From the NCBI GenBank assembly GCA_904063045.1, contig CAJFCJ010000001.1, positions 434,001 to 498,000 of the forward strand: DNA of 64,000 nucleotides, read 5' to 3'. This document shows, one piece after another, positions 1 through 64,000 of the stretch; the first letter of the stretch is position 1, and the number at the start of each line of letters is the position of its first letter. Source of the DNA: Dimorphilus gyrociliatus (lineage: Eukaryota > Animalia > Annelida). The notes below the pieces were generated by a model. That model was given only the letters and a program-made list of their open reading frames with translations, searched no databases and was not told the origin of the DNA. A program made the translations under genes and the position numbers.

Positions 1-527
1 TTGCCTAATATCCGTAACGCTCCTGCTACTTTTTTAATACGGGCTATTTCAATTAAATTTAGAAGAGCTTTTGTTAATGAGAAAGGAAAGTGAAAAGGTA
101 TATATCCCATGATAATCCAGGCTATTGTTAATTGTATGGAAATTTTCTTTCTCTTTTTATACAAATATCCTAAAGACGCATTTAAACAATACGTATACAT
201 TATAAGTGTGTGTATGTATAGTTAATTTCCGTAGAAGAACGCCGTCGGCCACGTGCGTTATAGCTGGTGTGTCTCGAGTCAACAAAACGCCGTTCGTATT
301 TATTGGTTTTATTCATTGCCTAATTCTAAAGCGATTTTCCTACATGTTTACCCGGCTATTCGTTGTGGGTGTTCATACAATTTTTACACGCAAACAAATT
401 TTTATAGACGTACCAAGGACGTACGTGTATGTTTATAATCTGCCGTCTACGCCCCCATCTCATCTTTCATATTAAATTCAAATAAAGATAATTTCGCTAA
501 ACTATCATTTTCCCTTTATCATAATAG

Positions 528-1697
528 CTAAAGGCTTCGTACGATGGTCAGCTAACTTGTTCGGAAGATGGATGGCTGGAAGAAATTCGACCTGCCAGAA
601 ATAGGCACGAACAGAATGTTGAAGCAGTGAGAGGGGAAAAGAGAAAGCTAGTATTACGAACCATCAGGTCAATTCATTGCGGACAGGAAATCTTCGTTTG
701 GTATGGTGAAGAGCTAGGAAGAGAAATGAATATTCCTATTTTATCCCCAGCTAATATCAAAGGTAAGATATTTCTTTCTAATTGTTTCATAGAGAATTTA
801 GACAAAGTCTATTCCGTTTTAAGATTTTTTTTATTATTATTTAAAAAAAAACATTTACTCTACTTTGTTTAATTAGGCTCAAATGACTATCGATGTTCAT
901 CTTGCTCAGCCTCTTTTCAACACCCAAATGTCCTGAAGGCTCACATTCGATTTAAGTGTTCCAGCAATCTGGGAAGCTTACTTGGGGGTTCAGACGAACC
1001 TTTGAATTTATCAAAGAGAACCTCTATTCAGCAGCAGCAACATCAACCTATTCAAATATTTAATCATATTCATGCACCCGCCTTTGCTTTACCAGCCGCA
1101 CTGCTCTACCCGACATTGTATCCTACGTCAACTCCATTCTATCCTCAATTTCTTACTTCTGGACCGTCTCCGCCTGCTCCTCAAGTAAAAAATGAGCCAA
1201 ATACCGAAACGCACCTGCCACCCACCTTCCCCTTACCAAGCGAGAAGGATGGCGAACCTATCGACCTTCTACCGCGTTCCCTTTACATGAACAAGTCGAA
1301 TAAGGGTCACCTGTGTATATACTGCGGAAAGTTGTACTCGCGCAAGTACGGACTCAAGATCCACTTGCGCACGCACACCGGATACAAGCCGCTTAAATGT
1401 AAGATTTGCCTTCGACCGTTCGGAGATCCGAGCAATCTCAATAAACACATAAGGCTACACGCTGAGGGCGATACGCCCTACCGTTGTCATTTATGTGGAA
1501 AGGTTCTAGTCCGAAGAAGAGATTTAGATAGGCATATAAGGTCAAGGCATCCAGTAGATTCAACAAAAAATCACTCAGATAGCCTCCCACCAGAAGAAGA
1601 GGAAGAAGAGGAAATGGAAGAATTAGAAGCTATTGAAGGAGAGTTGAGTGACGGAGGTGTTGCTGATGATGAGGAAGAAATCGAAGTTGTTGTTTGA
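528..1697 (+). CDS. PRDM13: PR/SET-domain zinc-finger protein PRDM13 (5' exon(s) unresolved)
   Basis: Exons 528-762 and 877-1697 join in frame across a GT-AG intron. They give a PR-domain segment (WLEEIRPARNRHEQNVEA...IFVWYGEEL), a first finger YRCSSCSASFQHPNVLKAHIRFKC, and the C-terminal C2H2 cluster GHLCIYCGKLYSRKYGLKIHLRTHTGYKPLKCKICLRPFGDPSNLNKHIRLHAEGDTPYRC typical of PRDM13. Confidence 0.93.
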
Positions 1698-2592
1698 GCA
1701 ACAGCTGCAATTACTTTTCAATCTGCCGCCAATAAAAAGCGGTCATAATAAAGATGTACGATGACGTATAGCGGTTGTTTTTACCGCTTCTGTCAAAATC
1801 CCCTAACAAGGGACTCTGTCTGTCGATACATGTGGGCGTGGCTAAATAAAAAGAATTTAATCCTCCTATTTATTTACGCCTTTATCAGCGTCCACTTGAC
1901 GGCGTAATGACGTCACTAACCCGGCAGCTGCCCGCCTCTCACGATTAATTCGCCATCGATACGTGATCTCGTTTTATACGTAAATATAGGAAAAAAAGTT
2001 ATTATTGCCGACGATAAGGTCGCGCATTAGGCGGACAATGGCCGCCAGCTGCACACTTCGAAAATCGACCGGCCGAAGGTTATCGTCTCTTTCGCTTTGT
2101 TACGGCGTCTAATTTGTCACATGACGAGTGTTAAAAATGGCACTCGGCGTTCCTTTTACATCTATAACTTCTTCTACAACGCCGCCCTACTTAGTTATAC
2201 GTCTACGGTCACCCACTTGACTCGAGTAGACCTTCATCCCTTTCGTTTAGATTTCTCCCTGCACCTGCTGTCTTTCTATACCACTTCTTCCTCTTTCTGC
2301 ATTCCGACGCAATTTTCAAGAGCCTTGTAAGCTGCTTTGATTTGTTTAACATCTTTCAACGGTATAGACGCCCGATTTCTTTCTACAAGTGTGCCATCTA
2401 ACGGTAGATTAATTTCTGAACAAATTTTTTAAAGTTCATATGTATATCTTTCGTTTTAGTAGAAAAAAGAAAATAGACAAAAAAGTAAAAGTTAGGTAAA
2501 TAAATATGGCAGTTCAACAAAAATATATACAAAATGGAGAATTCTAAGAAATTACGTTCATAGTATTTTTTTAACTATATACATCTTAAATA

Positions 2593-4094
2593 TTAAGTTG
2601 ATAGAGGTCTAAGAGAACCGCCACCATTTTTTGCTCTTGCACATTCAACACACCCATAGGGTGCTCCTCTCATATCGCTTATTTCTTGAACGCTTGCGTA
2701 CTCGTTCTCAGGCTGCAATAATTGACCATTCGAAAGTCCGCCGTTCATAGCGCTTTTTGGTAGTGTTCTTTGATAAACACCAGATGGCGTCTTGGACCGG
2801 CGATACTCGACAGGCGCCATCTCAGACATGGAGTAGATAGCAGCATAAGCCGCTTTCCTTCGTTGCCTTTACAGAGAAGAAAGTGAATTATTGATTAGGT
2901 CTAAAAACCGGTTGCGCATATACCTTTGAAGCATTAGTAATCCGATTGTCAGAATGCATACGCTTATAATCAAAGCGAGCCCGAGAATGATGGCGATAAG
3001 GATGCCGGGTGGGATGGAGATAGATCCCAGGCGAATCAACGAACTACTTCCAGTTTCGGCTGCTGTATAATTAAAGGAAAAAGATACAGGTCTCTTGATA
3101 TTTCAAAGTTTACTTTATCTTATACGAACGTTCTGTACAATTCAGCCTACCCCCCGTCCATTCATTACCGGAGCACTCCAGTCTCCACCTCCTCCCATCT
3201 TTGCATCTAATTGTTAGGTGGTTAGATTTCCTAACGTAAGTTGTTCCAGGATTTTGAGCGGAAGAGTAGAGGTTGGGGCAGCCGATAACTGATGGGAAAA
3301 AATAATGATTCTAGGTTACGAAAACTTGTATCATCATTTGTTAAAGTGTTACGTGATATGTTTACCAGATATGTTTAGTAAAAAGTTCATTGAGGAATTT
3401 GTAAGTATCCTCTCTGTGACGGATATCTCTGTTGAGCTAGTGTCCGTTTCAAATATTTGCACTTCTTCCTGTCCACCACAAATCATCTTCGATCTTAAAT
3501 CTTTTTGTTCTATTTTTAATGCTCCGTAAGAGCTTTTACAATTATTCCTGCTATATTGGCCACTGAGCTTTCTTTTCGGAGAATCAATCAATTCCATACG
3601 AATCCTACGGCCCTCTTTAACCTTCAAAGACAGACGACAACTGGGGCCTTTTCTCTTATTTAATCTGAATTGCTCGGATGATAGTAGAACATCATGATTG
3701 AGTCGATAATTCTTTAATTTACATATATCTTTAATAGATGACAATTTTCTACAAGCGTATTCCGCCTGTAAATGTTTTAAGTAAACTCCTGAACAATGTT
3801 TCTTATCCATTAAAGATCTTTGTGTTGAGAATAGTCTTAAAAAATCACTTCCAAATATCTGGCAAGTTCGATTTCCATTACAGATGGCGCCTAAAGTCGC
3901 TCCGACGTCACTCCCACAGTCCTCCGACTTCGAAAAGTCATTATCATTCACGCACTTTCGTATTATATCCATGTTGAAAGCATATTCAGCTCTCTTAATT
4001 TCTATTACGGAGCCAACACCGCAAGAGAATGTTACTTTTACTTCATCTTTACTGCAGAATATATCAAACTTTCCTGGTCTGGCAACAATGCAAT
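2593..4094 (-). CDS. Single-pass type I membrane protein with SUEL(Gal)-lectin-like, CUB-like and sushi-like ectodomains (5' end unresolved)
   Basis: Exons 4094-3366, 3288-3130, 3062-2924 and 2866-2593 join in frame with GT-AG introns (phases 1,1,2). They contain a SUEL-like Cys pattern (FSCGVGSVIEIKRAEY...CNGNRTCQI...KHLQAEYAC), a CUB-like segment (CRLSLKVKEGRRIRMEL...ICGG), a sushi-like segment (GCP...IRCKDGRRWRLECSGNEW...C), a TM helix (GILIAIILGLALIISVCILTIGLLML) and a basic stop-transfer (QRQRRK). Confidence 0.75.
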
Positions 4095-7000
4095 CTGTTT
4101 TAAGATAAAAAGGAAAAGGATAATAGTAGAAAATATAGTACAGAAATGAAGAACTAGCATAAAAAAGAGACAGAAATTCACTACACGAACAAGAATGACG
4201 GAAAAATTGCAGTTGTATAGGCCTATTAACCTCGATGATCGGTTATTGCAAAAGCGTGTCTACGTTGGGAGGAGGGAAGAAGACGAGCATCGCTTTATTG
4301 ACCGACGCTCTGGCGTCTAATGAGCTATGGGCGTTGAAGCGACGATCAAACGTTGTCGCTTTTATTAATTTCTCGTTGATAAGCAAGGCAAACATCGATA
4401 AGCGAAAAAAGGTTTTATTATTCGCACGTGCCCCGCATGCGTTGATATAATTCAAGTCACGTATGTAGACGAATTCGTGAGCAAGGCTAATTTACACTAA
4501 TTCTTACTTAATCAGAGCGCTCTGACGCTATTGGAAACGTTTTCTAGAACGAAAATTGATCCATCTCACGCCAATTTTTTTTCCTCTCCTCTGATAAATA
4601 GCAGGTGCATAAAACAGTTGAGAATGATCATATTCGCTCGTTAGTTGTTTCCATGAATTATTCATTTCTTCACAAAAATTACTTATCGACTCCAGGATGT
4701 TTAAAATTAAAATTTATATTACAAGTCTTTGTAAATACGTAATTGATTCTGCTCAATCAATAGCCAATACGGAATTGATTTACTGTTTGATTTACACAGA
4801 GCTCTGCAAAAATAAGTTTGCTAAGCACGTGATAAGTTTTATATATAAGCTTTTAGTCTATTTTATTTATCTGTCTGTCTCTTTATATATATATATATAC
4901 AGTATATGTAGTAGTATATGTATTTTCTTCTTTTCCTTTCTCCCTCTTACTTAGGTATATTTATATACAAACATGCTAAAGTTTATAATTCTCTTGCCTA
5001 TCTTCAATATCTCCCTCTCCACCTTAGAATGGATTTACGTATTCGTTCTTAGAACGGAAAAACCCTGTAAAGAAGCCCGGAGGAAGAAAAGGAAGCGCGG
5101 TTCTATTCAGTAAGGCAACTATGAGTTTGTAATAAGCAAGCCAGCTACTTTGTCGGCAAGCTAGACGGAACAAAAGCGTGCTGAGAGAGAAAAAATTTCC
5201 CACATAAAAATTACTTTGGCCTTTGCGGTCGTTGCTGTATATGAAAATGAATGGAACTCGTTAAAACGCCGATTTATAGGCAAATAAATAAACCAACTAC
5301 TGGAAAAAGTCGACTTTGTTTACAATAGCACCCACGTTATGTATACAGAAAGAACGGGGTCGAAAAATTTATTTTCTCTAGACTAGTTTCATTCGATAGT
5401 TTGCACAAGGGGCAAATAACGAATGAAACGTAGAAAACGGTCGAAGGTCGGGACAGAGTCATAGATGAGAAGGAGTTCGTTATCGAACAACTATAACGAG
5501 CATTTTCGAATACTAATCACTATAATGAAAACGCTCGATAAGAAAGTGCTTAGAAGCTTTGAAAAGAAGTTGGTAAACTATTGTTTGTCAGACAATAAAA
5601 CCTTTCGGCTTCCACATACAACTTTCGCACCTTCCCTCTCTTTTTTAATACTTTCCATTCTTTTGTCCTCTTTTGAAAATAAATCATTTTTATTATTTTA
5701 GGCCTATTACCAAAGTCTCATTTACAGTTTTATATACCCTTTGCTTTTTTTTCCTTCATGTCAGTTTTGTGGCACACGCCCGGGGGTTTACCGGTCACGT
5801 GATTATTATGTATATCTAAAGCATCACATGTATAGAGAAAAAAGAGAGTAGTTTATGGCTTCTCATACCATTGATCTTTATGGCTACTTAAATCTATTTA
5901 TTTCGTTTTAGGATAAGACGTCTAAGCGAATCATATAGTTCGTGTATTATTCATAAGTTTCCGTGTTGGATCTCAATAATAAATTAACTATTACATACTA
6001 TACAGTCGTGAATAATAACATTAATTCTTTTATGATAGACAGAGAAAGAGAGAGAGATAGATAGATAGAAAAGAAGAAAGGATATCATACTATATCTGTT
6101 ATTTTCATTCAAAATTTGTACAACTAAGATAAATTATAGTATAAAATATGGAGGTGATACAGCTAACCAAACAAGCAAAACTTGCTTAAACGCGTCAAAA
6201 CGCGTGTAGAAAATTAACAATAACTTCAATTGCTAATCTCAACAGCAAAGCAACTCTTTAAACAGTAATCGGTAATACTCTAATAATCTAATATGGAATA
6301 CAGGTAAAAGAATTTTTGACATGTATGCAATTACAGTAAATGAAAGGTGTGAATAAAGAGTTCTTATTTCGTATATTTTTCCACATTTGAATTAATTTTC
6401 TTCTTAGAATTTCATTTTATTTTATACATATAGTGATATTAATTAAGCTAATTGCATTTGTGTCCTCTTACCGTTTTAATTATCACGCAAGGGATCGACG
6501 CAAATTTTCGCTAAACGATGTGGAAAAGTAGACTATTCCATTTAAATTACTCTCCTACATTTCGAGAACATAAGTGTAAGTACTTTAATGTAATTTATAC
6601 GTATATCTAAAGAAGCTTATTACCAGTTGTTAAAGGCCGCCATATTGTTTAATCTGGTAACAATCTTTCGAATGTTTTTAAACGATTCCCTCCTCTCAAA
6701 GGGTAATACTAAGCGAACAAGTATTGAGCGGTATGCTTTAAAAAATACTACATGAAGAAAGAGCAAGATAACGCAAAAAACCACCGACGACCATCTGCAA
6801 ACGATTGCGGTATTGCAGCCGACCGGCGCTAGTATTGGCGCCTGCACGAGATTACCGTACGGGTTGTATAGATAAAAGAGCGCATCAAAGTGGAAGAGCC
6901 TATTTAGGCCTAAAAGTATATACGTATACGTCTTACCACCATTTTCTATTACTGACGGATCGGAGCCGGATTTAATAAGATCCTCGTTAATATTCGTTAG

Positions 7001-8103
7001 AACCCGCCAAGACTTACACCCTCTTTTTAGTGCTTTTTGTTCGAATGGAAAGGAATTATACCATTATTCCGGTCTTTAATATTTATGAATATATATATAT
7101 ATATACTCTATATATATAGTGTACACCGCATTCATATATCTATCTATATATGCGACTTAGTGTTCTTTATACCCTTGTCTCAATGAAAGAAGAGTTTATG
7201 AATTTTTTTTTCCTTGAGAAGCGGTTCCTCATTAGAATATTATTTACTTAGGCCTTATTCGAAAACCTCTCTTGTACACTACTTTTATAGTTATTTATAT
7301 ATATTTACTGAATATATAGGTATATATTGTATTATATGTTAAGTATATATATAAATATTCTTAATAATAATACATCGACTATATAAAAATGAGGTAGAGT
7401 ACATTTTCTGTATGTTTTAGATATTCCAATTAGTAACCCTAGACGTCACAGACAACCGGTTTTAATTACCTTATCTTTCATCTTATCTAACTATATCCAG
7501 TAATATAATAAACTAGAAAAGCATGAACTAAGTAAAGAAATGGGAATAGAAACTGCAACAACGATTCTCAAAGATATTCCCCATAGAGCCGTTTTATAAT
7601 TGATTCGGTTAACGAGGCCTTGTTTTTCAGACCGCTCATTTAAAAGTAAATAAAGCTAGACAAACTCCTATCATATGCTTTGGGATCTAGAAAAAAGCTA
7701 TATTATAATTATATATCGTTTGTCACTGCGATAAAAGGAAAAAATGATAGTAAAGTAAAAAGCGGGGAGAAAATGAAAGAGACAGAGAAGAAAATAGAAG
7801 AAAAAAAAAGACAAGAAAGGTTGATAGATAGAAAGAGGGAAGAAAAGGATTTAAAGGAAAAAACAACAACACACGTGCGATATTTACTAGATTTCTTTCT
7901 CTCTCTCTCCCCCTTCCCCTCCCCTCCACCTTGCTCTCTCTTTCTCTTTATCACTCCTTTTTCTTTTGAATTTTTACAATTAAAATTATGCTTTATTACT
8001 ATTTGTTTTTTTTAGTATAATTCGATTGCTTACAATGTTTAAAAAAACCGATAAATCATGAAAAAAAGAAAGAAAGAAATGGCAACATGTTGCGTTCGTA
8101 CAC

Positions 8104-8104
<1 letters not shown>

Positions 8105-8149
<45 letters not shown>

Positions 8150-8154
8150 TTCTC
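8105..8154. repeat. (TC)n microsatellite
   Basis: Near-perfect TC dinucleotide run read directly. Confidence 0.95.
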
Positions 8155-8648
8155 GATCTTTCCCCCTCTAATGCAATATTTCTGCTATGAAAAATTGGAA
8201 ATATATACTGACAATTTTTCTCTTATTTTTCTCTCTCATAATTTTTTATTAACTTACCAGCTGGTTGGTTTGTGATGAGAAAGACGGAAAGAGGCAGGAA
8301 ACGCATAAGCAGGCCTATCCGTAAAAACTCGTACTCTTCCATTTCTTATCTTTGAACTGGAACGAGTAGAGCTGTTTGATTTGCAGTTCCAGTGTGTAAA
8401 TGCTTAGCGTCTGTACTCCGTCTCCCCATAGATGGCGGTGGTGTAGCGTGTTCTTTTATGCAAATAGAACTTTGACTATATATAAATATATAGTTTTTTT
8501 TTAGTATGACTGCCCGGGTTAGTAGGCGGGGATTTCAACACACGAAACGGAAGAAGATCACGTGATTACATATTTGTATAAACAAGTGTATTTAAAGGGT
8601 GTAAAATACGATAGAAAGTAAGGAGAGGTTGACTACAGTGAATAGGAA

Positions 8649-9207
8649 ATGAGTAGGAATTTATTCATTACGATTCTAATTAATCTGATTATCACGAACT
8701 GCGTTCCGGCTAATAAAAGGGACGAATCGATGGAAATAGAAGATAGTATTAGGAAAAGTATAGAATTGGAAGAAGAGGTAATAAACTATTCGAAATGTAA
8801 TATACAGCTAGTAATCGGGTTTTACTATATTATTTATAAAGATAAAGAAGGAAGAGTTAGACAGCGAAAACGGTTTAACCAGTAGAGAAATATTTGATAT
8901 GAAGATTAAAGAAGAATTGGAATGGGAAGATGAAGATTTAGAAGAATCGAGGACTAACTACTTTAGACGGAAAATGAAAGATATGGAAAAGGAAAAATTT
9001 CAAGCTCGCGAAACGAATCTCCCCAACGAACCAGGTGAGACGTTTTTATTGTTTGCTTATACTGTTTCTAATAAAATTCTTTCATCGCCAGATCATACCA
9101 CGGAACCGACGAATTCTGCTGCTAGTCTAAAGATTACAAGCGCCTTGTGGTTTTTATTTGCTAGTATGTTTATCAATCTGCTGATGTTAACGCCATCTAT
9201 TGCTTGA
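8649..9207 (+). CDS. Small acidic secreted protein with hydrophobic C-terminus (putative GPI anchor), about 146 aa
   Basis: Exons 8649-8777, 8842-9034 and 9092-9207 join in frame. The protein has an N-terminal signal peptide (MSRNLFITILINLIITNCVPA), an E/D/K-rich core, and a hydrophobic tail (SALWFLFASMFINLLMLTPSIA) after small residues (NSAAS). Confidence 0.75.
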
Positions 9208-11477
9208 GTAAATGATCCTAATAAACTCCAGCCTGCAGTATTCGTAATCGGCCAAATATGAATTTCCCCTTAGTCAATTTTTTTATTTCCTTTTTATATT
9301 GTACATTTGAAAGAGACCGTCAAATTGTCAATAATTTTTCTCTTAAATTTATATATGATAATAAAAAGGAAAGAACGATATTTTGGATTTTTTTTATATC
9401 CAAAGGGAAACCTAGAAATGACTGGAATACTAACTAATAACATTGATAAAAGTGAATATATATATATATATATAAATTTATATATATAAATTTATATATA
9501 TATATACTGTATATGTATAGAATTTCATATATAGGCTTTAACGAAGTTTCCTTTCAAAAAACTTCTCAGCTTTCAAACGTATATATTAAATAGATATTAG
9601 TGTAACGGATAGGCTTATACAGAATATTTCTATCATCAGTGGATTTACTTTACTTTACTATTTGGACAGGAGATGGCGCTAGGGATTTGAAAGTAAAAGA
9701 AAAAGTAAAAGAAAACTTATCTAACCCTATGGCATACCCCTACTGTATTTCTTTCCTGAGGGGCCCTCGAAATTTTTCTCTACTGTAAACTAACTTCTGT
9801 TATATTTCCGACAGCCGGTTTACATTGGTTACTAGTTTACACCTTTTTGTAAGAGACGTTTTACGTCTGTTAAATAGGCTTAACATAAACGTTACCATAA
9901 TTTTGTGATGGGTTGTTACAAGTTACATACCACATTCTACAATTAGAACTCAATATAACCTTACAATTTTGTACAAAAAACGAAATAATGGTATAACGTA
10001 ACGTATAATTTGCAAAGTTAATTAACATTTTAAGGACGACACCAATTTACCTCTCTCTTTTAATTACAAGAATAAAGAGGTTGAAATGTTTGTTGTCTCT
10101 TCTTCCTTTATAAGTTTATATAAACAATTGATAGTGGAAGAATTTAAACAAGAAGGTTTATATGGTCAGATATAATAGTTACCCTCCCCCCACAAAAGTT
10201 TTAAAACATTCACCAAACAAACAGTTTGCAACAGCGCCCCTATCCTAGGTTTTCTCAGTTTGTAAATCTTGACAGAGTAGTTGCGAATTGTTTTCGCAGT
10301 TTCGAATAGAAAGGAACAGCGTTAAATTGATTCATTAAAAACTATGTGAATAATTCCTAGTGTGAGGGATAGAGAGAAAGAGAGTGAAAGAATGTTCATT
10401 ATGGATTAATTTAGCGTTTGATTGGCGTAAACTACTGTTTCAATTTGAACATTCTAAAAGGGTAAAGAGAAAGAGTGAAAAGTTTGAAGAGAAGCATTTT
10501 AGAAGAGAACTATCGATGGTATAGAGAGAAAGAAAAACTTCAAGAAGAACTCTCCTATTGTGTAACCTTTACGGTATATTATATAACGTTTCGGTAGGGA
10601 ATCCGATACGTGAAGAGATTGGAAAATCGTTAATCGGACAGAGAGTTTTCCCTTGTTTCTCCAAATCACCGAATTGCGTATTTATAAAAGGATTACGAGG
10701 GTGGAAACTTTTGCTACGAAGGAAGATGACGCTACCGAATCGGATTATTCTTTGAGTAGATGGCGCCAAATAAAGAAAAATCCGTAAAGAAGGAGGAAGA
10801 GAGGAACCCGAAAAAAGTTATTCTCTTTTCTTTTTTTTTTCTTTCAGATTTATCTACATGAGATCTCTCTCATTTCTGCTTTAAATCTATATCCTGGGTA
10901 GAAAGTAGGCAGCCCACTAGCCCTTATCTCTTACTAAAGCTTGGTGAGGCCTTTCATTCATCTTCGTTCGGAAATCGCTGACCGTTTGACACGTTGATGT
11001 AGGACGTGTTCGAAACTCGGCATTTAAACACCTGCAACACGGCCGGCAATCGTTGCCATACTACGCCTTCTTTCCTCTCCCGCCTCCACCCACCTCCTTT
11101 TTTTGTTTTCTTTGCAGTTTTTAAGAACTGCGCCTTATCGTCAGCTCTTGTATATGTATTTACGAGATAACTCTTTATAAACATTCACCCGTTGTTGGAT
11201 TTATTGTTTATATTAAACTCTCCCTATTCCCATCATCAAATTGGCGGGCTGACACTTAACAATTCGCTTTTTTTTTAGCCTAGCTCTCCGTTGATTAGAC
11301 ACTTGTAGATCACGTGATCGTCTCCAATCGTCAGCGATTGGTTCGACTTTTAGCGCCTGTGGTTCAGTTCATATTCTGTTGCAGAGTTGCTGCCTAGTGG
11401 CAGAACGTCGACAAGAAATCGGAGTGGATGAAAGCAGCCGAACGAAACGCGGCTTACGAGCCGCCATCTTCTTCGCA

Positions 11478-14400
11478 ATGTTCTCCTTCGTTATTCTATC
11501 TCTTAGTTTGATAGTACATTTTTCCTATGCCATCCCCGTCCACGTTCATAATGATGTCGTGACACTTAATCTTACGGAGCTAAAGAAAATTGGAATAGAT
11601 GCCAATAACCTATTGGTGAATATTAAGCGTTTATCTGATGGAGACGCCAGTTGCCCTGAGTTGCGACCTACCGACTACAAAATGCGTCTCTTTAAAATTC
11701 GACATACGAAAGCGGTTTGTAATGACGGATCAAAAGCCGGGTAAATACACAGTTTTGCCAACATTTTACGCACAATCTCAAAGCTTTATAATCTAGTTCT
11801 TTCATCTTCGCCGCCCGGTTAATCTTAACATTTATTTTTCGATAAGTCCATATACGACCAGGCCAGTACGTTTTTAATTAATTTCTATTATAACAGATAT
11901 TATCTTCTGAAGAACTCCGACCCAAAAAAATGGATCGTGTTTTTACAAGGTAAGATGTGGGAAATGGCGCCTCCAAAAAACGATTATCTGATTAGCGTCA
12001 GATAAGCCAAGATTAGAGGATTTATTAAAATAACATAAATACTTTATAATAATAATAATAGAATAATTAATAAACAGCTTTTTGATTTTTTTGTTTTTCT
12101 TAAAAGGAGGCTGGTTTTGCATAGACGAAGAAAGTTGCGAAAAAAGGCAGGAAGCTAGCCCTCAATTTAGCGGTTCAGCCAGTTGGCCTCCTCTAAAAAC
12201 CGGTAAGTATAGGCCTATTGAACAGGGGGGGTAATTTGTTGACGGCATAAAGGAACTTGTCACGGGGCGAATGGAGTTGTAGATGTCACGTCAATCCTTA
12301 TCGATTTTCATTCTTCAGGTACGGGAATTTTGTCGACGAATCCGGATGAAAACCCACTGTTCTTTGACGCAAACATAGTGTTCGTTTTTTCCTAATATAA
12401 ATTGGCAGTAATCGTATTGATAATAGGTCCCATTCAGTTGTTATCAAAAGATAATTCTATAATATAAAATAATAATGGGAAGGGTAGGAAAAGTGTAGGG
12501 GGAAAGAGGCAGGAGAAGATAAAAACGGAAAAGAAATATATTTTCTTTTTTCCTCTTGTTTTGTTGTGTACAAGCATAAATAAGAATTAAAAGTAATCCT
12601 CTCTTCTTCTTTTATCTTAACAGATACGTCCCGTATTGTTCAAGCGATTCGTGGTCGGGTAGAAAATTTTCAACCAAATCATTCAGCTTCATGGGTTCAG
12701 TTATTCTAGCGAAATTATTTAGAGACTTGTCTGAATTACACAACTTAAAATCGGCAACAAGAATCTATCTAAGTGGTTCAAGCGCTGGAGCCACTGGAGT
12801 CTTAATGAACATCGACAGAATCAGCCAAAGATTAATTAACTTGGCACCAAAAGCCAAAGTACGAGGTATAATCGATAGCGGATGGTATCTGGACAATATG
12901 CCATTTAAGAGAGAATCCGATTGTAGGGATAATCCTTTGCACTGTTCACCGTCAAAAGCTATTTCGATTGGTTTTAAATATTGGAAAGGTGTCGTACCAT
13001 ACAACTGTGCTAAACAATTTGGTTCAGAAGAGGCTTGGAAATGCTACTTTGGTCATAGAGTCTACCCAACTCTAAAAAGTAACAATTCAAATATTCTCTT
13101 TATTTTATTTTTCTTTCAATCCTTTGGTCTTCTTTTTTCTATTCTTTCTCTTTCTTTTTTTTTATTACATATTATATAATCTTATACAATTACCCCCTGG
13201 GCAGCGCCGATATTCATCATACAAAATCTGTTCGACGAAGCTCAATTAATGGCTAACAGGGTTTATCCGCCTGCAAACGATCGGCAAAGACGTTTCATGC
13301 TGGACATAGGCCAAGACTTTATCAGAACTTTATCAAACGTATCGTAAGTATATTTACAATGTTATATTTCAATAACAACAAGTAATAATAGCTATAATAA
13401 GAATCTTAATAAGTTTTGATTATTATTGCCAATTGAAGAAGAATTTTTATTTTTCCCTTTACGCCTCTACTTAAAAAAATCGTTTAAATTAAAAATCGCT
13501 ACGTTTAAGGATCAAACAAGCCGTCTTATAAGGGTTATGAACTAGAAAGGAGTATAAGATATACAATGAATAATTAATTTTAGTTCGGTCTTGTTGAAGA
13601 CCAGGTGCACCCCTTGTAGAGCAACTATCACATTCTCATCAATTATAAAGTATTTTATTATTAAAATGTCGTTATTTATTCTACTTCTTTTTCTTACAGT
13701 GCCGTCTTCGCTCCTTCTTGCGTTTCTCATCAAGTTCTCCAGAAACCGGATTGGTTCAAATTGACAGTTCGTAGAACAAGTCTCCTACAAGCTTTAAAAT
13801 GTTGGACTGAGGGAGATGCCGAACAAAATCGCTATGGAACTAGAATGAAAAAGAATTTTAGATCGACACTCGGCAAAAGGGATTTTTTTCTCACAGGGTA
13901 TGCGTTGATCATTAACTAGTAATTACTATAGCCTATAATAATAACATTCTTCCTCGACGAATAGGGAAAAGTTAATGAAGGACGATCCAAGGGCTATCAG
14001 GGCTAGCGCACCCTCGAACAAGCGTAAGATATTGAGGATTTTTGATCTGAAAAGGTGCCGTAGGCTTAAGAGAAAGAACAGGAGGAAACCGAAATCGAAA
14101 CGGAAACGAATAATCTGTAAGTTGATGGTACAAACAAGAATAATTTAGTTGGCCCGAAGCTTTGTATATTGAGTCACAAGAGCATACTTGGAAGGCGGCA
14201 TATCAAAGAGCAACTATCCTTTGATGTCTATTAGCACCTTTCGACAATTAACTCCACTATCTAAGCATACTAAGTTTTTTTTCGGCCTTTGGCTATTTAC
14301 TTTACGGTCGTTCCTAAATGTTCCTCAAGTAGTCGACCGCCATTGTTGCTATCTACTCTAAGCTCTTTTGACGCCTTAATCTAATGTTTTATTTACGATT

Positions 14401-14657
14401 AACACTCATTAGAACAATTGTTAATATAACAGTTACTTATTACGTATTGACCAACAGGTACAAGTCAGAGAGAGAGAGGTCGAAGGGCGCTAAGTTCCTC
14501 ATCACACGAAGTTCATAATATGGCCGTTCATGGATCTAAGTGTGGTCATTACTTGATAGATGTCTGCAACGTCCCTCAGTGCAATCCTTCTTGTCCGGAT
14601 ATCTTTAATCACGTGACAGGGAACGCCGTTCAATTCAATCTTTCTGAGGAATACTAG
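11478..14657 (+). CDS. NOTUM: Notum (palmitoleoyl-protein carboxylesterase, Wnt deacylase)
   Basis: Nine exons (11478-11740, 11897-11949, 12107-12202, 12319-12379, 12624-13078, 13205-13343, 13700-13897, 13965-14116, 14458-14657) are all phase-consistent. Motifs seen: signal peptide, VCNDGSKAGYY, FLQGGWFC, YVPYCSSDSWSG, nucleophile GSSAG, FDEAQ, APSCVSH, and terminal LIDVCNVPQCNPSCP. Confidence 0.95.
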
Positions 14658-15052
14658 AGTGCAAAAATTATATAAAACTTAGTGATGGAAAAAGACCAAA
14701 ACTGTACTGTTGTTTGTTTCTTTTTTTCTTTTGTTTTTTTTTTTGTTTGTTCATTTTTTTTTCTTTGTGTTACGGAATTTAATTTGAAAGAAAAAAAGAA
14801 TTGCATTCTCGTCCTTTCTTGTCTCAAACCGATTATACAGGGGTAAACAACACACAATTAATTTATTATTAATACAATTTAGTGCATTTTTTTGTCTATT
14901 TTTAATTTATAAATCACTTAAAAACTTTATATTTTTGTAAATAATATCAATTTTTTTTATTTGGCCATAAAAAGTAAAGAAATTGAAATTATTTTTTAGA
15001 AACTACAATTAAAAAGAAGAGAAAGAGAGAGAGAGAGACATTGAAAAACTAT

Positions 15053-16479
<1,427 letters not shown>

Positions 16480-17413
16480 GATTGATTATTTTAATTATTT
16501 CGGTATTCTTTGATAAAGAAAAGAAGGGAATATTTTAGAATAATACGGCTCTCGATCGCTGATCGTGAATCGGCAAGTTGAGATACCTGAAGTGATGTTG
16601 GCTATTGGACAACCGATTCTTTTATAGGAGTGTTTGTTTTGTTTATACTTAATTACTTAGCAACCGCTACTACGGAACGACGTCTGGTAAACCGTTAAAG
16701 TTTACTTTTTCGTTAGCTTACCTCTCAATTATAATACATAATAGAACTTTCACGTTGAACTAGCAAGAAAAGGAAGCCAAAAATCTTAGTAATTGGTAAA
16801 CGAAACCTGAGATTTTTGTTCATTATTACCTAACAATAAGATACTGAAATAAAATCCAAAATTCATTCCTTTTTTCAATTTTTTTCCAATATATTTCCCA
16901 TTAACTTTCAAGCCCTAGACGTAATCCCTAAAAAGTAAAATGTCCAATTACTTCAGCTCCATCCACCTCCCCATTTAATTAAAATTAAAAGACTTTATTA
17001 TTAATCGAAACAATTTCCTCTTAGAGGATGCAAATCGCATTACTACAAATAAGGGTCACTAATTTCTAATAGAACTTTTTCTAGCCCTTATAGTACTAGT
17101 TTTAATTAATTTAGGTTAAAAAAAATTTAATTAGAAGACTATTCTAATTTGTTTTCTTAATTTCCCTCTTAATTCCTGCATTTATACGATATACCCTACT
17201 ATATACAATATATTGAAATTTTCATACTTGACACTATAACAACCTTAAATAAAACAAGAAAACCGTTATTTATTACTAAATAACACTCAAATATTCCAGA
17301 TATGAAAAGTATTATAAACAGAACATTTTCATAACACTTCAATGATATACTTTACATTTGTTGAAAGGTTCGCTTTTTTGTATGTATACACTAGGTTGGA
17401 AAAATAAAATAAG

Positions 17414-17425
17414 GCCATCTAGTGG
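17414..17425 (-). promoter_or_regulatory. CTCF-like core site
   Basis: The minus strand reads CCACTAGATGGC, a perfect match to the CTCF core CCASYAGRKGGC. Confidence 0.55.
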
Positions 17426-18489
17426 CTGAGATTTATTCATAGTTACTTCAAAATGCCTAGATTTTTTAGTACAATCCAATAAAATATTGTGTTCATATGT
17501 ACTAATAACTCTTTGTTTGTCTAATATACTAACACAATACATAAAAGCGTATAATACAAGAAAGAATAGTCTAATATTTTTTTTTTATATATTGTTATAC
17601 TCTATATACTTTATGTAAATTGTGTTTGGAGGAGGTAGAAAATATCTTGAAATTAACCTAGAATATATTAATATGTAGCCAATTGATTGAATAAAGAGAG
17701 AGAGAGAAAGAGAGTATACAGTGAAAAATTCATGAAAATTATAGTTCATATAGAATGATAAGTATATTAAAAATTATCAATAATCTATTTGTCTCTAAGC
17801 AAAATAAATGGAAAACATTTTGCACTATAATATACATAAAAGAGCATTGACAAAGAAATTCCATACATATTTTATATATATAGTACATGTACTTGTAAAT
17901 ATAAAAAGTCTATATCTATTCTTTTAATTAGAATATTTAGAATTTCTTTGAAAATCAATCAAAATCTTATTTAATTTTTGATTGACAGCTTTAAAAATAG
18001 ATTAATTAATTCTCAATTTAAACGTGTTTGAATTTTTGACCTTGAGGCTTTTTTTTGTTGCTCATTCATATATAATTATCGTAATTTGTTTTAAGGGCGA
18101 TAAAGAAGGTACATTCTTGAATATTTTGGAATTATTGAGAAAGAGGAATGTCTTTATAAACTAACAGAATACTTCATAAAAGTAAACTTTATATTTTATT
18201 TTACTAACCTAAAAAATAAAAAAAAGAAAGAATAAGTCTCTTTCATTTCCTTCTTTTATAGTTAAATATAGAAATGTTGATAAGGCAGCTAAACTGATAT
18301 CTATTGTAAAAGGATTGGTACTTAAAAAACTTTAGTATAGAATAGTATGTTAATTAATTTTCTTTTTTTTTTTTGAAGGGGAAAATTCATAATGTTATAC
18401 TTTAAGAAGTCGAAGTGAGAGTGAAGGAGAGAAATTGAAGAAAAGAAAATCTATTAACACTTTTAAAAAAGTGTTTCTATCCTTCCTTT

Positions 18490-18493
<4 letters not shown>

Positions 18494-18523
<30 letters not shown>
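18494..18523. repeat. (TC)n microsatellite
   Basis: Perfect TC run read directly. Confidence 0.95.
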
Positions 18524-18525
<2 letters not shown>

Positions 18526-20393
18526 AATACAGCATATTGTAACACGCCATCTTGAGGAAATATTAGATGTAGATTATTTTTGACAGAGAAATTAAAAAGA
18601 GTTAAAAATAAGTGTAAACGATTTATCGAACGAAATGTAACAATAAAGAAAAACAGGGCAGTTGATTAAACTTTTCTTCTTTGCATCAAGTATATATTTT
18701 GATAAGCAGACAGAATGTAAATATATACTTAAAACTATACGAATATTTGAAGCTGTTAAGCAAATCCTCCCTGATTTTTCTTTCTTCCTTTATAAAAAAT
18801 ATACCAGTTTGTAGATTGAAAGAGAAAGAAAGAGAAGAGATTTTTATATCCTTAGATTATGTATCATAAAGAATTAAATAAAAAGGATTATGACTCATTT
18901 TAATGAAATGCTACACCATACTTGAATTTCTACATTTAGGGAATGAAACAACGTGAACAGATAGATTTTTATATTAGTTTTATGTATATATATATATATA
19001 TACTGTATATTTAAATAAATAACTCTTATCAAGGTTAAACAATTCAGTCTTAGAAGTGTAAACGTTTCGTTGATTTTATATGAAGAGGGTAAAGGAGAAA
19101 ACTAAATGTATTACATATCTGGATAATTGCAATACACCAATAAAATATTCATAATGAACTGATATCAGACGAAAATGGCGTCGTTAAGTCTGAGAATGGA
19201 TGGAGGCCTAAATGTTTACTTTTATGGGGAAATAATCTATTAAATTGAAAGGAAACATTCTTGCTGTTGACCTTCAAAAAAGAAATAATAAGGATATTTA
19301 AAGGATTATTGTGTTTTTTTTTGAAAATATATCAAATATCATTTATCAACAGAGCTACGTCGAGAAAAATATAATAAATGAAAATCAAGTACTTTTCCCA
19401 TTCCCTTTATGTTATCTATAAGAATATCTTTAAAAAAATAAACCTATAATTATGTTTACAGATTCTAGAAATACCTTTAAATATTTGCAATTCTATAAAA
19501 GTATACAAGCTTTTATGCTGTTAAACCTCTTCTAGAGAAAAGGGACTTTGGAATGAATTCGTACTTAATTGCGAATTAATTGTATAATTAAAGAAGATTT
19601 ATCCTTCTCAGGACTATTTGCTAGAATGAATGAATGAATAAATGCATAAATGAAAAGAATCTAATGGCAAATATATTATCCAGGTGGAGAATGTTCAATT
19701 TGAGATGATAAAAAATTTTCGTACTGTTGTGCTAAAGTCAATTAAAGTCTTACTTTAAAATAAAATATTTCTCACCGATTTCGTGTGAAAGGAAGGAACT
19801 TTAGGCCAAAGACTACATAATTAAAACGTTTTAATACGAAAATTATCGTTGTTAGGCATATTCTTAGATATTATATTCATATTGAATTTATTCTCTTACA
19901 TAATTGTATTTTTAGTTATGATGAATACAACTTTCAATAATTTCTCCCTCTCTTGTTTATATAGACGCCAGTCTTTTCCATACTTACGAATGTTGTACTA
20001 ATGTCAATGTAAACAAACTAGATGATTAAACTAAAGCAATAGCCATATATGGAAGATATTTATTGTGTAGCGATACTAGTGTCATCTACATTTGACTGAA
20101 TAATTATTATATGCTATTTATATTTGAAACATTTTATTACATTAAGGGAGTATCACATTTCTCAAATGTAGAGATATTGTTAATTGTAAATGATCTATAA
20201 ACTGTCTGGTATAGATTTTATGCTAAAAATTACTCACAAATTACACCACAGTCAGTAATGACCTCAGAAAATGATTCAATATGTCGCAATAGGAGCTATT
20301 CATATATAAGAATTCGCAGTAGACGATTTCTCTCATTTAACATTGTGTTTGCTATTATTTAATAAAAAATATTCCAATATCAAATATGCAAAA

Positions 20394-22967
20394 ATGGAGA
20401 GGACAAAAGAAAAGACTAAAGAAATGTCAAAATGGCGTCCAAATTTAAAAACCTTTATCGAAGAGGGAATAGATAAAGGTTTAGCTTATGAAGCAGCTAT
20501 TGCAGCATCAATTATATACAACAATATCGGAGTAAATGATTTCTTTTTGAAGGATTGGAATGTATTAAAAACTTTAATTAATCAAGATGACTATGGTATA
20601 TTGACTGCTGTGAAAATGTTTATTGAACTAAAAGATTCTTCCTATTATCTATATGATAAAACTATTAATATACAAACTGTCGAAAAGATTAACTCAGGTA
20701 TTGAAAGAATATCTACAAATACAGGAAGAGATTTGCATCCAATAAAGGACGTTGAAGGTAAGCTTTCAACTGAAAAATTGGGTTCGTTGATCTTTCATCA
20801 TTGTTGCAAAGATGTTTACGTTCATATCGGAAAAAACTACTATATGAATGCTAAAACTAGTGATACAGTAGAAATCAGAGACGAAGTATTAACACCGGAA
20901 TTTATTAGTTTTCCCCTAACTTGTAAAACTCCTATTAGAGTTGAAAGTAAATGGATTCAAGATGAACTCATCTCAAATGATATTATTAGACAAGATGATA
21001 TAGATATGATTAAGGACGAATTTGAACCTCTGCAATTGAAGGATTTTGGTGAGAAAGCTGTTGGAGGTAAACTTTGTTCTCTGCTGAATAGTTTCTATTC
21101 AAAAGAAAAATTGGAAAAGGAATGCTCACAGGTCTGTGGAAGTCGTCAGGTTATTTGGTTTGGTCAGGCTAAGTTTAAATGTCCGAAAAATTATCATTCA
21201 ATTTTAAAAGAGTTTCTTGAAGGAAAACTTAGAGAAATTGGCAAAATTTCATCCTTCGGCCTAACATTTATGACATTAAGTCCAGATATTGATGTTTGTC
21301 AGAAACATGGATTCGAACCATTGGAAGCTGTGGTAGAAGGAGATTTTTACTCTATTCGTTTATTAGTAGATAAAGCAACAGCTTGCTTATATAATCCAAC
21401 AACTGAAAAAGTGAAAGAAAAGCTTAATAAAATATTCGGAAATGTCACTTTTATTCACTCCAACGAATATTCTATTGACGATATTCTGGAAAATGATCAA
21501 GAGGAGCTTGAATGGGGCTTTGCCCAATTTGAATCAAAATGCTCTCCTATCAACAATCAATCTGAAATCATGGGTATGAGAGTAATCAAGGAGAAATACA
21601 TAGACCCAATTAAGTATTTGTCGGAAAGGAATCATATTTCAATTAAGGAAAAACTTTACTCCTATAAAGATAACATCTTATCAATTAATAAAGAATTGTT
21701 TTCTTTCATTAAAACATTTCTGAAGGATGCTCTATTTAAAGTTCAGAATGAAGATTTCTTCAACGAAGGAAACTTTTTAGTTAGGGACAATGCCGAAATT
21801 GAAATTATTATAAATAATCCTAAATTTGTTTCTATGAGAGATGTATTTACAAAACTTATCCCATTAATTAAACCAGATACCTGCAAGATATATAATTCAC
21901 TCTTTCCACTTGAATCAATGAAAATTAAACTAAATAATTGGCTAAAGAAGATGTTCAATACATATACAACTTATCATGATAATTTATGGTATGTTTATGG
22001 ATCAAGATCAGTAAAGAAAAAAGTAATCAAGTATTTATATAGATATGAAGCTGAAGAAGTCAAACAATATCATAGAATTAATTTGGAATTGTTAGATACG
22101 AATAATAGAGAGAATCTGAGGAAAATACAAAAAGTAACACAGGAAATTGACGATGGATATTTTGAAGAATCTCATTTAGTGGTGCTATGTAATTTAGATT
22201 TAGTATGTCAAATTCAAGATATAGTACTATATTCCGAAAGGACTGTAATTGGAGAAGGATTGAATTGTTTTTCCCATTTAGTAGACATTATCGATATTGA
22301 AAGTGTAGATAGTCATACAGATCGCCTGGATTGGAATGATGAGTCAAAATGCGATGAATGCGTTGTTTGTTTCCAAGTTCCCAATCAGAGCACAAGGTTA
22401 ATAAATTGTGGACACTCATATTGTACAGGTTGTTTTAAACAGCAATTAAATGTTAATATTACTCAAAGCTTAAAGTTGCCCATAACCTGTGCCGGTTGCG
22501 ATGAATCAATAAATAATTTGGAAATTGTCTATTCAGAAAAGAAACAGCAATTTAGAGTTCAGGGAGAAATTTACAAAATACTAGTTCAAAAATTCAAAGA
22601 ATTTACCTTTTGCCCAGGCCTCAAATGTTCAAATGGTTTAGTTTATTCAAAAGGTAAAACTCCCATGCAATGCATTTCCTGTAAATGTGAGGTATGCTCA
22701 AACTGTAAAGAGTTACATCTGGAAGGTGAAGATTGCTTTTCACAAAGGCAAATGTTTCAAAGAGAATATAAACTATGGTGTCTAGGAGATATAGTAAATA
22801 GGAAAATATGCCCGAGTTGTTCCTATGGAATTGAAAAAGAAGGAGGATGTAATCTTGTTTGGTGTAGATCATGTTCAAAATCAATTTGCTGGTACTGCCT
22901 AGATTTTTTTGAAAATAAACATTTGTGCTACAGTCATCTTTCTACCATGCATGGGGGCTATGCCTAA
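20394..22967 (+). CDS. RBR (RING1-IBR-Rcat) E3 ubiquitin ligase-like protein, intronless, paralog 1
   Basis: One long ORF (first ATG 20394). C-terminal RING1 (CVVC...CGHSYCTGC...CAGC), IBR (CPGLKC...CISCKCEVCSNCKELHLEGEDC) and Rcat (CPSCSYGIEKEGGCNLVWCRSCSKSICWYC), ending CYSHLSTMHGGYA. Confidence 0.88.
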   Translation: MERTKEKTKEMSKWRPNLKTFIEEGIDKGLAYEAAIAASIIYNNIGVNDFFLKDWNVLKTLINQDDYGILTAVKMFIELKDSSYYLYDKTINIQTVEKINSGIERISTNTGRDLHPIKDVEGKLSTEKLGSLIFHHCCKDVYVHIGKNYYMNAKTSDTVEIRDEVLTPEFISFPLTCKTPIRVESKWIQDELISNDIIRQDDIDMIKDEFEPLQLKDFGEKAVGGKLCSLLNSFYSKEKLEKECSQVCGSRQVIWFGQAKFKCPKNYHSILKEFLEGKLREIGKISSFGLTFMTLSPDIDVCQKHGFEPLEAVVEGDFYSIRLLVDKATACLYNPTTEKVKEKLNKIFGNVTFIHSNEYSIDDILENDQEELEWGFAQFESKCSPINNQSEIMGMRVIKEKYIDPIKYLSERNHISIKEKLYSYKDNILSINKELFSFIKTFLKDALFKVQNEDFFNEGNFLVRDNAEIEIIINNPKFVSMRDVFTKLIPLIKPDTCKIYNSLFPLESMKIKLNNWLKKMFNTYTTYHDNLWYVYGSRSVKKKVIKYLYRYEAEEVKQYHRINLELLDTNNRENLRKIQKVTQEIDDGYFEESHLVVLCNLDLVCQIQDIVLYSERTVIGEGLNCFSHLVDIIDIESVDSHTDRLDWNDESKCDECVVCFQVPNQSTRLINCGHSYCTGCFKQQLNVNITQSLKLPITCAGCDESINNLEIVYSEKKQQFRVQGEIYKILVQKFKEFTFCPGLKCSNGLVYSKGKTPMQCISCKCEVCSNCKELHLEGEDCFSQRQMFQREYKLWCLGDIVNRKICPSCSYGIEKEGGCNLVWCRSCSKSICWYCLDFFENKHLCYSHLSTMHGGYA

Positions 22968-23472
22968 TTATTTAAATAATATTATATTTTACTTGAATTT
23001 GCCATTATAGTATTAAAATATATCAGATAAATGTTTGTATATGCTATTTTATTTATTAAAAATAAATTTTCTTTTATTTATCAAACGAAAAAGACACTTT
23101 TAAACGTTTTCTTTATTCCTTTCGGATAGGTTTGTCATATGTCTAGCATTTTAATAAGGAACGTTGTGATGATAACAATCGAAACGATCTATAAAACAAA
23201 CTTGTATAAACTCTTTTAAAATTAAAGGATTAAATATAAAATAATCAATAATGTTAGCTGGTTTATTTCACAAGAGCTGCAGTATTCAGATTGTTCTAGA
23301 AGTGATGACTCATAATTTCATTTCGAAACTCCATGCAAGAAAAGAATGGCATAAAAGCAGAAAGGCGACGTATGATTATCCAATATGAAATTATCAGCAA
23401 TAAGGTGAATTTAAAAGATAAATGAAATACCTTCCAAATTGTTAACTAACGTGGAAATATACAAGAGAAAAT

Positions 23473-26040
23473 ATGGCAAAAAATATCAGTAATCATTTAC
23501 TTTGCAGTTTATTTAAAACTGCTAAAGAAGAGCAGATTGTTTTGGAAACTCTTATAGCAGTTTCAATTATTCAGTTGGATATAAAACCTAGACAGTTATA
23601 TAATCGTGATAGAAAATCTAGTATTCTCAGGGAAATGGTTAGTAGAAAATATTTTGGAATTACGGCGTTGGTTTATGCAGTTAGAGAGTATTATTTTGGA
23701 GAGAAATTTAAAGATGTCCTAAATGTTAAAATTGTTAACAAAATCAAAAGAAACAGTTTCGAATTATATGAAAAATACTCTGATGATACAAAACATTTTA
23801 ATGAAATTAGACCATTGAAAAAAGAGAAATTTGAATATCATTTGGAAAATTTAATCTCAAAGATGTTTATTATTACAGCCTATCTACATTTAGAGGATAA
23901 TTCATACGTGAATATTACAGAAAGTAAAATATTTAAACTGTATGATGAAAAAATATATCCAGAGCTTATTGCCTATATTGCGAAATGTAGTACGCCATTT
24001 AAAATTAGCGAAGACTCACTTGAAAAAAAATACTTGGACTCTTCTAATGATGATTGGCTGACCAAAAAAACGTATCAAGGATCTATAGTCAAAAAACTTA
24101 ATGATGCTAGAGACGAATTTATTCCCTCCTCCATAAATTCATTTCAAAGTTCTCTGAAAACATTCTGGACTAATGAATCGTTAGAAAGATATTTGAGAAG
24201 AAAATTGAAAACAATAGTTCAAGTGTCTAATTCGACTGTTCTTTGTCCACCGAAATATAGATATCAGGTAAAGAGATTCCTCTCCAGAGAATTGTTAAAG
24301 GTAAAGAATTTTTCCACTTCGGAAATTAGAAGCTATCAACATCCTCATTTTCCTATCAGCGTTGCTCTAGAATCTGGTGTAAAAGCAGTAGATTTTGTTG
24401 ATCCTGACGAAGTAATGTCTGCTTCTATAACAATTAGCAAAGCTAATTACTTTTTTTATACTTTTAAAATAAAAGACTTAGAAACGGAGATTAAAAATCA
24501 AGTTGGACCAATGAGATGCTTTTACTACTGTCCTATAAATCATTCAGATCTTGTTAAGAACACTTCGGAAAACATGACTTTAGGTTTTGTTACTTTTTGT
24601 CATAAAAAGAGTATTCAGCACTTGAACAATTTTCATTGGAAAGGAGTTACTTTGAAACCGGACAATGATACAATACTTACGGAATTTGTAATAAAGAATA
24701 GTAAGAAGAAACACGATGTTTTATTTTCATTTGAAGATAAAACATTCAAACTTCAATCAAGATTTTTCTACTCAATTAAGAATTCTTTAGAGAAATTTGT
24801 CTATAATCTGAATAGATTCACTTTTAATGGTGAAGAAATTCTTTCTATTTCTAAATCTGGTGAAATTACTATTGGAAGAACTAAAGAATCAGCGCATTCG
24901 TTTAAGAGTGTTTTTCTAAGAGTTTTTCAATTTTTACAACCTGATCATTTGGAGACAAGCCAGATCTTATTTGAGAATGAGCTCATGAAGCTAAAGTTCA
25001 TCGAAAATTTACAAAGAATATTTGAGACGTACGTAGTAGCTGATGGAAATTCTTGGTTTATTTACGGATCAAGGGAAACAAAGAATCGGGTTAAAACATA
25101 CTTGATAAATTATTCTACGGGTAAAATACCATCTTATCAAATAATTTACTCATTCAAAGATATTAATGCCTTGGAAATGGCTATAAAATGGTCCAACAAT
25201 TTGTTAAACGAATTAAAAGATGTCTATATTGATTGGAAAAATCAAAATGTTGTCGCTTTAGGAGATTACGAGTCGAGATCAAATGTCGAAAAGTATCTTC
25301 AAACGGCAATCAAAATTGAAGAGGGGTCCGATAACGATTCAATGGGTGAAACTACTGATACAGAGGATATAAAGAAAGAAGACGAAGTAAATGAAAATAG
25401 TATGCCTGCGAGGTGTTCAATATGCTGGGAAAACTATACAGTATCAAAAGATGATATATTACCTTGCAAGCACTACTGTTGCCAAGAGTGCTTCGAAAAG
25501 TATATTATGACTTTGTTAGAAAGGTCTATGTATGGAATAGGAGCGGTAAAGTGTCCACGCTGTCCAGAGTTGTATAGAGTTATTAAGGTAAAGGAGAGAA
25601 TTTCAAAAATTCATTGGGATTTATTAGTGGAAAAGTCAAGTAACAATCTAATTTTCGAAGAGAGAAGAAAAAAGAACATCTCCATCTGCAAAAACAAAGA
25701 ATGTCATTTAGGCATTATAAATGAAAAGACATTGACTTGTTATAAATGTGCAAGCTCAGCATGTAATCTATGCAGAAATGTATCTCATCCAGGCGAACAG
25801 TGCCATCGTGCTAAAACAATCTTAGAGTCTGAATATAAAGCTTGGAGCTTGAAAAAGAGTGGAAGACCTTTTAGATACTGTCCAAATTGTCTTTTTGCAG
25901 CAGAAAGAATTAGCGGTTGTCGTTCAGTTAGTTGTAAATCTTGCGGCAAATATTTCTGCTGGGACTGTATAGATTATTTTTGTGACGATGAAATATTGAG
26001 CCATTCTTGTCGAAGAAAGTATACTCTTATAGACTTTTAA
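23473..26040 (+). CDS. RBR E3 ubiquitin ligase-like protein, intronless, paralog 2
   Basis: 855-aa ORF with RING1 (CSICW...CKHYCCQEC...CPRC), IBR (CKNKEC...CYKCASSACNLCRNVSHPGEQC) and Rcat (CPNC...SGCRSVSCKSCGKYFCWDC). It shares N-terminal blocks with the upstream ORF (WFIYGSRETKNRV versus WYVYGSRSVKKKV). Confidence 0.85.
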   Translation: MAKNISNHLLCSLFKTAKEEQIVLETLIAVSIIQLDIKPRQLYNRDRKSSILREMVSRKYFGITALVYAVREYYFGEKFKDVLNVKIVNKIKRNSFELYEKYSDDTKHFNEIRPLKKEKFEYHLENLISKMFIITAYLHLEDNSYVNITESKIFKLYDEKIYPELIAYIAKCSTPFKISEDSLEKKYLDSSNDDWLTKKTYQGSIVKKLNDARDEFIPSSINSFQSSLKTFWTNESLERYLRRKLKTIVQVSNSTVLCPPKYRYQVKRFLSRELLKVKNFSTSEIRSYQHPHFPISVALESGVKAVDFVDPDEVMSASITISKANYFFYTFKIKDLETEIKNQVGPMRCFYYCPINHSDLVKNTSENMTLGFVTFCHKKSIQHLNNFHWKGVTLKPDNDTILTEFVIKNSKKKHDVLFSFEDKTFKLQSRFFYSIKNSLEKFVYNLNRFTFNGEEILSISKSGEITIGRTKESAHSFKSVFLRVFQFLQPDHLETSQILFENELMKLKFIENLQRIFETYVVADGNSWFIYGSRETKNRVKTYLINYSTGKIPSYQIIYSFKDINALEMAIKWSNNLLNELKDVYIDWKNQNVVALGDYESRSNVEKYLQTAIKIEEGSDNDSMGETTDTEDIKKEDEVNENSMPARCSICWENYTVSKDDILPCKHYCCQECFEKYIMTLLERSMYGIGAVKCPRCPELYRVIKVKERISKIHWDLLVEKSSNNLIFEERRKKNISICKNKECHLGIINEKTLTCYKCASSACNLCRNVSHPGEQCHRAKTILESEYKAWSLKKSGRPFRYCPNCLFAAERISGCRSVSCKSCGKYFCWDCIDYFCDDEILSHSCRRKYTLIDF

Positions 26041-27184
26041 TGAATTTCACTGTTTTGTTATAGAAATATAAAAGCATTAAAACGTTTTGTATATTAATTA
26101 ATAGTCTATTTTGTCTGAACGCCATCTATACTTCAAAGGAAAATCAACTTTCCTTATTTTTCTATTGACAAACCGCTAAAGGGTATTATAGAAATTATTT
26201 GGTGTATAGATTCTTAAGATAGTGACAAAAACATCACCTCTATCTTCAAGATAGATGAAAAGTAGCGATGAAGAGAATGAATGCAACAAAATTTGAATAG
26301 ATTACATAGAAATATTATTTTGGGAAGATGTGACAGTATCTATTATTACCATATGTCTGCTAATATATTGAAGTAGGGGAAATGTATAAATTATATTTTA
26401 TATCTATCTAATAATATATTTATCGTTATGCCATTAATATTAATGCTAAATTATATGCGATTTCATTCATAAAAGCGTAATAGTCCTTAGAATACTTAAT
26501 AATAGTGCGATTTCTATTCTAAAGATAGTATAATGTTACAGTAAATGACTTACAAGAAGACATTTATAATTATCCTAGCTCTACTTTCATCATCAGGCAG
26601 GCACTAACAACGATATTGGGAATAAATACCAATTATTCACACAAGATTCGATATACCAATGAATAGATATTTTGTCCAATTATCTTAACGAAAACTGCTT
26701 TTAGCACCTATATATGTTCTATTTAATGTGCTAAATTTCATATATTCTTCATTTTCATCCTCGTCTCCATCTCCATCTCCCCTTTTCTAACAGTTTTTCT
26801 TACTTTTATTTTAGGGATATTTTATTTTAGAGAGTAAAAACAAAAATAAGGAGAAAAATAAACTTACAGTCATAGTAGATGTCAACAATCCAGCGAATGC
26901 ATTTAAATTGTTATCATGGGGGTAGATAAAGTATAGTTTCCTTTTAACTTAGTTGAAAATTATGTTTATAAGTTACATTTGAGGGATATGATTACTCTAA
27001 TAATATCATTGATAGTCATTCCTATTGAGTTGAATCGTTATTAAACCTACAAAATGTCACTCTTTAACAAGACTAGAGTTTAGAGTTCTTATTATTCTTA
27101 TTGCAATCTAATTTATAATACTTGTTTACGAGTTACTATTGTTTTAAGTACGAATTTTCATAAACTAGGTAATATTTTTTGAAA

Positions 27185-27198
27185 GTGCCATCTGGAGG
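27185..27198 (-). promoter_or_regulatory. CTCF-like core site
   Basis: The minus strand reads CCTCCAGATGGCAC. Confidence 0.5.
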
Positions 27199-30100
27199 AT
27201 TACATATATTAGTGGTTCATTTTCAATTTACAATGGCTAACTAAAAAACATTTATTTTGTTAGTTAAATACTATAATATTTAAATGTATTAATTAAGGAG
27301 ACATCTTGTATAGTTTGTTTAAGAGCTATGAATATAATAATACTTTAAAATATCTTTTAATAATCTAATTAAATAAAAGAAAGATGAGAGAAACTAATTA
27401 ATTCTCGGCTTTTCATCATTTTCTAATTTACTCTTTTGAGAAAATAACAAGGAATTATTATGTAAATTTATCTTTAAAGAGCAATTAACTATTTAACTTT
27501 TATGTTAAAATTCTGAGATATTCTACTGAATTAATTTAAATGAAATAGTAACAATTCTTCTATTTCTATTTTCTATTTTGTTGAATTGGAATAGAAAGAA
27601 AACAAATAAAAAACAAATTAGAATTGATTTCTTATGGAATTTTTCTTTTTTTGGTGTAATCTTTTCTTTTCCTCTCTTTTTTCTTTTACTAATTTTCTCA
27701 CTCCTTTTAATTATTTTGGAATGAATGTATATATCTCTTATTCTCTCTATTCTTATCTTGCTAAACTAAGAAAAAGAAATTATTCCCTCACAAATAAGGA
27801 TTTAATCTCTTGAGATTTTATTAAATTAAGAAGTAAACAATGTGTTTTTTATATAAAACCTAAATTCGATACCTTTTTATTGTGTCTGAAATTGGTTTTT
27901 TTTTCTTTGCCCTTCTTAATTTTTCATTAATTCCTTTCAAATAGAAATAAGAGTTGTTTTTAAAAATAATAGACCATTTTTAAGAGGCAAAATGTTAAAT
28001 ATACATTATATATACTATACATGTTATCTTAGTATTGAAATAAAGGGAAAGAGAGAGAGAGAGGGAGAGAGGGAGAGAGGGAGAGAGAGAGAGAAGACAG
28101 AGGAGAAAATTCCAAATAAATAGAATTTTTATTTTATTTTTATTGTACTGTTTTATAGTTTGGAGGAATAGCATCGTCATTTATTAGGTTAGACAATCAA
28201 GGTTTGTATAATCAAACAGAACGCCCAATATTATTGTAATAAAAGTAATCAACTGTTTTCATTTACTTATTTAGAATAAATTTTAACAAAGAAGCCGGGG
28301 AGGAGGAAGTAAACGAGAGAGAGAAAGACAGAGGGAGAGAGAGAATGTCAAAAGCAATAAATATTACCGTAACAAGCTCAAGCTATGATCCTCGCCCCTG
28401 TAATATTTAAACCAAAATTGACTTTGTCACTAAAGGAAAATACAGCCGAAAAACTGATAAAAACATTTAAAATTATATTTAATTAAAATTGATATTTGAT
28501 ATGATGGTAAATATGATTATAGATTAGAATTTCTCTAATTATCTCGTGAACACTGGGAGAAATTAGAGAAAAAAACGGCCTAAGGCTAAAGGTAAAAATT
28601 ATGTATAATTAATCTATCTAATAAAGTAAAATTATTCGCATCTTAACCTTCTACGTAAAGTTTGTTAAAGCATAATGATGTATCTTTTAGACGTGTTTTG
28701 AAATCTAATCAAAATGCTTGTCAATTAACCATACTACTAAGTGATTTCTTAGAAAAAACCAATATACACATTTTTTTGTTCTGTTTATTGCCCTAATATT
28801 TTATATATAGGCTAAATATAAAATTATATCTCAGTTTATTGTCTAAGTTGTTCATAAACAGTACAATAAAAGCAAGAGGAGGTAGTAAAAATAACCAAGT
28901 AGAATACTATCAAAGTACACAATCAGTTAAGTAAAATTTCTTCTACTAGTATAATCTAGACCCTACTCCAAATGTATAGTTTTATATTTACACCAAAAAA
29001 CATCACTTATGTAATTTGCGCAACTTATTTTTCTTTCTATAGCCAAGTAAAGGATTAGTTATTATTGTTGATTCTTCTTTGTATAGGGCAGGTTAAGGAT
29101 TAAGAGTTAGGTTAGGAACGTTTTTCACTTAAGAGATGCCACTTTATTTAAAGAAGTTGTTATTTGGTGGGAAAAATACGCTTCTGAAGGTATTAGTTGA
29201 AGAGAAAGTACCAATTCAGCCAACGCATACAGAATATATATATATACTGTATATATATATATGTGTGTGTAAATCTTCAGATGCATGTTTACACCACAAA
29301 AATACTTAAAAGTACAAATTGCCCTTATATGGTTTGACTAAGACAAGTTATATAATATTAATAAAAAAGAAGTACTAAAACCTTAACCATGATAAGGTTT
29401 TCCTTCTTTCCTCTCTTTTTTATCTTTCTTCCTTTCTCTCTATGTATCTATTCCACTCACACTCTCTATCTTTCTCCTCCCTCCGTCCCTCCCCTCCCTT
29501 TCTCTCTCTCTCTCTCTCTCTCTGTCTTTCTTATTCTTTTCTCCTATCCTTTTTCTATTTATTTTTTCATCCTATTTCAAATAAAGGAAAAACCTATTAA
29601 GTTTATATTTTTGCTGATACTAACACACTTATATTTCTGGAACAGCAAATAGACTATCTTTTTGATTTGTCAGCTGATAATGATTTATCAGCCTTGCATT
29701 TTAAAGCGTCAATGTTAATGAATTAATTATAGATGATTATATTAATTTGAAAAATGAAGAAGCAATTTATTTCGTATCTTCGTTGAATAACTACATTAAT
29801 TAAATGAAGTATATACATTTTTATAAATTTAATCATAAAACATATGAACCGGAAGCGGGAGACTACTGGTTTCATTCCCATCCTCCTGTTACTTTTCCTC
29901 CAGTAAGGATGTTCTTACTGTATGATACAAATAGGTTGTATACAATAATTTTAATAATTATACAGCATATAATGGATTATAGAGCACTATCTAGATGACG
30001 TTGTAGGTTCTATCTATACAGTATAAACTGTAAACTAGTATATATTATATTTTATGTAAATTTCTCCAAATCTTCTTTAGGTTAATAGCCTTGTTTTCTA

Positions 30101-31469
30101 TTATCAATTTGCAAAGGTTCGTGTTTGGAAAGGGAAGCATTTCCCAATCATTAATACTGAATTTTGTGGATTTCCTTCCCTATTTTTCTATTTCACTTTT
30201 ATTTTTATTCAACTTCTTTGACGTCGATTGTTAAATTATACGCAATTGGGAATCATCTAATCACTTAAGTACTTGTTTATCGAGTAATTACTAGAGGGGT
30301 TTGTATCCAAGGAAAAAATGATTTGTAATACTTCAACAGCAATATAGTATGATGGTCAATTGAAAGTGTTAGTAATGCTAAGGGAAGTGGACGCAATTTT
30401 ATTACAGATGCGCAATTTACTATTTGCAGCCCCAATCTCCCTCTCTTTTTAGCTCAATCAAATACATGTTTGTCGATAAAATCGCATCCTCAACTATGCT
30501 TAATATATCCTTTCGCCCACTCTTCAGCTTTAACTCATTTTTCTTTGCCGTATCGCCCTTCACCCTTTTTAACAAGAATTCTTCCAGATGTTTATAAATA
30601 TTACGCAATGCCCGTTTATCCCTTATAAAAGTTGCTACTTAGGCTTATACAAAATTTATGAGAAATAATTCGACGGGTGGTTGAGTAGATTTTTGCTTGG
30701 CAGGAGTAGAAACTATGAGAAATAGAGTTGCTATTTTTTTTTTTGCACTTATGAAAAGTTAAAGACATTTATTACTGAAATAAACCAATCAGAATGACAA
30801 TAATGTACTACTGTTGGATTTTTAGAATAAGGATCTTAATACCAATTTGTTTTTTTATGATGAAATCATTGTTATATATTAAATATTCATTTACATGTAT
30901 TACGGTGTATATTCTATTTGAGGAAAACTTTAGAAAATAGATTATGATAATCTTAACAATAATGAAAAAGGAAAAAAGTACTTGTACTTTATTTCTTTTC
31001 ATTCCCTTTTTTTTCAATTAGAAATGCGTAAATTAGGCCAATTCCCAAAATATACAATAAAGTAGAGAATGTTGTTTTTACATCTTTTTCATTCTATACT
31101 AAACTTATCCGTTTTTCTTCAGTTTTTGTATTCTTTTAAGTTGAAAGTAGTTATTAATTTTCATATTTCCCGTATACTTTACTAAAGTTAGTCTCTTCTT
31201 CCTTCTTTCTCTCGCTCTCTCTCTCTCTCTCACACACATATATATATATATAGTATACACGCACCAATCTTCATCTACAGTCTCGGACTCCTATCTTTAT
31301 TTCTCTTATTATTCTAGTGTTTCTGGCCTTTTTAAGTATAAATAACTATTTGATATATAAAACATTCTTAAACCAATTCGTAAAAAGGCATATCTAATAT
31401 AAATGCCCTTATTTCAAGTACGGTTCCAAGCGCCATATATATAATTTGTATATATAGTTAAATTTGCGC

Positions 31470-32609
31470 ATGCGCCGGATAAACTACGGAATCGAGGCGA
31501 GAAAACATTTTTATTATTCTGATACGGAGCTTCAAGAGCTCCATGCTAATATGAACAACTCATCAAATGAGGCACACTTGGCTTCCGAAATCGCCAGATT
31601 CGCTGTACCTTTTGTTTTTCTAAACATCTTTATTGTTGGAGTAATAGGAAATGGGACTTTGGTTTTTACTGTCTTCCACAATAAGGTTCTTCATAATGCT
31701 CCAAACATACATATTGTATCTTTGGCAATTGGCGATTTACTTTTAATTGTTATCACGATACCATTTACGGCAACTATCTTCACTTTTGAAAGCTGGCCAT
31801 ATGGAGTAGTAGTCTGCAAGCTAAGCGAATATCTGCAAACTTTGTCTGTCGGCGTCTCCGTGTTCACTCTGACGGCGTTAAGCGCTGATCGTTACAACGC
31901 TATCGTCAATCCGATTAAGCATGTCAAGAAAGTGTCGCCCGTAAAATTCGCTTTAATCATTGCTTCTTTAATTTGGATCGCCTCTGCCCTTCTTGCCCTT
32001 CCAGATGCTATCTTATCATCAGTTGAGGATATGGGTGGTATCTGTATATGTAAAAAATATACTTCGACCCAGCCTAACTGGTATCCGAAAGTGAGGGTGA
32101 TAACAGATTTTACACTCTACTTCAGCGTTCCTCTCCTAGTCGTGTTCGTGTTCTATGTCCTGATGGCTAGGATGCTGACAACAAGTGCCAGGGGATTACG
32201 AGAAGGGCAAGGTTCGTCCGACAGGGTAAATAAACAAATGGATTCGAGGAAGAAAGTAGCCAAACTAGTTTTGGCTTTTGTTCTTGTCTTTGCTGTTTGT
32301 TGGCTACCAAGACACATCTATGTATTTTGGTATCAGTTCGACGAAGAGACAATGTCTGTGTTTTGGTTTTTCTTCAAGATCTCTAGTTTCTGTCTAGCAT
32401 TTATAAATTCATGCGTCAATCCAATATCGTTATATCTTTTATCCAAACAATTTAGGTCCTATTACAACCGTTATCTGTTTTGCTGTTGTAACTCTAGTGC
32501 TTATAGAAACCACGAAACATTGCAAATGAAATGTCGAACGCAAATTCGTCCAACAACAAATAGTACAACAGCGTTTAGTTTATTACAGACGACTAATGTC
32601 GATAAATGA
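31470..32609 (+). CDS. Class A neuropeptide GPCR of the bombesin/GRP-CCHamide-excitatory peptide (EP) receptor group
   Basis: Intronless 7TM ORF with GVIGNGTL, NAPNIHIVSLAIGDLL, SADRY, CWLPRH and NSCVNPISLYLLSKQFRSYYNRYLFCCC. Confidence 0.85.
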   Translation: MRRINYGIEARKHFYYSDTELQELHANMNNSSNEAHLASEIARFAVPFVFLNIFIVGVIGNGTLVFTVFHNKVLHNAPNIHIVSLAIGDLLLIVITIPFTATIFTFESWPYGVVVCKLSEYLQTLSVGVSVFTLTALSADRYNAIVNPIKHVKKVSPVKFALIIASLIWIASALLALPDAILSSVEDMGGICICKKYTSTQPNWYPKVRVITDFTLYFSVPLLVVFVFYVLMARMLTTSARGLREGQGSSDRVNKQMDSRKKVAKLVLAFVLVFAVCWLPRHIYVFWYQFDEETMSVFWFFFKISSFCLAFINSCVNPISLYLLSKQFRSYYNRYLFCCCNSSAYRNHETLQMKCRTQIRPTTNSTTAFSLLQTTNVDK

Positions 32610-35600
32610 CGACGAAAGTTGGAAAAGGTTTCACTGGAGAACGAAGAAAGAAATTTCTGTACATAAGTATTGATGTTGTGCAGTCAGCCCTTTCGAAAGT
32701 GTACGAACAGGAAATAAATATATATGTATATAAATTATATATGCTTATAAATCTTGTTTATTTACAGATGTATATACAGATATACATGTATTATATACAT
32801 ATATATATATATATAGTACATATGTATTTAAAATAAGAGCAAGTGCACAACACATGTGAACCATTCATTAAATTAATATATGCATTTATCGAACCTAATA
32901 ATTTAATTTTAGTACTTATACCTTCCTATATTTATTACTTGAAACAACCAAACTCATTCCCTCTCTTCAATTTCATATTGATCATTCCTAAGTAAATACA
33001 ATCAAAAGAATATAGGCCTAAACCTAACGGGGCTCGTGTAGGAGTTGGAACTTATTCGTTACATAGCAGACCTCTCGGTAAGAACATACAGGTAATTAGA
33101 TTGCGCCAAGTTAAAAGGATGTCTGTTGTCCTTTTAATTTCTCAGTAGGGGAGAAATTTGACTTATCCGGAACATTGTCTACTAAGAAACTGATAAAACT
33201 TATTCATATTTAACAGGAAATTGGCCTATGAATTTATAATAGACGCTCGTCTAAAATTTTTCTGGCTATATCAAATTTTTACACCACGAAAACTTGATAT
33301 GAAAGCAACTAGACGCAAGTTTTGAAGTGCACAAGTCAACCTTCCCTAAGCAGTCTTTCAGACTTGCTAATAAAGACGGTCTAGGTGAGGGAATCGGGAA
33401 AAAACCCTAAAGCTGAATGAGGCTATTTTTTGTATAATAATCTACTCGAGCAATATATTATCTAATATAAAAGTCCTTTTTTTTCAATAAAACTTTGCTC
33501 TCTTATCATTTCATAACTTAATTGCTTCTATAGAAATTAACATAATTAGATAATAAAGAAAAATTGTATATTAACTGTGCTATTTTCCACTCATAAACTA
33601 TAAAATAAAGGAATATCATTTTAGACGCCTATAAATAAATATTTGGGATGTTAACAGGAAATGGATACCATATATATATTAAATATATATATAAAATATA
33701 TATATATATATATTTATATATATAAATTAATGCCTACATAGTCTTTCCTTAAATATTTTATGCTATAAGAATTTTAATTAATAAAATATTTAAAAGAAAA
33801 TCATATCAACCAAAGGAAGCTGAAAAATACGATTCAGTTGATGGTTGGCTTATCCTTTGAGATCAATTTTTTTTATATCTGGCCTCTTACAGCTTACGAT
33901 TACTTGAAAATGAAGTTTTCGTTCCTAGTTCCTCATAATATCCTCTTCCTTTTAGAATATTACTTAAAGAAATCACAAGAACTGCTTCCTATCGCTGAGC
34001 ATACTTAAGACCATGAGAAAGAAAAAAGGTAATTTATCAAAGGAACGATATTTCCCAACAGAAAACCTTTTTCAACTAGTTCTTTACCTGAAATTAAACG
34101 AAACTATGATAATTATATCTAGCGAATTGAATTACAGGTCTATTATAATATACAATATATGTAAAAATAATTTTAAACATACCCAATTATTAGACTAAAA
34201 GAGTAATAAACGTATCTGCCAATTATTTATGTTGAGAAGAGAATCTTGTCTCTTCTAATTTATCTCTATATTTATCTCTCTAGATCTCTTAAATACTCCT
34301 TATCTCAACAACCCTTCTCTCTCTTAACGCCACCTTCTTTGCACCTATCTTCTTTTCTTCCTTTCTTTCATCTTCTCTCTCTATTCACTAGACTTGCATT
34401 ATTTTACTTAGTTATCGTTTTTATCGGAAATAAGATAAGAAGGATTATTGAGCAAATGTTGAAGACAAGGAAGAAAATCACCATCAGATACTTTTAAACT
34501 ATATAAAGATATATATACTGTATATACAGTCTATATAGTATATGCAGTATATATTAGAGTATATAATTGACCGTTTAGAATGCAAGATTAATGCGTCGGA
34601 TTGTTATAACGTCCTTTATATTTCAATCATAAATCAAATTAACCTCCTTTTCCTTAAATTTAACCTATAAATATACAAACTTTTAGACACCATCATTTAT
34701 TTATTTATTCCCTTCGGTACAGTTAGATTATTACTTATTAAGATAGTAAGTAGCCGAGAAAAAACAAAATCTCTGTTTGCCCCTGAAATAAAGTCGTGCG
34801 CAATAGGCTTAATTTCGTATTTGGCACTTTTTAATTATTAAACAAGAATAGAAATGAAAAAAGTAGTAGAAAAGAATCATTTCTTCTCTTTTCTCTGTTT
34901 AGATTTAATATATATATATATATATAAACTATATACACATTTCTTTAATCAAGATTTTATTACCTACAATAAACATTTATCTCTATTTCTACTCAACAAA
35001 AATAAAAGTAAGAGAAAAAGGAAGAAGAAGGCAATAGTTGGAATTTTCTCTTTACTGTCTTCTTTTCCTCTTCTTAAACTAATTAAAATAATTATTAAAA
35101 GTTTTTAAAATCTTCAATATAGTAAAATAGATTAATTAAACTCGTAATTATTAATTATTATCAATATTTATTAAGATTTAAGCTTCTTACTCGTTTCTTA
35201 ATGACATAATAATATACCTAGAATTAATATTACCAATAGTACTCCATCTTTATATTAAGAAATTCAAAGTTTTGACAGTTAACTATATATTTAACAAATA
35301 TTTATTGGGGAAAAACAATCTAAGCATGAATCAACAATCACTTTGAATATATATAATCTACATATATATAAATATACATATATAGTTTATATAGTATACA
35401 GTATATATATATATAGATAATTGATTGATATGTTTAGAAAGAGTACAATATACAATAAAACAGTGAATAGACGGAAGTAGATGGGGTGAGGTAAGGAGGG
35501 ATGAGAGATAAGTTTAAAGAAAAGGACAGAATATTCTCGATTCCTTTCCTCATTCAAATATTCCAAAAGTATATAATACATAATGGCTTTTCTCGATATT

Positions 35601-35676
35601 TTTCATAGGATCACTTTCAATCTACTTGCAAGGCGAGAAGTGGGAATTTCGTCAAGTATCATTCGATTCCCCCAAT

Positions 35677-35680
<4 letters not shown>

Positions 35681-35709
<29 letters not shown>
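35681..35709. repeat. (TA)n microsatellite
   Basis: TA run read directly. Confidence 0.9.
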
Positions 35710-35714
<5 letters not shown>

Positions 35715-35932
35715 TCGATAGATGGCGCCGGCGATCGTTAGCTAAAAACTTGGGCTTCATAACGTTTTGAGTAGATAATGTAGGAGTATAATAGACAGAT
35801 ATGTATCATAATAGGGGTCTACAGCGTCTAGTGTTCTCCGACTATATACTTTATACGTGAAAGAATAAATTTGTGGATTCGGTTTAGATTACCATTAGAA
35901 TATGTACGATACTTAAAAACCTCGTAAACGAA

Positions 35933-36823
35933 TCAATAGATTGTAGTTGGTATAACAGATATCCGATTGGTTGTTTTCTTATTCCAAATTTGCAAAGTTT
36001 GCCCAATAGCCCGACGGAGGGGATTATGCAAAGCCAAGTATAAAATCGGATTGATTACGGCATGGGAAAAGAAAATCAGAAGAAAAATTTGACGTATCAA
36101 GTCGGCGACTTTCTGATCACGATCGGCTATCACAAGTAATAAATAGGGTAGCCAACAGACGACGTAGACTATAGTGATGACGAACAAATTACGGGTCACG
36201 CGAAATTGCTGATGCTTCCTCTTCAAGATGATCGCTCGTCGAAAGACGATGTAGTAACTAATTAAGGTTATAGCTGTGCCTATGATGACCATTGATAGAA
36301 GAAAGACAGTGTCTGAGACATAATTCTCTTCGATTATCGCCTCCACTATGCATAATCTATAAGGTTTTTCGTTGGACGGAAAGTATCCGTTCGTATAAGC
36401 CATTGGATACAGGCCAAGTACTAGACTAGATGTCCAAGTCACAATTAGGGAGACGATAGTTCTCGTATTCGAAAAGAGTTTATCGTAAAGAAGGTTCGAG
36501 ATGTTCATCATTAAAGCTCGGTTCACTGCAATAGCGGTCAAACTAATAAAGCTTACAAACGTTAGGCAACAATTAAATAAGGCTATAAATTCACATCCAG
36601 AAACAGCTTTTGTAGTGGTCACAGAATAGGCATTAAATGGACAGGTTATCCCACACAATAGCAAATCCGAAATGGCGACTGATACCAGATAAAAGTTGCA
36701 CGTCTTCCTCATAGAACGGGTAAGTAGAATAACTGAGATTATAGCTGAATTGGTGACAAATCCAATTAGGGCTAGAAGGCTAAAAGAGAGAGAGTAAGCG
36801 ATCCTTTGTCCAAAACTAAACAT
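35933..36823 (-). CDS. Class A GPCR, melatonin-receptor/Tre1-Moody-like
   Basis: Intronless 7TM ORF (first ATG 36823) with NFYLVSVAISDLL, AIAVNRA (an NRx variant of DRY), CWLPY and HAVINPILY. Confidence 0.78.
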   Translation of the reverse strand: MFSFGQRIAYSLSFSLLALIGFVTNSAIISVILLTRSMRKTCNFYLVSVAISDLLLCGITCPFNAYSVTTTKAVSGCEFIALFNCCLTFVSFISLTAIAVNRALMMNISNLLYDKLFSNTRTIVSLIVTWTSSLVLGLYPMAYTNGYFPSNEKPYRLCIVEAIIEENYVSDTVFLLSMVIIGTAITLISYYIVFRRAIILKRKHQQFRVTRNLFVITIVYVVCWLPYLLLVIADRDQKVADLIRQIFLLIFFSHAVINPILYLALHNPLRRAIGQTLQIWNKKTTNRISVIPTTIY

Positions 36824-36991
36824 GTTTGCCAAGTTATAATAGACGTCTCTTTCTTTGCAACTGCCTCTATCTCTTTCTCTCGCCTTCTTTACTTCTCTCT
36901 TTTTCTCACATTTTTCCACTCCTTACCGTCTCTTTATACAGGCTATAAACTGTTTACGATCGTGAGAAAGATTGCAGATTTTTTTCTTTCT

Positions 36992-38107
36992 TTAAACAAT
37001 AAAAGCGCTTGCCCGACGCCCTCGAGACGATGTAGCACTGGCAGCTGCGCTAATACTTGGGAAGAAATCATATCTCGAACCTGACGGTAGCTCGGCGGAC
37101 AAATACTGACTACTACTCGTTTCAATTCGAACCTGCGGAAGTCCGCCGTCTGACGAAGGTCTTTGACCTAGGAGCAAAGGTCCACTAAATTCGTTAGGGT
37201 CGGCGAAAAATCCTCCGGCACCCTTTATCAGCGAATAGACGGCGAAAGGTGTTATCAGCGGCTGTGACCAGGCCAGTATAGATAAGAATTTGTAGACTAA
37301 CTGAGGAGCATTCACTAACGGTTCAATGGCGTACAGAGTCAACAAGGGTAGACAAGCTATGACAAAAAGTACCGTATAAGCTGATAGAACTCTTAGTTTG
37401 TAGGTCATCATCTTTACAGTGTCCCTTACATTCCTCTTGTCTACCATGACGGATTGACGGCGTTGTGAGTTGGTTCGAACCGACGGATCAATAGAAACTG
37501 TGGCCCTTACCAGAGTCGATAGTCTGTAGTAGTTGCATTTAGATATATCCTTTGCTAATTGACAAAGGAAAGCGATCGTCATAAGTATGGCCATAGCCTC
37601 TAAAAGTAGCCAAACCACGTGTAATACATAGTTATTTGTGACGCCCATAGTAAAGCGGCACTGTTCAATAGATCGTCCTCCTGGCATGAACGCTACTCCC
37701 AAATTAGTAATAATTGCGGCAAACCAGATAACAACTAGTGCAAACCAGACGCAACAGCAATTCTGTGAAGCATTTACACCCAAAGTTATATCCGAAAACG
37801 AATAGGCTTCGTTCATAACGATGGCTAAGAGATTAAACGATGCGCAAGTGACTAATACGATATAAGTACCGGCCAAAGCGCTGCAAATTGTTGGTCTGTA
37901 GACGCTAACGACAGAGAATGGAATGCAATAGGCGGATCTAATTCCATCCAAAAGACACTGGTGTAATAAAAAAGCGTTCATTGGCCTCCGTAAATTCTTC
38001 AAACAGCAGAAGGTTAGTAGTAGGAGAATGTTGGTGAGAATTCCTACTCCCGCTATACACGCTGTAAACCAACTTTCGACGGTCAACGTGGTTCCGTTGA
38101 GATGCAT
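36992..38107 (-). CDS. Divergent orphan class A GPCR, SREB (GPR27/85/173)-like in TM2
   Basis: Intronless ORF with 7 hydrophobic segments. FLLHQCLLDGIRSAYCIPF resembles SREB FLLDLCCSDILRSAICFPF as recalled. DRY is replaced by NEAY, and NPxxY by QPLITPFAVY. Confidence 0.7.
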   Translation of the reverse strand: MHLNGTTLTVESWFTACIAGVGILTNILLLLTFCCLKNLRRPMNAFLLHQCLLDGIRSAYCIPFSVVSVYRPTICSALAGTYIVLVTCASFNLLAIVMNEAYSFSDITLGVNASQNCCCVWFALVVIWFAAIITNLGVAFMPGGRSIEQCRFTMGVTNNYVLHVVWLLLEAMAILMTIAFLCQLAKDISKCNYYRLSTLVRATVSIDPSVRTNSQRRQSVMVDKRNVRDTVKMMTYKLRVLSAYTVLFVIACLPLLTLYAIEPLVNAPQLVYKFLSILAWSQPLITPFAVYSLIKGAGGFFADPNEFSGPLLLGQRPSSDGGLPQVRIETSSSQYLSAELPSGSRYDFFPSISAAASATSSRGRRASAFIV

Positions 38108-38921
38108 ACTGCAGTACTGCAACAAGGCTTAAGTACTCTTACGCTGGGTGAATACAAAAACGAGAACGTTTGAGGAATAGGCCTTATAAAAGAGAACGTC
38201 AGTTGCGACGTGACGGAGGAGCTCGATTTACGTTCAATTTCCGGTCGATGATCTTAGAATTTCTGCTACTCGATCGATGCCAGGTTGATTGGTGGCGAGT
38301 AGATTAAAAGAATTGTTATCTCTTCTTCTATTTATTTGTTTTCTACTTCTCTTATTCGCTCCACTTCTATTCCAAATATTCTTCAACCACTTCCGGTAAA
38401 AAGTTTGCCACGTCATCCGATTTCTTCTCTAGTTCACAAATGAAATTTTAAGTTATAGAAAAGCACTTTATTTATTTCAAATACAATTCTCATAAAGCGA
38501 GTTTTAGTGTACCCAGAGCTAGGCCTTATTCCAGTTTCATTTTCCTCATTCGCCCTTAAACCCTACGAATGGCACGCCATCTGATAAATCATAAGGCTCC
38601 ATCTTTCGTTCGTTTTTTTCTCGGTTTATTTTTAGCATTTCTCTATTTAATTCTGAAATCAAGACTCATGTCCAATAATGAACTATACCTTCCGCAATAA
38701 TTGACAAATAAGGCACACAAAAATTTCACAAAGGTAATATACAACATTCTCCTTTATCATAAACGAACTAAAATTATATTTTAAAAGGTCAGAATAGGCA
38801 CTTGATTAAACAAAGTAAAGAGAAATTCTTCAGTCAAACAAGAAAAAAATTAACCCTTACTGTAGCACGAAAACTTTTTTTTTTGGTAGAATAAAGTCAA
38901 TTAAGGCCTATACATTATAAC

Positions 38922-38954
<33 letters not shown>
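38922..38954. repeat. (AAT)11 microsatellite
   Basis: Perfect trinucleotide run read directly. Confidence 0.95.
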
Positions 38955-38955
<1 letters not shown>

Positions 38956-39351
38956 GTGTATGAAGAAGAAATAATAAAAAATGATTGAGAGAGAGAGACA
39001 GAAAGAGAAAAAAAACACTTCTCATAATTTACATAAATAACAGAAAAAAAACGTCAGTGTCTAATTATATATTTTTTTAAAATCACGAATGTACATACTG
39101 TATATATATATATATATTCTTTCTCTTCCCTCCCCCCTCTCTCTCTCTCTCTCTTACTGTTTTTTTATATGAATCAATAATTAATATATGTATATTGTTT
39201 TGTAACTTTTACATATGTTCAAGTGATTTATCAATTACTTTTTCCTCATATTTTTGGGTTATTAATTTCAAGTTTTTTACGCTCTATTGATTTATGTATA
39301 TATATTTATATTTATATATATCTCTATATATATACTGTATACATATATCTA

Positions 39352-39937
39352 ATGAACAATGCAACTTTATCAAAGTATACTAAAGACTTTATAAATTGTA
39401 CAAGTAGAATAATTATATTACTAGTTTTCTCTTTATTAACTTATTCACGAAGAGGTTTTTGGGAAAATATTTACAAAAATTATGAATTATTCATACAAAT
39501 ATTTATTCATTTTTCTCTTAAGCTTTAATCTTGGAAAATGTAAGGATTATTAATTTCTTCTTTGATAAATTTCAATTGATAACGTTTACTTTCATTTTTT
39601 TCTTTTAACTAACCCTATTTTAGGTTATCGTCTAGATAGTATTCTAAATTCGGAGGATCAAAGGTTAAAACATCTCATTTCATATTTTTGAATAATTTAA
39701 TTTTATATTTACAAGTATTTATTTCTTTTTTTCAGGTCACTGTCTATTAAAGATTGTAGTATATGCAGTGATAGGTGGAGAGAAATAGCTTGTATGATTT
39801 TTGGTGTTGATGTTTGCTATACCAGACCGATTCGTAGAAAATCAGTAAAGAGAGGAGTTGGACTAGAATATTGCGCACTAACTGAAGGCTGCTCTTTAGA
39901 TGATGTTCCATGTATATTGAAACACTGTAGTGCTTAA
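39352..39937 (+). CDS. Predicted secreted 8-Cys prepropeptide (about 114 aa) with insulin/relaxin-like layout
   Basis: Exons 39352-39454, 39624-39663 and 39736-39937 join in frame (phases 1,2). Intron 1 has a CTAAC branch point and ends ttttag; intron 2 ends ttttttcag. The protein has a hydrophobic signal core (IIILLVFSLLTYS) and a 4-Cys and a second 4-Cys segment separated by RRKSVKR. ATTAAA lies at 39960. Confidence 0.65.
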
Positions 39938-40106
39938 ATTTCATGTCACGCTTCCCTTTATTAAATGAATATAGTTTACTGTAAATCCATAATAGATTAT
40001 CCCTAAAGAAAGTAAATGATAGGTTTTGGTAGTGCTTTTCTCTTATGAATAGATGATTCTTAATCGGTAAATAGCTCTTTTTCACCTAAGTGTCGGGAAA
40101 ATCAAA

Positions 40107-40997
40107 TCACGGAGAAGTATTAGGAATATCAGCCATAGAGATACTATAATCAAATTGATTAACTTGCGGTACTTCCATTGGAGTAGAGAAACATATTTCC
40201 GGCTCTTGTTCGTCGTAGTTCGGGGTGGTAGGTGGAGCTCGAAGAGAAGATAGCCGCCGACTATAACAATGCTTATACATTTGCTTAGACAGAACTGCTT
40301 CAGTGGAATAATTATTTAATTGTAATCTATATCTTTGATCAACTGTCTCAGGTGTTCTTATATGTTGACTATTTAATCTCGCACAAATCAGTGATCTTTC
40401 AATATCTTCTGTTCGCAGTTTATGCGTTTCTTTCAGTTTTTTCTTCTTTTTCATCCTCTTTTCAAATTCGGCTCGTTGTCTAGCTCTTATAACTAGTAAA
40501 TCGTCAACATCCTTTTGCGATGAACGCTCTGTGGAATCTAGGTAGAAACCTTCAAATGCTTCTTTACCATCTCTTTTCGGTTCGGCGAAAATCTGCGGTA
40601 GAATTAACTTATTCGATCGCTGACCTTGAAAGGTTGAAAAGGTATCGACCGGACAAGGAATAGGCTTCCCTAGAGGACTGACCGAAAAAGACGACTCATA
40701 TCTGGGCGGTCGGCGTAATACTTGCCTGACTAATGACCAATTTTCCTTGTCCTTCTCCAAGGAATATCCATGTTTGGGATAACCCAATAATATAGAATTA
40801 TTATGATTACTGTTTATCTTCTTCTTTGAGAACTTCCTTCCTCGGATTTCTTTGGGTAGATTTCCATTAATCTTATCTTCATCTCTTAAAATTTTAGGTA
40901 GAACAAGAGGCAAAAGCTTCGGCCTTTTCATTGATTCGTCAGAAATATCATACGAGAGGTCATCCTCCGCCAAATTATTATTAATCTTTCTCGCCAT
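40107..40997 (-). CDS. Uncharacterised basic, hydrophilic protein (296 aa)
   Basis: Uninterrupted ATG-initiated 891-nt ORF with coding-like composition between AT-rich flanks; no family recognised. Confidence 0.65.
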   Translation of the reverse strand: MARKINNNLAEDDLSYDISDESMKRPKLLPLVLPKILRDEDKINGNLPKEIRGRKFSKKKINSNHNNSILLGYPKHGYSLEKDKENWSLVRQVLRRPPRYESSFSVSPLGKPIPCPVDTFSTFQGQRSNKLILPQIFAEPKRDGKEAFEGFYLDSTERSSQKDVDDLLVIRARQRAEFEKRMKKKKKLKETHKLRTEDIERSLICARLNSQHIRTPETVDQRYRLQLNNYSTEAVLSKQMYKHCYSRRLSSLRAPPTTPNYDEQEPEICFSTPMEVPQVNQFDYSISMADIPNTSP

Positions 40998-41520
40998 CGA
41001 ATACCACCTAAGTAATTGATCATCGGCAACAAAATTTCGGCAGTATGTTATTAGAATTTAATCGAATTTATTCCTCTTTTAAATGCATTAATCGATTGGA
41101 ACGTTCGAACTAATTGACTACGAACGATTGAATATGCCCCCTTATGCAAATAGACTTTTCGTATAAAGTATTTGCTGTCTACCTAATTTCCCTATTGTTA
41201 GTTAAGCAATAGTGTGAATCGCTCTCGAAAATTTTACCTTTAACATAGGATTTTCGCAATAGATACTTGGACGTCTGTCTAACGCCTAAACGATCTCGCA
41301 AAAATATTCGATAAACTGGCTCCATCTACTGACTAATGAAACGAAAAAAAACACTCTGTCACAGTTCCATTACACTATTTTTATTCCTTTATTCCTTTTT
41401 TTTAAATATATATTAATATTTTGTCAAAAATAGCATTTAATTTTAAAAATTTAATAAATTGACTATACAAGCTTTCAACTACTCTCCATGCGGGTTATCG
41501 CTTATCCTATTACACGTTTC

Positions 41521-41741
41521 CTAAGTTGGACAGCACTTCTTCTTTCCTGCAGGTTTCTTTAATTGCACAGCACTTTGACCGGCAACCACTCTTTTAGTTT
41601 TAGGCATCCGTCGACCTGAAAAGATAACAGCAGTACAAATTTTTGAAAGTTAATCTTAAATGGAAACACATGTTTTCGCTTCATTAAATAGCAAACAAAA
41701 AAGAGGATAAGAAACGAATAAGAGAATAGAGAGAATGAGCT

Positions 41742-41772
<31 letters not shown>

Positions 41773-44700
41773 CGTACATACAGAGACAGAGAGAGACATC
41801 AGGGAAAATAGAAATAAAGGTCGTGGGATAAGGAAGGAGAGAAGAGGTTTATGATTTATTGTTATTACAGATTTAACCCAAAAACATTTCTTACATATTT
41901 CATCAAATAATTCCTTTATGTTCTCGTCATTTTTTGCACTAGTTTCCATAAATATTCCATTAACTGCATCCGCTTCGGCTTTACCGACTAGGAGAGAAGA
42001 AGGGAACATTATAAGGAATATAATATTTTGCATAAATGTATATATTTATATATATATATATATATATATATAAATATGTATTTAATTCGGTATCTTATTG
42101 CAATTTTGAAGGTGTCAGTAAATAAAAAGAAAAAATTATATTTACGATGCAAATATAACATTTTTTAAGCCACGTGACATAATAAAAAAATTATATGCAA
42201 ATAAGAGAAAAAAAATATTTATACTGACTGTGGGTTGCAATTTTTCGTTGGTCTTTCATATCCGATTTATTACCGCTTATTGCTAGAACAATATCAGCTG
42301 GACCTTGTTTATGCAATTCATCGATCCAATATCTCAGAGTTTGAAAGGACGACTGTCGAAAAGGATATTAGCAGCCATTAATTATTTAGAAGGGAAAACT
42401 TACGGCTTGTGTAATGTCATAAGCAATTATGGCAGCTTGAGCCCCTCTATAATACATAGGCGCCAACGATCTGTACTGGAAAAAATAGCGGAAAAACTGT
42501 TTAGAGTTTTAGCTTATCCCAAGGGATTTTTTTCTCGGGTATATTATCTGTTTTTTTTTTTTACCTTCTCCTGACCCGCTGTATCCCATATTTGCAATTT
42601 GAATTGAGTATCATCCACCACAATTACCCTTGTCAGGAAAGCCGCCCTGTTTATAATCAATTATATGAATGTATAAATTCATGCTGTATGCATAGTATAT
42701 CATACAATATACATGGTATATTTTATATCTATTTACATACGATATTATACTTTATATACTGTCTATAACATTTTCTATAACATATAAAATAAGCATAAAA
42801 CTAACCCAATAGTTGACTCTGCTCTTGAATTAAAGGAATCCTGAACGAATCTATGAGCTAAACAGGATTTACCTACTCCAGAATCCTATATAAATAGTAA
42901 TATAAATAACAATAATAACAATATAACAATAAGAATATTATCAATAATATTCTTAATATATTTTTTTTTTATCAAAAACAGTTTATTTCAATATTCTTTT
43001 TTTTAAAAAAAAAGAAAAATAATTAAAAAAATAAAAACGTCAATTACGATTGTTTATAAAATTGGTATAGTTAGTAAAATTATATATTTGTTGTATCGGT
43101 GTTATATTTCTTTGTTTTTCTCCTAAAGAAAATCAAACGAAAGAAATACACCCTCCTTAGAAAGAGAAAGATCATAAATAAGGTCTTCTGAACAAGATAC
43201 GAACCCCAAAATACATAAATTGATATAACGCTAAGGACTGTATAGTAAAGACCGAGCGGTAACTCGCACTGTTTTTTGTGTTTTACTTCATCATATATGT
43301 AATTGAATCCTATATCCTCTTCATATACTTCCCTAACCGGTACAGGCTTATTTAGAATGGCGGCCAGGTTATCATCGTTAAAATCGTCATATTTCGATGG
43401 TGTGAATCCAAATTTTTTCTTCTTCGCTTCCACTGTAAATTTCTTTAATTTCAAATCGTTTATACGTTTTAAATGTATGTCAGATGAGTTCCCTTCCTTA
43501 AAAATTTCACCCTCAATCATTTTCGCTGGGTTAAATTCATTTTTAACAGTTTCACTTTTGAATTTTCCGCCTTCTAACGGATAGTTTGATATATTATTAT
43601 TTCTAGAATGAATCAGATTATTAGAATTTCGTAGACTCTCTCTCTCAGACATTAAAATTGAATTTGTCTCAAAACTTTTCCCTAGTTTCCTCCCTTCCGA
43701 TAATTTATTCCTAGCAACAGGCATCGTTTTTAAATTGTGGTACGGAGTCTTTCCAAGTCTATGATTAGTTAATTTACCCTTTTTATATGATTTATTTTGA
43801 GATTTCGTATTATTCCTTATCCGCTTATAATTTATTGTATTATTTTGACGTCGATTAATGAATTTTCCTTCTCTCCCTTTCGGTTTGAGTTTAGATGCAT
43901 TGGGTGGAATATCAGCACTTTTTCCATCAACCTGTCCTTTTCTCATCATATTATATTGCCCCCACTGCTTCTTTCGTTCTTTGCCTATAGGTTTTCTATT
44001 GGGGTTCGCTAAAGATAAGTCTCTAATTTTTCGATCAAGACCTTTCTTCGGCGCTTTCGCTATGCTCTCCAATTGCCTTTTATACTTTTTAATTGGTTGC
44101 CTCCCAATAAGCGAAACTAATAAATCAGTCTTTTGAAATTGAACGAATTGACCATCAGTTGAGGATACACTACAAAGATCTCTGACGAACACAGGATCCA
44201 AAGATATTTTTATGTCATAAGATATTTGATCAAATTTAAGTGAAATCTGAAGAATTTCCCTTTCTACAAAGTCAGCTTGAAATGATCTTACTGGTTGAGC
44301 TTTGTTGTTAATAATATAAATAACATCTAATTCTGAAGAAGAGATTGGAAAAGTTATATTAGCTAATTGATTATTTCGGTATATAGAAGATTTTGGGGAT
44401 TGTCCATGGACAATTGTATAAAACATTTCGGAATTTCCGGCAGTTAATCCTTTATAATCCTTCCAATCTTTTTCCTTCCAACCACTCTCTAAATTTTCAA
44501 AATATACTTGCACATGCTCAAGTTTTGAAGTCTCTCGCAAAACTATTCTATCATAGATAATAGCCATGTTTTTACTAGCTAATAAAGATCTTTGAACAGA
44601 TTTTAAGCCTAAAGCTAAATCGTAAGTTTCAACTAACTCTGCTCTAGAATAAACGTAACCTTTACGCTCTAACCCAATTAATAATTCCCCTTTGGGTAAT

Positions 44701-46860
44701 TTTGAGAACTGGGGGCAGGAGCCCAATTGACCAGCTATAGTCCCGTAGCAGTTGGGCTTCAAAGAAGGTGAGAAGGCCATCGTTAGATCAGTTCCAGTTA
44801 TAAAAACATTGTGCTGAAAAGATAATATTATTGATCCTTGTTGGCGTTTTCGAAGCCTCGGTTTAGAAAATTGATCAATGGAATACTTTCCTTTTGCTAT
44901 TAAGTCAGTAATTTGTTGTCCCATAGGATTCCCAGCAAAAGTATATACAAACAAATCGTCTGTAACTGAACTAAAGACACCTCTATCCGAAAAGAAATAG
45001 AACGAATTTTTTGCTGGTTTAGGAGCCGGAAGAGGCTGTTTATAATAAATATATTCCATCCAGAGAGAACCAAAGTCTGTATGTCTCAGTCGCGCAGAAA
45101 TGATTGCCCTATTGTCCCTAATTGAATCGACAAGATCATTCATTGATGAGTCTTTTAAAATTCGGGAACTCATGAGAGCAAGTTGATATCCAGGACCTAG
45201 CGTCCAAGATTCTCTATACGTTTCTGGAGATTCTTTTAAAATTGGAACAACTACATACTTGTAAAGTAGACTATGCATTCTTGACCAATAGATGAACAGA
45301 TATTTTGATTGGAAATGACGATTAACCAAAGTCAAAAACTTTAATAATGTACCCGAAATATCAAGGAATTCTCTCATATTTGCTGCACCTGGTATGGAAC
45401 CGTCTTTAACGTTTTTAAGTACATGTAAACAACTTTCAAGATGAGAATTTGCAGCCAATTGCCATTTATATGAATTGGGAGCGTTCGGTATGATTATTGA
45501 GCTTACTAGTAGAGATAAATAACTACGTAAGGTTCTCGCATTCAACAGTTTTTTAGACCAAGGACAATTAGGCTTTAAGATTTCGCGATATAAATTATCG
45601 GCTTCAACTTGTATCTTGTTCAAATAGATAGATTTTTCTTTTTTCGGAAGGTTTGCATTTCCTAGAATAAAATCTGCGGCAGTTGCAAAAGACAACAGAA
45701 CTGTTCCGCTGTATTCATCTGATTCATTATTTTTATCTAAAGACCAACGATCAAGACCAGATAATCTATTGAAATACTGAACTACCTGATTTAATGATCT
45801 CTGATCATTCTTTAAAAGTGAGAAGAAAGCCATAGTTGGTAAATTATCACTGTACCTTCTTCTCCAAGAATTAACATACGTTTCATAGTCGGTTGGTGGA
45901 AGAATAGACTCCCTCCACAGTAAAGGATTTTCCATTTCCATTGCAAGCATTTGGTGAACTTGAATAGATACTGTTCGTAACTCTCTCATATTTCCTACTT
46001 CATTAGCACCAAAATGCAAACGTGGGTAACCTGCTGGCCCACCCTTTGCCATTCCACCAATTTTACCATTACACCGACAAAACAATAGCACTACCAACGA
46101 CGAGAGATATAACATCCTAATATGTTCCATTAGAAACTGATTAGATTCGATATAAGACGAAAGCAACTGAATACGGAGCAAATATAACAAAATATCTATC
46201 CACGTCCCTCACAACGCTTCATTGATTACAAATCATACAAGGTTTAAAAACAAATTTCGGCCTTTTTTTGATCAATCGCTATTGATATTGAAAAAGAGCC
46301 TACCTATATTAAAGGGTATTTACTTTTATAAAAGTTATGATTGTTCATGAAGATAATGAAAAATGAAGAGTACATCCATTCTATCATTTCAACTTTCTCT
46401 GACTTTTCTTTCACGAGAAAATCGCTTATATTTCATAATAATGAAAATAGAAGAAAGGTAAAAGAAAACAACGAGTTGCATTTTAAAATATTGATATTTT
46501 CTTGTTGGTATATGACTAACCAAATGCCATGATTGATAGGGTTTTGCTAATGACTCCCTCAGAGATAAGAAAAATGAAGGAAGTAATTACCATACAACAG
46601 AGATTTCTATTATTATTTAAGGTAAAAACAAATATACAGAATCAACCAAATATATATAGTATATGTTTTTATATATTTAGTGCAAAGTATATCTTTCTAG
46701 AACAATAACCATAATTGACCTTCTTATTTTTATCTTTATGTATAAAAAAAACTCTTTACTTATATATTCTCTATTACTTTATTTATTGAGTAAAATAATC
46801 CACGTGATAACTTACCCCTAAAAGTACTACTTTAACATCAATAATTTTTCCCTGATTCAT
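41521..46860 (-). CDS. RAB22A: Rab5-family small GTPase, Rab22/Rab31-like (196 aa)
   Basis: Seven exons (46860-46816, 42885-42806, 42646-42565, 42475-42404, 42352-42229, 41987-41895, 41615-41521) are phase-consistent. Motifs: [62 protein letters not shown], and C-terminal CCPT. Confidence 0.9.
43080..46130 (-). CDS. Dermatan sulfate epimerase-like (DSE/DSEL family) protein, intronless, nested in Rab intron 1
   Basis: Signal sequence ([13 protein letters not shown]), then [44 protein letters not shown] and FSDRGV, collinear with recalled human DSE (HPMLYFSRAEV, YLPPWDP, GFATAYDF, VTDGS, QRHF, WFYGPESQL, FEDWGV). A long basic low-complexity region and a C-terminal TM helix follow. Confidence 0.85.
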   Translation of the reverse strand: MEHIRMLYLSSLVVLLFCRCNGKIGGMAKGGPAGYPRLHFGANEVGNMRELRTVSIQVHQMLAMEMENPLLWRESILPPTDYETYVNSWRRRYSDNLPTMAFFSLLKNDQRSLNQVVQYFNRLSGLDRWSLDKNNESDEYSGTVLLSFATAADFILGNANLPKKEKSIYLNKIQVEADNLYREILKPNCPWSKKLLNARTLRSYLSLLVSSIIIPNAPNSYKWQLAANSHLESCLHVLKNVKDGSIPGAANMREFLDISGTLLKFLTLVNRHFQSKYLFIYWSRMHSLLYKYVVVPILKESPETYRESWTLGPGYQLALMSSRILKDSSMNDLVDSIRDNRAIISARLRHTDFGSLWMEYIYYKQPLPAPKPAKNSFYFFSDRGVFSSVTDDLFVYTFAGNPMGQQITDLIAKGKYSIDQFSKPRLRKRQQGSIILSFQHNVFITGTDLTMAFSPSLKPNCYGTIAGQLGSCPQFSKLPKGELLIGLERKGYVYSRAELVETYDLALGLKSVQRSLLASKNMAIIYDRIVLRETSKLEHVQVYFENLESGWKEKDWKDYKGLTAGNSEMFYTIVHGQSPKSSIYRNNQLANITFPISSSELDVIYIINNKAQPVRSFQADFVEREILQISLKFDQISYDIKISLDPVFVRDLCSVSSTDGQFVQFQKTDLLVSLIGRQPIKKYKRQLESIAKAPKKGLDRKIRDLSLANPNRKPIGKERKKQWGQYNMMRKGQVDGKSADIPPNASKLKPKGREGKFINRRQNNTINYKRIRNNTKSQNKSYKKGKLTNHRLGKTPYHNLKTMPVARNKLSEGRKLGKSFETNSILMSERESLRNSNNLIHSRNNNISNYPLEGGKFKSETVKNEFNPAKMIEGEIFKEGNSSDIHLKRINDLKLKKFTVEAKKKKFGFTPSKYDDFNDDNLAAILNKPVPVREVYEEDIGFNYIYDEVKHKKQCELPLGLYYTVLSVISIYVFWGSYLVQKTLFMIFLFLRRVYFFRLIFFRRKTKKYNTDTTNI

Positions 46861-47338
46861 TCTCCCTTGTTAATTGCGAATTGGAGTGTCAATTGTGTTA
46901 ACTGTAATTAACAATTAATCAGTATTCAAGAGCTGACTAAAGATTTTTGCGGGGAGTAGACAAACATGGCGTACGGTCACATGATCTGGTGTGTTTTTTT
47001 TACACTTCGTATAAAATTAATTAGCCAAATTTGAAAACTATACTTTACCAATTGCTATTTACTGTCAACTATAAATAAGATAAAAAATTCTTTTGACCTT
47101 CACCTCTTATTTTCCAAGATATGAATTTTATAGATCAATTTTAGCTAGCGTTAACGAAAGTAGAGTTTATTTAATTACTCATCGAAGTTTACTATGCAGT
47201 TAGGCCAAAAGTGATATTTAAAAGATTACATCTATGCTTAATGTATTATGTCCTATAATTTATACTATACTTTCTTCGCATAGATTTTTCAAATATTAGC
47301 TATAACCACCGAAAGTAAGTCTTTGGAATAGCCACTTT

Positions 47339-47794
47339 TCAATTATCCTCATCATCTTCGTCGGCTTCCTCTTTCATCAGTTTCTTTGCCAGAGCTATAG
47401 ACTGCGCTTCGTTGTAATGCATCTTCCTTTTTTGCTCGAAAGCTTTGCGTTTTTTCATTTCTTCAGGAGTTTCAAATGGATTTTCTTTTGCAGATTTCAG
47501 AGGTGCATCCTTATTTGTGTCTAGAGCTTCGGTTAGTTGGTTGGGATCTATTGCTGATGACTGAGGCTGAATATTATACTCTTCATCGCTATCGAAACCT
47601 TTCGATCTTTCGAAAGGTGTTTTTGGCTCGTCAATCTTTTGAAAACCATAATCTTTGTTAGGTGGGTGATACGTTTCCAATATATTTCCCTCATCCCATT
47701 TCATATCCTTTCTTTCCATATGAACTTTTTCTTCAGATGATCTCGGTGTTTTAAGTATACTCTTTTTTGGCTCTTTATTATCTGATGAAGCCAT
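47339..47794 (-). CDS. PPP1R2: Protein phosphatase 1 inhibitor-2
   Basis: KSILK PP1-docking motif, KWDEGNILETYHPPNKDYGFQKIDEPKTPF, and FEQKRKMHYNE; intronless. Confidence 0.95.
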   Translation of the reverse strand: MASSDNKEPKKSILKTPRSSEEKVHMERKDMKWDEGNILETYHPPNKDYGFQKIDEPKTPFERSKGFDSDEEYNIQPQSSAIDPNQLTEALDTNKDAPLKSAKENPFETPEEMKKRKAFEQKRKMHYNEAQSIALAKKLMKEEADEDDEDN

Positions 47795-48428
47795 TTCTAA
47801 CGGTTCTATATTTAAATCTGTTTTAGAAAAATAGTTTAGCGAAAGTGCAAAATCACAATAATTCAGCCTAATGAATGACTTTGATTAATTCAATTTTGAC
47901 TGAAATAGGATTTGAATTTAAATGAAAATGTATTAAATTATGCACTAATGCACAAAAACAGGAAAAGCTTTATGAATAGCATTTATCCCTTTTTAGTTTC
48001 AAATTTATTGATTATGTAACATTGAAATGTAACGGAAGAAGCAACTGCATTGGAAATAATAACAACATTTTTTCATTCAGAATAATTTTGAGTTTTATCG
48101 ACATATGCACCGATTTTTCAATTGATTGTGATAGCATAAAACGTGCATTGAATTATAATATCCGTTATAAATTGTGCATTTCCAATTTCGATTGCACGAA
48201 AAAAAGAATAGAACGAAATTCTAGATATTTTACATATACTCTTATAGAATTCCTACTAGATCGATTTATTTGAAATAAATCTCAAAAGCTATTATAAAAA
48301 CCAAGCTACCAAAAGAAACTTCAATAAAATTTTACTTACACTGAGCAGTATTCAAGTTATGTATCTTCAAATGTTACTCGCCATTTACTTTGAACGGTAA
48401 TAACCGATCTTTGACCGGTTCTTATGGA

Positions 48429-48442
48429 ATTCTCTTGACAAC
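48429..48442 (+). promoter_or_regulatory. Candidate X-box (RFX site) upstream of BBS5
   Basis: ATTCTCTTGACAAC matches 12 of 14 positions of GTHNYYATRRNAAC and lies about 100 bp before the BBS5 ATG; BBS5 is an established RFX target gene. Confidence 0.5.
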
Positions 48443-48538
48443 AAATCACGACATACCATAATCCAATTGTTATTCGATTTTCATCACTATTTTGGACTGA
48501 CATTTCAGCGTTTTTCGTAAATTATATAAACAATTCCC

Positions 48539-50282
48539 ATGGAAGATTTGTGGCAAGACCGTGACGTTAGATTCGACGTTGCACCGCAGTTTGTTCAAAT
48601 TTGAGCGATATATAGATCACAACCAAACTATACCGCATATTTCAGGCAAATGAAAATGCGACCAGGAGAAAAGATAATTGACCAGCTGGAGTCGATAGAA
48701 GACACGAAAGGAAATAATGGCGATAAAGGCATAGTTTACTAACAATTACTTTACAGTAAACTTGATCCTATGTTTAATAAATATTTTTTTGTTCATCAGG
48801 ACGTCTAATTGTCACAAATCTACGAGTTATCTGGCATAGCAAATCTTTGCCAAGAGTAAATTTATGTAGTTATTTTTTCTATTTTTCAAAAACGCCTTAA
48901 AATAGATTTTTAATTAATTTCCTTTTTTTCCCTCTTTTTCTTTATAATTTAGCTATTGGTTATAATTGTATTATAAGTATGTCGTCCAAAACCGCCCAAT
49001 CTGTAAGTATTCTTATATTTATTATTAGAGGTAATACTAGAATATTTTACAAATATCAACTAACGTAACGTTTTTAGAGGTTTAGAAAGGAAATTTAATA
49101 TTTTACTCTATATACTTTCCTTCTTGATAGAAAATTCGAGGTGCCACTGAAGCTCTCTATGTTCTTACTAAATGTAAAAACACTCGCTTCGAATTCATAT
49201 TCACGAATCTAGTCCCCGGTTCGTCTCGATTGTTTACCTCAGTAATTGCTGTACACAGGTATACAAATGTTTACACAATTACCCCTATTCGTTTATCATA
49301 ACTAAAAACATCAACCAACCCACAGAGCCTATGAAACTTCTAAACTTTATAGAGATCTAAAATTACGCGGACCGCTAATCGACAATAAAACGTTACGTTT
49401 ATTGCCGCAGGAACAGGTGTATAGCAAAATAAACGGTGTATGGAATTTGTCATCCGATCAAGTAAGTCGACGTCTTAATTAATTTACGTCCGCTGCACGT
49501 GACAGTGTTAACCACAGGGTAGTCTGGGTACCTTTTATATAACGAACGTACGACTAGTTTGGCACGCCAACATGAACGAATCTTTTAATGTTAGCATTCC
49601 GTATTTACAAATGGTAATTATCATTTTATTTTCAGCCTTTATTGTTATAAAATTTGTTTTCATATTTACTTTATTATTGCACAAAGAAATCAGCAAGAAT
49701 TCGAGACTCCAAGTTTGGTTTAGCTTTTGTTATCGAAAGTTCACAGGCATCGGGTGCATACGTTCTGGGCTTTAGAATTGATCCAAGTGAACGTTTACAT
49801 GAAGTTTGTAAAGAGATACAATCTTTGCATAAAGTATATGCTGCGTGCCCGATGTTTGGGGTCCAATATGAATTGGATACAGGCGTAAGTTTTATTAGCT
49901 GTATACAAGCAAGAAACTAAAAGATTACCCTAACATACACATACAGCCTCAAAGCGTTGATGAACTAACAGTAGAGCCAGTACAGGACGATGTGCTAATA
50001 GAAAGCGGCGAGGATCAAAGTGATGCATTTGCTGTATGTATATACTGTACATCTTGTACAGACTATAGGCCCGATAAATTACTTTTCCTTACGTTTTTTG
50101 TATTCTTCCTATCCTAATTTTTTCCGACAAAATCTTAAAGTTTTTCCTCTCTTTAGGCATACTTTGCCGATGGCAACAAACAAACGGATAGAGATCCCGT
50201 TTATTCTGATGAATTAGGCCTAGCCATCGAAAAGTTAGCCGACGGTTTTACATTACGCCAACTTTGGCAGGTCGTCGATTGA
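48539..50282 (+). CDS. BBS5: Bardet-Biedl syndrome 5 protein (BBSome subunit)
   Basis: Ten exons spell [89 protein letters not shown] and [21 protein letters not shown]. Confidence 0.97.
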
Positions 50283-50966
50283 GCAAAATAACCGGTAGAG
50301 GGCCGAATGATGACGAATCCAGTGAAAATGTGTCGATATGTGTTTACAGGATACAAATTTCCATTGTCCGATCGGTTTACAAGCGAAATTTTAGAAAGGA
50401 ATTTCTTTGTTTCACCGAAATCACGATCTAATAAATAAATCTCTTTTCTCTCAAGACATATATACAGACGGTCAGAACCGCAATTTAAGCGTAAAAGTGC
50501 AATAAACATAAGTGACAAGGTCGACTCTTGGCAGACGTCGGGTAGATTCCATTAGACGCTCCTTTTAATTAGTCTGATTAGTTAGACTCGTTCATAGCCT
50601 ATATCGAAAACTATTATGTTTATACTTTAACCGCCATAAAGATATATAGATATAGTCAGCACAGTTTCCCATGTATTGCGTTGGCAATAGTATTAAATAT
50701 ATTAACGTATGAAATAAAGAGAAGGTACAAATATACGCTATATATGTTTCAAAAGTGTATTTCAACGTATAAATATATATAAATATATAAATATATATAT
50801 TTATATGTATATGTACGTATGTATATAAATATATCAAGTATGCATATATAATTATCGATTGGTATAGGCGGCCCAGGCAGGCAAATAATGGAGGTTTTTA
50901 TCGTCTCATTCGAAGAACCTGAAACTTTGCTCACCTCTTTTACAAATCGCAGGTTGAGCCAAAGTG

Positions 50967-51194
50967 TCAGGCGCCGAATGGACGAAATAGAAAATTGTGC
51001 CTTATTTCCTTTCTTTCCTGTTTCTTTATCTCTCCAAACAAAAGATATGCGGTAATAAAAGATAGGTAAGCGACCACCCACGAAGACTGTCTCGTAAAAC
51101 AAAGACTCAAAATAGTAGAGACTGACATGAAAATGAATTCCAGACTGTGCCTACGTCTGACCATATCGTTTTTCTTTAGTATATCTACACACAT
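50967..51194 (-). CDS. Possible 75-aa two-TM microprotein
   Basis: ATG-initiated ORF in a GC-elevated island, with two hydrophobic segments and a basic tail, downstream of a long pyrimidine tract and possible acceptors; no family recognised. Confidence 0.3.
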   Translation of the reverse strand: MCVDILKKNDMVRRRHSLEFIFMSVSTILSLCFTRQSSWVVAYLSFITAYLLFGEIKKQERKEIRHNFLFRPFGA

Positions 51195-51249
51195 TTTGCA
51201 GAATTCGATATATATTTATTTAAATACATAATCTGCAAAATGTGTAGAT
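51183..51249. repeat. Inverted repeat / hairpin (about 18-bp stem, 29-nt loop)
   Basis: ATCTAC(AC)ACATTTTGCAGA pairs with TCTGCAAAATGTGTAGAT; 14 bp are perfect (51189-51202 with 51232-51245). Confidence 0.8.
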
Positions 51250-52279
51250 TAAAAATATAAATATCCTGATATTTGTATATGAATAATATACCTATAAACA
51301 GAAGATAGCATGAGAGAGAAAGAGAGAGACAGACAGACAGACAGCAGAGAACGAGTGAGAGTGAGAAAGCCAGACAGATTGGGAGGAGAGGTCGAGAGAG
51401 AAAGCGAGAGAGTCAGAGAGAGAGAGAAAAGCAGCAAACCAAAATTCTTTTATTAGCTTCCAGCTTTCCGTTGCCTTGACGACGTTATCGTCATATTCTG
51501 ATGTCGTTTAGTGCACTAGAATCACATGTTCCATACACCGCGTCGGTTTTGTGCTCTCGCATAGTTTCGCTGCGCACGTTACGCCGTTCTCCGGCTTACT
51601 GCCGCCGGAGCCCAGACCGACTGAGCATAGGCCTATGTTTGTTCTGCGCAAACACTGTAGGCGGAGCCTGTCGAGAACTGACCGGAAACCGAATATTTTC
51701 TCTAGTACTTTGGACAATATATATTATGCATTCTATTCGGTCAAATTTATTTTCTATAAGGCGTAGACGAAATATTAATCGTCGCTTTAGGGGGATGAAA
51801 GAAGAGAAGGGAAGAGGGAGGGGGAAAAATGAGTTGTCAGACGTATAGCGTATTTCCATCCATCATACAGACACCATATAAAACAATTTAGAAAACCTTT
51901 TCCCGTCACGTGATAGTGAAAAAGCGTGTACGAGCGTCGAATGTTAAGACAGTATGAATAATAAAACGATTAGGCGCGTTTCAAATGTTTGTTGGAGGTA
52001 AACAAGTCAGACGACGTAAATTAATATAGATTTCGACGTTGTGCCAATGTGCCTGTTGTATAGATCGAAACAATCGACGATTGTTGACAGTATGCAGATT
52101 AGGCTACATCAAACGTTGGCAAAAACAAAAAAAAAACGCGACTGCGCATTTTATTACACCAGGTTCATTTGCATTCTAATTATAAAAACTTCAGCCGCCT
52201 ACGTGTGTGCTTTGGCATGCTCTTAGTCTTTTTAAAAGTGAACAAAAATATATAATTTTACTTCAAGGAACAAATAACA

Positions 52280-54177
52280 TCAGATAGATGGCGCTATTCT
52301 ATGCTCTAGTCTCTGATAGCGTTTAGCTTTCAGGAATCTTCTCCATATCATTGAGTAAGCAACTCCAAATACACAGAACACTACAAGGAGACAGACAATA
52401 ACTATGAAAATTGCTAATCCAATTAGTGGAGATGGTAGAACCGTAGGTAAACTATTTGTTACTCTCAGCATAAATCCAGGAGCCCAACCTATTACAGTGC
52501 CATTTATGTCTTGTCTAAAAGTTAATTTTTTCCAGTTTGAACCATTAAATCCATAACCTTTAACCAATAATTTTTCAATATAGTGCATTTGCATGCAATA
52601 GATCCATTTAAATTTATCCTTTTTAGGTATATTAGAGATTTCGGTCCAAGTTTTATTACAGAAATTTGCTCTGGCGTTTTGAAAGCTCTTATAACTGAAT
52701 TTTTCTGCTTTTTTACAAGTTGTTAAATTCAAGAATGAAACAGGATAACAAAATCCTGAAAATGCTAAAAACTCATCAACATTTTTCAAGTTTGGCATAT
52801 AGACACCATTGAAAGAGCAATTACCCTTTCCATATGGACAATTCTTCCAATTAAATAATTGATCTAGCTCATTTTTGCATCCCTCATCGTTACTCTGGCC
52901 TATAAATGTATATATTTCTTCTTTATTATTTGTCGTCCTGTTTGTACATGGAAGTTGAAAAATATCTGTTGAATTAAGTGTCTGATTATATCCGGATGGT
53001 AAACAAAATGATTTTATTGGTCCCGTTCCAGTCTTATTTTTATTTATCAAATGTGCGAAATACCGATTTTTAATCTCGTCTAAACCATAACAAGAATAGC
53101 TATGAGTATATACTTTAAATTTCCAACCAAATAGAGTCAAGTTTTGAGAGTATGCTTTAGGTATAGTTTGTTTGTAAGAGTCAAAAGTTATTTGTGTTGA
53201 TGCTCCTCCCATATCCAAAGCCCCTACTGTTTTTGGATTTTCTTTAACAAGATTAAATACAGACATTGTACCAAATTTATTCAATATATAGTTGACGGCA
53301 ACCCAAGAATCGGTGCCTTCTTCTTCACCGGATAAAATTCGAACATTTTGTGTTTCATTCTTCAGATGGAAAGATGTTGATGAGAATGCTTCACGGACAG
53401 CATCTAATATTGAGTCCGCGGCTTTAGGATTACGTTGCTTGAGCAGTCTCATCCCTGCTGTTGCACCTAAATAAATAGGCGTCTCTGAAGGTTTTTTTAA
53501 AACCTTTTTAGTCTTTTTTATTATAGGTTCCAAAGACTCTTTTACACTCGTGGGATTAACGCTGTATGCAGAAATACCCTTTTCAGTGGCGTTAGAACGC
53601 CAAATTTCCTCTATAGCACCAGTACCGTTCTGCTTTTGTCCTGGCCATTTGTAAACAAAACTTTTTGTATGAGATGATCCGGCATCAAAAACAACACCGT
53701 ACTGGAATACTGATTGTTTCGGATAAACTGAAACTACAATAACTGCTGCAAGCAAACAAACAGCAATAATAAAGCTTATAATAGCCAGTGAACAATAATG
53801 TCTCCCATTTCGTCGAAAAGAATCTTGGCTGCTCATTAACAGATAAAGAACTTGACCTTCGTGCACACCGCACTTTTTTATTCTTAAAGTTTTTCTCAAT
53901 GTTTTACCATCAGCAGTTTGTAAAACAAAATTTGAAGGATTGGGTACATTATGAAGAGCGCAATAGCTTTTTATTAGATCATTAATTGTATCAATGTCTG
54001 CACAGTCAATTTCGCTACGGCCTTGTAGATCTTCCAAGGAACAATGAATGTTGATTGTAAAGTTAGGTACATTTATGCATTCTTCTTGATCGTCTACCTG
54101 CACTGAAAAAATAAGAATGTGCAAAGAATTTAATTTTTATATTCTTAAAGTCGAGTGGGCGTTTTACTTACTAGCAT
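52280..54177 (-). CDS. CD39-type ectonucleoside triphosphate diphosphohydrolase (ENTPD1/2/3/8-like) with N-terminal ubiquitin-like domain
   Basis: Exon 54177-54172 (ATG CTA|GTAAGT), a 74-nt intron, then exon 54097-52280. ACR1 DAGSSHT, ACR2 GATAGMRLL, ACR3 SGEEEG, ACR4 DMGGASTQ and ACR5 IGWAPG are present, with TM helices near both ends. Confidence 0.93.
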
Positions 54178-54459
54178 TTGCTTATCAGAGCTGATTTTCA
54201 ATAAATTAAAGAGTATTTGTTTTCACTTTGCCAATCATGTGATAGGTCACGTGTTTTTTAATAGAGCATTAAAAATTTTTATCGTTAAATTTTAAAACTA
54301 TATGCTCTCAAGTAAATTAAATGAAGCATTTTGTCGTAAGATTTAACAAAATAACCAAATTTACAAAATAAATTTAAGATTAGGTTATTATATCAAAGTT
54401 TATTAAGCACGCTTTCTTTGAATAGCCTCGCAGAAATATCGTCTGCTAATTTCAACGGC
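54178..54459. promoter_or_regulatory. Compact bidirectional promoter (NTPDase / POLR1E)
   Basis: Only 282 bp separate the divergent ATGs. The interval contains CCAAT (54231-54235), ATCATGTGAT (54234-54243) and the E-box GTCACGTG (54246-54253). Confidence 0.6.
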
Positions 54460-55763
54460 ATGGATAAAAACGATTCTTGTAACTATCGTGTACAGCTTTG
54501 CTCAAGTCTATCACGTCAATACGTTCTCGCAAATTTTAGCAATGGCACTATCAGTGGAAATAATTTACAAAAAAATTTCCAGCTGAAACAAGCAGAAAAA
54601 GGAAAGAAAAGATTCCTGTGTGCTGAGAGATCAAGCGAATCGCAAATTCCTGAAGGTTTAAGTTTTCATGGAGAAGTAAAACGACAAAAGTTCGTTAAAG
54701 GTATAATTTTTAATAAATGACTGTTAACAACTCTATTGAGAATAATAATTGCTATGTAGGTAATGATGGTGAAGATTCATGCTTGGCTGAGAAATCACTA
54801 CTAATCTGCGAAAGAAATGATGAAGAAAAAGTACTAAAGATTTACTTAACAACTGCAACTTGCGAGTTAACAGCTAATGTCGAAGGGGAAAAATCAAACT
54901 TCGACGAAGAGGACAGAGATCAATCGAAAGAAAGCACAAGAGATAAGAAGCAAAATCTTATAGAATTATTTGGTGATGCCAAGAGAAAACGTGGTCAAAG
55001 GCTTAAGTTAAAAAACCGTGATGTCATTGACGAAAAAGCAGCAGAAAAAACTGTAAAAGAATCTTCGCAAAAAGTAATTGAAAAGTTAGAAGGCGAAGAA
55101 CCCGCTGAAGAAGAGGACACGATGGATGACTTACGACCGCCATTCAATAGTGAGGCAAAGGAGCCGAAGAAAGTTTATAACATGGACATGGTCTTTCCCC
55201 CAGAAGTTTGGCAGTGCCTAGAAGACAAAAGTCAAGAGCTTGCTAAAGATGCAGATTCTGATTTTAAACTATTAGCCCATAAATATTCCATCTTCATAGC
55301 AGAACTGGTGCAAAAATATAAAACCAAAGACAAATCACTGCGAATTCTCCTCTATTTAGATGTTTTATTAAGGATTCACAATAGTCATGGAATGGGACTG
55401 AAATCCTTGAAAGTTAATTATATACCTAGAACTGTTATGGAAGGAATTTTAAATTTTTATAGTACAAAGGATAAGAATGAAGCACGTAAAGTTATTCGTG
55501 TGAAGTCCAGATATCAGAATCTTCTACTACAAGTTCACGTCATTCTCTTACGATTGCATTTGGATAATTTCTGTATAGATACCCAACAAGTGGCTAACTC
55601 ATTGTTCAAACCGGCAAATGACATTATAAAACTAGCAAAGTTCTTAGGGTGTACGATAAAGAAGTCTTCAGTAAACGAATCTATAACAGCCAACTTAATA
55701 TGCCCTATTAAACTGAATCAAATGAAGAGCTTTAAGAGTAATAAGTCTAAAAAAAATCGCTAA
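54460..55763 (+). CDS. POLR1E: RNA polymerase I subunit RPA49/PAF53 (414 aa)
   Basis: Exons 54460-54700 and 54760-55763 join in frame. Motifs: VLANFSNG, LIELFGDAKRKR, LRPPFNSEAKEPKKVYNMDMVFP, and a C-terminal winged-helix-like region (LHLDNFCID...LAKFLGC). Confidence 0.85.
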
Positions 55764-56325
55764 ATTGGCTATTTGTTTAAGTGTGTAATAGAAGAATAAT
55801 AATATATTTCATTTCGGTGCAATATTTCAATAGTATTAGATGATAAATTACGTGAAATCATGATAAATTATATTGACGAAGTAATATTGGCACAGTTTGT
55901 TTCTACGGTAGTGACATCTTTACTTGAACTTTGGTGTAAAGGTTACGGTGTAGATGTCGCTACCATCGGTATTTTTATAAAAGTTACAAACGAACTTGGT
56001 TACCAGTCAGATTACTACTACAATAGTAAAAACGCTACGATGACGAATCGGATACCATATCAGTATTGTATATTTTTTAAGAATTAAACATAATTATTAC
56101 AAAGAAGTGTTAAAAAAGTGTTGTCGTAGAAACTGAAGACATTGGCGAAAGAGATATTATTATTAAAGAGGTTGTTAATGAAATATAAGTATATAAATTG
56201 CAATTGAGTAAAATTCGGCAGAATATGCGACGAATCACGTGACCATCTTCTCATGAATATTAACGACTAACCCAAAATAGATGCAAAGAACTTAACAAGC
56301 CGATAAATACTTCAAATCTCCGAGA

Positions 56326-57192
56326 ATGCCTGCAACAAAAGTTCAGGTAAATTATTCTATTTGTTTATTAAGACAAATATGCATGGTGTAGTATAATTTA
56401 ATAATATTTTACATGTATATTAGTTAGAAAATAAGAGAATGTATTATATTCGACTGTAGGCTGTTTGATTGAAAATACGAGCGCTGTACAACGAAAATGC
56501 AGTATAAGTAGAATTAATTAATTTTTTTCATCTTTTAACAGCCGTACGGTCCAGCTTGTGGTCAGCATGGCATTTATTCTTTCTATAAATCGTTTAAATA
56601 TTTACGAGGAACAAAGCAAAGAATTATATCGACTGGAGATTTCTTTTTTATGGAAATTGATAATGACCTTCCAGCGATAGGCGAAATACAATTAGTGTGG
56701 ACCGATAAGAATTCTACGGAAGCATTCGTTAGTTTAAAAATCTACTATTTACCGGCCTACGTCTCTGACAGTAAACAAGAACATCACGGCCAGGTAATTA
56801 ATTATTAATCGATATATATTTAATTAATCGAATTATCTTTGTCGAATATATTTGCATGGAAAATTCGCCGCCATAGCGAAAGGCGTATAGAACGTTAAAA
56901 AAGAATAATTCTGTTTACACTTAGCGTTATTGATTTAAGAGCTTTTTGTCAATTAAATAAGGCATAAAAATATTCCAAACACTCTGACCAAAATTTCATT
57001 CGAAAGGAATTTGTTAGTTTATAAACGTAGTTAATCGATAATTGAACGATAAGCAAATTATGCATACATTAATGAAAATAGAACGAATAATACACAAAGG
57101 CAAGGGCTTATTTCATTGCACAGTTCATATCGGCAGTGTGGCGCAAGAACGAACTAACCTCTTCCGGTTCGGCGGCGGTTAGAGCGTTAAAA

Positions 57193-57228
<36 letters not shown>

Positions 57229-60200
57229 GAAATGCGCGCGGTTGTTAGAGTGTTTATCATAAAATTGTGTACGGCCCCAAGGTGGATGAAAATGAATCTT
57301 TGATATGTCAAAACAATCTTATTTTCGAATATATCTATCCATTTGTGTCAATTTTTAATGACTTTTATAAAGAGAATATTAAAAAAATTAATTTGCATAT
57401 TTTTAATTAAAAATCGCCGAGTGTGAAAGCGATTGTTCGTTGTTCGCATAATATTAACCTAAATGTTTATTATATACATTCGACGTTTTATTTAGCTTAG
57501 AATATTAGATATTTTATATTTTAATTAATAATTGACATAAATTTATATTCTAATTAATAATTGACATAAATTTAGAAAATAGTTGAATTAATTATTTCTG
57601 TCTGCTTAAAAGTCTATTTCGACCGCTAATTAAACGTATAGAACGCAGTGAATGAAAGCCGGTAATTAAATACGTTCGAAAACGCCGATAGGGTTTCAAA
57701 ATTTCTGGACCCCCCGTCGGTCCGCCCCTCCGATAACCGCAGCTGTCGGAATCACCCATTCTTTTCTGTTTGCCTAGTCGAAATTATAATGTATAATGTA
57801 TTATGTATATTACATTTGGTTTCTTTCTTCTAAGCGGACTACGGAAACGCTTTTTAAAGGCTATAATGTTTGTGTAAATGTTGAAATAAGCACACTATCA
57901 AAGGGCAACGGACACGCCTTGTTATTTTTATTTTAGCAAAATAATTAACGATTTTTAGACGGTCAATATAAATATTCATGAATTTCAAGATACCCTTCCG
58001 TCTCTTTTTCTCTACGCTACGCTCTTCGATAAGCAAACACATCATGATTGATGCTATTTCATTTGCTAATTGCTACGTTTTTCGTCTATAAATATTTTCT
58101 AAGACAGCCGTAGGCCTAGACGAATGTCGAAATTATCAGTGGAAGATAAGAGTGGTGTAAAATTCAAAAGTAATGCATTCGATAAATCTAGTAATAACTT
58201 ATCGTATTTCAAAGTTGACGAAGTGAAAGGAGATTGTTTATTGCTTGAAAATTTTAGTCAAAACAAGAAAAACAATATACGCGTATATACGGGTGATGCT
58301 TAGTCCGCTTTTGCCCGAAATCTTATTTTCCTACTTTGTCGATATACATATGAAAATTTCGTGCGTGGTTTTGATTTTAGACTAAAAAGATATTCATTTA
58401 TGCCATGTGCACAATTAACTTAGAGTTCTGCGCCATCTAGAAATAAAATAACGTCACGCCGTCTAATTTCAGAACCTATTTACGTATATAGGCTGTTCTT
58501 GGAATGATTTATAAATAGATTTCCCCTTTATCAAATACGAATTAATTTATCAGCAAATTAAAAAGTACAGCTTGCTTGGAATTAGGCAAGCTTACGTAAT
58601 TATACGTATTACGTCATTAGGAGGGGGTACGACGGTGATTGCTGCCTTTTTATCGCTTTCTTTCGCGTGCAACGTTATTTTACGTAATTTATAAAAGAAA
58701 GAAATTAGGTGGAGCGTGTTATTGGGAAATTTCGACCTCACTACAATAATATATTATACATTGTGAAAAATTTACGGAAATGCTTTGTTTGTTTTTCTCT
58801 ATAATATGGCCGACTCGTAAATAGCATTTCGAAAATGTCGGATTAATTATAATTATCCTACTGGACAGGACGAAGTAATTGCTGAAGCCGACAAAGTAGT
58901 AGTGAGCGTCGACAACTTAGCCAAATGGTTGACGGACGACGCCTTCAGGCATTGGATGACCGTTGGTCATAGAGGTCCAGCGAAGGGAGAATGCCAACAA
59001 ACGGATGATATAAACACTAGCAGTTTTCTTCCACCAGCTGTGTCCGTACAACGGAAGCGATCCAGGAAAGCCGGTACGTTTATAAAATATATAGGCCTAC
59101 TTCAATCATTTATTACTCGCGTTTAAAAAAATAATATTTGAGAGTGGTTAGGTTGATTTGGTGCGCGCTATCGTAATTTTAGAAGCAGAATGAGTTATAT
59201 CTTGAGCGTAGACTGGCTTCACCGTCCCTCGCTGATACTAAGCATCTTAGAACAAGCAGCGGGATACCGTTCTTATTCAGGAATTAATGAGAAGCATAAA
59301 AAGTGGATTTTATATTCTCTTATTTGCGCTTTATAGATGACACAGTTTCTTTGAAGAAAATTTATTCCGTAATTCGAATGCGCATAATTTTCTTATACCG
59401 CATCCCTTCTCTATCTCCTTTAGTCTTTGATTATTTACGTATTATTTTTATAGAACAAAAGAAGAAAAAAAAATAACTTCTCATAAATACAGTGCTGCTT
59501 AACATTAAATATACTGAACGTTCGTTTAATTATATATATATATATATATATTAGTATATATATATTAAGAGATAGGAGAAGTAGTGTCTATTTGCACATA
59601 ATGTATAGCAATGTACTGTTGTGAAATTTGAGAAAATCGGATGTCGTGTGTTAATTTATGAAAGCTTGTGTTACTGTAAAGCAAACTTTCGAAGCATAAA
59701 TACATAAGAAAGGTCGATTAATCTATGCTTGAAAAGATTAATGGAAACAACTGGCATTTGCTAGTTAATTACAGACTTACTTTCCGATAGATGTCGTTAA
59801 GTTACCCTTTTTTCGACAGATGGCGGCGACGATTTAGTCATCGTAACTTATGCTCAATACTGCCGATATCGTGCGGCCTTGAAGCGTTTAGAAGGCGTCA
59901 CTAACCAATGGTTAAGGCATACTATCATTAGTGCCTTAGGCGGTTTTTCCCTCCCAACTGGCATTAAACGGGTACTATTTGTAAGGGAGGTTACTTCGCA
60001 CACAAATCTCGACCAGCATCCTTTTAGATTATATGGCGTTACGCCAACATTAAAAGGGAGACCCCGTAAACGAAAACTCAACTACGATGGGGATTCCGAT
60101 AGCGACTTTGTGCCTACAAAAGCTATAAGAACGAGCGTTGACTCAAAACAAGACGATTCTTCCAACGATTCAATACCTTCCACAAACGAAGATTCTGACC

Positions 60201-61375
60201 GTAAATGGTCGGATGATGAACGTGCTGTAGTGAGGGTTAAGCTCGGACCTCGGGGGGAACCACCTAATCAGGAACGCGAGGACTTCCTACTAGACCTTAA
60301 AGAATTCATGAGAAGGAATAATACGCCCGTTGAACGAGCTCCTTTCCTAGGATTTAAACAATTGGACTTGTTCCGTATTTATAAACTCGTTAAGGATTAC
60401 GGAGGCTATGAAGCAGTCTGTTCCAGGCGACTCTGGAAGAACATTTATGACACTTTAGGGGGAAATCCTACTAATACTTCGGCTGCTACATGTACCAGAC
60501 GTCACTACGAGCGTTTAATTTTACCATTTGAGCGCTATTTAACTAGAAAAAACTCTTACAGAACGAAAGAAACAGGCCATGATTTTTCAATTTTAGAAAA
60601 TCAATGGTCAGAAATAAAAGCTAAACATCAATCATCAGAAGTAGGCATTTAATTTTTTTTCTCTTTCTCTTCTATTTAAAGATAAATATAATAAGATTTT
60701 TTTTTCTTTTTTAAAGGCATCTAATCAATTAGCTAAACGCCAAGTAGCTCGACGAACTGTTAAAGACGAGCTCGAAGCTCGACAAATAGAAATTCAAACA
60801 TCAACATCAAATAAATTGTCAACTGGTCGACGGACAATAAAAGACGAATTAGAAGCTAGAAAAATTGCTTCGTTAAACAATGGCCTTAGTTTACCTCAGT
60901 CCTTACCACAAACTGTTTCTCAGTCGATTACACAATCATTTTCACAGTCTTCCAATCCAACGAATGGGTTTGTAGAATTAGCTGTACCTACAGTGGAGAA
61001 TCCTACTTCAAATAAACCTGAGCAAGCCGCTGATGTCGCAAACAATAATTGCTCTATGAATGGGATTACTGCACTTACTCTGCCTTTCAATGTTCCTATG
61101 TTAAATGGAAAATTCAATGTAAGTAATAATAAGAATAAATAGAAATTAATCCTATAAACAATATTGAAAATTACTTTTTCTAACAGTTAGATTTGCTACC
61201 AGCCGCTATACCGGCATTGAACTTACCAAACTTGAACGGCGTATCGACGCTGCCAAGCTTTCCGAAACCGTCTTTCTACGTTCCGACGGCCTTAAATGGA
61301 TTAAGTGGAATACCTTTTCCACCTTTAGCGAATGTCGTTGGAACTTTGACACCACCGGAGATTCTTCGAAAATGA
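56326..61375 (+). CDS. ARID5B: ARID5B-like transcription factor (BAH-like plus ARID domains, about 629 aa)
   Basis: Exons 56326-56346, 56542-56793, 58869-59073, 59820-60640, 60717-61118 and 61187-61375 are phase-consistent. The N-terminus (PACGQHGIYSFYKSF...GDFFF...DEVIAE...YAQYCRYR) matches recalled ARID5B. The ARID domain reads FMRRNNTPVERAPFLGFKQLDL...GGNPTNTSAATCTRRHYERLILPFE. Confidence 0.93.
57196..57224 (+). repeat. Poly(A) tract (about 29 nt) in ARID5 intron 2
   Basis: Homopolymer read directly. Confidence 0.9.
57522..57574. repeat. Direct tandem duplication of TAATTAATAATTGACATAAATTTA (24 bp, 2 copies)
   Basis: Two identical copies 29 bp apart, read directly. Confidence 0.85.
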
Positions 61376-61454
61376 ACTCTAGCACAATTTTTTAGTGAAT
61401 GCGCTCTTTAACATAAATGTGTATAGCTATCTAATATAGCTAAAACCAGTCCAC

Positions 61455-61486
<32 letters not shown>

Positions 61487-61723
61487 GATATGTATATATA
61501 TTTATGTGTGCAATGAACTCTGACACGGTGTTAACAATATTAGTAGTTAATCTGGGAATGCAGCGGTTTTTCACTGCCGAAACATACATATACATATTTT
61601 TTTATTTACGGTACTATACAGTATAGATGATGAAAACTAAAATACATGATTGATAAGAACGAGAATTCGCAGATGTTGTTATTCTTTATAGTATATTAAT
61701 GGATAAGTTTCTTCGAAAGTTAA

Positions 61724-63419
61724 ATGATACTAGCAATGATGTTTCGGGCAACGTTGGTACTTTTTACTTTGGTCAATTTATCTTTCAGTCAAACTCCACT
61801 GAGTAAGTGTCGTTTATGTGTCTGTCAAAAAATACGATGAACATTTCCTTTAAAATTTAGAGAGGTACAATACCGATCCGAATCAAGTTAGTTATTCCGG
61901 TATTTCTGCGGGTGCTGCTATGGCCACCCAAATGCATGTTGCCTATTCGTCCGAGACTGTTGGTGTTGGTTTAATGGCGACTCGTAAGTTTTAATTAAAA
62001 TGAAAACAAAAAGCGCGTCTAGAAAAGTGTTTAATAAATGCTTTTCCAACTGTTTCAGCCGGTCCTTACTATTGCGCTGAAGGCAACTTATTCACCGCTT
62101 TAAACACTTGCATGGGATTCCCCAATGGAATCTATGTCGAGGATTGTATAACTGAAACTGAAAATTTCGCAAGAGAGGGTAGAATTGACCCCACCTCTAA
62201 TTTGAGAAATGATAAAGTTTTCATCCTTCACGGAAAGGAAGATCCTACCGTGGGAATTGGTAAAGACTTTTTTTTTATATCTGTCCTTGAACTAAAAAAA
62301 ACTTTTTGTTATCCTAAGATGCTGCTGCTAAAGTACGTCAGTATTATGAACATTACGGAGCTACAATTGCCGAAGAACTTAGTCTTTCTCTTGGACACGG
62401 TGTTCCAACCACAAATTATGGTATATCTTGCCCAGATACTTCATCACCCTACCTTAATAAGTGTAATTATGAGTACGTTTAGTCGCTCTTTGAGGAAAAT
62501 GAAGAAAAGATAATATTGTCTTTTTTTTATATTGTAGCGGTGCTTTCTCTCTTTTGAAGCATATTTATCCCGATATTATTAAACCATCAACTAACCATCA
62601 ACTCACTGGAAAACTACTTCGTTATGATCAAGAAGAATTTCAAAAAGATCCAAACGATCATAGCTTTGATGACGATGGTTTCGTGTATGTACCAGCTGCT
62701 TGTGAATTAGAAATGAACGATCTGTTTGCTCAAAATGAATGTGAAATTCCTGTTGGTGATCGTAAAAAATGCGGTTTCGATAGTATTACCGAAGAGCAAT
62801 GTATTGTCAATAGAGGTTGCTGCTGGCGTCCTGATGGTCCATTTAATTGTTTTGAAAAAGCAACTGCTGATAAATGTGCTGTAAGCGCTAATGATAGAGA
62901 GGAATGTGGATTTTCTGGAATCAATCAGACTATCTGCGAGAACGATAGGAATTGCTGTTGGAAAGAGGAGCAGCCTTATTATTGTTTTAGACCTAAGAGC
63001 GGAGGTCCTACTCCTGGAGGAAAATGTAAAGTTCATATGGTCTTTCACGGCTGTCTTCAAGGAAATGAAATGGTTGGCGAAGAATTTGTTCGAAATGCCG
63101 GATATAACGAAATTGCAGATGTTAACAACATTGTTGTTCTCTATCCAGAAGTTGTATCAAATGTCATGCTTGGAAACATGAACGGTTGCTATGACTGGTG
63201 GGGCTACGAGGATGAGAATTACGGTAATAACATAAGATAATTCTTACAAATATGATTTAATTACCAAAAGATATACATATATATATATATAAGTGACTTA
63301 TATTTATATTAATATATGCATATTTATATATTTCTATACATATATATACAGCGGTGAAAGACGGTGAGCAAATGTTGGCTGTATATAAAATGATTCAAAG
63401 AGTTTTGGGTCAAGATTAA
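61724..63419 (+). CDS. Secreted poly(3-hydroxybutyrate)/PHA depolymerase-like serine hydrolase with two inserted trefoil domains (436 aa)
   Basis: Exons 61724-61802, 61861-61983, 62059-62259, 62319-62472, 62538-63223 and 63352-63419 are phase-consistent. Signal peptide, GISAG (Ser), GPYYCA, HGKEDPTV (Asp), GHGVPT (His), GFVYVP, HMVFHGCLQ, GYNEIADVNNIVVLYP and NMNGCYDWWG match the fungal-type extracellular PHB depolymerase layout. Confidence 0.9.
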
Positions 63420-64000
63420 GAAGAAAGTACATTTTCATTTAAAAAAAAAAACACAAAAAAAATAAAAAACAGAAGAAGAAGAAGAAGAAGGAGGAGGAGG
63501 AGAAGGAGAAATAAATAAAGAAAAAAAAAAGCTGCACGATCAAATTATCTTTTATTAAAGAAACCTAACAAAAAAAAAAGTAAATATTGTTATACTACGC
63601 ATTTTGTTATAAATAAATTACTCTCTAATAAAATATTCTTTGGTATATAGAATCGAATGTTATGTAAACATATTCATTTATGTTACTATAAATATGTACA
63701 TTGTTTTATCGATTATGGGGAAAATTATCTTAATGTTACGAATTTTTTTCATAATTGAAAGTAGGAAGATTTCTATGATTAGTATGTAACTATTTACAGA
63801 AGAAATCGATAAAATATATACATATATATATATATGTATATATAAACAAATGTACGGCGTAAGGAGTAAGTTAATCAAAATGTCAAATATTTTTCATTAT
63901 AAGCAATTTGCGTAATTAATTACTTCACTATACTCGCGAGTATTGACGTATTGAATTAATGTAAATAATTCCAGTATTACTTGTCTAAAATGCCAATAAT

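Follow-up and report, generated by a model that had tools for sequence, protein, structure and literature searches.

The genome of the annelid Dimorphilus gyrociliatus holds what looks, from its sequence, like a real and conserved pair of unannotated genes for an eight-cysteine secreted peptide without a known family. One copy lies at positions 39352-39937 of the 64,000-nucleotide stretch of contig C1 that was analysed (referred to as the window), and its paralog lies on contig C9. The third exon, which carries all eight cysteines, is a real coding sequence under purifying selection. For the gene as a whole we lean towards a lineage-restricted D. gyrociliatus gene, one of two old paralogs, that encodes a small secreted cysteine-rich precursor cut into two chains. 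The product would probably be a two-chain, four-disulfide peptide; its signal peptide, splicing, cleavage, disulfide pairing and signalling role are predicted.

Gene model of the window copy

The earlier note on this DNA had put forward a three-exon gene. Its three pieces, their GT and AG borders, the phases 1 and 2 and the translation quoted for them were all present as claimed, and a second candidate for the first exon was found in addition. The features of the window copy are as follows (window positions).

39352..39454, plus strand: candidate exon 1 (E1a), starting with ATG; a polar N-terminal part of 19 residues followed by the hydrophobic run IIILLVFSLLTY; phase 1
39482..39539, plus strand: alternative candidate exon 1 (E1b), 19 codons and one base, phase 1; signal-peptide-like, with MNYSYK followed by YLFIFLLSF
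39624..39663, plus strand: candidate exon 2, a 40-nt pro-region entered in phase 1 and left in phase 2
39736..39937, plus strand: exon 3, the entire eight-cysteine region, 66 residues, stop codon TAA
39836..39853, plus strand: convertase-type site R-K-S-V-K-R in the linker between the two four-cysteine halves; R is P6 and K-R is P2-P1
39960..39965, plus strand: ATTAAA, read from the sequence as a possible polyadenylation signal, 23 nt 3' of the stop codon

Both donors of this copy are weak, with T at position +3 in each. The donor of E1a is AG/GTTTTT, the weakness of which had been pointed out in the earlier note and is plain on direct reading, and that of exon 2 is AG/GTTAAA. The acceptors of exon 2 (TTTTAG/G) and exon 3 (TTTCAG/G) each have a good pyrimidine tract ahead of them, and the first AG after the tract at exon 2 is that at 39622-39623. 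The GC content of exon 2 is 0.35 vs. 0.15-0.20 in the flanking introns. In the model that starts with E1a the introns measure 169 nt and 72 nt; these lengths are compatible with the D. gyrociliatus genome, since its median intron is 66 bp, and trans-splicing is absent from it (PMC7854359).

Exon 3 consists of two halves with four cysteines each, joined by a linker, and the cysteine spacing of the second half is C-x5-C-x6-C-x4-C. The searches and structure predictions described below used exon 3 alone as the query, and the pieces of exons 1 and 2 were joined only for frame continuity in the shuffle control.

A paralog on contig C9

The six-frame comparison of the 66 residues of exon 3 with the 78-Mb, 349-contig assembly gave exactly one other match (E 4.7e-8), located on contig C9. 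A third copy was not found when the genome was searched with a profile built from both copies. Likewise, a degenerate DNA pattern for G-L-E-x-C-x-L-T-x-G-C occurred at two loci in the genome, which are the two copies, and the reversed control pattern occurred at none. The features of the paralog are listed below, where L002 is a stretch of contig C9.

C9:215962-216150, minus strand: match to exon 3 in the six-frame search of the whole genome
L002 2129-2081, minus strand: paralog exon 1, 16 codons and one base, donor GTAAGC
L002 1892-1847, minus strand: paralog exon 2, 46 nt, donor GTGAGT
L002 1699-1480, minus strand: paralog exon 3, third of three exons

The paralog model has the same three-exon layout with phases 1 and 2 as the window copy, and both of its donors agree with the consensus. 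An in-frame stop codon lies four codons upstream of the ATG of its exon 1. Intron 2 splits an arginine codon six residues before the first cysteine in both copies; this shared position is meaningful, since an AG would fall at one given site by chance with a probability of only about 0.03-0.04.

The two copies of exon 3 are 37-41% identical and all eight cysteines (8/8) are aligned. Both copies share the initial K-D-C-S, the K-R site, the motif G-L-E-x-C-x-L-T-x-G-C that follows it and a C-I close to the C-terminus, and the best-conserved stretch begins directly after K-R. At the aligned position the basic site reads R-K-S-V-K-R in the window copy and R-I-Y-P-K-R in the paralog. An extra R-R site is present in the window copy only and absent from the paralog, which ends in the basic tail K-R-K. 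The cysteine spacing in the second half of the paralog is C-x5-C-x5-C-x4-C.

Coding status of exon 3

When the two loci were aligned as DNA, exon 3 alone gave an alignment better than that of shuffled sequences (z 2.6), and no such alignment was found for the introns or the upstream and downstream sequences (z below 0). Over 65 aligned codons the proportion of synonymous differences was saturated (pS 0.79), vs. a pN of 0.43. The GC content of exon 3 is 0.36-0.37 vs. 0.15-0.26 in the introns, in both copies. The paralog lacks an equivalent of the antisense ORF at 39747-40085, and no alignment was obtained between the antisense translations. As the open frame, the eight cysteines and the motif have been kept while silent sites randomised, the peptide frame is under purifying selection.

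The upstream exons

In the shuffle control the acceptor was taken as given, and shuffling of the upstream 700 nt was done in 50-nt blocks; a shuffle was counted when it allowed a three-exon model with phases (1,2) and an ATG-started, hydrophobic first exon. Such a model was still allowed by 23% of the shuffles of the window copy and 17% of those of the paralog. The three-exon gene of the earlier note therefore stands in part: exon 3 lies far beyond chance, and the upstream exons taken alone do not. On the sequence alone, exons 1 and 2 count as candidates. A hydrophobic run is found in E1a, in E1b and in exon 1 of the paralog; about 20% of the shuffles yield a hydrophobic ATG exon by chance.

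Either E1a or E1b may be the first exon. E1a holds a single in-frame ATG, and no similarity was detected between it and exon 1 of the paralog. The donor of E1b, AAT/GTAAGG at 39540, is far nearer the consensus than that of E1a, and it would lead to the same exon 2 across an 84-nt intron. E1b encodes a hydrophobic core of nine residues after a short polar start, and in size and donor strength it resembles exon 1 of the paralog (16 codons, GTAAGC). The model with E1b turns the split codon into a ninth cysteine, which the paralog does not have. By direct reading there is no ATG from about 39355 to 39482, so that a transcript starting shortly after the TA-rich tract at 39290-39345 would have its first AUG in E1b.

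This tract ends six bases before the ATG proposed in the earlier note. Microsatellites of AAT, TA and TC units (38925-38955, 39100-39160 and 39290-39345) account for a large part of the 1.2 kb that separate the peptide gene from the neighbouring receptor gene. The paralog, too, has TA-rich repeats, within its intron 2 (L002 1760-1800).

These data bear on the reading that the window copy, or both copies, gives no spliced mRNA and is a functionless retained open frame or a decaying duplicate. The weak donors of the window copy (GTTTTT and GTTAAA) would fit it, as would the frequency of chance upstream exon models (17-23% of shuffles) and the fact that no annotation and no called protein was found anywhere. 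We give this reading a slim chance, because the open frame, the eight cysteines and the intron position have been kept in two copies while synonymous sites became saturated and the introns lost their similarity. Such retention would be unexpected otherwise, which argues for selection on the protein.

The duplicated block

The peptide gene and its paralog belong to a duplicated block of at least four genes, which covers 31464-40997 of the window on C1 and C9:214800-222700, and in which the gene order is mirrored. Its members are as follows, where L006 is also a stretch of C9.

Window 31464-32609, plus strand; C9 L006 5582-6694, minus strand: GPCR-A, 74% identity
Window 36992-38125, minus strand; C9 L006 1674-2792, plus strand: GPCR-C, 73% identity
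Window, plus strand; C9, minus strand: the peptide gene, 37-41% identity
Window 40107-40997, minus strand, 296 aa; C9 L002 344-1303, plus strand, 319 aa: ORF without a family, 31% identity, E 3e-31

In both blocks the peptide gene stands head-to-head with GPCR-C, with start codons about 1.1-1.3 kb apart, and tail-to-tail with the 296/319-aa ORF. In the window the ATG of GPCR-C is at 38107, about 1.25 kb from the peptide gene. The divergence of the peptide gene is about equal to that of the 296/319-aa ORF and far above that of the receptors. For a third GPCR in the window (35933-36919, minus strand), the ORFs of at least 100 aa in the C9 stretch that was read include no counterpart.

GPCR-C is an intronless, divergent class-A receptor, with a Pfam 7tm_1 match of E 1.4e-5 and a score of 25.2 vs. 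the 30.5-bit cut-off. Its relatives in other assemblies are 45-47% identical, and the one that is named comes from the nemertean Tubulanus polymorphus, where it is labelled 'trace amine-associated receptor 4-like'. GPCR-C appears to belong to an orphan receptor family. A 95%-identical copy of the neighbouring GPCR is carried by Logan contigs, and one of the C9 GPCRs is an exact match to the D. gyrociliatus protein CAD5118472.1 in NCBI. This match and the ILP sequences given below confirm the source species; the DNA itself is AT-rich, of invertebrate and not human type.

No Pfam family was found for the 296/319-aa pair, for which the search gave only a weak TPX2 match (E 0.15), and neither exact sequence is in the protein collection. 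The two ORFs have in common the motifs L-L-G-Y-P-x-x-x-Y-S-L-E-K and A-P-P-[TS]-T-P. A further ORF on C9 (L006 4710-5030, minus strand) contains L-L-F-R-K-W-F-E-E-A, a motif reminiscent of pyridoxamine-phosphate oxidase; the corresponding site of the window lacks such an ORF.

Search for relatives and annotation status

Neither exon 3 nor exon 1 had a Pfam match at E ≤ 1, and the paralog gave only a PSI-domain match at E 0.15, which is at chance level. The word-index protein search with exon 3 was blank. When the two-copy profile was run with HMMER against a library of 1.84 billion representative proteins, neither a relative nor a self-match came up. As the library holds the D. gyrociliatus annotation, the missing self-match means that the gene is unannotated. 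Two HMMER matches were rejected as spurious, being long tandem-repeat proteins whose scores were summed over 6-7 stretches. The ESM Atlas yielded nothing for either copy, and the PDB sequence search with the two-copy profile gave chance matches only (E ≥ 0.39). The scan of metagenome contigs produced 159 pattern matches, none of which (0) was confirmed.

A saposin-like identity was rejected, as there was no Pfam match and no saposin or NK-lysin chain was among the fold matches listed. To our knowledge, none of the cysteine spacings of eclosion hormone, CHH/ITP, macin, leech inhibitor and attractin fits that of the present peptide.

Neither copy is in the published list of D. gyrociliatus pro-neuropeptides (PMC7854359). 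Many entries of the peptide list for this species, including all five insulin-like peptides (ILPs), stand there without a gene-model identifier (PMC7854359), which indicates that the annotation often misses small peptide genes. The exact sequence of ILP1 is absent from the protein collection, and the official D. gyrociliatus gene set seems to be without ILP1.

Comparison with insulin-like peptides

The earlier note had read the gene as a strongly divergent hormone of the insulin/relaxin family, and this proposal found no support in Pfam, in the profile comparisons, in the PDB sequence search or in the fold searches. The six-frame scan of the genome with PF00049 at E ≤ 10 recovered ILP1 only, and the peptide locus was not matched. 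In hhalign the comparison with ILP1 scored a probability of 0.3%, and that with an ILP1-3 profile 0.14%. The ILP1, ILP2 and ILP3 sequences of D. gyrociliatus are identical to the precursors in the supplement of PMC7854359, and were located as follows.

L005 1498-1833, minus strand: ILP1, single uninterrupted ORF without an intron in the connecting peptide
L009 1438-1776, minus strand: ILP2, single uninterrupted ORF without an intron in the connecting peptide
L012 1435-1764, minus strand: ILP3, single uninterrupted ORF without an intron in the connecting peptide

The degenerate pattern C-E-C-C-x3-C gave three more matches in the genome (C14:878323-878346, C20:453725-453748 and C34:53074-53097), and its reversed control gave four; the three could be other insulin-like A chains or chance.

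The alignment of CSDRWREIACMIFG with the helix of the insulin B chain, which had been offered in favour of the insulin reading, places the second cysteine of the worm peptide opposite an insulin residue that is not a cysteine. The true B7-B19 spacing (x11) is instead that of the first and third cysteines, in both copies, with two more cysteines in the same half. The description of the cysteine pattern as non-canonical, 4+4 and lacking CC, was correct, and CC-x3-C-x8-C is absent from both copies. Only one K-R is conserved and R-R occurs in the window copy alone, so that an excised connecting peptide is not conserved.

The AlphaFold models of exon 3 were each based on a two-sequence alignment and are of low to middling confidence (pLDDT 69 for the window copy and 59.5 for the paralog). 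The model of the window copy has helices at residues 13-22, 43-49 and 57-63 (up to about 65); those of the paralog model span 13-21, 45-49 and 58-66. The K-R linker is the stretch of lowest confidence in both models, with pLDDT <50 at 32-40 and 38-43, respectively. The comparison of the predicted fold by Foldseek, which had been suggested as a check of the insulin reading, gave 0 matches in the PDB. In the all-against-all fold search nothing was found for the window model at Z ≥ 2. The paralog model gave generic three-helix matches up to Z 3.5 (UBA, albumin-binding domains and designed mini-proteins), and no insulin, IGF or relaxin chain was among its best 50 fold matches. This fold test is weak in both directions, given the confidence of the models and the fact that the insulins in the PDB are mostly split into two short chains.

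Some C. elegans insulins do without the A6-A11 bond, and a very divergent peptide of the insulin/relaxin superfamily with rewired disulfides was considered with this in mind. The first and third cysteines have the B7-B19 spacing of x11 in both copies and are preceded by K-D-C as in ILP2 of the worm, and the second chain would begin with G-x-G after K-R, as does the A chain of ILP2. The positions of the predicted helices correspond to those expected for the B helix and the two A helices, a cysteine directly follows the last helix, and ILP1-3 of the worm are likewise without an intron in the connecting peptide. We regard this origin as highly doubtful, given that Pfam Insulin did not match, that the hhalign values against the worm's own ILPs are those given above, that CC-x3-C-x8-C is missing, and that no insulin, IGF or relaxin chain occurred in Foldseek or among the all-against-all matches listed. 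In addition, that two out of four cysteines should lie x11 apart is weak evidence. Membership in the insulin family is not supported, and the resemblance is of the 'works like' kind, in layout only.

Predicted processing of the precursor

Prohormone convertases prefer basic residues at P1, P2 and P6. Because the basic residues of R-x3-K-R at P1, P2 and P6 fit this preference, we read the element as a convertase site. In the processing pathway that we propose, the hydrophobic first exon would bring the precursor into the ER and the secretory pathway. Exon 3 would provide two four-cysteine, mostly helical halves with a flexible linker between them, and four disulfides would form as the single chain folds. 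Cleavage by a prohormone convertase would follow at the conserved R-x3-K-R in the exposed linker, and trimming would remove basic residues, among them the K-R-K at the C-terminus of the paralog. The two chains of the released peptide, of roughly 30-38 and 27-29 residues, would stay linked by disulfides. In the window copy, the extra R-R could free a three-residue spacer. The conserved K-R could also be chance in a basic linker.

The gene could alternatively encode a secreted single-chain cysteine-rich mini-protein that is not cleaved and has a non-hormonal role (antimicrobial, pheromonal or reproductive), to which the same evidence for the reality of the gene applies. We consider this rather unlikely. 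R-x3-K-R has persisted since a duplication so old that synonymous sites are saturated, it sits in a predicted flexible linker, and the best-conserved stretch starts right after K-R, as is usual for a released peptide. Other observations point towards the mini-protein: the model of the paralog has only generic three-helix-bundle matches (Z ≤ 3.5), and neither an amidation signal nor a repeated-peptide signature is present. The gene is, moreover, fast-evolving and lineage-restricted (37-41% identity vs. 73% for the neighbouring GPCRs), which is common in defence or reproductive proteins.

The other proposal of the earlier note, that of a new neuropeptide family, is consistent with the data as far as they reach: there is a conserved family of two members with a convertase-type site and without detectable relatives. 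Its secretion, processing and neural expression are presumed.

Going further, the two copies may represent a hitherto unseen two-chain, four-disulfide hormone family that either evolved the insulin layout on its own or is related to insulin and has diverged beyond recognition, with GPCR-C as a possible receptor and the block as a duplicated ligand-receptor pair. We see this as a long shot.

Relation to known peptide systems

The predicted precursor resembles ILP1-5 of D. gyrociliatus (PMC7854359) and the molluscan-type eight-cysteine insulins in being small and secreted, with eight cysteines in total, a helical first part with C-x11-C, a linker with a basic site and a second part that begins just after K-R. 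As in ILP1-3, both parts are encoded on one exon. It differs from the ILPs and the molluscan-type insulins in that its cysteines are split 4+4 and not 3+5, in its very short linker, and in the absence of CC-x3-C-x8-C, of profile similarity and of a fold match. With convertase-processed neuropeptide precursors it would share a hydrophobic N-terminus, the conserved (R)-x-x-x-K-R and, in the paralog, a basic C-terminal tail. Unlike generic neuropeptide precursors, it has a single conserved site, no repeated peptides and no glycine amidation signal, and its product would be large and disulfide-rich rather than short and linear. Aplysia attractin, the Euplotes pheromones and saposin-like proteins are similar in their length of about 60-70 residues, their mostly helical structure, their several disulfides and their restriction to particular lineages. 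However, their cysteine spacings differ from those of the present peptide, which has no Pfam match and no fold match above Z 3.5.

Should the two genes turn out not to be expressed, they would amount to a conserved pair of small ORFs. If they are expressed, they would constitute a new peptide family without recognisable relatives, in an annelid with a neuropeptide complement that has been called canonical. This would also mean that disulfide-rich precursors that have only one cleavage site are overlooked by peptide catalogues based on homology and cleavage patterns. Since its pairing with an orphan GPCR is conserved, the peptide is a direct candidate for deorphanisation of that receptor.

Follow-up and report, generated by a model that had tools for sequence, protein, structure and literature searches.

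Organization of the Rab22-like host gene

The DNA analyzed here is a stretch of 64,000 nt from the miniature annelid Dimorphilus gyrociliatus (GCA_904063045.1, contig CAJFCJ010000001.1, positions 434,001–498,000), hereafter the window, from whose first nucleotide all positions below are counted. On its minus strand, an epimerase-like single-exon ORF lies complete within the 3.9-kb first intron of a Rab22-like gene. The Rab22-like gene comprises seven exons (exon 1 at 46860–46816, exons 2–7 at 42885–41521), of which exons 2–7 were placed by threading the public protein onto the window:

46816–46860, minus strand: exon 1, 45 nt, ATG and 15 codons ending VKVVLLG (strand beta-1 and first P-loop glycine)
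42886–46815, minus strand: intron 1, 3,930 nt, holding the entire epimerase-like gene
42806–42885, minus strand: exon 2, P-loop DSGVGKS to TIG, preceded by ...tatatag
42565–42646, minus strand: exon 3, switch II, WDTAGQE
42404–42475, minus strand: exon 4
42229–42352, minus strand: exon 5, GNKSD
41895–41987, minus strand: exon 6, ETSAK
41521–41615, minus strand: exon 7, C-terminal CCPT prenylation motif and stop codon

Exon 1 is followed by a phase-0 donor (GTAAGT at 46815), and exons 2–7 are intact with canonical splice sites. An earlier note on this DNA had drawn attention to the unusual length of intron 1, which indeed spans 3,930 nt compared with 159, 89, 51, 241 and 279 nt for introns 2–6 and a median of 66 nt for introns of this genome (PMC7854359). 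The other features it had described, namely Rab exons 1 and 2, the ORF, an acceptor-like site and an AATAAA, are likewise present where it had placed them.

Exons 2–7 match the Ras profile with an E-value of 1.4e-52 but cover its positions 7–160 only, and their alignment to Rab22A begins at chain residue 13. Strand beta-1 must thus come from an upstream exon, and exon 1 contributes K-V-V-L-L-G, the missing profile positions 1–6. With it, all G-domain motifs are present (beta-1, P-loop, WDTAGQE, GNKSD and ETSAK), and the protein ends in ...KKKCCPT with a cysteine prenylation motif. The top match in the PDB is Rab22A (E 2e-49, 171.6 bits), narrowly ahead of Rab5A (166 bits) and followed by Rab31 (159.9 bits). 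Of the earlier Rab22/31-type assignment, the level of a Rab5-subfamily GTPase is supported; within the subfamily, the host would be Rab22-like by PDB bit scores, with a small margin over Rab5A. The host protein shares the P-loop, WDTAGQE, GNKSD, ETSAK and a C-terminal double cysteine with Rab22A and Rab31, and differs from them in its CCPT C-terminus.

The nesting depends on exon 1. Its pattern is an ATG-initiated frame in which K or R, four hydrophobic residues and a G are directly followed by GT. On the minus strand, nothing but exon 1 fits this pattern anywhere in the window, and only two matches occur in 128 kb when both strands are counted. A short first exon of this kind is also seen in other small-GTPase genes of the same genome (Rab7-, Rab2- and Rheb-like by our reading), whose first coding exons end in or near the P-loop and are followed by the next exon about 170–250 nt downstream. 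Exon 1 has only 15 codons, a length at which no database can test it, and a query of 20 residues gave no PDB match. A pattern relaxed to four hydrophobic residues followed by G, with K/R optional, yields 0.16 matches per shuffled 9.1 kb, so that one or more would turn up in 9.1 kb with a probability of 15%. Exon 1 could be a chance look-alike, with the Rab gene being either 5′-truncated and non-functional or provided with a true first exon outside the scanned region, in which case there would be no nesting. We regard this as very improbable: the rare strict match lies on the correct strand, 3.9 kb upstream, in phase 0 and with a perfect GTAAGT donor and a start codon, it fits the beta-1 pattern of the Rab5 subfamily, and exons 2–7 are intact. 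Moreover, an IPP-2 gene directly upstream leaves little room for an alternative first exon. A different Rab first exon between the nested stop codon and exon 2, named in the earlier note as a finding that would speak against nesting, is excluded because no ATG was found in the interval 43079–42886.

The nested ORF encodes a DSE-like protein

The nested gene is characterized by the following features:

43080–46130, minus strand: DSE-like single-exon ORF, 1,016 codons from ATG1 at 46130; ATG2 at 46115; stop codon 43082–43080
46065–46115, minus strand: predicted signal peptide, 17 residues from ATG2, read from the translation
44472–46031, minus strand: homology to the catalytic part of DS-epimerase 1, residues 34–553
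43128–43262, minus strand: two adjacent hydrophobic, transmembrane-like segments, residues 957–975 and 983–1001, from a hydropathy scan

The ORF at 46130–43080 falls wholly inside the host intron at 46815–42886, given the exon-1 assignment, which bears out the earlier proposal of a same-strand DSE-like ORF within the first Rab intron. It is unbroken for 1,016 codons in DNA of about 31% G+C; as called, the ORF extends over 46190–43080, and the reading frame is open back to 46208. Its DSE-like character, also proposed earlier, is confirmed by a match to the structure of DS-epimerase 1 (human DSE, 6HZN) with an E-value of 3e-29 over about 520 residues (34–553). The ORF further matches 72 other family representatives, 52 of them at E ≤ 1e-10, with an identity of at most 27–29% to any homologue, and no match was obtained with Pfam models. 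A hydrophobic N-terminus similar to the predicted signal peptide is seen in homologues and paralogues. Paired hydrophobic segments are likewise found in representatives of vertebrate DSE, in homologues of the DSEL type and in the paralogue P0034. The nested protein therefore combines, by translation and hydropathy scan, the signal sequence and the two C-terminal hydrophobic segments of the family, and is also like the DSE/DSEL family in its long, largely intron-free coding exon. It differs from the family in its low identity, the missing Pfam match, a low-complexity K/R/N-rich stretch of 290 residues ahead of the hydrophobic pair, and its catalytic residues.

H205, Y261 and H450 (human DS-epi1 numbering), the catalytic residues of DS-epimerase, are all replaced. 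In the alignment, R and M stand at the first two positions and R/L at the third, where a histidine is missing, whereas HNH or QNH, Y and GHEH are retained by almost all of the 27 homologues aligned. The three residues are absent from all four epimerase-like genes of this genome, each of which is a long single ORF. The loss of these residues suggests that the nested protein is probably a non-catalytic relative, possibly binding glycosaminoglycans. By its sequence it belongs to the family by descent, but classifying it as an active epimerase would not be justified.

The public model DgyrCDS91 fuses both coding sequences

In NCBI and UniRef, the locus is represented by DgyrCDS91, a protein of 1,124 aa that covers 46115–43287 and continues with Rab exons 2–7, using an internal donor of the nested ORF:

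43281–43287, minus strand: phase-0 donor GAA|GTAAAA, last exon base 43287, joined to Rab exon 2

If the annotation were correct, one gene would produce a DSE-like/Rab fusion via the splice 43287>42885. In favour of this model, the splice preserves the reading frame, GTAAAA serves as a donor in this genome (e.g. in Rab intron 3), the annotation pipeline gave transcript assemblies heavy weight (PASA weight 10), and the databases list the protein. However, the fused Rab domain lacks beta-1 (Ras-profile positions 1–6; its Rab22A alignment starts at chain residue 13). The ORF runs on for 68 codons beyond the fusion donor, and these codons, which encode the family-typical hydrophobic pair, would be thrown away; a stop-free run of 68 codons has a chance of about 0.004 by base-composition arithmetic. 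The topology would be inconsistent as well: Rab prenylation is cytosolic, and the signal peptide would place a Rab with a CC motif in the lumen. In addition, none of the 72 other family representatives contains a Rab motif, and just three phase-0 GTRA sites exist in the nested ORF, of which the fusion donor is the last and the one that a predictor forced to merge would choose. We therefore give a genuine fusion protein very little credence, and since both the hydrophobic pair and Rab strand beta-1 are dropped, DgyrCDS91 has probably arisen as an artefact of gene prediction or as a by-product of read-through. As a counterpoint to a two-gene locus, the annotation contains neither a Rab exon 1–exon 2 junction nor a stand-alone DSE-like model, as judged by length-limited searches that a short Rab model would escape.

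The regions flanking the nested ORF

The following elements flank the nested ORF, upstream as far as the Rab exon-1 donor and downstream as far as Rab exon 2:

46131–46815, minus strand: spacer from the Rab exon-1 donor to nested ATG1, 685 nt, candidate promoter/5′UTR region
46323–46330, minus strand: candidate TATA box TATAAAAG, about 195 nt upstream of ATG1, a weak lead
46166–46192, minus strand: acceptor-like site, pyrimidine-rich tract 46192–46167 ending CAG, first base after it 46166
42982–42987, minus strand: AATAAA, sole canonical poly(A) signal in the stretch from nested stop codon to Rab exon 2

The earlier note had described the site at 46166 as a pyrimidine-rich acceptor in phase with the Rab exon-1 donor and suggested that the DSE-like gene may use the Rab first exon. 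In this reading, transcription from the Rab promoter would lead either to splicing 46816>42885, yielding Rab22, or to splicing 46816>46166 and polyadenylation near 42960, yielding a DSE-like protein extended at its N-terminus by 35 residues that begin with the Rab ATG. The site is present and in frame with the ORF (46166 − 46130 = 36), the frame is open from 46208, and its pyrimidine fraction of 0.71 matches that of the six real Rab acceptors (0.41–0.94), although sites of equal or higher pyrimidine content recur once per 354 nt. By our arithmetic, the chance of an in-frame, stop-free acceptor-like site ahead of the ATG is about 0.03–0.07, so that its occurrence is mildly unlikely by chance and counts as a second counterpoint to the two-gene view. 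A cleaved signal peptide could also tolerate an N-terminal extension and release the same mature protein.

Against exon sharing, two start codons within the ORF itself immediately precede the signal peptide, so on its sequence the ORF needs no upstream coding exon, and the public model begins at ATG2 and not at the Rab ATG. An own ATG followed by a hydrophobic N-terminus is seen in all three DSE-like genes of the genome that were checked (the copy in the window, L003 and L004). Donor-like sites at 46323 and 46303, 137–157 nt upstream of the acceptor-like site, would allow a short intron, and splicing in this species prefers short introns (PMC7854359). The paralogue L002 has a predicted private 5′UTR intron of 69 nt that ends 2 nt ahead of its ATG; a private non-coding first exon of this kind would explain the acceptor-like site equally well as Rab exon 1. 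The gap of 685 nt also exceeds the spacings of adjacent same-strand genes on both sides, which amount to roughly 480 and 520 nt, and thus offers room for a promoter. No promoter motif in this spacer rises above chance: TATAAA occurs once per 556 nt on the minus strand and TATAAAAG seven times in the window, so the candidate TATA box is not significant alone. CAGE and RNA-seq data exist for D. gyrociliatus.

As reported earlier, the AATAAA lies between both coding sequences, 93 nt past the nested stop codon and 97 nt ahead of Rab exon 2. The spacer of 194 nt contains only 12% G+C, and AATAAA arises in 51% of its shuffles; the signal is not above chance and carries no weight.

The earlier interpretation thus holds for the DSE-like ORF, the Rab5-subfamily host and the same-strand nesting, while exon sharing and the switch between splicing and polyadenylation find no support: the sequence offers no evidence that both genes use the Rab first exon and is compatible with it through the in-frame acceptor-like site. 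We consider the shared first exon unlikely, and slightly more doubtful still the wider notion of one promoter and one coding first exon serving two unrelated proteins, with the outcome decided by intronic polyadenylation. If true, the arrangement would be economical in the manner of an operon, in an animal whose compact genome lacks trans-splicing, and the Rab-derived residues would join a long signal-peptide n-region and then be cleaved off. Trans-splicing and operons have both not been reported in D. gyrociliatus (PMC7854359).

Discussion

Taken together, the locus probably consists of two separate genes, an ordinary pair of host and nested gene on the same strand, which the public annotation has mistakenly merged into a single protein. 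For Rab22, the 45-nt first coding exon would be spliced over the 3,930-nt intron to exon 2 at 42885. The nested gene would have its own promoter within the 685 nt between the Rab donor and its ATG, possibly a short private 5′UTR intron ending at 46167, and an mRNA 3′ end within the A+T-rich 194 nt that precede Rab exon 2. Its product would be a lumenal or extracellular protein bearing a signal peptide, with the two C-terminal hydrophobic segments as anchor. Since polymerases from the Rab promoter would have to read through the nested 3′ end to produce Rab22, some mutual interference or read-through is expected.

VAChT and ChAT have the same orientation, and some transcripts of this cholinergic gene locus have a common upstream exon. 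There, the single-exon VAChT ORF lies in the first intron of ChAT, an arrangement seen in nematode, fly and mammals and conserved from nematodes to mammals (PMC3053374). The locus resembles the one described here in its single-exon ORF in a host first intron and is an archetype for the nested and the shared-exon readings alike. However, its products act in one pathway, the exon common to them lies outside the coding sequence, and experiments have demonstrated multiple promoters and splice forms. In Dimorphilus, by contrast, the two proteins are unrelated, the exon that would be shared includes the start codon and beta-1 of the Rab, and the locus is described at the level of its DNA sequence. 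The second precedent for exon sharing, CPNE1/RBM12, likewise comprises two unrelated coding sequences on one strand, there expressed by alternative splicing from common 5′ exons; these contain 5′UTR only, and the sharing is confirmed by cDNA, ESTs and RT-PCR (PMC2568002), while in Dimorphilus it is a sequence-compatible possibility.

A further likeness, as far as it can be read from the DNA, may be that to mammalian host/nested pairs such as H13/Mcts2, in which a nested gene with its own promoter lies inside a long, 5′-proximal host intron and an interplay of nested transcription, intronic polyadenylation and host elongation is expected (PMC13309782; PMC11694760). The earlier statement that same-strand nesting is less common is weak, given that both orientations of nested genes are 'broadly similar' in mouse and human (PMC11694760). 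What would set the Dimorphilus locus apart from the mammalian pairs is its setting, as the nested gene fills most of its host intron in a compact genome whose median intron is 66 nt long.

Structure of the Rab22-like host gene

The exons of the Rab22-like gene were placed by reading the minus strand and by threading the Rab part of the public 1,124-residue protein model DgyrCDS91 (P0001) onto the window, the latter yielding exons 2 to 7:

46860-46816, minus strand, Rab exon 1, a Met-initiated 15-mer ending in VKVVLLG and followed by GTAAGT, phase 0
42885-42806, minus strand, Rab exon 2, opening with DSGVGKS
42646-42565, minus strand, Rab exon 3
42475-42404, minus strand, Rab exon 4
42352-42229, minus strand, Rab exon 5
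41987-41895, minus strand, Rab exon 6
41615-41521, minus strand, Rab exon 7

All threaded exons possess GT..AG borders, and introns 2 to 6 measure 159, 89, 51, 241 and 279 nt. Since exon 2 starts at DSGVGKS, the match of exons 2-7 to the Pfam Ras profile sets in only at position 7 and their alignment to Rab22A only at chain residue 13; they lack strand beta-1 as well as the first glycine of the P-loop. Exon 1 is the sole candidate of its kind in the 9.1 kb upstream, and when a leading K/R is required its pattern has two matches in 128 kb (both strands of the window). A PDB search with a 20-residue query (15 exon residues plus five stop-free intron codons) gave no match, the peptide being too short. 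That this exon is false appears very improbable to us. Because it is the only candidate and the 194 nt between the stop codon of the nested gene and exon 2 contain no ATG, which also rules out an alternative Rab first exon in this region, intron 1 extends from 46815 to 42886 and has the length of 3,930 nt stated in the earlier note.

Inspection was extended to three further small-GTPase genes in this genome, which we read from their sequences as Rab7-, Rab2- and Rheb-like:

C6:1599400-1602100 (assembly G000), small-GTPase gene L005
C7:1867200-1870000 (assembly G000), small-GTPase gene L006
C11:370200-372900 (assembly G000), small-GTPase gene L008

In each, the first coding exon is short and ends within or just past the start of the P-loop, at a split position a few codons away from the one in the Rab22-like gene, and the following exon lies roughly 170-250 nt downstream.

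An Rfam search of 41000-47500 gave no match, and the tandem repeats in this interval are confined to microsatellites within Rab introns: (AG)13 at 41742-41768 in intron 6 and (TA)n at 42039-42081 in intron 5. A palindromic CACGTG E-box occupies 46801-46806 (minus strand), 10 nt into intron 1 and right behind the exon-1 donor, and another CACGTG is found near 42170 in intron 5. Directly upstream of the Rab gene, a single-exon gene for protein phosphatase inhibitor 2 (47339-47794, minus strand; Pfam IPP-2, E 2e-27) ends just ~480 nt short of the Rab ATG. On the other side, ~520 nt separate the Rab stop from a 296-codon single-exon ORF (40107-40997, minus strand); its product is basic and serine/lysine-rich, and a Pfam search with it returned no match.

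A DSE-like gene lies in intron 1 on the same strand

The first intron of the Rab gene contains one long ORF:

46190..43080, minus strand, DSE-like ORF with ATGs at 46130 (ATG1) and 46115 (ATG2)

The same-strand nesting proposed in the earlier note is thus well supported, the ORF lying inside 46815-42886. Its DSE-like nature was likewise borne out, as homology to human DS-epimerase 1 (6HZN, E 3e-29) spans residues 34-553. A typical predicted signal peptide, read from the translation, follows directly behind ATG2, and the reading frame needs no upstream coding exon. The part of the protein specified by the final 68 codons has two adjacent hydrophobic segments (residues 957-975 and 983-1001), a pair also present in vertebrate DSE, in DSEL-type proteins and in the paralogue P0034. 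A Pfam search of the ORF matched no family. Homologous-protein searches with the whole ORF and with residues 20-640 returned the public fusion model alone, probably because the low-complexity tail swamped the word index, and therefore an exhaustive HMMER search was needed; it retrieved 73 family representatives including the ORF's own public model, the best match besides the latter showing 27% identity.

The window corresponds to C1:434001-498000 of the 77.9-Mb assembly, and three further DSE-like genes, each one long single ORF, are found in this genome (coordinates within the respective locus):

886-3507, minus strand, DSE-like gene of locus L002
1189-3312, plus strand, DSE-like gene of locus L003
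1123-3432, plus strand, DSE-like gene of locus L004

Since all four genes are single long ORFs, intronlessness is a trait of the family here and silent on retroposition; a retrogene origin of the nested gene was hence rejected as uninformative. In an alignment of 28 sequences, the positions of H205, Y261 and H450 of human DS-epi1 are occupied by R, M and a residue other than His in the nested protein and are replaced in the three paralogues too, while they are retained in nearly all other homologs aligned. When a canonical family member was used as query, matches were confined to the same four loci. Judged from these sequences, D. gyrociliatus may be without an active canonical dermatan-sulfate epimerase.

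The public model probably joins two genes

The nested ORF matches the NCBI/UniRef protein DgyrCDS91 of Dimorphilus gyrociliatus at 100% identity; a literature search for this protein found no paper. This model begins at ATG2, tracks the ORF to 43287 and reaches Rab exon 2 through an internal donor (GAA/GTAAAA); the Rab22-like first exon is absent from it. For the underlying annotation, AUGUSTUS, exonerate, PASA and EVidenceModeler were employed, and transcription start sites were refined by CAGE (PMC7854359). Taken at face value, the model describes a genuine DSE-like/Rab fusion protein, which we regard as highly unlikely. Such a protein would be devoid of Rab beta-1, would carry a signal peptide ahead of a Rab capable of prenylation and would drop the 68 open codons bearing the family's pair of hydrophobic segments, a stop-free stretch with a chance of ~0.004 by our own arithmetic from base composition. 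Moreover, a Rab motif occurs in none of the other DSE-family representatives. The ORF has only three phase-0 GTRA sites, and the fusion donor is the last of these, the one that a predictor lacking the Rab first exon would pick. DgyrCDS91 could also reflect a real read-through transcript. The model is probably best divided into a Rab22-like GTPase (~196 residues) and a DSE-like membrane protein (1,011-1,016 residues).

Shared first exon or own promoter

The earlier note had further proposed that the nested gene may use the Rab first exon, based on the following site:

46166, minus strand, acceptor-like site in phase with the Rab exon-1 donor

This site is genuine and phase-compatible, the frame being open from 46208. 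Its pyrimidine fraction of 0.71 compares with 0.41-0.94 for the six real Rab acceptors, and sites as good or better occur once per 354 nt on the minus strand. From this density, the chance of an in-frame, stop-free acceptor-like site before the ATG was estimated at ~0.03-0.07, which is suggestive, but the site was noticed post hoc. A private 5'UTR intron would equally be expected to end in an acceptor shortly before the start codon, and the nested protein is independent of any upstream coding exon. In the paralogue L002, a strong polypyrimidine acceptor-like site precedes the ATG (3507, locus minus strand) by 2 nt, and a donor-like site (CAAG/GTAAAA) is located 69 nt upstream of this acceptor; the predicted 69-nt 5'UTR intron is close to the 66-nt median of the genome. 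In L003, an acceptor-like site lies 30 nt before the ATG. Upstream of 46166, donor-like sites at 46323 and 46303 (157 and 137 nt away) and TATAAAAG at 46330 are present at a frequency not above chance. The Rab donor and ATG1 are 685 nt apart, which exceeds the neighboring same-strand spacings of ~480 nt on the upstream side (from the stop at 47339 to the ATG of the Rab gene) and ~520 nt on the downstream side (from the stop of the Rab gene to the ATG at 40997) and therefore leaves room for a promoter. Exon sharing, for which CPNE1/RBM12 provides a precedent (PMC2568002), is a minority possibility that we consider unlikely, and an independent gene within Rab intron 1 is the reading we deem probable.

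The spacer between the nested stop and Rab exon 2 has 12% G+C. The AATAAA reported in the earlier note at 42987-42982 is present as its sole canonical signal, though 51% of shuffles contain one.

Discussion

With the nested gene as an independent unit, Rab22 expression would need polymerase passage beyond the 3' end of the nested gene and splicing over 3.9 kb, in a species with a median intron of 66 bp whose splicing favors short introns (PMC7854359). Nested-gene mRNAs missing their poly(A) site would encounter the Rab exon-2 acceptor; splicing from the donor at 43287 would then produce the annotated chimera, and otherwise Rab exons would end up in their 3'UTR. Spliced-leader trans-splicing or an operon was rejected, both being published as absent in D. 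gyrociliatus (PMC7854359).

In architecture, the nearest precedent is the cholinergic gene locus, where the placement of a single-exon ORF in the first intron of its host is conserved from nematodes to mammals (PMC3053374), and mutual interference between host and nested gene is documented for mammalian H13/Mcts2 (PMC13309782; PMC11694760). The remark that same-strand nesting is less common is weak: since same- and opposite-strand nested pairs occur in broadly similar proportions in mouse and human (PMC11694760), this orientation is in itself not unusual. The locus adds one more case to a known type of arrangement and, nested genes being common and well described, is unsurprising to a specialist.

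The locus also suggests how a public gene model can usefully be corrected; orthology tables, domain-fusion surveys and expression counts based on the fused DgyrCDS91 are affected. In a genome with a median intron of 66 nt, the host would have to splice a 3.9-kb intron within which a same-strand gene lies in full, its own 3' end included, and, with RNA-seq and CAGE data of D. gyrociliatus already in existence, the locus offers a convenient natural case for interference between host and nested gene.

What the first reader, a model, noticed from the sequence alone, without database searches (positions are those of the whole stretch)
61724..63419. Animal PHA/PHB depolymerase with two trefoil (P-type) domains inserted inside the catalytic domain
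Seen: a spliced, secreted hydrolase with an intact triad (GISAG / HGKED / GHG), the FHGCLQ oxyanion motif and GCYDWWG. In family members as I recall them, only a short loop separates 'YVPxxC' from 'CxLHVALHGC'. Here about 100 extra residues lie there, forming two 6-Cys modules: CEIPVGDRKKCGFDSITEEQCIVNRGCCWRPDGPFNCF (62740-62859) and CAVSANDREECGFSGINQTICENDRNCCWKEEQPYYCF (62875-62994). Both fit the trefoil pattern C-x6-R-x2-CG-x3-I-x4-C-x4/5-CCW-x7-CF. Established: fungal-type PHB depolymerases use this Ser-Asp-His order. Trefoil domains are protease-resistant, glycan/mucin-binding modules of gut peptides and of sucrase-isomaltase/maltase-glucoamylase. Inference: this is a gut or mucus enzyme for digesting bacterial PHA storage granules (bioplastic), with the trefoils acting as a mucus tether or a new type of substrate-binding module. 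The insert lies mid-exon with no flanking introns. I know of no description of this architecture.
Basis: partly seen in the sequence, partly recalled or inferred. Interest (0 to 1): 0.9.

Follow-up and report, generated by a model that had tools for sequence, protein, structure and literature searches.

The report
Annelid PHA depolymerase with nested trefoils
A tiny marine worm (Dimorphilus gyrociliatus) makes a secreted enzyme of the family that digests bacterial storage polyester, and two small sugar-binding-type "trefoil" modules lie in a surface loop of its catalytic domain; the enzyme family in animals was published in 2026, but I found no description of this nested layout.

Summary
Window 61724-63419 (+) holds a six-exon gene, all introns GT-AG. 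Its 436-aa product equals the public Dimorphilus gyrociliatus protein DgyrCDS95 from Met6 on. A spliced transcript contig in a public run removes all five introns and keeps the insert.

The protein passes NCBIfam's cut-off for type-2 extracellular short-chain PHA depolymerases. Triad, oxyanion Cys and fold match Penicillium funiculosum PHB depolymerase (2D80/2D81).

Between the two loop cysteines, 349 of 370 sampled homologues have 4-6 residues. This protein has 107, holding two Pfam Trefoil domains. Modelled alone, the insert hits only trefoil proteins in the PDB.

The insert is under purifying selection against a diverged relative that shares it. A Tara Oceans fragment has one trefoil at the same site. 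Owenia and Ptychodera have a phase-1 intron there, which suggests exon shuffling followed by intron loss.

Animal PHA depolymerases were described and assayed in August 2026, so only the nested trefoils are new. Their role is untested. I favour a glycan tether on the face away from the active site. The two TFF sugar-contact residues are not conserved.

The scan noted this same stretch twice before, in this genome only.

The parts
61511..63435 (+). Extent of the spliced transcript contig laid on the window (5' leader, CDS, start of the 3' UTR)
   Evidence: run X11, one 1621-nt contig with 0 mismatches. It lies in six pieces (61511-61802, 61861-61983, 62059-62258, 62318-62472, 62538-63222, 63351-63435). 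Four GT..AG joints are listed and the fifth is visible in the pieces table.
61724..63419 (+). Coding region: six exons (61724-61802, 61861-61983, 62059-62259, 62319-62472, 62538-63223, 63352-63419), stop at 63417-63419. The conserved start is probably 61739.
   Evidence: identical to DgyrCDS95 from Met6; the relative lacks the first ATG.
61739..61792 (+). Predicted signal peptide (about 18 aa: a basic residue, a hydrophobic core, then SFSQ)
   Evidence: Read from the sequence. The 2D80 chain, from its residue 2, aligns from residue 20 of P0281 onwards. No SignalP run was possible.
61899..61913 (+). Lipase box GISAG with the nucleophile Ser (equivalent to Ser39 of 2D80)
   Evidence: aligned to GLSSG of 2D80
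62229..62243 (+). HGKED, holding the catalytic Asp (equivalent to Asp121)
62393..62401 (+). GHG, holding the catalytic His (equivalent to His155)
62686..62703 (+). YVPAAC: end of the strand before the loop, with the first loop cysteine
62704..63024 (+). 107-aa insert between the two loop cysteines (linker, trefoil 1, 7-aa spacer, trefoil 2, Gly/Pro linker), entirely within exon 5
   Evidence: dN/dS is 0.15 against the L001 orthologue.
62740..62853 (+). Trefoil domain 1 (six Cys, spacing C-9-C-9-C-5-CC-8-C)
   Evidence: Pfam PF00088. Alignment to TFF3 and PSP. Model of the insert alone.
62875..62988 (+). Trefoil domain 2 (same spacing; closest to the single trefoil of the Tara fragment P0131)
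63025..63060 (+). Second loop cysteine, the following strand and the HGC oxyanion motif (Cys equivalent to Cys250 of 2D80)
   Evidence: DSSP of the model gives a strand at 344-350, directly after the insert.
63184..63204 (+). GCYDWWG. Its first Trp aligns with Trp307 of 2D80, which I recall as the substrate-recognition residue.
   Evidence: Alignment. The role of Trp307 is from my recollection of Hisano et al. 2006 and was not checked here.

Best explanation
This is the Dimorphilus gyrociliatus gene DgyrCDS95. It encodes a secreted, vertically inherited annelid member of the extracellular short-chain-length PHA depolymerases with a type-2 (circularly permuted, Penicillium funiculosum-like) catalytic domain. 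It most likely hydrolyses poly(3-hydroxybutyrate)-type storage polyester from ingested bacteria.

The family's short, cysteine-flanked hairpin loop immediately precedes the strand that ends in the HGC oxyanion motif. In this lineage the loop carries two tandem trefoil (P-type) domains on Gly/Pro-rich or acidic linkers. The loop sits at the N-terminal end of that strand, so the trefoils should hang from the face of the alpha/beta fold opposite the catalytic crevice and leave catalysis intact.

I infer that the trefoils act as a lectin-like tether. They would hold the enzyme on a glycan matrix (gut or surface mucus, glycocalyx, or bacterial surface glycans). Arthropod homologues carry a chitin-binding CBM14 domain, which I infer plays a comparable matrix-binding role.

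The module probably entered by exon shuffling into an ancient phase-1 intron at exactly this site. It was then duplicated, and the flanking introns were lost.

Shown here: gene model, transcript, family membership, conserved catalytic residues, fold, trefoil identity, purifying selection, rarity of the insert, and the intron at the site in two other phyla. Inferred: substrate, secretion, tissue, position of the trefoils, trefoil ligand, and the order of evolutionary events.
For: Gene and transcript. A contig from run X11 removes all five introns, has no mismatch to the window and keeps the insert.

Family: NF050059 e_dPHAscl_type2 scores 324.6 bits against a cut-off of 280. phmmer to 2D80 gives E 2.8e-38, with Ser, Asp, His and the oxyanion Cys aligned. 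The AlphaFold2 catalytic domain has pLDDT above 95. Foldseek puts 2D81 first at E 1.4e-27 with TM 0.88 by target.

Activity of the family in animals: enzymes from a sponge, an earthworm, a springtail and Olavius release hydroxybutyrate from PHB (PMC13642032).

Trefoils: Pfam E 5e-14 to 3e-16 in two stretches. PSP/TFF2 aligns across both domains. The model of the insert alone has pLDDT 72-84 in the domains, all 18 PDB hits are trefoil proteins, and TFF1 and TFF3 fit at rmsd 1.2-1.3 A.

Selection: against the L001 orthologue, dS is about 1.1 and dN/dS is 0.106 overall, 0.15 for the insert, 0.04 for trefoil 1 and 0.13 for trefoil 2.

Rarity: the loop is 4-6 aa in 349 of 370 motif matches. Only P0281, P0001/L001 and P0131 carry trefoils. 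None was seen among the Atlas clusters listed or in the JGI metagenome scan.

Position: the strand at 344-350 follows the insert and HGC is at 351-353.

Origin: Owenia and Ptychodera have a phase-1 intron in the codon just before the second loop Cys. The tree puts Dimorphilus, L001, the Tara fragment and Owenia in one group (SH-aLRT 91.6), and monophyly of the three trefoil-bearing sequences is not rejected (p-AU 0.67).

Analogy: a C-terminal CBM14 was confirmed in P0313, and precomputed PF01607 hits mark P0326 and both Orchesella proteins.
Against: Nothing was assayed for this protein, and no tissue data were found.

In the full-length model the insert has pLDDT below 50, because its alignment columns held only one other sequence. 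The orientation of the trefoils therefore rests on strand topology. I had no access to coordinates.

The TFF3 sugar-contact residues Asp20 and Trp47 are Lys/Asn in trefoil 1 and Glu/Tyr in trefoil 2. Loop 3 is 2-5 residues shorter than in the free invertebrate trefoils compared and 2 shorter than in TFF3. Glycan binding is thus plausible but not implied.

The linkers of about 12 residues could let the trefoils reach round to the catalytic face.

The exon-shuffling route is inferred. No intermediate with introns flanking a trefoil exon was found. That trefoil exons are class 1-1 is my recollection; the review I read does not name trefoils.
Confidence: 0.5

Rival explanations
1. The trefoil pair is a substrate-binding module. 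It adsorbs to PHA granules or their surface layer and replaces the C-terminal substrate-binding domain of bacterial depolymerases, which this single-domain enzyme lacks.
For: Bacterial type-2 enzymes in the searches often carry FN3 and further C-terminal domains. The fungal and animal enzymes lack them. A divalent module under purifying selection would suit adsorption to a surface.
Against: The insert is anchored at the end of the oxyanion strand that is far from the crevice. Bacterial binding domains sit on long terminal linkers. The trefoil ligands described in the paper I read are carbohydrates (PMC7221086), not hydrophobic polyesters. No similarity to a known PHA-binding domain appeared in Pfam.
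Confidence: 0.15
2. The trefoils bind no ligand. They are a compact, disulfide-rich, protease- and acid-resistant addition that stabilises the enzyme or helps it fold and be secreted in a digestive lumen.
For: The TFF sugar-contact residues are not conserved. From general knowledge, trefoil domains are very protease-resistant. In GH31 glucosidases the trefoil is packed onto the enzyme body; these proteins appear among the structural hits.
Against: Homologues in many phyla do without any such module. Two copies on flexible-looking linkers are an unusual way to stabilise a domain that already models at pLDDT above 95. Trefoil 1 is very strongly constrained (dN/dS 0.04), including surface positions.
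Confidence: 0.15
3. The enzyme has moved to another ester substrate. For example, it could remove acyl or acetyl groups from glycans or mucins to which the trefoils direct it, so it is no longer a PHA depolymerase in practice.
For: Pfam's Esterase_PHB family is named for esterases as well as PHB depolymerases, and weak hits to other esterase families appear. A lectin-type module attached to an esterase would suit a glycan-borne substrate.
Against: The protein passes the specific type-2 depolymerase model. It keeps the triad, the oxyanion Cys and the Trp aligned with Trp307. It groups with Owenia inside the animal depolymerase clade without an unusually long branch. Assayed animal members degrade PHB (PMC13642032).
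Confidence: 0.1
4. The insert is a recent, neutral or mildly harmful accident that is tolerated in a permissive loop and has no function.
For: The loop varies somewhat in length across the family (up to 17 aa), so it tolerates change.
Against: The insert is kept intact, with all 12 trefoil cysteines, in a relative whose synonymous sites are near saturation. Its dN/dS is 0.15. A single-trefoil version exists in a third, more distant sequence. The insert is retained in the abundant transcript.
Confidence: 0.03

Closest known systems
Animal PHA depolymerases (PHADs) of Zeidler et al. 2026, Nat Ecol Evol (PMC13642032): Olavius algarvensis, Lumbricus rubellus, Folsomia candida, Amphimedon queenslandica and others
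   Same: Same family (domain type 2, lipase box before the oxyanion hole). All are intron-bearing host genes, most have a signal peptide, and the triad and oxyanion Cys are conserved. Annelid relatives (Owenia) are the nearest named sequences.
   Different: Neither trefoil domains nor Dimorphilus are mentioned in that paper's main text. Its supplements were not held, so I could not check whether this protein is in its tables. Apart from the three trefoil-bearing sequences, the animal homologues I retrieved have a loop of no more than 17 residues at this site.
Penicillium funiculosum PHB depolymerase (PDB 2D80 / 2D81)
   Same: Best sequence and structure match. It shares Ser39/Asp121/His155, the Cys250 oxyanion residue and the GCxDW Trp, and the two loop cysteines are also present.
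   Different: The fungal loop between the two cysteines is 6 residues, against 107 here. Foldseek reports 24% identity over its full alignment.
TFF2 / porcine spasmolytic polypeptide (PDB 1PSP, 1POS, 1PCP)
   Same: It has two tandem trefoil domains and aligns across both domains of the insert. From my own knowledge, its N- and C-termini are tied by a disulfide. Here the pair is bracketed by the two loop cysteines of the host domain, which is a similar arrangement.
   Different: TFF2 is a free secreted peptide lectin. Here the pair is nested inside an enzyme domain. Compared with vertebrate TFFs, loop 3 is two residues shorter, the C3-C4 spacing is one residue longer, and the Asn/Asp and Trp sugar contacts are replaced. 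The relative orientation of the two modelled domains differs (rmsd 10.5 A over 100 columns) and is not reliable.
Trefoil domains of GH31 glycosidases (lysosomal alpha-glucosidase, sucrase-isomaltase, maltase-glucoamylase)
   Same: A trefoil is attached to a digestive hydrolase. These proteins are among the structural hits. PMC7221086 reports evidence that the trefoil of lysosomal alpha-glucosidase binds isomaltose.
   Different: There the trefoil is N-terminal to the catalytic domain and the enzyme is a glycosidase. Here it is inserted within the catalytic domain of an esterase.
Arthropod PHADs with a C-terminal CBM14 (peritrophin-A) chitin-binding domain (P0313, P0326, both Orchesella proteins)
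   Same: A lineage-specific addition of an extracellular matrix- or glycan-binding module to the same enzyme family.
   Different: It is a terminal fusion rather than an insertion, and the module and presumed ligand (chitin) differ.

Membership tests
Extracellular short-chain-length PHA depolymerase, catalytic domain type 2 (NCBIfam NF050059) | Whole-protein HMM score above the curated cut-off | tested here: met
   P0281 scores 324.6 bits against a cut-off of 280, E 6e-97, in two stretches split by the insert.
Extracellular short-chain-length PHA depolymerase, catalytic domain type 2 (NCBIfam NF050059) | Lipase box GxSxG lies before the oxyanion-hole motif (order Ser, Asp, His, then HGC) | tested here: met
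   In the 436-aa numbering: GISAG from residue 40, the Asp of HGKED at 129, the His of GHG at 161, the Cys of HGC at 358. The definition of the order is in PMC13642032.
Extracellular short-chain-length PHA depolymerase, catalytic domain type 2 (NCBIfam NF050059) | Catalytic triad and oxyanion residue align with Ser39, Asp121, His155 and Cys250 of 2D80 | tested here: met
   phmmer alignment. The chain index plus 20 gives the published numbering, which I checked on GLSSG.
Extracellular short-chain-length PHA depolymerase, catalytic domain type 2 (NCBIfam NF050059) | Circularly permuted alpha/beta-hydrolase fold of 2D80 | tested here: met
   The AlphaFold2 model has pLDDT above 95 outside the insert. 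Foldseek gives 2D81 at E 1.4e-27, TM 0.88 by target.
Extracellular short-chain-length PHA depolymerase, catalytic domain type 2 (NCBIfam NF050059) | Secretion signal | tested here: inconclusive
   The N-terminus reads as a typical signal peptide and lies ahead of the part that aligns with the 2D80 chain. No signal-peptide predictor was available.
Extracellular short-chain-length PHA depolymerase, catalytic domain type 2 (NCBIfam NF050059) | Hydrolysis of PHB/PHV to hydroxyalkanoate monomers | not testable with these tools
   Shown for other animal members in PMC13642032, not for this protein.
Trefoil (P-type) domain, Pfam PF00088 | HMM score above the gathering threshold, once per domain | tested here: met
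   52.3-59.4 bits against a cut-off of 21, in two stretches. Each domain alone hits PSP and TFF3 at E 4e-6 to 3e-5.
Trefoil (P-type) domain, Pfam PF00088 | Six cysteines with a CC doublet, plus the conserved Arg, the Gly after Cys2 and an aromatic residue after the CC doublet | tested here: met
   All six Cys columns align with 14 free trefoil domains. Compared with those, the C3-C4 spacing is 5 instead of 4 and the C5-C6 spacing is 8 instead of 10-13.
Trefoil (P-type) domain, Pfam PF00088 | Trefoil fold (a short helix and a two-stranded hairpin) | tested here: met
   In the model of the insert alone the domains have pLDDT 72-84. TFF3 fits at rmsd 1.3 A (TM 0.69 by target) and TFF1 at 1.2 A (0.72). 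All 18 PDB hits are trefoil proteins. Confidence is moderate because the alignment was shallow.
Trefoil (P-type) domain, Pfam PF00088 | Disulfide pattern 1-5, 2-4, 3-6 | not testable with these tools
   The tools return no model coordinates.
TFF-type lectins that bind GlcNAc-alpha-1,4-Gal | Asp/Asn before Cys2 and Trp before Cys6 (Asp20 and Trp47 of TFF3) | tested here: not met
   Trefoil 1 has Lys and Asn at these positions; trefoil 2 has Glu and Tyr (residues defined in PMC7221086). I therefore do not file the domains as TFF-type lectins. Some other glycan specificity remains possible.
Bacterial PHA depolymerase substrate-binding domains | Sequence similarity of the added module to a known PHA-binding domain or linker | tested here: not met
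   Pfam finds only Trefoil in the insert.

The most novel reading that the evidence does not exclude
The nested trefoil pair is a functional targeting device of a kind not described for any esterase. It would be either a lectin that pins a bacterial-polyester-digesting enzyme to mucus or to bacterial surfaces, or a new type of PHA-granule-binding module. It would have been created by exon shuffling into a bilaterian-old phase-1 intron inside a catalytic domain. That would make it a clean natural example of domain insertion by intron-mediated shuffling, and the first trefoil domain with a role outside mucins, glycosidases and egg coats.
Probability: 0.3. Interest if true: 0.6.

Novelty: new variant of a known kind. 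Interest (0 to 1): 0.42.

Why it matters
The main point, that animals encode their own PHA depolymerases, was published in 2026. This locus adds a lineage-specific elaboration.

First, it shows that the hairpin loop before the oxyanion strand tolerates a 100-residue double-domain insertion. That is useful to know for anyone who wants to graft binding modules into PHA or polyester depolymerases.

Second, it extends the partners of trefoil domains beyond TFF peptides, GH31 glycosidases and zona pellucida proteins to an esterase. It also supplies a natural with-and-without contrast (Dimorphilus against Owenia) for testing what an invertebrate trefoil binds.

Third, the exact match between the insertion site and a phase-1 intron shared by an annelid and a hemichordate makes this a testable case of exon shuffling into the middle of a catalytic domain, followed by intron loss in a compacted genome.

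Tried and rejected
1. Full-length AlphaFold2 with 112 sequences. MAFFT did not place the trefoil slices in the insert columns, which held only P0001. The insert came out below pLDDT 50. I re-ran the insert alone.

2. Looking for the genomic context of the single-trefoil fragment P0131. No gene is on record. It comes from a marine eukaryote catalogue under a Tara Oceans run, ERR550532, so its introns and organism remain unknown.

3. A scan of JGI metagenome contigs with the junction between trefoil 2 and the oxyanion strand. It found only a tandem-trefoil GH13 amylase (L006), not a depolymerase.

4. ESM Atlas. No listed cluster combines the trefoil and depolymerase families.

5. Horizontal transfer or contamination. 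I rejected this because the gene has host-type short introns, lies among animal genes, and sits within the animal clade next to Owenia.

6. The 200-bp conserved stretch upstream as a structured RNA. No Rfam family reaches its gathering score, and the folding z-score is +0.88.

7. Literature on a trefoil joined to a PHB depolymerase, or on DgyrCDS95. Nothing relevant turned up.

8. The genomic locus of Pomacea P0292 is not on record.
Full report
**What is there.** Translating the three forward frames of 61700-63450 and joining them at canonical splice sites gives a six-exon gene on the + strand: 61724-61802, 61861-61983, 62059-62259, 62319-62472, 62538-63223 and 63352-63419. All donors are GT and all acceptors AG. 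The introns are 58, 75, 59, 65 and 128 nt, and the product is 436 aa.

From its sixth residue on, the product is identical to DgyrCDS95 of Dimorphilus gyrociliatus, 431 aa (NCBI CAD5110723.1, UniProt A0A7I8V7Y6). The window therefore comes from this miniature annelid. Its compact gene layout, 33% G+C and animal neighbours fit that origin. The neighbours include a single-exon alpha-tubulin, GPCR-like ORFs and a Notum-like ORF, and earlier notes of the scan add an NTPDase.

A relative's genomic contig (L001, from a Logan assembly) has ATC where the window has its first ATG, but it keeps the second ATG. The conserved start is therefore probably 61739, as in the public annotation.

**Transcription.** Contigs of four public runs were laid on 61400-63700. 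Run X11 holds one 1621-nt contig that matches the window without a mismatch in six pieces. The gaps between the pieces are exactly the five introns of the model, and the piece 62538-63222 is continuous, so the insert is retained. Contigs do not show rare isoforms, so a minor form without the insert is not excluded. Short contigs from three RNA or probably-RNA runs also cover the trefoil region at 90-99% or more identity. One of these runs is a coral-tank metatranscriptome. A loose end in another run reads on into exon-6-like sequence, which means a relative's transcript is spliced there.

**The enzyme part.**
- P0281 scores 324.6 bits on NCBIfam NF050059, the model for extracellular type-2 short-chain-length PHA depolymerases, against a curated cut-off of 280. 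The match falls in two stretches, split by the insert. The exon pieces had already hit successive parts of the same profile.
- phmmer against PDB sequences puts Penicillium funiculosum PHB depolymerase (2D80/2D81) first at E 2.8e-38. In that alignment GLSSG pairs with GISAG, the catalytic Asp with the Asp of HGKED, the catalytic His with the His of GHG, and the HGC oxyanion Cys with HGC. The Trp aligned with Trp307 is also kept.
- An AlphaFold2 model built on 112 sequences has pLDDT above 95 over the whole catalytic domain. Foldseek finds 2D81 at E 1.4e-27, TM 0.88 by target. The next hits are about 1e-3.

**The insert.**
- In all other homologues retrieved, the motif YVPxxC is followed after a few residues by a second Cys and the strand that ends in HGC. 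Over 370 motif matches in 387 retrieved proteins, the stretch between the cysteines is 4-6 residues in 349 and at most 17 otherwise. The only exceptions are the three trefoil-bearing sequences (57, 105 and 107 residues) and one artefact from a tandem-duplicated enzyme. BLASTP of the model gives two segments, 26-241 and 349-436, to every relative (alignment).
- The 107 residues hold two Pfam Trefoil domains (E 3e-16 on exon 5, E 5e-14 on the full protein, two stretches, cut-off 21 bits). Porcine spasmolytic polypeptide (TFF2) aligns across both domains.
- In the full-length model the insert was below pLDDT 50. The alignment explains this: MAFFT had left only one other sequence in those columns.
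- Modelled alone, with 17 other rows (slices of the two related depolymerases and of free trefoil proteins) whose six Cys columns all align, the two domains reach pLDDT 72-84. Each shows a short helix followed by paired short strands. All 18 PDB matches are trefoil proteins: PSP at E 1.2e-5, TFF3 at rmsd 1.3 A, TFF1 at 1.2 A, then acid alpha-glucosidase, ZP1, MGAM and sucrase-isomaltase.
- The trefoils borne on depolymerases share two oddities against free invertebrate trefoils: five instead of four residues between Cys3 and Cys4, and eight instead of ten to thirteen between Cys5 and Cys6.

**Is the insert maintained?** L001, the 2013-bp genomic contig of the relative, has the same six exons and an intact orthologue with both trefoils. 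Synonymous divergence is about 1.1. dN/dS is 0.106 overall, 0.08 for the catalytic parts, 0.15 for the insert, 0.04 for trefoil 1 and 0.13 for trefoil 2. The insert is thus constrained much like the enzyme itself.

**How widespread is the architecture?**
- An exhaustive HMMER pass of exon 5 over 1.84 billion cluster representatives gave 1813 hits. Only two reached E 1e-30 or better: P0001 (the L001 protein) and P0131.
- P0131 is a 140-aa fragment from a marine eukaryote catalogue under a Tara Oceans run. It has one trefoil at the same site. That trefoil is closest to trefoil 2 and has the same odd spacings.
- No cluster listed by the ESM Atlas search combines the two families. A scan of JGI metagenome contigs with the junction found only an unrelated amylase with two trefoils.
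- In a maximum-likelihood tree the eukaryotic sequences separate from the bacterial ones with full support. Dimorphilus, L001, the Tara fragment and the three Owenia paralogues form one group (SH-aLRT 91.6). Holding the three trefoil-bearing sequences together is not rejected, and the constrained tree is in fact slightly better (p-AU 0.67).
- This fits a single insertion in one annelid lineage, followed by a tandem duplication. It is also consistent with vertical inheritance rather than gene transfer.

**How the insert may have arisen.** In Owenia fusiformis (L003) and in the hemichordate Ptychodera flava (L004), an intron interrupts the codon just before the second loop cysteine, after its first base. 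This is a phase-1 intron at exactly the insertion site. Daphnia (L005) has none there. Dimorphilus exon 5 spans this position and at least three other Owenia intron positions, so introns were lost in this part of the gene. Mobile extracellular modules of animals are typically flanked by phase-1 introns (PMC8001218). That trefoil exons are of this class is my recollection and was not tested here. The simplest route is therefore insertion of a trefoil exon into the old intron, then duplication, then loss of the flanking introns. No intermediate was found.

**What it probably does.** The family's activity in animals is now established. Zeidler et al. (Nat Ecol Evol, August 2026; PMC13642032) showed that enzymes from Olavius, an earthworm, a springtail and a sponge release hydroxybutyrate from PHB. 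They report homologues in 66 gut-bearing species of nine phyla, about 75% of them with signal peptides. My third search shows the same spread: molluscs, amphibians, crustaceans, echinoderms, a hemichordate, a rotifer and a sponge. Many are already named "poly(3-hydroxybutyrate) depolymerase-like". From my own knowledge, D. gyrociliatus grazes on biofilm, so a secreted digestive depolymerase is the natural reading.

For the trefoils I rely on anatomy:
- The strand that follows the insert (344-350) ends in the HGC oxyanion residue (351-353). Its start, and hence the insert, lies a strand's length away, on the side of the sheet opposite the crevice. I infer this from the secondary structure, because the tools return no coordinates.
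- That position argues against a lid. It also argues somewhat against a polymer-adsorption role, and it fits a tether.
- PMC7221086 reports carbohydrate binding by TFF1-3 and evidence for it in the trefoil of lysosomal alpha-glucosidase. However, the two side chains that contact GlcNAc-alpha-1,4-Gal in TFF3 are Lys/Asn in trefoil 1 and Glu/Tyr in trefoil 2. The ligand, if there is one, need not be a mucin glycan.
- Several arthropod homologues carry a C-terminal chitin-binding CBM14 domain. This is an independent case of a matrix-binding module added to the same enzyme.

My estimates are about 0.95 for the architecture, 0.8 for PHA depolymerase activity, 0.5 for a glycan tether, and 0.15 each for substrate binding and for a purely structural role.

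**Novelty.** The protein also sits in public databases with automatic Trefoil and Esterase_PHB hits. I found no paper that mentions a trefoil in a PHA depolymerase, or this protein. The 2026 paper's main text contains neither "trefoil" nor "Dimorphilus", and its supplements were not held. I class the finding as a new variant of a known kind. The scan had noted this same stretch twice before in overlapping reads of this genome (s1-080343, s1-081694) and not on other DNA.

**Left unexplained.** The 200 bp just upstream of the start codon (61500-61700) lie inside the transcript contig. They are 96% identical to L001, while exons are 70-85% and most introns 52-69% identical. No Rfam family and no unusual folding energy explain this.

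Noticed in passing
window 61500-61700: The 200 bp upstream of the start codon, inside the transcript contig, are 96% identical (191/199) to the relative's contig L001. Exons are 70-85% and most introns 52-69% identical, and dS is about 1.1. No Rfam family reaches its gathering score and the folding z-score is +0.88. Possible readings: a conserved leader or regulatory element, the 3' UTR of the upstream gene, gene conversion, or a chimeric contig.
   Followed up: partly
window 62280-62350: The 3' half of intron 3 and the first 30 nt of exon 4 are almost identical between the window and L001, unlike the other introns (intron 3 is 86% identical overall).
   Followed up: no
window 61699-61806 and 61724: The leader holds several upstream ATGs, including a 35-codon out-of-frame ORF that overlaps the start. 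The first in-frame ATG (61724) is not conserved in the relative, so translation probably starts at 61739.
   Followed up: partly
L006:87-1907 (metagenome contig Ga0307389_10048576): A G+C-rich 606-aa ORF has a signal-like N-terminus, two canonical trefoil domains (with PWCF) joined by Pro/Ser linkers, and what reads as an alpha-amylase-like (GH13-like) catalytic domain; I ran no family search on it. It may be another pairing of trefoils with a hydrolase outside GH31.
   Followed up: no
P0313, P0326, P0339, P0346 (arthropod homologues): These animal PHA depolymerases of 420-433 aa carry a CBM14 (peritrophin-A) chitin-binding domain. Its C-terminal position was confirmed by Pfam for P0313 and rests on precomputed hits for the others.
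   Followed up: partly
P0277-P0280 (Corticium candelabrum, Orchesella cincta and two Logan proteins): These homologues of 550-700 aa appear to hold two depolymerase catalytic domains in tandem. The regex spans a complete second domain in P0280.
   Followed up: no
L003:10675-12815 (Owenia fusiformis): A second depolymerase paralogue (P0079) lies directly downstream of P0003 on the same strand, so Owenia has a tandem gene pair. A third paralogue (P0162, 497 aa) is on the same 34.9-Mb contig.
   Followed up: no
window 20343-22967 and 23473-26040: Two adjacent long single-exon ORFs on the same strand (874 and 855 aa) are paralogous in layout and have Cys/His-rich C-termini that look like RING-between-RING E3 ligases.
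   Followed up: no
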